In this document: one piece after another, positions 1 to 5,144 of the stretch
Layout: the number at the start of each line of letters is the position of its first letter
Numbering within the stretch: position 1 is the first letter of the stretch
Virus record (IMG/VR): IMGVR_UViG_3300045988_129059
Coordinates: 1 to 5,144 of that record
Length of the DNA stretch: 5,144 bases
Origin: a virus
Reading direction: 5' to 3' (one strand)
Notes under the pieces: generated by a model
What the model was told of the DNA's origin: nothing
The model's input: only the letters and a program-made list of their open reading frames with translations
Databases searched by the model: none
Program-made: the position numbers and the translations under genes

Positions 1-99
1 ATCCGAGGTCCAAGCCTCGGCAGACTCTCCCATAAACTCTTTCCAGTGGCTCCAGCAGAGCCGGGACGGCACATAAAAATAATACATGTCCAAAAAAAG
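1..99. repeat. Terminal redundancy: bases 1-99 are identical to 5046-5144, which is the overlap of a circular genome assembly. The unit genome is 5045 bp.
   Basis: Direct comparison shows 1-99 (atccgaggtccaagcctcggcagactctccc...caaaaaaag) exactly equal to 5046-5144. Confidence 0.95.
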
Positions 100-330
100 A
101 TCATCCATTGGAGGTGTAATCAATGTCTGCAAACGAGTAACAAAAGAGGTCTCAATATCAAACGTATCACCGGGTAAAACCTCATCCAGATAAAACGGGA
201 CAAGATCGCCAACATTAAAAGACGTTTTAACAGAGCTGCTCCGGTCAAACCGTGACCGGGGGCGCTCAATATCTGACTTATACTGACTAAAAAAGCTATT
301 TGCATCAATCAGTTTTTTACTAAATGCCAT
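1..330 (-). CDS. VP1: VP1 N-terminal segment; bases 1-99 duplicate 5046-5144. The true start is the ATG at 330-328 (minus strand), preceded by AAGGA plus 5 nt. Read across the junction the product is MAFSKKLIDANSFFSQYKSDIERPRSRFDRSSSVKTSFNVGDLVPFYLDEVLPGDTFDIETSFVTRLQTLITPPMDDLFLDMYYFYVPSR..., 565 aa in total.
   Basis: Manual translation of the minus strand from 330 runs in frame without a stop through 100 and then 5144 down to 3678. The N-terminus matches the gokushovirus VP1 pattern (FDRS...F..G.L.P...DEVLPGDTF). The 62-aa track ORF at 120..308 is in a different frame and is spurious. Confidence 0.85.
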   Translation of the reverse strand, partial: MAFSKKLIDANSFFSQYKSDIERPRSRFDRSSSVKTSFNVGDLVPFYLDEVLPGDTFDIETSFVTRLQTLITPPMDDLFLDMYYFYVPSRLCWSHWKEFMGESAEAWTSD

Positions 331-429
331 ATCAATCCTTTCCGCCGGACAACATCACAAGTCCAGCAACATTAAGCCCAATATCAAACAATACAAGCAA
401 CACCATAATCAATAACAACACAACCATCA

Positions 430-933
430 CTATTCCTCCTTCGGCTGCTCCTTCGGCTGCTCCTTCGGCTGCTCTTTTGGCTGCTCTTTTGGAGGCTCGG
501 AAGACTGCAAAGTCTTAAGAGCATCCTCAAGATCACCATTAACAAATGACTGCACAAACAAATCAGGGTTATAATCAAACAACTTTTGCACCTCTGCCGG
601 AAACTCGCTAAACTGATCTCTAAACTGCCGTACAGACTGCATAGCATCCACAATACCTTTTGGCATCAAAGACAAATCAACGCAGTTACTCTCATCATAA
701 CCAGTCGGTATCAAACCAGCAGATAACTTATTGATGATAACAGCCATATCACACCCAGGGGCAAAACTGTTAATATAAGCACTAATGTCAACATCACGCA
801 CAGGCTTAAGGCACTTACGTCCATCCTTACCAACAGATAAAGCATACTCAGTACGCATAGTATCACCACAACACGTAGATACGGGTGCAGGATCATTAAA
901 AACATCATACATTGTCAACCATTTTTGGCTCAT
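430..933 (-). CDS. VP3: VP3 internal scaffolding protein, about 167 aa, with a C-terminal (PKEQ)x4-PKEE repeat tail. The start is probably the ATG at 933-931 (MSQKWLTMYDVF...) rather than the track start at 942.
   Basis: GAGAGGTG lies 6 nt upstream of the ATG at 933. The segment QFSEFPAEVQKLFDYNPDLFVQSF resembles Chlamydia-phage VP3 (AFSSLPSDLRNKFHNDPKELLDFI), from memory. Size and position immediately upstream of VP1 fit. The stop is TAG at 430-432. Confidence 0.7.
   Translation of the reverse strand: MSQKWLTMYDVFNDPAPVSTCCGDTMRTEYALSVGKDGRKCLKPVRDVDISAYINSFAPGCDMAVIINKLSAGLIPTGYDESNCVDLSLMPKGIVDAMQSVRQFRDQFSEFPAEVQKLFDYNPDLFVQSFVNGDLEDALKTLQSSEPPKEQPKEQPKEQPKEQPKEE
436..495. repeat. Imperfect tandem 12-nt repeat (ccttcggctgct x3, then cttttggctgct x2) encoding the PKEQ repeats at the VP3 C-terminus.
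   Basis: The periodic 12-mer is seen directly in the sequence, and the VP3 translation ends PKEQPKEQPKEQPKEQPKEE. Confidence 0.85.
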
Positions 934-1198
934 AGTCAGCACCTCTCATCATACTTTTAAGGTCAATCCCATCTTTCTGCGCCTGTAAAATAACATCATC
1001 CATCCAGATCATACCAAGCTCATCCAGCATACCGACGAGCCGAAAACTAAACTCCCTAGGCTCACCACAGGTGATCTGCTTCAGCAACGTTTTAAACGCA
1101 CGCTCTGCCCATACAGGGTCAGGGCAGATATAATACTGCATCACATGACCTGATACATCATCATAAAAAGCATAAATCAAATTGTGTAAATCTTTCAC
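905..1198 (-). CDS. Hypothetical acidic 97-aa protein with a GTG start. Size and slot are compatible with a VP5 (gpC-like) protein, but no motif is recognised.
   Basis: AGGAGG at 1208-1213 lies 9 nt upstream of the GTG at 1198-1196. The GTG overlaps the TGA stop of the upstream basic ORF (GTGA), indicating translational coupling. The 3' end overlaps the VP3 start by about 29 nt, which is typical Microviridae gene packing. Confidence 0.55.
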   Translation of the reverse strand: MKDLHNLIYAFYDDVSGHVMQYYICPDPVWAERAFKTLLKQITCGEPREFSFRLVGMLDELGMIWMDDVILQAQKDGIDLKSMMRGADYEPKMVDNV

Positions 1199-1308
1199 AG
1201 CCTAATACCTCCTCTAAATAACATTGGTCTAACATTCAATTTTTTGGTACGATCGGCAGTTTTCCTAAAAACTTTCCGATCACGTTTCTGTCTCATACGT
1301 TTTGCCAT
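1195..1308 (-). CDS. Small arginine/lysine-rich protein of 37 aa, MAKRMRQKRDRKVFRKTADRTKKLNVRPMLFRGGIRL (translated by hand), J-like (gokushovirus ORF8/VP8-like).
   Basis: The ATG at 1308-1306 is preceded by AGGAGG (1316-1321) with a 7-nt spacer. The protein is 37 aa with about 13 Arg/Lys, and the ...RGGIRL C-terminus is recalled from memory as common in small basic proteins of gut microviruses. It is absent from the ORF track because it is below 60 aa. Confidence 0.65.
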   Translation of the reverse strand: MAKRMRQKRDRKVFRKTADRTKKLNVRPMLFRGGIRL

Positions 1309-1342
1309 GTAACTACCTCCTAAAATTTAATAATACATACAA

Positions 1343-1369
1343 ATTGTATACCGGGGGGGGTATTGTCAA
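1343..1369 (-). promoter_or_regulatory. Candidate sigma70-like promoter for the J-like/ORF97/VP3/VP1 gene block. The -35 is TTGACA (plus 1364-1369) and the -10 is TACAAT (plus 1343-1348), with a 15-nt spacer that contains the homopolymer tract.
   Basis: The viral strand reads cacacTTGACAataCCCCCCCCggTATACAATttg, about 35 nt upstream of the J-like ATG and directly downstream of the rep terminator. Confidence 0.4.
1353..1360. repeat. G8 homopolymer (C8 on the viral strand) inside the promoter spacer.
   Basis: ccgggggggg is at 1351-1360. Confidence 0.9.
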
Positions 1370-1390
1370 GTGTGTTTATACAAACATAAC

Positions 1391-1428
1391 AAAAAACGCC
1401 CTTGTGATACATACGTACCACAAAGACG
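1391..1428 (-). terminator. Rho-independent terminator 4 nt downstream of the VP4 stop: a 14-bp stem (two G-U pairs) with a 4-nt loop, followed by UUUUUU.
   Basis: The viral-strand RNA folds as CGUCUUUGUGGUAC-GUAU-GUAUCACAAGGGCG-UUUUUU, paired by hand. The A6 run is at plus 1391-1396. Confidence 0.7.
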
Positions 1429-1431
1429 CAT

Positions 1432-2457
1432 TTATATATCCGGTCTCACCAACATTTTAGACTGGTGCTCTTTTGCTCGCTCATCAACAAGCAACTGCTC
1501 AAAATAATCAAGTTCGGAAGCAAAATCCTTAACCTGTTGCATCATTTTAGCCGTAGCAACACGGTTTTCGGAAAGCTTTGCATACTCCTCCGGAAAGTCA
1601 ATCTCAAAAAATGGGTCAAAGTAACGAGGGATGGGAGCAACCAGACCGCCCTCTAACTGCACGTATCCATCCTCTAGGAGCTTTTTAGCGTGTAAGTCAT
1701 AGTATTCCTTGCCTATGCCCGGTTTACGGCTCATACGGGTAAATTCGGGGCTTATAGCCATATCCTCATATACGTGTGTATTATCGCCAGTCTGTTTTTT
1801 AAGAATATAACGTGCCACATAAGCGCAGGATTGCCATGTAACACCGGCTACCAAGTTGTAGCCATAAGGCCACAACTTTTGTAAAGACAAACTTGTATAA
1901 TATTTATCACCATTTTTGGAGTATTTTAAAAATTGCAAATCATACTCCTTGGGAATCCAGTCAAACAAAATCAAATGATAATGGGGACGGTGGGACTGCT
2001 CTCCGTACTCACCAGCCAGAAAAAACCGGATTTTGATATCAATGCCTCTATAGTCCTGATCACGGCGGAGCCGTTTAATAAACCTCTGGATATCGTCCGG
2101 GACAAGGGACGGTATACCTTTTGTACCTCGTGGGAGGTGCTCATCATCATACGTAAGTGTTACAAAAAATGCAGACGTGTGGGTCTGTAACTCCAGCATA
2201 AGACGAGTAGCCCAACGCCGGGAATAATCTAAACGGCAACCAATACATTGCCCGCAGGGGATCAAAAAAGTATCTAACTGTCTCCAAGTACCAACATCCA
2301 TCTGATGATCGCTACACTCAAAGACCGACGGATTAGACCTTGACTGATATACAAACGTATTACCAGTCTCAGCTGCTTTAAAAACTTTAACTTGACGTTT
2401 ACCGCTATCTGACTTAGTATGTAAAAAAGCACCTCTGAGTGGATGATAACAAGCCAT
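1432..2457 (-). CDS. VP4: Replication initiation protein VP4 (rolling-circle HUH endonuclease, phiX174 gpA-like), 341 aa.
   Basis: Motif I is FFVTLTYD. Motif II is HYHLILF (HUH). Motif III is AYVARYILKK with two Tyr, which recalls phiX gpA YVAKYVNKK. CGQCIGCR is recalled from memory as a conserved zinc-finger-like element of gokushovirus Rep. GAGAGG lies 7 nt upstream of the ATG at 2457, and the stop is TAA at 1432-1434. Confidence 0.9.
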   Translation of the reverse strand: MACYHPLRGAFLHTKSDSGKRQVKVFKAAETGNTFVYQSRSNPSVFECSDHQMDVGTWRQLDTFLIPCGQCIGCRLDYSRRWATRLMLELQTHTSAFFVTLTYDDEHLPRGTKGIPSLVPDDIQRFIKRLRRDQDYRGIDIKIRFFLAGEYGEQSHRPHYHLILFDWIPKEYDLQFLKYSKNGDKYYTSLSLQKLWPYGYNLVAGVTWQSCAYVARYILKKQTGDNTHVYEDMAISPEFTRMSRKPGIGKEYYDLHAKKLLEDGYVQLEGGLVAPIPRYFDPFFEIDFPEEYAKLSENRVATAKMMQQVKDFASELDYFEQLLVDERAKEHQSKMLVRPDI

Positions 2458-2497
2458 GTAACTACCTCTCAGATTTTTATTTTAGGTGTTTTTGTGT

Positions 2498-2538
2498 CAC
2501 TCAGCCCAGTTACATCAAGTAGGTAACTGGGCTGAGTG
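2498..2538. other. Perfect 16-bp inverted repeat (cactcagcccagttac / gtaactgggctgagtg) with a 9-nt loop. The viral-strand loop reads CTACTTGAT. It is a candidate replication origin or complementary-strand priming hairpin.
   Basis: The arms are exact reverse complements (2498-2513 and 2523-2538). The loop resembles the phiX174 origin nick core CAACTTG|ATA. The element lies about 40 nt upstream of the rep ATG and has no flanking U-tract. Confidence 0.5.
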
Positions 2539-2549
2539 CTAACTACTCA

Positions 2550-2747
2550 CTACTTTGCCAGCAATTTACGCTCATAATAATGCTTTGCATCCAGACACCG
2601 ACAAAGATCCAAAAGCATATTATTAATATAAACAGGCATACAACTACGAGAGTCCCAATTACGCACAGTCGCAAGCGGTATCTCAAATTTATCCGCAAAC
2701 TGCACCTGCGTAAGTCCTAACCTCTGACGAATATCATGTGACGTCAT
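2550..2747 (-). CDS. Small helix-turn-helix DNA-binding protein of 65 aa (XRE family, HigA/MqsA-antitoxin-like HTH). It is a putative transcriptional regulator.
   Basis: LGLTQVQFADKFEIPLATVRNWDSRSCMP fits the HTH pattern ...L.LTQ..FA..FG....TV.NWE.GRR.P, recalled from memory. AAGGAG (2759-2764) lies 11 nt upstream of the ATG at 2747, and the stop is TAG at 2550-2552. The gene has its own promoter and palindromic operator. Confidence 0.7.
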   Translation of the reverse strand: MTSHDIRQRLGLTQVQFADKFEIPLATVRNWDSRSCMPVYINNMLLDLCRCLDAKHYYERKLLAK

Positions 2748-2764
2748 ATATAATACATCTCCTT

Positions 2765-2785
2765 TACTATGTTATAAACATAGTA
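2765..2785. promoter_or_regulatory. Operator-like palindrome tactatgtt-ata-aacatagta (9-bp arms) overlapping the -10/TSS of the HTH promoter. A third ACTATGT half-site at 2801-2807 overlaps the -35.
   Basis: The arms are exact inverted repeats, sited exactly where an autoregulatory repressor site would be expected. Confidence 0.5.
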
Positions 2786-2810
2786 TAGCAAATCTGCAGA
2801 ACTATGTCAA
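2782..2810 (-). promoter_or_regulatory. Near-consensus sigma70 promoter for the HTH gene (and possibly rep). The -35 is TTGACA (plus 2805-2810), the spacer is 17 nt, and the -10 is TATACT (plus 2782-2787).
   Basis: The viral strand reads TTGACAtagttctgcagatttgcTATACT. It begins 5 nt after the VP2 stop and 35 nt upstream of the HTH ATG. Confidence 0.55.
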
Positions 2811-2814
2811 TACA

Positions 2815-3486
2815 TTATCCAAAAATTCTACCCAAAAGTCCAGCGGCACTATTAACCATTGAGCCAATAAAGTTTGCATTTTGTCCACGCTTATCTGTTT
2901 TGGCTTTAACATCTGTACTATACTTATTACCCTTATAAGACTTATTACTAGAGTACTTAGTCGACTGATAAGACATATTAGACGCATATTGACTAGCCGC
3001 ATAATTACGATCGGCACTATACCGGGACGCATTGGCGGATGTCTGCGCCGCAAAGCGGTGAGCGTCAGCCTGCAACTGAGCCGCTTGCAAAGCAGTCTGC
3101 TGAGAGATACGAGCAGCCTCCAAAGTAGCATCCCTCTGCATCTGAGCAATCGCCTGAGCATTTGCATTATTTTGCTGATTAACAATGATCGATGTAAGAG
3201 CCGGGACAACAGATTCATCCACTTTACCAGAGGCACCGGAAGCAGTCGCACCGGAACCAGTCTGAGCACCAGAGCCACCAGCGGCAAGCACCGGGTTAAG
3301 TCCGGCTTTTTGTAAATCCAAAACCTCACGCTGATGAGCAGTGGAGGACTGCTCCGCTTGCCATTGACGATTTTTTTCCGCTTCCGCAGCATTAAATTTC
3401 ATTTCTTCGCGGGCAAATTCCTGAGATTGTGCCGTATTTTTTGCACTAATGTCTGATATTTTATTAAATAATTGATCTTCTGTCAT
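2815..3486 (-). CDS. VP2: VP2 minor capsid/DNA pilot protein, about 223 aa. The true start is probably the ATG at 3486 (MTEDQLFNKISD...) rather than the track start at 3543.
   Basis: GAGGAG lies 9 nt upstream of the ATG at 3486. The segment NRQWQAEQSSTAHQREVLDLQKAGLNPVLAAGG matches the gokushovirus VP2 motif (QREAW...ER.SNTAYQR...D.KAAGLNPILA), from memory. The rest is a low-complexity Q/A/S/G-rich region, and the stop is TAA at 2815-2817. Confidence 0.8.
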   Translation of the reverse strand: MTEDQLFNKISDISAKNTAQSQEFAREEMKFNAAEAEKNRQWQAEQSSTAHQREVLDLQKAGLNPVLAAGGSGAQTGSGATASGASGKVDESVVPALTSIIVNQQNNANAQAIAQMQRDATLEAARISQQTALQAAQLQADAHRFAAQTSANASRYSADRNYAASQYASNMSYQSTKYSSNKSYKGNKYSTDVKAKTDKRGQNANFIGSMVNSAAGLLGRIFG

Positions 3487-3580
3487 AATTTTTTCTCCTC
3501 TAGCACTCCGATCGAGACCGTAAACCAGTAAATTGTTGCACAATTTACAAGTTGACTGTCTCTCTCGTTGAGTGCTTAAT

Positions 3581-3610
3581 GGTAAACAAGGACAGACGCA
3601 CCCGTCTGTC
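3581..3610 (-). terminator. Hairpin with an 8-bp perfect stem (gacagacg-cacc-cgtctgtc), followed on the viral strand by CUUGUUUACC. It is a candidate, probably leaky, terminator about 70 nt downstream of the VP1 stop.
   Basis: Exact inverted repeat at 3591-3598 / 3603-3610 with a U-rich tail on the viral strand. Confidence 0.45.
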
Positions 3611-3665
3611 CCTGCCGTGACATATTATTAATTAAGCAACCAAAAAACTCATTTATTAAGTTTAT

Positions 3666-3686
3666 ATTACAATTTTATTACAATTT
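3666..3686. repeat. 10-bp direct repeat attacaattt x2, separated by 1 nt, spanning the VP1 stop codon.
   Basis: attacaattt is at 3666-3675 and 3677-3686. Confidence 0.6.
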
Positions 3687-5144
3687 ACGCAATCCCGGAA
3701 TACTATGGACAGGCATAACACGGGTCGTAAGGTTTTTAATATAAAAATCACCAAAGATCTGATCGGCAACTTTTGACGTAACCGCAAGAGTACGGTCAAC
3801 ATTAGTCTTATCCTCCTGTATCCAAGATGCAGACAACGTAGGTTTTTGCTGATAATAGTCAGCAAAATGCCAGGACTGCAAAGACTTGTCAATACCAGAG
3901 CGCATCTCACCAGTTACAATACTCGGTTTATAACGATAATCCGCCCAAGCCTCTTGGTAGCCAAACACATCGTCAAGACTGCCAAAACCATCATTGTCAT
4001 AATAAATCTCACGAGTATATACGGGTTGCTCTCCAATATTTGCCAAAATCGGGAAATAATAGTCCAAACGATCTCTACGAGACCACATACGATTAAGACC
4101 CTGCTGATAGGTATGATTATACCGGGCACACATAAGACCGATCACAAAGCCATGCTCCGTAAATGATTTGACAAAACTATTGTCTGTATTATTTGTCAAA
4201 GACATAGCCGCTGTCGTACCAAGAGGGGTCTGACCAGACTCCGACTGCTGGACAATCTGATGCACATTGATACGAGTACGATTAGCAGACAACAGCTCCG
4301 GACGCTGTAAACGTCCATCCGGAGAGATGACACCAAAATGACCTCGTAAAAGCTCAATATAACGACTACCTGAACGGGCATCAGTCTCAAGCATCTGTTG
4401 AGTGGCAAAAGCAAGACGCAAACTATTAACGGTCAAAGCATCAGCCGATGACGTATCACCTACAAGATTATTGGGATAAAATAAACCATAATTATCCTCT
4501 GTAATCTCACCAGTCTGACTACGATCATAACCAAAACCGGAAACATTATTAGGTCTTGATGGCAACTTAGGCGCAAGACCAACCATAACAGGAGAGACCG
4601 TCTTATTAGGCTCAAGAGATCCACCATTAATATTATACATCATCATAGCTGGCTTTTTGCCAGATACAACAGGAGCATCTCTAGTAACAATCGGGATATC
4701 ACCAAACAAAGAGGATATCGTCACATCATCACCTTTCTGCGGCTCGGGCAGTACAGACGTAAAATAATCATGTAATTTATTGACTTTTAAAAGCTTACCA
4801 CCTTTTGCGGAGTTATTAGCATCAAATCTAACATCACCATCATCAGTATCAACCAAAATAGCGTCCTGCAAATTCTCATCCCGAAACCACTCATTCCAGA
4901 TCAGGTTATAAGCATTAATCGGCAGCCGAGAGATGGATAATACTCCACTTGGGTTAACCGGTACTCCAAAATAATCTAAAAGTGATTTTTGGAGCGGCTT
5001 TTTGTCAGATGCCTCATAGATCAACTGTGGGACCTGATAAGTAACATCCGAGGTCCAAGCCTCGGCAGACTCTCCCATAAACTCTTTCCAGTGGCTCCAG
5101 CAGAGCCGGGACGGCACATAAAAATAATACATGTCCAAAAAAAG
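3678..5144 (-). CDS. VP1: Major capsid protein VP1 (Microviridae F-like), C-terminal about 488 codons including the TAA stop at 3678-3680. The ORF continues upstream through the circular junction into 100-330.
   Basis: The 486-aa track ORF contains the conserved Microviridae capsid motif AYNLIWNEWFRDENLQD. The segment MDDLFLDMYYFYVPSRLCWSHWKEFMGES parallels Chlamydia phage VP1 (MDNLRLDTQYFFVPLRLIWSNFQKFCGEQ), recalled from memory rather than aligned. Length and composition are typical of gokushovirus VP1. Confidence 0.9.
   Translation of the reverse strand, partial: LFLDMYYFYVPSRLCWSHWKEFMGESAEAWTSDVTYQVPQLIYEASDKKPLQKSLLDYFGVPVNPSGVLSISRLPINAYNLIWNEWFRDENLQDAILVDTDDGDVRFDANNSAKGGKLLKVNKLHDYFTSVLPEPQKGDDVTISSLFGDIPIVTRDAPVVSGKKPAMMMYNINGGSLEPNKTVSPVMVGLAPKLPSRPNNVSGFGYDRSQTGEITEDNYGLFYPNNLVGDTSSADALTVNSLRLAFATQQMLETDARSGSRYIELLRGHFGVISPDGRLQRPELLSANRTRINVHQIVQQSESGQTPLGTTAAMSLTNNTDNSFVKSFTEHGFVIGLMCARYNHTYQQGLNRMWSRRDRLDYYFPILANIGEQPVYTREIYYDNDGFGSLDDVFGYQEAWADYRYKPSIVTGEMRSGIDKSLQSWHFADYYQQKPTLSASWIQEDKTNVDRTLAVTSKVADQIFGDFYIKNLTTRVMPVHSIPGLRKL
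5046..5144. repeat. Second copy of the terminal redundancy (identical to 1-99).
   Basis: Exact 99-nt identity with the window start. Confidence 0.95.

Follow-up and report, generated by a model that had tools for sequence, protein, structure and literature searches.

A hypervariable poly-C tract in the spacer of a putative structural-gene promoter of gokushovirus-like gut microviruses

Phase variation by homopolymeric tracts located in promoter spacers is a textbook strategy of bacteria. The promoter of tp0126 in Treponema pallidum, which encodes an OmpW homologue, contains a poly-G tract between its -35 and -10 elements and undergoes phase variation, with the best transcription at 17-nt spacing (Giacani et al, 2015, summarised in PMC7864442). 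Similarly, slippage of the spacer poly-G at porA of Neisseria meningitidis shifts the distance between -35 and -10 and results in graded expression at high, medium and low levels (PMC7864442). The sigma-70 promoters are, in general, strongest when the spacer is near 17 nt. More recently, the ORFs of phages have also been found to contain hypermutable tracts. The Fletchervirus phages of Campylobacter reportedly carry hypermutable polyG tracts mirroring a mechanism typical of their host (Sorensen et al, 2021), and contingency loci have been described in T-even phages in a preprint that nowhere mentions promoters or Microviridae (bioRxiv 10.1101/2025.10.21.683753). The G/C tracts are also read by shape in CsoR/RcnR operators, which have a fixed geometry; type 1 operators have a single tract of 3–8 with an inverted-repeat spacing of 6–9, and type 2 operators have two tracts with 2–4 bases between them and a spacing of ~11 (PMC3902906). 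No example of a conserved hypermutable tract within the main promoter of the structural genes in an ssDNA phage of 5 kb was found in the literature searched.

The DNA stretch analysed here, referred to as the window (5,144 nt; IMG/VR record IMGVR_UViG_3300045988_129059), has a terminal redundancy of 99 nt and therefore represents a circular unit of 5045 nt. It meets the gene-content criteria of gokushovirus-like Microviridae, that is, a circle of ~5 kb encoding a Phage_F capsid, Chlamy_scaf scaffold, pilot protein, rolling-circle Rep and small basic DNA-binding protein as judged by Pfam matches. The phage is a circular gokushovirus-like ssDNA microvirus of the gut. The nearest deposited genome is that of Dulem virus 137, and the intergenic region has no close relative among the deposited phages. 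All the features given below are on the minus strand of the window. The Rep (VP4-like) ORF spans 2457–1432, with its stop codon at 1434–1432 (REP_ORF2-G2P, E = 8.7e-20), and the structural block is arranged in the order of J-like, ORF97, scaffold, a 32-aa ORF and the capsid protein VP1. The first gene of this block (1195–1308, ATG at 1308) encodes a J-like basic protein of 37 aa, which was found with identical sequence in at least 57 index blocks of public assemblies. The second is ORF97 (905–1198), with weak similarity to Phage_ORF5, and the third is the VP3-like internal scaffolding protein (430–933; Chlamy_scaf, E = 2.7e-20). The gene of VP1, the major capsid protein, starts at 1–330 and continues over the circular junction to 3678; the reconstructed ORF has no internal stops and encodes a full protein of 565 aa, and Phage_F was matched in its relatives.

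The intergenic region between Rep and the J-like gene was found to contain a terminator followed by promoter-like elements. The intrinsic terminator (1391–1429) has a hairpin (1429–1396) of 15 pairs, six of them G-C, with a loop of 4, followed by a T6 run seen as A6 on the plus strand at 1391–1396. It was the top terminator-like site in the scan and the sole convincing one on the coding strand of the circular genome, and it was the only stable element when the region was folded as ssDNA. It meets the criteria of Rho-independent termination, namely a G+C-containing hairpin, then a T run, at the gene end, with the structure kept rather than the sequence, as relatives carry at least five unrelated hairpin and T-run sequences at this position. 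Further downstream lie a consensus -35 hexamer TTGACA (1364–1369), an invariant ATA (1361–1363), eight C residues on the viral strand (1353–1360; G8 on the plus strand of the window), the GGTA forming the final four bases of the spacer and invariant among phages (1349–1352), and the -10 hexamer TACAAT (1343–1348). Because the spacer is made of ATA, Cn and GGTA, its length equals n+7, which is 15 nt in the window. The positions of the Rep terminator, these elements and the 15-nt spacer were all as given in the preliminary description. The Shine-Dalgarno sequence GGAGG of the J-like gene (1316–1320) is kept in relatives, and the Shine-Dalgarno and ATG stand 23–35 nt downstream of the -10 in the window as well as in relatives. 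A perfect 6-1-6 palindrome ATACAATTTGTAT (1338–1350) overlaps the -10, but it is present only in the closest clade and is therefore outside the conserved core. The C8 tract is the sole run of G or C longer than 5 in the 5045-nt genome, and its length is well above chance, as about 0.02 runs of 8 or more are expected for each of G and C under a first-order model. The promoter scan of the window did not list this promoter because it takes spacers of 16–18 nt only; the same site scored 11/12 in the relative L087 (16-nt spacer) and 12/12 in Dulem virus 137 (17-nt spacer, perfect hexamers). No match with known RNA families was obtained.

The conservation of this module was examined in relatives gathered through the J-like protein and ORF97, an exact lookup of Rep having matched no contig. 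A strict pattern demanding AATTTGTAT past the -10 gave no match in IMG/VR or JGI metagenomes, and it was loosened because the part after the -10 is clade-specific. We found that TTGACAATA-Cn-GGTA-TAnAAT is kept in 33 related microvirus genomes while the remaining intergenic sequence has been replaced, and the flanks 8 nt upstream and 12 nt downstream of the module differ between clades. The -35 TTGACA is invariant in all 33 and also in the bacterial modules described below, and variation in the -10 is confined to position 3 of the hexamer (C/T/G/A). On a tree of 33 tips with a total length of 1.53 substitutions per site, the 18 fixed positions of the module showed no substitution, whereas the average rate of the genome predicts ~27.6. 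Departures were limited to an extra G in L116 and a short rearrangement just 5' of the -10 in L117 (P(≤2) = 4e-10). The C tract itself was never interrupted, against 10.7 substitutions expected. The pure run is retained in lineages sharing 64–100% identity in Rep, and this retention argues for selection on the run itself. The terminator-promoter layout is also kept across lineages despite unrelated hairpin sequences. As a separate observation, a model based on RNA-polymerase spacing alone does not require ATA and GGTA to be invariant, and their invariance hints at a further binding factor.

The tract length varied among these genomes, being C7 in eight, C8 in 12, C9 in 11 and C10 in two, which corresponds to spacers of 14–17 nt, with 15–16 nt in most genomes. 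On the 33-tip tree, these lengths required at least 14 changes (Fitch) and 16 steps of one nucleotide, with both gains and losses among them. A control using all homopolymer runs of 6 or more was confounded by coding-region substitutions, and near-identical genome pairs were used instead. The genomes L088 (C9) and L089 (C8) have no substitution in 5065 nt and differ only at the tract. Two GenBank isolates of Dulem virus 137, PP511361 (C10) and PP511473 (C9), have one difference in 5067 nt, which is again the tract, and the window (C8) differs from L091 (C9) by 2 substitutions besides. These comparisons show that the tract is hypervariable in length and changes faster than any other site in the genome. 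The preliminary description had proposed that one or two extra C residues would bring the spacer to 16–17 nt, that lengths would range from 7 to 10, and that a fixed length, or loss of the tract in relatives keeping the promoter, would refute the idea. Relatives with C9 (16 nt) and C10 (17 nt, with perfect hexamers) exist, the range is exactly C7–C10, the uninterrupted tract is present in 33 of 33 genomes and its length is not fixed across them; both the proposals held and neither refutation was fulfilled.

Some of the lengths are stable within lineages. The C7 lineages, with 14-nt spacers, recur in several samples (L083/L085/L086 and L104–L107), and C8 is reproducible within two groups (L093/L094/L095/L098 and L082/L089/L090). 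Switching within a population, giving subpopulations of differing length, is likely but is an inference made without reads, for which there are indirect hints only. Contigs ended within 40 nt of the tract in 5 of 34 cases against 0.7 expected (P = 6.5e-4), which poor sequencing through G/C runs could also explain, and the two copies in the terminal overlap of L117 disagree (C9 versus C11). Another homopolymer, in the terminator of a gene inserted in L098, was also seen to vary (T8 versus T9).

The same module was found in bacterial chromosomes, which the preliminary description had not foreseen. In the Treponema sp. MAG GCA_017614295.1, it precedes three paralogous signal-peptide genes in the forms C9-GGTA, C8-ACTA and an interrupted C3TC6-GGGGTA, and one of these modules is C8 in this MAG and C9 in three other assemblies. 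A C8-GGTA module was located upstream of a lipoprotein gene in another gut bacterium. These modules sit at promoter distance from the Shine-Dalgarno and ATG of the chromosomal genes, and the GC content of the bacterial loci (39–42%) matches that of the phages (38.5–42%). A further homologue of the Treponema signal-peptide protein family (P0033) is without the module, and therefore such a promoter is not present on every family member. A scan of other viral contigs for TTGACAATAC7 returned mostly unrelated contexts. Since the same promoter design stands before secreted-protein and lipoprotein genes of Treponema, the phage has most likely adopted a host promoter type, and gut Treponema is the probable host as inferred from the shared module. 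The support for this host link is narrow, as it comes from one Treponema MAG, the paralogs of its gene and one other bacterium, in scans that covered genomes and metagenomes only in part.

Comparison with the known systems indicated tp0126 as a close parallel. Both have a G/C homopolymer of variable length in a sigma-70 spacer, and, like the tp0126 tract in the same genus, the phage module is also found upstream of genes for exported proteins, here in a gut or rumen Treponema. The difference is that the phage promoter is viral and lies upstream of structural genes, where its effect on expression is inferred. The 14–17 nt range of the phage resembles the porA rheostat, although organism and sequence are different and the product of porA is an antigen of the bacterial surface that is subject to immune selection. 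Three features expected of porA- and tp0126-type loci are seen in the phage, as hexamers flank the tract at promoter distance, the length differs with identical flanks, and the changes are recurrent and in both directions. The phage homopolymers of Fletchervirus and T-even phages similarly mutate at high frequency and generate population heterogeneity, but those tracts are mainly in ORFs and act by frameshift, whereas the microvirus tract lies within a promoter spacer, in an ssDNA phage of 5 kb, and would act, if at all, on transcription.

On this basis, we consider it likely that the module is a length-variable promoter of host type, in which slippage-driven changes of the spacer set the output of structural genes; the transcription start, the expression effect, the host and the adaptive benefit are inferred. 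In this model, all transcription on the coding strand would stop at the hairpin and T6 after Rep, and a sigma-70-type promoter (TTGACA/TAnAAT) 26 nt past the terminator would restart it and drive the block of J-like, ORF97, scaffold, 32-aa ORF and VP1. Slipped-strand mispairing during replication would alter the poly-C length and give rise to lineages with spacers of 14, 15, 16 or 17 nt. Because sigma-70 promoters peak near 17 nt, the tract length should set the level of structural-gene mRNA, and relative to the Rep unit it would function as a heritable and reversible volume control, in which the C8 of the window (15 nt) would correspond to reduced output. The recurrence of C7 lineages in several samples makes such a rheostat more probable than an on/off switch, and we favour it with the reservation that the expression effect is inferred. 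The phase-variable late promoter suggested in the preliminary description thus finds support in the form of a promoter whose spacer length varies and which is probably a rheostat and not a switch, with its expression effect and adaptive value inferred; the J-like, ORF97, VP3 and VP1 genes that it was suggested to tune do lie downstream in the structural block, and the tuning itself is inferred. The clear tolerance of 14-nt spacers is a point against the model, and it would mean either that the promoter is non-essential, as transcription reading through the Rep terminator may be enough, or that the spacing is less important than assumed. The model rests on sequence, with no transcript, transcription-start or reporter data.

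The alternative that the tract is merely a passenger was considered, in which a host-type promoter was acquired or converged on, the length changes are inevitable noise of mutation that affects expression only modestly and without adaptive value, and the mutability is unselected. In its favour, any C8–C10 run will slip, other homopolymers vary occasionally too (the T8/T9 run in L098 noted above), and the lengths centre on the suboptimal 15–16 nt with C7 stable across samples, which a simple on/off switch does not predict. However, an unselected run should decay, and the absence of any substitution in the tract of the 33 genomes, together with the same architecture before surface-protein genes of Treponema, which are classic targets of contingency loci, makes this explanation unlikely. 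The possibility that the length differences are sequencing or assembly errors at a homopolymer of fixed true length, which the preliminary description had allowed, is all but ruled out. The G/C homopolymers are error-prone, some contigs are thinly covered (L091, coverage 3.5), and the contig breaks at the tract and the C9/C11 mismatch of L117 could be read errors. Against this, the C7 and C8 groups are reproducible within lineages over independent samples and assemblers, the lengths between lineages are tree-structured yet homoplastic, the two curated GenBank genomes differ at the tract alone, and the bacterial orthologue has the same C8/C9 polymorphism. It was also considered that the core is the Rep nick site (origin) or a complementary-strand ssDNA origin and not a promoter, as no other non-coding sequence of the genome is so conserved, the core adjoins rep, and ATACC/GGTAT could make a 5-bp hairpin with a C loop. 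This can practically be discarded, because the module also precedes ordinary bacterial chromosomal genes at promoter distance, no stable ssDNA structure was obtained at the tract (region z = -1.3, with the terminator alone folding), and the conservation follows the -35 and -10 hexamers, with variation at -10 position 3 only.

A further explanation is that a host repressor of the CsoR/RcnR family (DUF156), or a similar shape-reading repressor, binds the C tract and its ATA/TAT and TAC/GTA flanks as an operator, the tract being kept for binding as A-form-like G/C and not for slippage. In both the phage module and such operators the -35 is followed by ATAC, a G/C tract and GTAT running into the -10. 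The pattern derived from the phage module (TTGACAATACCCCC...GGTATA) matched over 120 contigs of bacterial genomes and over 119 of metagenomes, and nearly all of these were TTGACA-ATACCCCC(TA)GGGGGTAT-A promoters. Two such loci examined, L276 and L262, drive csoR (PF02583, E = 6e-27 and 3e-25, respectively) and a copA-type ATPase. The C10 phage form is 18 nt long, the length of the commonest CsoR operator, the ATA/GGTA invariance of the phages fits sequence-specific recognition, another locus (L359; ATACCCTCCCCCCGGGGTAT) resembles an intermediate form, and A-TAC-C(n-1)G-GTA-T, present in all phage copies, meets one operator criterion of PMC3902906. However, the phages have one unbroken and variable C run in place of a palindrome of a C run and a G run, and this stretch of 9–12 bp G/C fits neither type 1 (3–8) nor type 2. 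Phages that are nearly identical differ in dyad spacing (TAC-X7-GTA to TAC-X10-GTA), a variation that should be incompatible with binding by a dimer or tetramer, and a half-site does not bind CsoR (PMC3902906). The ACTA in place of GGTA in one Treponema paralog indicates that the GTA dyad is dispensable. In the Pfam search no phage protein was DUF156-like or matched PF02583 (ORF97 being weakly Phage_ORF5 only), and the downstream genes are structural genes of the phage. Furthermore, in the bacteria the genes downstream of the poly-C modules encode signal-peptide proteins and lipoproteins and are not csoR/copA, and the resemblance was partly built in by the search pattern. We therefore regard the operator explanation as very unlikely, and an origin of the Treponema poly-C promoter class from CsoR-type operator promoters through expansion of the C run remains a speculation.

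Returning to the length-variable promoter, a bolder reading is possible, in which a clade of Treponema-infecting microviruses uses the contingency-promoter design of its host (TTGACAATA-Cn-...-TAnAAT) and its populations steadily yield expression variants, amounting to bet-hedging at the promoter level, for example, and only speculatively, between infections that are rapidly lytic and ones that are slow or of the carrier type. If this reading is true, no promoter-spacer contingency locus would have been described in a phage before, and Microviridae would be linked to Treponema spirochaetes for the first time. If the tract is functional, its length would need checking whenever microvirus genomes are compared or synthesised, as two GenBank genomes differ there alone, and the shared module would offer a sequence-based host assignment (Treponema) for widespread uncultured microviruses of the primate and human gut. 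It would also mean that even the smallest phages have a built-in, evolvable knob for gene expression.

The 5144 nt of the window make up a circular microvirus genome, 5045 nt long plus a terminal redundancy of 99 nt, whose genes are all located on the minus strand. In coding order, the VP1 capsid gene (565 aa) starts at 330, crosses the circular junction and ends at 3678, and is followed by the genes of the pilot protein VP2, a 65-aa helix-turn-helix (HTH) protein with weak Pfam support and Rep (2457..1432; supported by Pfam). An intergenic region carrying a terminator and the poly-C promoter lies between Rep and the gene of a J-like basic protein of 37 aa (1308..1195), after which come ORF97 (905-1198), the scaffold protein (Chlamy_scaf, supported by Pfam) and, between scaffold and VP1, a 32-aa ORF (332-430). 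This small ORF is strongly hydrophobic (MMVVLLLIMVLLVLFDIGLNVAGLVMLSGGKD), was predicted as a gene in several of the relatives as well (L083, L085, L093, L100) and might encode a membrane or lysis peptide. The nearest deposited genome, Dulem virus 137 (L108) from lemur faeces, was aligned by megablast over 26% of the query at 77.5% identity, in the capsid/pilot-protein region only; the poly-C module is present in this virus, though outside the alignment. Its ORF97 homologue (PP511361 4218-4511; family P0007) is named “replication initiator protein” in GenBank and UniRef, like the true Rep. ORF97 showed a weak match to Phage_ORF5 (E = 0.011) and no Rep domain, and the name was probably carried over during annotation.

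On the minus strand, the Rep stop is followed by GCGTCTTTGTGGTAC-GTAT-GTATCACAAGGGCG, TTTTTT, 26 nt, TTGACA, ATA, CCCCCCCC, GGTA, TACAAT, 22 nt, GGAGG, 7 nt and ATG. The anatomy proposed in the preliminary description, namely a terminator followed by TTGACA, C8 and TACAAT with a 15-nt spacer, thus held and was confirmed on this strand. In a terminator scan, the Rep hairpin with its T-run was the top terminator-like site genome-wide and the sole convincing one on the coding strand. The G8/C8 tract (1353-1360) is the only run of G or C longer than 5 in the window, where ∼0.02 such runs would be expected per base type. The genome contains only two near-consensus promoters, the poly-C module and a TTGACA-17-TATACT promoter before the HTH gene (2810..2782). 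The promoter scan accepts spacers of 16–18 nt only, and the 15-nt site of the window was therefore not called; it returned a perfect 12/12 site with a 17-nt spacer in Dulem virus 137 and an 11/12 site with a 16-nt spacer in the close relative L087. No Rfam family matched the region.

The conservation of this module was monitored in 27 related genomes obtained from ENA and Logan assemblies by searching for exact copies of the J-like protein and of ORF97 homologues, 6 further relatives from IMG/VR found with a loosened DNA pattern, and two GenBank isolates of Dulem virus 137. Across these relatives Rep identity to the window ranges from ∼64% to ∼100%, and TTGACA-ATA-Cn-GGTA-TAnAAT was found immediately 5′ of the J-like gene in all the collected genomes, even where the remaining intergenic sequence is wholly different. 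On a neighbor-joining tree built from 33 whole genomes (total length, 1.53 substitutions per site), ∼27.6 substitutions were expected at the 18 fixed module positions at the genome-average rate and none was seen; the only departures, an additional G in L116 and a rearrangement at the 3′ edge in L117, give P(≤2) = 4e-10. The −10 hexamer is TACAAT in 19 copies, TATAAT in 17, TAGAAT in 4 and TAAAAT in 3 (bacterial copies included), so that the third position alone varies. This position is the least constrained in sigma-70 promoters. The terminator is kept as architecture and not as sequence, at least five unrelated versions of hairpin and T-run occurring at the same place. The region is thus very likely a real terminator–promoter junction, and the module is under selection. 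An IMG/VR relative with 68% Rep identity (L001, 1-150) is without the poly-C module and has, 5′ of its J-like gene, two copies of GTGGAACA-N-TGTTTCACGTGAAACAT, a direct repeat containing an inverted repeat; as judged from sequence alone, this may be a different regulatory solution at the equivalent position.

The tract is hypermutable in length. Among the 33 genomes C7 was found in 8, C8 in 12, C9 in 11 and C10 in 2, giving spacers of 14–17 nt, and mapping on the tree required at least 14 tract changes, gains as well as losses, or 16 steps of one nucleotide. The contigs L088 (C9) and L089 (C8) have no substitution in 5065 nt, and L088 differs from L082 or L090 (both C8) by one. The window (C8) differs from L091 (C9) by 2 substitutions, one in-frame repeat indel of 12 nt and a gap of 26 nt close to a contig end, and from L087 (C9) by 4 substitutions and in-frame repeat indels of 9 and 12 nt. 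In the Dulem virus 137 isolates PP511361 (C10) and PP511473 (C9), which came from two lemur species, the tract is the sole difference in 5067 nt. Because such near-identical pairs differ at the tract, it changes at a rate comparable with that at which all the rest of the genome together acquires substitutions. Furthermore, the tract is uninterrupted throughout the 33 genomes, whereas 10.7 substitutions would be expected in it (P = 2e-5), and this argues for selection on the pure run.

Interrupted phage copies were limited to L114, apart from L117 (C9-A-GG). In L114, a 2647-nt IMG/VR contig, the Rep end is followed at 940-962 by an interrupted module (C6-T-C-GG, TATAAT), with the C-terminal third of VP1 immediately behind it; this contig is rearranged or chimeric. 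Contig ends were located within 40 nt of the tract in 5 of 34 cases against 0.7 expected (P = 6.5e-4); contigs ending at the tract are L117 (both ends), L097, L100, L103 and L082, and the two copies of the L117 terminal overlap read CAATA-C9 and CAAT-C11. These breaks and the C9/C11 pair may hint indirectly at within-sample heterogeneity, with sequencing trouble or homopolymer read error also possible. Apart from the tract, the window and the near-identical L087 and L091 differ in length only by in-frame tandem-repeat indels, which form a second class of fast-evolving sites. The 12-nt unit CCAAAAGAGCAG (∼430-490, VP3 C-terminus) encodes PKEQ repeats at the scaffold C-terminus, and the 9-nt unit lies inside ORF97 (905-1198).

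The HTH promoter (2766-2810, minus strand) is near consensus, with TTGACA, 17 nt including TGc, and TATACT (2810..2782). A perfect 8-3-8 palindrome, ACTATGTTTATAACATAGT (2784..2766), comes directly after it and overlaps the −10; it has the look of an autoregulatory operator, although this is a tentative inference from sequence alone, and regulated genes of the repressor type are unusual in microviruses. Six relatives (L093-L098) carry an extra 95-aa gene, with no Pfam hit on record, between the Rep terminator and the poly-C promoter (e.g. L093 4354-4717), driven by a copy of the TTGACA-17-TATACT promoter and ATGTTTATAACATA operator cassette seen before the window HTH gene. The poly-C module is kept in these six genomes despite the insertion with its own promoter, and the 95-aa gene is perhaps a moron-like insertion under putative phage repressor control.

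The phage-type unbroken tract was also found in two bacterial contigs among the pattern matches (L352 and L178). In L352, a Treponema sp. MAG from buffalo rumen (GCA_017614295.1), TTGACAATA-C9-GGTA-TAAAAT lies immediately 5′ of a signal-peptide ORF, whose paralogs in the same assembly have upstream regions of like design: TTGACAATA-C8-ACTA-TATAAT for one, with C9 in three other assemblies of that gene including GCA_017961705.1, and TTGACAATA-CCCTCCCCCC-GGGGTA-TAAAAT for the other. L178 and its 76%-identical homologue loci L357 and L358, from loris, goose and other gut samples, carry TTGACAATA-C8-GGTA-TAGAAT before a lipoprotein gene. The GC content agrees between the phages (38.5–42%) and the bacterial loci (39–42%). 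The phage module thus belongs to a promoter class that Treponema and at least one other gut bacterium use for exported proteins, length-polymorphic there too. The closest known system is that of T. pallidum, where poly-G in promoters is an established phase-variation mechanism, 76% of 17 tested tracts are length-variable, and tp0126 has its poly-G between −35 and −10 with best transcription at 17-nt spacing (PMC7864442). The likeness to tp0126 and the shared module together make Treponema the most likely host, a probable assignment inferred from few loci with only partial scans of the collections. In addition, an 18-kb IMG/VR contig of a larger, non-microvirus virus (L376, 1274-1310) has TTGACAATA-C8-ACTG-TATATT upstream of a gene, resembling the ACTA variant of Treponema, and the promoter class could conceivably be common to other phages of the same host.

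The loosened pattern also matched >120 bacterial genome contigs and >119 metagenome contigs, nearly all with TTGACA-ATACCCCC(TA)GGGGGTAT-A. In Eggerthella and Nomurabacteria examples, this promoter drives a PF02583 metal-sensing repressor (CsoR) and a CopA-type ATPase; on these two loci, the sites are very likely CsoR operators inside the promoter spacer. The promoter–operator, ending in A(TACT/TAAT), occurs in hundreds of contigs (L118-L356) of Patescibacteria (Nomurabacteria, Saccharibacteria, Paceibacterota), Clostridia, Eggerthellaceae, Collinsella and Bifidobacteriaceae, and this regulatory cassette is unusually uniform across these distant phyla. The possibility of the phage module being such a CsoR/DUF156-type operator is supported by the TAC/GTA dyads common to both (A-TAC-C(n-1)G-GTA-T in the phages) and by the 18-nt length of the C10 form, the same as the CsoR operator. 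However, among near-identical phages the distance between the dyads ranges from X7 to X10, no DUF156-like protein was found among the phage proteins, and one bacterial poly-C copy has ACTA for GGTA, so the GTA dyad is dispensable. Of the two known kinds of CsoR site, type 2 has two tracts with 2–4 intervening bases and conserved TAC/GTA dyads (PMC3902906), and the unbroken 9–12 bp stretch falls outside both classes. This explanation is therefore unlikely. ATACCCTCCCCCCGGGGTAT in L359 looks intermediate between the CsoR operator and the poly-C module, and the likeness may, speculatively, be a trace of evolutionary origin.

A role of the module in replication or single-stranded DNA structure is also unlikely, since the region, terminator aside, folded no better than shuffles and the module also precedes ordinary bacterial genes. 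Assembly artefact is a doubtful source of the length differences, as lengths were reproducible within lineages across independent samples and assemblers (C7 in L104-L107 and L083/L085/L086; C8 in L093/94/95/98). The main alternative, which remains possible, is a passenger tract that changes by the same mechanism without selection for mutability; the absence of any interruption in 33 genomes speaks against it.

Spacer-homopolymer promoters are already known in bacteria, the receptor-binding genes of Fletchervirus are known to carry hypermutable polyG tracts, and contingency loci have been reported in ORFs of T-even phages. The preprint reporting the T-even loci never mentions promoters or Microviridae, and no description of this module came up in literature searches on Microviridae together with homopolymer, promoter or phase variation, or on Treponema together with Microviridae.

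In the favoured reading of a length-variable promoter, the Rep terminator, with no other strong one on the coding strand of the circular genome, would insulate the structural block from upstream transcription, and the poly-C module would restart transcription from an inferred start site. Two units would result, HTH-Rep and J-ORF97-scaffold-capsid, the strength of the second depending on n. Rolling-circle replication would, through slipped-strand mispairing in the C run, give frequent n−1 and n+1 variants, and spacers near 17 nt are predicted to be strong and those of 14–15 nt weak. This expectation rests on general sigma-70 promoter properties and on the porA and tp0126 precedents. Adaptive bet-hedging is likewise an inference. 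Because 15–16 nt spacers are the commonest and C7 lineages persist, a graded setting of structural relative to replication gene expression, like a volume control, is favoured over an on/off switch. The module is conserved and cleanly documented in public genomes, and such tuning of microvirus gene expression would be directly testable.

Follow-up and report, generated by a model that had tools for sequence, protein, structure and literature searches.

A conserved hairpin of gokushoviruses, probably their rolling-circle origin, carries a phiX174-like nick motif in its loop

The DNA analyzed here, IMGVR_UViG_3300045988_129059, is a stretch of 5,144 nt (hereafter, the window) that begins and ends with the same 99 nt. 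Because the first and last 99 nt are identical, the window was taken as circular, with a genome length of 5045 nt. The genome is that of a gokushovirus-like microvirus with all recognizable genes on the minus strand; among public genomes, Dulem virus 137, which comes from lemur faeces, is the closest, with 72% identity at the level of DNA and Rep alike. Cultured microviruses package DNA of the same sense as their genes and, given the location of the genes, the minus strand of the window was taken as the viral strand. The following genes were identified.

Minus strand: VP1 major capsid protein (Phage_F, E 1e-119)
Minus strand: VP2, pilot-like
Minus strand: scaffold protein, Chlamydia-phage type
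2550-2747, minus strand: helix-turn-helix (HTH) protein of 65 aa
1432..2457, minus strand: Rep/VP4, the predicted HUH nickase acting on the element described below (Pfam PF23343, E 9e-20)

The sole Pfam match of the window Rep was PF23343 REP_ORF2-G2P. BLASTP comparison with phiX174 gpA gave an E value of 3e-6, with motif 1 and HUH aligned (PHYHLILF versus LHFHAVHF), and the translation contains the two-tyrosine motif YVARYILKK, the phiX174 counterpart of which is YVAKYVNKK.

An earlier note on this DNA had described a very stable, perfect 16-bp hairpin with a 9-nt loop at 2498-2538, upstream of rep. This description was confirmed in full: the region reads CACTCAGCCCAGTTAC / ATCAAGTAG / GTAACTGGGCTGAGTG, with 16-nt arms that are 100% complementary and 9 nt between them, and the hairpin starts 11 nt past the stop of the HTH ORF (2550-2747), while 40 nt separate its end from the rep ATG (2457). 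On the minus (gene) strand, the loop is CTACTTGAT. The fold as single-stranded DNA had a dG of -18.5 kcal/mol (z = -5.2), which none of 200 dinucleotide shuffles equalled, and the hairpin is the only perfect one with a stem of at least 10 bp in the window genome. An Rfam search of the window gave no match. The parts of the element are listed below, with ^ marking the cut site in this and all later sequences.

2488..2545, minus strand: whole conserved origin-like element, consisting of a short 5' flank, the hairpin and a 3' flank (covariance model R1, 69.7 bits, E 1e-15)
2523..2538, minus strand: hairpin 5' arm CACTCAGCCCAGTTAC, the lower part variable in relatives and the upper CAGTTAC common
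2514..2522, minus strand: loop CTACTTGAT, with the predicted Rep nick CTACTTG^AT between the minus-strand bases at 2516 and 2515
2498..2513, minus strand: hairpin 3' arm GTAACTGGGCTGAGTG, the first 7 nt of which, GTAACTG (2507-2513), are conserved as sequence
2494..2499, minus strand: 3' flank motif TGACAC (TGACACC in most relatives), constant in its spacing, its GAC occupying +18 to +20 relative to the predicted nick

Covariance model R1 scored 69.7 bits on the minus strand of the window versus 28.4 bits on the plus strand, where the stem alone contributes, indicating that about 40 bits come from strand-specific sequence and not from the palindrome.

We examined the conservation of the element in 84 genomes (3 GenBank phages and 80 IMG/VR records among their sources) that were sampled via Rep protein homology alone, at 34-72% identity. 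Because retrieval used the Rep protein only, the sample was blind to the hairpin. With a covariance model built on 38 distinct element copies, the element was detected at E<=1e-5 in 79 of the 84 genomes. Each genome unit had one element, and second copies were seen solely in concatemer assemblies, spaced by one genome length. At least 3 of the 5 genomes that were missed are incomplete contigs, including L008 and L010, which end before the element region, and L005, in which the model match was truncated because the contig starts within the loop. A scan for perfect stems found the same structure in most relatives at the top or near the top, and it was usually the longest hairpin of the genome. 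When the loops of all perfect hairpins with stems of at least 8 bp were compared, CTTGA was the commonest loop 5-mer (60 of 84 genomes), and the commonest 5-mers outside the element's own sequence occurred in 12 of 84. A conserved stem with a CTTGAT-type loop in relatives, which the earlier note had set as a check, was thus found, at a frequency well above chance. The position of the element varied, being usually about 200 nt upstream of rep and, in one clade, about 1750 nt downstream of the rep start. Cultured phages of unrelated hosts carry it at the following places.

Chp2, 2904-2941, non-coding: loop TCTACTTGAT; strong covariance-model score
phiMH2K, ~3297-3336, non-coding: loop contains CTACTTGTT; 24.5 bits, E 5e-4, a weak match to a sequence outside the model
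SpV4, 512-544, non-coding: loop ATTACTTGTTATA; identified by eye
Escherichia phage EC6098, 1672-1729, VP3-VP1 spacer: 51.5 bits

Recognizable variants were also present in three distant lineages (L205, L208 and L209), and three distant, large microviruses of 5.8-6.3 kb (L206, L207 and L211) gave no element match.

The exact motif CTTGATGTAACTG-N7-TGACAC was found in at least 120 viral contigs, and among the matches listed (80) all contigs were 3.8-9 kb long, the size range of microvirus genomes or concatemers. Bacterial genome assemblies (596 Gb) contained 38 matches to the same motif versus about 4 expected by chance, most of them on contigs also encoding a gokushovirus Rep or VP1. The gokushovirus-bearing contigs with the exact 19-base motif were assigned to Negativicutes, Clostridia, Alpha-, Beta- and Gammaproteobacteria, Bacteroidetes and Desulfovibrionaceae. 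Since the motif spans phages and contigs of such unrelated hosts, recognition by the phage's own protein is favoured. When a 101-nt copy of the element from enterobacteria was searched by blastn in complete E. coli genomes, no match was found. Note that "half elements" in bacterial chromosomes were considered as possible junctions made by Rep and were rejected, as they comprised 2 CRISPR spacers, about 4 chance or coding matches and 3 unexplained cases. Taken as a whole, the hairpin is real, highly non-random and conserved across Gokushovirinae.

The consensus of the element is (variable lower stem)-CAGTTAC-(2-5 nt)-(T/C)(A/T)CTTGAT-GTAACTG-(variable lower stem')-TGACACC(AA). Stem partners were paired in 81.9% of cells of alignment A1 versus 27-40% when the partners were slid; double-sided changes occurred in 13 of the 16 stem pairs and 74 cells were compensatory, values that were reached in none of 500 shuffles. 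Compensatory arm pairs include CACTCAGCC with GGCTGAGTG, GTCCGAC with GTCGGAC, GGGCA with TGCCC, and GGGAA with TTCCC. On the other hand, the 3' half, CTTGAT-GTAACTG-N7-TGACACC, kept both its sequence and its spacing, and GTAACTG was retained even in L027, L032, L034 and EC6098, whose 5' arms are unable to pair with the first bases of this motif. The covariation of the stem, together with the sequence conservation of the 3' half, indicates that the stem and an asymmetric, one-strand sequence are both required. Position +1 was not universal, as CTTG-TT occurs in phiMH2K and SpV4, and CTAGAT in one clade. We also asked whether TGACAC could serve a rep promoter as its -35 box; -10-like hexamers were not enriched 16-18 nt from TGACAC in 180 elements, and this assignment was rejected, as TGACAC is not a general -35 box.

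We compared the element with known origins. The rep_origin of phiX174 is annotated in NC_001422 at 4306, directly after CAACTTG, and the origin reads CAACTTG^ATATTAATAACACTATAGACCAC. Verification against this record bore out the previous remark that the loop matches phiX174 CAACTTGAT at 8 of 9 positions (CTACTTG^ATG in the window); the nick heptamers are one base apart, and the loop of one relative, L042, is exactly CAACTTGAT. When the gokushovirus consensus CTACTTG^ATGTAACTG-N7-TGACACC was set against the phiX174 origin, the two had ACTTG^AT, T at +4, A at +6, T at +8 and GAC at +18 to +20 in common, so that TGACACC has its GAC in the same register as phiX174 GACCAC, where the downstream "key" binding sequence of phiX174-type origins would fall (about 18-23 nt past the nick), although this similarity is short. 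The likeness to phiX174 and G4 extends to a homologous initiator (HUH, two-tyrosine YVA(K/R)Y) and to an origin on the gene-carrying strand. The phiX174 30-mer reportedly has three parts, namely a recognition sequence at the cut, a spacer rich in A and T, and a binding sequence on the right, as is said to have been worked out by Baas, van Mansfeld, Fluit and Jansz in the 1980s; set against that layout, the gokushovirus element keeps parts one and three in register and has a hairpin arm where the spacer would be. However, the phiX174 origin lies inside gene A and has an AT-rich spacer and no hairpin, whereas the gokushovirus element has a 16-bp hairpin, is intergenic in the window, and carries GTAACTG and a variable stem in place of the spacer. 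The gokushovirus covariance model gave no match to phiX174.

CTTGAT is also the nick site of pC194-family plasmids, and related actinomycete integrative elements have CTTGAT in unpaired parts of hairpins (PMC2440964); the origin sequence of pC194 is given in PMC7072734. Double-strand origins of the pC194/pUB110 family thus share the identical hexamer and likewise place the nick site in a single-stranded loop, but their flanking recognition sequences are different and they belong to plasmids rather than viruses. Plasmids of the pC194/pUB110 type encode a separate Rep family, which the window Rep did not match, its only Pfam match being PF23343.

The earlier note had further pointed to a CRESS-like architecture, with a nick site in a hairpin loop beside rep. 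This architecture was found in the window, and the origins of geminiviruses, circoviruses and nanoviruses have the same layout of a GC-containing stem and a nick-site loop near the gene for an HUH Rep; however, the CRESS loop NANTATT^AC (NANTATTAC) differs in motif from the window loop CTACTTGAT, and the resemblance is architectural only. The Reps of CRESS-DNA viruses have one tyrosine and an SF3 helicase domain (PMC6668415). A repeat scan of the window alone revealed no iteron-like repeats. In reekeekee- and roodoodooviruses, which are small Microviridae, Olo Ndela et al. (2022, PMC9865509) described conserved intergenic hairpins that lie either upstream of rep or between cap and rep; their stems show compensatory changes and their loops are conserved. 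The authors tentatively tied these hairpins to minus-strand priming, left their function open and drew no connection with the nick motif of phiX174. These viruses belong to other clades than the window, and the likeness is drawn from the published description and not from sequence. The main comparative papers (Roux 2012; Kirchberger and Ochman 2020; Kirchberger 2022) mention neither an origin nor a hairpin, and no description of a gokushovirus origin or hairpin was found in the searchable literature, a body that does not extend to the original Chp2, phiMH2K and SpV4 papers or the HUH review. Among the kinds of origin known, the element most likely belongs with the rolling-circle origins whose CTTGAT nick site lies in the loop of a hairpin.

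To relate the element to strand composition, we used genomes with an element and identifiable rep and VP1 genes; L028 was excluded because its VP1 and rep lie on opposite strands. The element was on the gene strand in 180 genomes and on the opposite strand in 8, namely the L068/L079/L081/L083 clade, L103, L119, L154 and L166, which represent at least 5 lineages. The third-codon AT skew of the coding strand was +0.40 to +0.65 in all 8 inverted genomes, whereas that of 176 normal genomes had a median of -0.33 and a 90th percentile of 0.12, with one genome reaching 0.40 (Mann-Whitney p = 2e-6). The nearest normal relatives of the inverted genomes, as judged by VP1, had skews of -0.66 to +0.13. 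Furthermore, L212 (Dulem virus 207) had a weak model match (E 0.04) on the minus strand, and its skew was then found to be +0.51. Note that whole-genome skew gave no clear signal; the signal was clear with third-codon positions, more inverted cases and the nearest-relative comparison. When inverted genomes were compared with close relatives, the element alone was detectably inverted.

In phiX174 (-0.58), Chp2 (-0.31) and SpV4, it is the T-rich strand that is packaged. Since the skew flips with the inverted element, the T-rich strand follows the element and not the genes. Some normally oriented genomes nonetheless have an A-rich coding strand (phiMH2K, +0.39; L159, +0.47; L074 and L165), and these exceptions indicate that skew is not a perfect marker. 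The link between orientation and skew is as expected if the element sets, or must sit on, the strand that is displaced and packaged. It ties the element to the packaged strand, and by itself does not separate a plus-strand from a minus-strand origin.

Considering these results, the hairpin is probably the viral-strand (rolling-circle) origin of gokushoviruses, with Rep nicking the loop at CTACTTG^AT. This reading, put forward as a candidate in the earlier note, is supported by comparative evidence, namely the conservation of the element, the covariation of its stem, its alignment in register with the phiX174 origin and the composition that follows its orientation; the position of the nick is predicted from the sequence. 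The inverted repeat would extrude from the supercoiled double-stranded replicative form, exposing the loop CTACTTGAT as single-stranded DNA. Rep/VP4, as a two-tyrosine HUH protein and gpA homologue, would then recognize CTTGAT-GTAACTG together with TGACAC about 18 nt downstream, cut between G and A (CTACTTG^AT) and become linked to the 5' A. The 3'-OH would be extended by a host polymerase, displacing the strand that bears the element. After one round, the regenerated hairpin would be cut by the second tyrosine, and the displaced strand would be circularized and packaged. Several points count against this reading, namely the different architecture of the phiX174 origin described above, the variable base at +1, the three distant, large microviruses without a match, the normally oriented genomes that are A-rich, and the inverted cases, which demand that the non-coding strand is packaged.

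To our knowledge, no case of packaging of the non-coding strand has been described in Microviridae. We tentatively suggest, as an idea that we hold with somewhat more doubt than confidence, that the choice of the strand to be displaced and packaged depends on how the element is oriented, and that inversion of the element has led about 4% of the sampled element-bearing gokushoviruses, from no fewer than 5 independent lineages, to package the non-coding strand. If true, viruses with an inverted element would be the first negative-sense Microviridae; if confirmed, such orientation flips would call for a change to the textbook view that the coding strand is the one packaged by microviruses. Given that a segment of about 50 nt alone was detectably inverted, a specific minus-strand origin may also reside in the element or be dispensable because of it.

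The element could instead be a complementary-strand origin, at which host RNA polymerase, primase or PriA primes the minus strand on the incoming single-stranded DNA. The earlier note had named such a priming hairpin as an alternative, and it remains a serious rival because it is also strand-specific, although we consider it unlikely and less well supported than the viral-strand origin. A stable, non-coding hairpin on the packaged strand would suit this function, and the link between orientation and skew suits any signal bound to the packaged strand. Plasmid single-strand origins likewise carry conserved loop motifs. Intergenic hairpins of other small microviruses have, moreover, been tentatively read in this way (PMC9865509). 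However, priming gives no reason for a phiX174/pC194 nick motif accompanied by a downstream motif in the phiX174 register, and the same sequence is present in phages of Chlamydia, Bdellovibrio, Spiroplasma, E. coli, Negativicutes and further hosts, whose priming systems differ. The window also has a separate, imperfect hairpin of about 75 nt at 3502-3576, downstream of the capsid gene, which is conserved with compensatory changes in Dulem virus 137. The minus-strand signals of phiX174 and G4 lie at the corresponding position. It is possible that the element has a dual role as viral- and complementary-strand origin, which would help explain the viability of a short inversion.

Two further readings appear very improbable, and to a similar degree. 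The first is an RNA element, that is, a terminator, attenuator or 3'-end stabilizer between the upstream genes and rep. The hairpin does sit between an ORF stop and the rep start, the stem could form in mRNA, and mRNAs of phiX174 end at intergenic hairpins. However, as the earlier note had argued against a canonical terminator, no T/U tract follows the hairpin on either strand of the window, nor in the flanks of the relatives, and no intrinsic-terminator-like site was found on either strand within 2380-2900. A terminator would need neither the sequence conservation seen in the loop and 3' flank nor that of the 3' arm beyond its pairing. Furthermore, the position relative to genes varies, including the VP3-VP1 spacer in EC6098, and the element is inverted in 8 genomes with a matching flip in composition.

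The second is that a dimeric regulator binds the region as a double-stranded operator. This regulator would be the HTH protein encoded next to it, or Rep acting on its own gene, and a perfect palindrome that adjoins the HTH gene just upstream of rep would suit such a role. However, Dipodfec virus RodF1_66 (L002), Chp2 and EC6098 carry the element without an annotated HTH gene, and the HTH gene of the window comes with a separate palindrome at 2765-2785, TACTATGTT-ATA-AACATAGTA, which overlaps a strong promoter-like site (TTGACA-17-TATACT). The arms of the element are free to vary while paired, and the asymmetric loop and flank are conserved, which is the opposite of an operator; -10 boxes are also not enriched after TGACAC.

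A phage attachment site, dif-like (XerCD) or other, is the least credible reading: some gokushoviruses are temperate and integrated copies are found, but comparison of the integrated L007, L009, L012 and L013 with the circular L011 placed the junctions, which are at a dif-like 11-6-11 palindrome, about 250 nt away with the hairpin internal, and the dif motif of EC6098 is annotated at 1-28 with the element at 1672-1729.

Other possible nick motifs were evaluated in addition to that in the loop. The CAACTTG at 3548-3554, which the earlier note had named as a place where Rep might nick instead, is indeed present on the gene strand, but the closest relative has CAACTTC there. Neither this motif nor CAACTTG at 1852-1858 nor AACTTGAT at ~1507-1513, in rep, is conserved in Dulem virus 137. 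The CAACTTGAT found in L004 lies in the VP1 coding sequence and is not shared.

Gut, marine and soil viromes have yielded thousands of Microviridae genomes, the majority of which belong to gokushoviruses and their relatives. An element of about 45 nt with a predicted nick would give these circular genomes a natural zero coordinate, and it would serve as a marker with very few false positives, given about 4 chance matches versus 38 found in 596 Gb. As an origin, it would also link that of phiX174 evolutionarily to hairpin-type rolling-circle origins. The element would provide a testable substrate in EC6098 (NC_048874), a cultivable E. coli phage in which the nick is predicted to fall between G1701 and A1702.

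The insertion of an HTH gene is common to the window and its nearest relative, Dulem virus 137 (L001), and the 14-nt spacer that separates the stop codon of this gene from the origin hairpin is the same in both genomes, without a single difference (2804-2817 in L001), and holds stop codons in all three frames. Note that a regulator gene is unusual in microviruses. This part of the window contains the following features:

2539-2552, minus strand: 14-nt spacer from the HTH stop codon to the hairpin, TAGTGAGTAGTTAG
2550-2747: ORF of the 65-aa HTH protein, between VP2 and rep
2765-2785: palindrome TACTATGTT-ATA-AACATAGTA, overlapping the promoter-like site
2782-2810: promoter-like site TTGACA-17-TATACT, upstream of the HTH gene

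The palindrome is probably the operator of the HTH gene. As judged by eye, many relatives carry an extra small hairpin that precedes the origin hairpin by 2-4 nt and has a stem of 4-7 bp and a loop that is often GAAT(A) or GAAA; its structure recurs among the relatives and its sequence varies (L017, ~2822-2835; L020, ~2019-2032; L251, 1657-1680; also L033, L075, L216 and others). No such small hairpin was found upstream of the origin hairpin in the window.

The following genomes carry the element on the strand that does not encode rep and VP1:

L068, 2516-2573; L079, 2844-2902; L081, 5376-5433
L083, 1107-1164; L103, 2055-2111; L119, 64-121
L154, 212-269; L166, 709-766
L212 (Dulem virus 207), 2718-2775

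In every one of these genomes the coding strand was unusually rich in A at third codon positions, with an AT skew of +0.40 to +0.65 where the normally oriented genomes have a median of -0.33, and the non-coding strand may be the packaged strand in them.

The spacer between VP1 and VP2 contains a terminator-like GC hairpin together with a long imperfect hairpin of ~75 nt:

3502-3576 and 3586-3615, minus strand: the two spacer hairpins of the window
1734-1761 and 1772-1842: their counterparts in Dulem virus 137

Many compensatory changes preserve the shape of the long hairpin in Dulem virus 137 (z-scores of -6.7 and -8.9), and this hairpin is a candidate for an origin of complementary-strand synthesis or for a structure that regulates VP2.

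In integrated gokushovirus copies, the junction falls at an 11-6-11 palindrome, ATTGAACAAAA-TGATAT-TTTTGTTCAAT, whose architecture is dif-like and which lies ~250 nt downstream of the hairpin element (L007, 2266-2293; L012, 3931-3958; L013, 252-279; L009, 25-56; and the circular counterpart L011, ~3998-4030).

CRISPR spacers of two different arrays also matched the element, in its right half (TACTTGATGTAACTGG...TGACACC). The arrays, with the repeats GTCGCGCCCCACGCGGGCGCGCGGATAGAAAC and GTTCGCCGCCGAGCACGCGGCTTAGAAA, are those of Natronospirillum operosum (L230, ~3534-3567) and Marinomonas arctica 328 (L231, ~6936-6967), and the matches tie these hosts to marine gokushoviruses. Moreover, lone right halves, TACTTGATGTAACTG-N7-TGACAC, occur in chromosomes of Clostridia MAGs (L218, ~7687-7715; L219, ~4801-4829, downstream of rplL; L234, ~4817-4845) more commonly than expected by chance, and these three had no complementary 5' arm, CRISPR repeats, or nearby Rep or VP1. 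Two full hairpin elements in like orientation, spaced 1618 nt apart, were present in L245 (2810-2835 and 4428-4453), where the pair adjoins a fragment of a tyrosine integrase and a duplicated gene for a membrane protein of ~115 aa. The 8-kb stretch gave no matches to Rep or VP1, and this locus may be a prophage in decay or an element akin to a satellite.

Within the scaffold protein VP3 gene of the window, five copies of a 12-nt tandem repeat (434-498) translate to a C-terminal (PKEQ)n tail. Over the whole of contig L028, rep and VP1 are on opposite strands, as a result either of faulty assembly or of a genuine inversion of half the genome, and the start of contig L005 (1-39) falls within the hairpin loop.

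Follow-up and report, generated by a model that had tools for sequence, protein, structure and literature searches.

A predicted XRE-type repressor gene with its own promoter and operator precedes the replication gene of a gokushovirus-type microvirus

The window analysed here is a stretch of 5,144 nt of viral DNA (IMG/VR record IMGVR_UViG_3300045988_129059), consisting of a genome unit of 5,045 nt and a 99-nt terminal repeat. Its gene products match Phage_F (E 1e-119), Chlamy_scaf (3e-20), REP_ORF2-G2P (9e-20) and the pilot-protein PHROGs. With a VP1 F-type capsid, a VP2 pilot protein, a VP3 scaffold of the Chlamydia-phage type, a VP4 HUH Rep and a small basic DNA-binding protein encoded on one strand of a circle within the range of about 4.5–6 kb, the genome is that of a gokushovirus-type microvirus, a small single-stranded-DNA phage of the gut whose candidate hosts are gut Clostridia. 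The gene order is VP1–VP2–HTH–hairpin–VP4, where HTH denotes a small helix-turn-helix gene (Table 1). None of the 119 genomes sharing the conserved hairpin was found to carry this gene, in agreement with an earlier note on this DNA which had regarded it as an accessory gene lacking in ordinary gokushoviruses.

Table 1. Features of the HTH–VP4 region, with positions in the window.
Feature	Position	Strand	Remarks
-35 element TTGACA	2805..2810	(-)	Consensus scan; TATTGACATA invariant in six relatives
Half-site ACATAGT	2801..2807	(-)	Overlaps -35; remnant of upstream operator O1
Extended -10 element TGcTATACT	2782..2790	(-)	Consensus scan
Operator O2, perfect 21-bp palindrome TACTATGTT-TAT-AACATAGTA	2765..2785		Spans -10 and predicted transcription start
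Shine-Dalgarno (SD) AAGGAG	2759..2764	(-)	11 nt before ATG; invariant in relatives
HTH CDS	2550..2747	(-)	65-aa XRE-type protein; stop TAG 2550-2552
Hairpin, perfect 16-bp stem	2498..2538	(-)	Loop CTACTTGAT on coding (viral) strand; between HTH gene and VP4
VP4, rolling-circle replication initiator	1432..2457	(-)	HUH motif PHYHLILF; YVARY tyrosines; next gene downstream of HTH
Intrinsic-terminator-like hairpin, 15 pairs and T6	1396..1429	(-)	Strong; directly after VP4 stop

The HTH protein (MTSHDIRQRLGLTQVQFADKFEIPLATVRNWDSRSCMPVYINNMLLDLCRCLDAKHYYERKLLAK) has helices predicted at residues 4-10, 14-20, 25-34 and 39-64, and its residues N30-W-D-S-R-S-C-M-P38 match the pattern NW[DE]x[RG]xxxP. 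An AF2 model built from 28 sequences comprised four helices with a pLDDT of 95.6, and its positioning and recognition helices could be superposed on solved XRE domains; the structural matches of an earlier, shallower model were weak. The HTH fold is predicted with high confidence. At the level of sequence profiles there were matches to PHROG 7950 'transcriptional repressor' (3.6e-5), PDB entry 2ppx (1.8e-4), HTH_3 (E 0.004, 17.7 bits against a cut-off of 23) and Phage_CI_repr (15.4 bits against 22), and no curated family model reached its cut-off with this protein. The domain PF01381 was precomputed on four of the weaker profile-search matches (P0161, P0165, P0174 and P0175). The profile matches to HTH_3, PHROG 7950 and 2ppx and the structure model support the XRE/MqsA-HigA-type HTH that the earlier note had read from the same motif. 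Judging by the dN/dS of 0.11–0.16 obtained with relatives having a dS of 0.75–1.6, the gene is under purifying selection.

The putative promoter in front of the HTH gene has a 17-nt spacer between the -35 and the extended -10 elements, and matches the sigma-70 consensus at 11 of 12 positions, the top score genome-wide. Since 22% of shuffled genomes also contain a site of 11/12 or better, this match is not significant on its own. The core of operator O2, TATGTT-N3-AACATA, lies at 2768-2782, and the core sequence TATGTTNNNAACATA occurs only once in the window even when two mismatches are allowed. ACTATGT/ACATAGT half-sites are located at 2766-2772, 2778-2784 and 2801-2807, the first two of which belong to the O2 palindrome. 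The third is what is left of O1, whose left half is degenerate in the window and which is present as the full palindrome TATGTTATTGACATA in filamentous-phage relatives and at a second promoter of the related contig L008. The window has three perfect inverted repeats whose arms are 9 or longer and whose loops do not exceed 5, compared to a mean of 0.06 in shuffles. The predicted placement of O2 supports an autorepressed unit with its own strong promoter. The near-consensus promoter and the half-sites over the -10/transcription start and the -35 were thus found as they had been described beforehand, and the switch-like layout proposed from them is also conserved in relatives.

It is this comparison with relatives which gives the decisive support for regarding the predicted promoter and operator as real, chance statistics being insufficient. 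Six close homologues (77–95% identity) from independent ENA and Logan samples occupy the same VP2–HTH–hairpin–VP4 slot, and more distant family members were found in the same region of microvirus genomes in IMG/VR and GenBank. Across the six relatives there is little or no change in the -35, -10, operator and SD, whereas the spacer varies and the gene next to them has nearly saturated synonymous sites (pS 0.5–0.66). Searching IMG/VR for exact copies of the 15-mer TATGTTATTGACATA gave at least 120 matches, mostly on large unrelated contigs and none with a family HTH gene; such a search is uninformative, because a 15-mer matches by chance at that database size. The longer pattern TATGTTNNNAACATAGTAAAGGAG identified one contig (L147), in which the HTH ORF is disrupted or mis-assembled.

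Two classes of operator were distinguished among the homologues. Upstream of group-A HTH genes the core TATGTT-N3-AACATA is present 12 times in 1,170 nt compared to 6 times in 46,016 nt elsewhere, and upstream of genes for group-B HTH proteins (S13, I/V25) the motif ATTGA-N-TCAAT is present 5 times in 650 nt compared to none in 23,566 nt elsewhere, in counts which treat related microvirus loci as independent and so inflate the significance of the enrichment. An example of a group-B protein is XCD04540.1 of Dulem virus 137. In neither group was the operator of the other found at the promoter. A lone near-match to the group-B motif upstream of a group-A gene is situated in the window, where it falls within the VP2 coding sequence at a distance of 121 nt from the HTH start codon. 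The family operators also flank promoters in three filamentous-phage contigs with unrelated flanking sequence, and L008 has a second promoter with both operators that drives a 95-aa ORF. The genomes L001 and L010 are 85–95% identical genome-wide and only 38–69% identical across the HTH module. Some members (L026, L271 and L023) have no recognisable sigma-70 promoter and neither operator type upstream. On this comparison the HTH gene is accompanied by a conserved promoter and operator in two phage families, the operator sequence changes with the protein subgroup, and the HTH module is swapped between otherwise near-identical genomes.

These comparisons also bear on whether a protein binds the palindrome at all. 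It could instead be that the palindrome and promoter represent a 5'-UTR or translation signal, or a DNA structure near the origin, with the HTH protein acting elsewhere, for example on host genes. The right half-site of O2 is indeed contiguous with the SD and invariant in relatives while the left half varies, and O2 lies ~230 nt from the origin-like hairpin. However, in the filamentous-phage loci the same palindrome sits over the -35 or upstream of it, at other positions relative to the SD, and it changes together with the protein subgroup. The predicted start site is also inside the palindrome, which means that the mRNA would lack the left arm. We regard this explanation as very improbable.

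Downstream of the HTH gene there is no terminator-like site between its stop codon and the start of VP4, and the first strong one follows VP4. This is proposed to be the end of an HTH–VP4 transcription unit, with VP4 probably co-transcribed from the HTH promoter. In five homologous loci (L024–L026, L270 and L271) the gap between the two genes is about 20–40 nt. The hairpin located between them in the window is a conserved gokushovirus cis element and a candidate (+)-strand origin. Its interpretation as an intrinsic terminator of the HTH transcript was set aside, as it is followed by no T-run on either strand and so is not a canonical terminator. Its 16-bp stem might impede read-through, and there is a weak promoter-like site (GTGACA-16-AAAAAT, 9/12) in front of VP4. 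No terminator was found between VP2 and the HTH promoter, so that transcripts running on from the structural operon could escape a control exerted at initiation.

Taking the locus as a whole, we consider it probable that the 65-aa protein is a small dimeric XRE-family HTH repressor which forms a mobile cassette together with the promoter and operators belonging to it, and which acts by negative feedback. Once the incoming single strand had been converted to double-stranded DNA, the promoter (2782-2810) would be fired by the host sigma-70/sigma-A RNA polymerase to give the HTH protein. The polymerase would most likely read through the conserved hairpin into VP4 and stop at the terminator behind it. 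The HTH protein would then bind the palindrome over the -10/+1, possibly helped by the half-site at the -35, and its occupancy would exclude polymerase, so that HTH and Rep would be expressed in a burst and subsequently clamped. In this way the promoter of the HTH gene is most likely shut off by its own product, and the replication gene that follows is probably shut off with it. From the sequence we infer that the HTH protein would bind DNA and repress, and it may dimerise via its long C-terminal helix and play a role in immunity against related phages.

That last role can be extended further, to an immunity repressor of an episomal carrier state. Such a protein would shut the replication operons both of the resident phage and of any incoming phage with the same operator, allowing persistence without integration together with homo-immune exclusion. 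We see this extension of the negative-feedback explanation as possible, but distinctly less probable than feedback by itself. Protein and operator fall into two specificity classes, and the module is exchanged between genomes that otherwise agree closely, a type of swapping typically seen in the immunity regions of phages, the rstR types of CTXphi being an example. The cassette is common to filamentous phages, which infect chronically, and in gokushoviruses a persisting circular DNA can make the cell immune to superinfection (PMC7062461). Against this, neither a second regulator nor an antirepressor or induction signal is present, the window has a single full operator, and the HTH gene is missing from most gokushoviruses with the same hairpin. 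A broader form of the proposal would be that some gut gokushoviruses are more than plain lytic phages: they would carry an exchangeable immunity module (a repressor with operators on the replication operon), exist as a repressed episome (carrier state or pseudolysogeny) showing homo-immune exclusion, and exchange this module by recombination with filamentous phages that infect the same Bacillota hosts. We hold this to be slightly more doubtful again; if true, microviruses would gain their first described transcriptional switch and, with it, their first regulatory cassette crossing family borders.

Among the functions suggested in the earlier note, a regulator of rep and a repressor for immunity or superinfection exclusion fit the anatomy of the locus, and a lysogeny role was put forward beside them. 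The note also described the VP2–VP4 region as the variable slot in which enterobacterial gokushovirus prophages have their XerCD dif-like site. The published placement agrees with this: the phage dif motif of enterogokushoviruses is situated between VP2 and VP5, close to the N-terminus of VP4 (PMC7062461), which is the same general region. No dif-like sequence was found in the slot here. Best matches to the dif sites of E. coli, V. cholerae, B. subtilis and S. aureus in the genome were 17–19/28, lay outside the slot and were within the range of shuffles, although the host's own dif may differ. A CI/Cro-type switch, which needs two antagonistic regulators with divergent promoters and an integration function, would in a temperate microvirus integrating at the host dif via XerCD also have to operate with one HTH gene and one operator-bearing promoter, with no integrase, recombinase or second regulator in the window. 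All 38 clusters of strong family members are on contigs of 0.9–6.3 kb. When the family profile was run over 185,579 species genomes, by means of one degenerate peptide pattern that could miss divergent integrated copies, the scan gave no integrated copy and only two short GC-rich matches in Pelomonas, which are spurious as they fall inside unrelated ORFs. A tblastn search of 72,556 plasmids likewise gave no family member, only generic alphaproteobacterial XRE genes (39–47 bits). No sign of integration was seen in these searches.

A variant of the lysogeny explanation, in which the protein is an Xer activation factor resembling XafT, draws on the top NCBIfam match of the HTH protein, VC1465/XafT (E 1.9e-5), a model matched by 19 of the 28 family members. 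However, this match is limited to the HTH half, covering positions 2-50 of the 111 in the model, and its 24.7 bits fall short of the cut-off of 70. The XerD-activating function of XafT resides in DUF3653 and not in the HTH domain (PMC6744903); Pfam gave no DUF3653 match, and 65 aa leave no room for it. The XafT identity was dropped for this reason, and integration in either form is, in our estimation, the least credible of the explanations considered.

The remaining function suggested earlier was that of an orphan antitoxin mimic acting against toxin-antitoxin abortive infection, and to this may be added an Aca-like regulator or Acr-like effector. The HTH subtype is common to MqsA, HigA, NadS and HipB, in structure the protein comes closest to Aca2 and to a 76-residue chain of AcrIF25, and the 95-aa ORF of L008 under the same operators could be a payload. 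In the window, however, the HTH gene has no toxin next to it, and no payload is encoded between it and the promoter. The N-terminal zinc domain with which MqsA binds its toxin is absent: there is no CxxC pair, and TIGR03830 gave 17.4 bits against 61.8, only over model positions 72-116. PADLOC produced no meaningful match (E 0.02 or worse). AcrIF25 works via its C-terminal domain (PMC13131331), and the matched chain may be either part of that protein. Pfam and PHROG returned nothing usable for the small ORFs beside homologues (L008, 95 aa; L001, 69 aa; L013, 82 aa; L012, 63 aa; L016, 91 aa), which are mutually unrelated and match no toxin family. The conservation of the DNA-binding surface is already accounted for by the conserved operator. 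An anti-defence role is accordingly unlikely, with the antitoxin mimic in particular left with a generic HTH resemblance.

In animal guts, few phages are as abundant as microviruses. The usual view of them is that of minimal lytic machines, with hardly any accessory genes and hardly any gene exchange outside their own families (PMC9239249). The literature searched, mostly without subscription journals, contained no report naming an HTH or transcription regulator in microviruses and no relevant paper on the hairpin sequence. Self-repressing gene control, which most likely operates here, was likewise not found reported for this family in that literature. A regulator which represses itself and stands in front of the replication gene, with at least two specificity types, would give a handle on self-limited replication, and bears on how microviruses persist in a host and exclude their relatives. 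As the cassette is common to filamentous phages, the two groups of ssDNA phages evidently draw on a common pool of regulatory modules.

When the preferred reading, a self-repressing cassette ahead of the replication gene, is compared with known systems, close counterparts are the HTH autorepressors Aca2 (PDB 7vjo; also Aca1, Aca7 and Aca10) and YdiL (1s4k). Aca2 differs in having 118 aa with an extra C-terminal domain, compared to 65 aa here, and no curated Aca or DUF1870 model matched the HTH protein by sequence. Aca genes follow an anti-CRISPR gene within one operon and their products repress its promoter, whereas the HTH gene directly follows its promoter, is first in the unit and so has no acr gene before it, and has a replication initiator as its downstream cargo. 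A trans version of the Aca arrangement may be present in L008, where the same operators serve the separate 95-aa ORF. The HTH of MqsA, HigA and HipB and that of Atu1735 (2ppx) have the same NW[DE]..P turn after the recognition helix, but there is no cognate toxin gene here, the neighbours being VP2 and VP4. XafT (VC1465) of TLCphi resembles the protein in its N-terminal XRE HTH, and both are encoded by small ssDNA elements; the 65-aa protein differs in being without DUF3653 and without a dif-like attP. Copy-control repressors such as CopG of pMV158 and Cop of pSK41 (PDB 8dtq) head the rep operons of rolling-circle or theta plasmids in a similar manner. CopG has a ribbon-helix-helix fold rather than an HTH, and the system described here is without an antisense RNA component and has a predicted co-transcription of the initiator.

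RstR of CTXphi is the repressor encoded next to rep in that phage, with exchangeable specificity variants. Like the predicted repressor described here it is an XRE-type HTH repressor of an ssDNA phage encoded next to a rolling-circle rep gene, and a weak sequence likeness exists in that 10 of the 28 family members match NF041951, with 16.7 bits against a cut-off of 80 for the HTH protein itself. CTXphi integrates through XerCD, whereas a dif-like site and an integrated copy were not found here, and rstR is divergent from rstA whereas the HTH gene is co-directional with rep. In the window the HTH gene adjoins rep with the operator at the upstream promoter, and as with RstR the variants of repressor and operator specificity appear to be exchangeable between similar phages.

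The window proved to be a circular genome, complete at 5,045 nt, plus a 99-nt repeat of its start at the far end; GC content is 42% and every gene lies on the minus strand (see table). Because of its gene content, with VP1–VP5-like genes on one strand, the genome can be assigned by sequence to a gokushovirus-like microvirus. Among GenBank genomes the closest, with 77.5% identity across a quarter of the genome, is that of Dulem virus 137 (lemur faeces), and near relatives are supplied by human-gut and other metagenomes. The C-terminus of the VP3 scaffold (433–492) contains five 12-nt tandem repeats encoding PKEQ repeats, EPPKEQPKEQPKEQPKEQPKEE.

Features of the window, with their positions and strand
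Feature	Position	Strand	Remarks
VP1 major capsid	3678 upward, wrapping to ~330	minus	Phage_F, E 1e-119
Hairpin GGACAGAC..GTCTGTCC	3590–3611		VP1–VP2 intergenic
CAGTCAACTT	3549–3558		then hairpin ~3528–3548, then TGGTTTAC
VP2 pilot protein	2815–3486	minus	
-35 TTGACA	2805–2810	minus	then 17-nt spacer
Third half-site ACATAGT	2801–2807		overlapping -35
Extended -10 TGcTATACT	2782–2790	minus	
Perfect 21-bp palindrome TACTATGTT-TAT-AACATAGTA	2765–2785		begins within -10, spans predicted start site
AAGGAG	2759–2764	minus	before HTH ATG
65-aa HTH ORF	2550–2747	minus	
Perfect 16-bp-stem hairpin	2498–2538	minus	-18.5 kcal/mol as DNA, z = -7.0
VP4 replication initiator	1432–2457	minus	REP_ORF2-G2P, HUH motif, paired tyrosines
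Strong terminator-like hairpin with T6	1396–1429	minus	after VP4
Second conserved promoter	1343–1369	minus	before structural genes
37-aa basic protein	1195–1308	minus	
VP5-like protein	905–1198	minus	
VP3 scaffold	430–942	minus	Chlamy_scaf

The HTH gene encodes the protein MTSHDIRQRLGLTQVQFADKFEIPLATVRNWDSRSCMPVYINNMLLDLCRCLDAKHYYERKLLAK. Six close homologues (77–95% identity) were identified, each of 65 aa and each also positioned between VP2 and VP4, on 4–5.3-kb contigs from independent samples. Pairwise dN/dS values of 0.11–0.16 (dS 0.75–1.6) point to purifying selection on the ORF. An exhaustive profile search returned 645 proteins with E < 1e-3, 52 of them with E < 1e-10. Members of the core family (58–110 aa) share a conserved stretch of the first ~48 residues, with the consensus M[TN][ST][HK]xIRxxLxLTQxxFAxxFxIPLxTV[RK]NWD[AS]RxCMPxY and R7, Q14, T27, N30, W31 and P38 invariant, followed by a variable and mostly helical tail. 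Longer proteins from this search (P0007, P0011, P0031 and others; 240–650 aa) carry 3–8 tandem NWE-type HTH units with acidic linkers between them.

Curated libraries recognise the HTH protein at sub-threshold level only: it matched PHROG 7950 "transcriptional repressor" (E 3.6e-5), scored 17.7 bits with HTH_3, below the threshold of 23, and matched the NCBIfam models VC1465/XafT, PRK10072, NadS, MqsA-type HTH, HipB-like and RstR, all far under their cut-offs. Among 28 family members, the most frequent matches were NadS and MqsA HTH (21 each), VC1465 (19), PRK10072 (15) and RstR (10). The top solved relative by sequence is the XRE protein Atu1735 (2ppx, E 1.8e-4). Membership of XafT was excluded, since XerD activation resides in DUF3653 (PMC6744903), which is missing from the HTH protein. 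The antitoxin-type HTH subtype proposed in the earlier note was borne out; the orphan antitoxin mimic also proposed there draws on this shared subtype only, and against it stand the absence of a toxin partner and of the MqsA zinc domain. An anti-defence role has a low probability, with structural likeness to Aca2 and to a 76-residue chain of AcrIF25 in its favour; AcrIF25 works via its C-terminal domain (PMC13131331).

All of the sequence features previously described at the HTH locus are present in the window. Its promoter, scoring 11/12, is the top sigma-70 match of the genome, but an 11/12 match turns up in 22% of shuffled genomes and so carries no significance by itself. Three long perfect palindromes occur in the genome versus a mean of 0.06 in shuffles, and the operator core has a single occurrence even when up to two mismatches are allowed.

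Comparison with relatives argues strongly, if indirectly, that the HTH protein binds the 21-bp palindrome; the argument draws on the footprint of conserved positions, the operator cores of filamentous phages, the operators of two protein subgroups and the exchange or duplication of the module. In the six microvirus relatives TATTGACATA, the -10, TGTT.ATAACATAGTAAAGGAG and the ATG context are all invariant, while the 17-nt spacer is nearly free to vary and synonymous sites of the adjacent gene are near saturation. The core TATGTT-N3-AACATA, which characterizes group A, was also found upstream of family genes in three non-microvirus contigs (L012, L013 and L016) that have unrelated flanks at these loci. 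These contigs carry Zot-like assembly ATPases and rolling-circle Rep proteins, of Rep_1 type in L012 and L016, and the closest match of the L016 Rep is the Rep of CAK1, a filamentous phage of Clostridium (E 1e-41). In all three, the -35 is embedded in one operator copy (TATGTTATTGACATA); the second copy lies 3' of the -10, but in L013 upstream of the -35. Across nine group-A genomes, with up to two mismatches allowed, the 1,170 nt upstream of the gene contain 12 copies of the motif, against six in 46,016 nt elsewhere (Poisson P ~1e-19, an overstated value because the microvirus loci share ancestry). L013 also has an iteron-like array upstream of its HTH promoter (~4905–4960), where an 11-nt unit with an AACAT half-site, TATAACATTTA, is repeated in tandem some four times immediately ahead of the two full operators.

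Proteins of group B differ from those of group A by S for T at position 13 and I/V for L/F at position 25, which, from the register with solved XRE repressors, would correspond to the point where helix 2 begins and to the opening residue of the recognition helix. Their palindrome, (TA)ATTGA-A-TCAAT(TA), lies between -35 and -10, and TAATCAAT repeats accompany it; the palindrome was counted five times in 650 nt upstream, and the 23,566 nt searched elsewhere have none. Neither group has the other's motif at its own promoter; the sole cross-group near-match, a B-type site with one mismatch in the VP2 coding sequence of the window, 121 nt before the ATG, is taken as chance. In L023, upstream of position 39, a ~37-nt deletion relative to L022 has removed the promoter and spacer operator. 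The region upstream of the HTH gene in L026 and L271 is without a sigma-70 promoter and instead has a different palindrome, AGTTATCC-N5-GGATAACT, possibly an operator of a third type or else a terminator.

L001, a group-A genome, shares 85–95% identity along its length with the group-B Dulem virus 137; over exactly the HTH module the identity is 38–69%, and elsewhere it falls only in a VP1 loop. Such a module swap, like the two specificity classes, fits a repressor that might maintain an episomal carrier state and confer immunity, an extension of the autorepression model. In L008, the nearest relative to the window, with an HTH protein 95% identical, a second copy of the promoter follows VP4 and carries the two operators (GAGTATGTTATTGACATACTC ... 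TATACTATGTTTATAACATA). This copy, an insertion separating VP4 from the structural promoter (L008 2050–2410), has TATGTTATTGACATA overlying the -35 and TATGTTTATAACATA downstream of the -10. The ORF that it drives, 95 aa long, may be a regulated cargo gene; it has no match in Pfam and only a weak one, of unknown function, in PHROG.

Integration through XerCD is not supported. A dif-like site, which the earlier note places in the VP2–VP4 slot of enterobacterial gokushovirus prophages, was not found in the window, where the best match (17–19/28) is within the range of shuffles, and no recombinase is present in the genome. Long contigs were also not found: for 38/38 strong family clusters (E < 1e-16) the longest contig example is 0.9–6.3 kb, and a dozen further contigs from IMG/VR and JGI/ENA metagenomes are all ≤5.3 kb. 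In the proposed search of bacterial genomes, which took a single genome per species for 185,579 bacterial and archaeal species, the only two matches were spurious, and PLSDB plasmids yielded generic XRE genes only and no family member; no integrated copy of the HTH gene was thus seen by contig, species-genome and plasmid searches. Dulem virus 137 is the sole GenBank record with the HTH gene, annotated there as hypothetical.

What the VP2–VP4 slot holds, rather than a dif site, is the 16-bp-stem hairpin. Its top, CAGTTAC-NN-ACTTGATGTAACTG, was identified in at least 119 IMG/VR microvirus contigs (L148–L266) and in 198 GenBank microvirus records, nearly always in unannotated intergenic DNA. Among the matches listed, each genome unit has a single copy, which lies on the coding strand in every case, either just ahead of VP4 or behind it, and 0/119 of the IMG/VR genomes have the HTH gene. 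Below this conserved top, Watson-Crick pairing is kept at the next four positions of the stem in 50–60 of 60 distinct sequences, with 2–4 pair types; the lower stem covaries. The loop ACTTG-AT resembles the phiX174 origin nick site, CAACTTG/ATATTAATAAC, and the hairpin is a candidate gokushovirus (+)-strand origin; no paper describing it was found. Between hairpin and VP4 the relatives are variable (L001/L002 4249–4458; L004, L009–L011 and L021–L023 downstream of the hairpin), some with an extra 69-aa ORF and others with two more conserved hairpins, GTTCGCCGTAGGCGGAC and GGGGACT...AGTCCCC, which are absent in the window. Conserved structured elements also occur in the VP1–VP2 intergenic region (3520–3611), including a second CAACTTG motif and a hairpin (~3528–3548) whose pairing is kept in relatives though the sequence differs; these may represent a complementary-strand origin or an attenuator.

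Read along the coding strand, the promoter with its operator comes first, followed by the HTH gene, the 16-bp-stem hairpin, VP4, the terminator-like hairpin and the second promoter. No terminator-like site separates the HTH stop from the VP4 start, the interval having only a weak promoter-like site (9/12), and in L024–L026, L270 and L271 the hairpin lies upstream of the HTH gene, which abuts VP4 with a ribosome-binding site alone intervening. For these reasons, it is proposed that HTH and Rep (VP4) would be co-transcribed as one early unit, in which an HTH dimer on the -10/+1 region would occlude the promoter and exert negative feedback on Rep. No terminator is present between VP2 and the HTH promoter, and read-through from the structural operon could reach the HTH and VP4 genes, in which case bound repressor would act as a roadblock and not at initiation. 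The structural promoter, immediately after the VP4 terminator, reads TTGACA-ATA-C(8)-GGTA-TACAAT, with C9 or C7G3 and TATAAT in relatives; the homopolymer differences therefore set its spacer to 15 or 16 nt, and could reflect phase-variable promoter strength or mere homopolymer sequencing error.

A survey of microvirus diversity identified methyltransferases and lysis genes as the only recognisable accessory functions and noted that microviruses rarely if ever swap genes beyond their own families (PMC9239249), and a regulator is unmentioned in work on temperate gokushoviruses (PMC7062461). Full-text literature searches found no report of an HTH protein in microviruses. The proposed mechanism is that of a standard XRE autorepressor, and it is the setting in a microvirus that is new. 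The negative-feedback logic proposed for the HTH–Rep unit is the same as that of Aca proteins on acr promoters, and is shared with Cop/CopG proteins on plasmid rep operons and with RstR on the rstA promoter of CTXphi.
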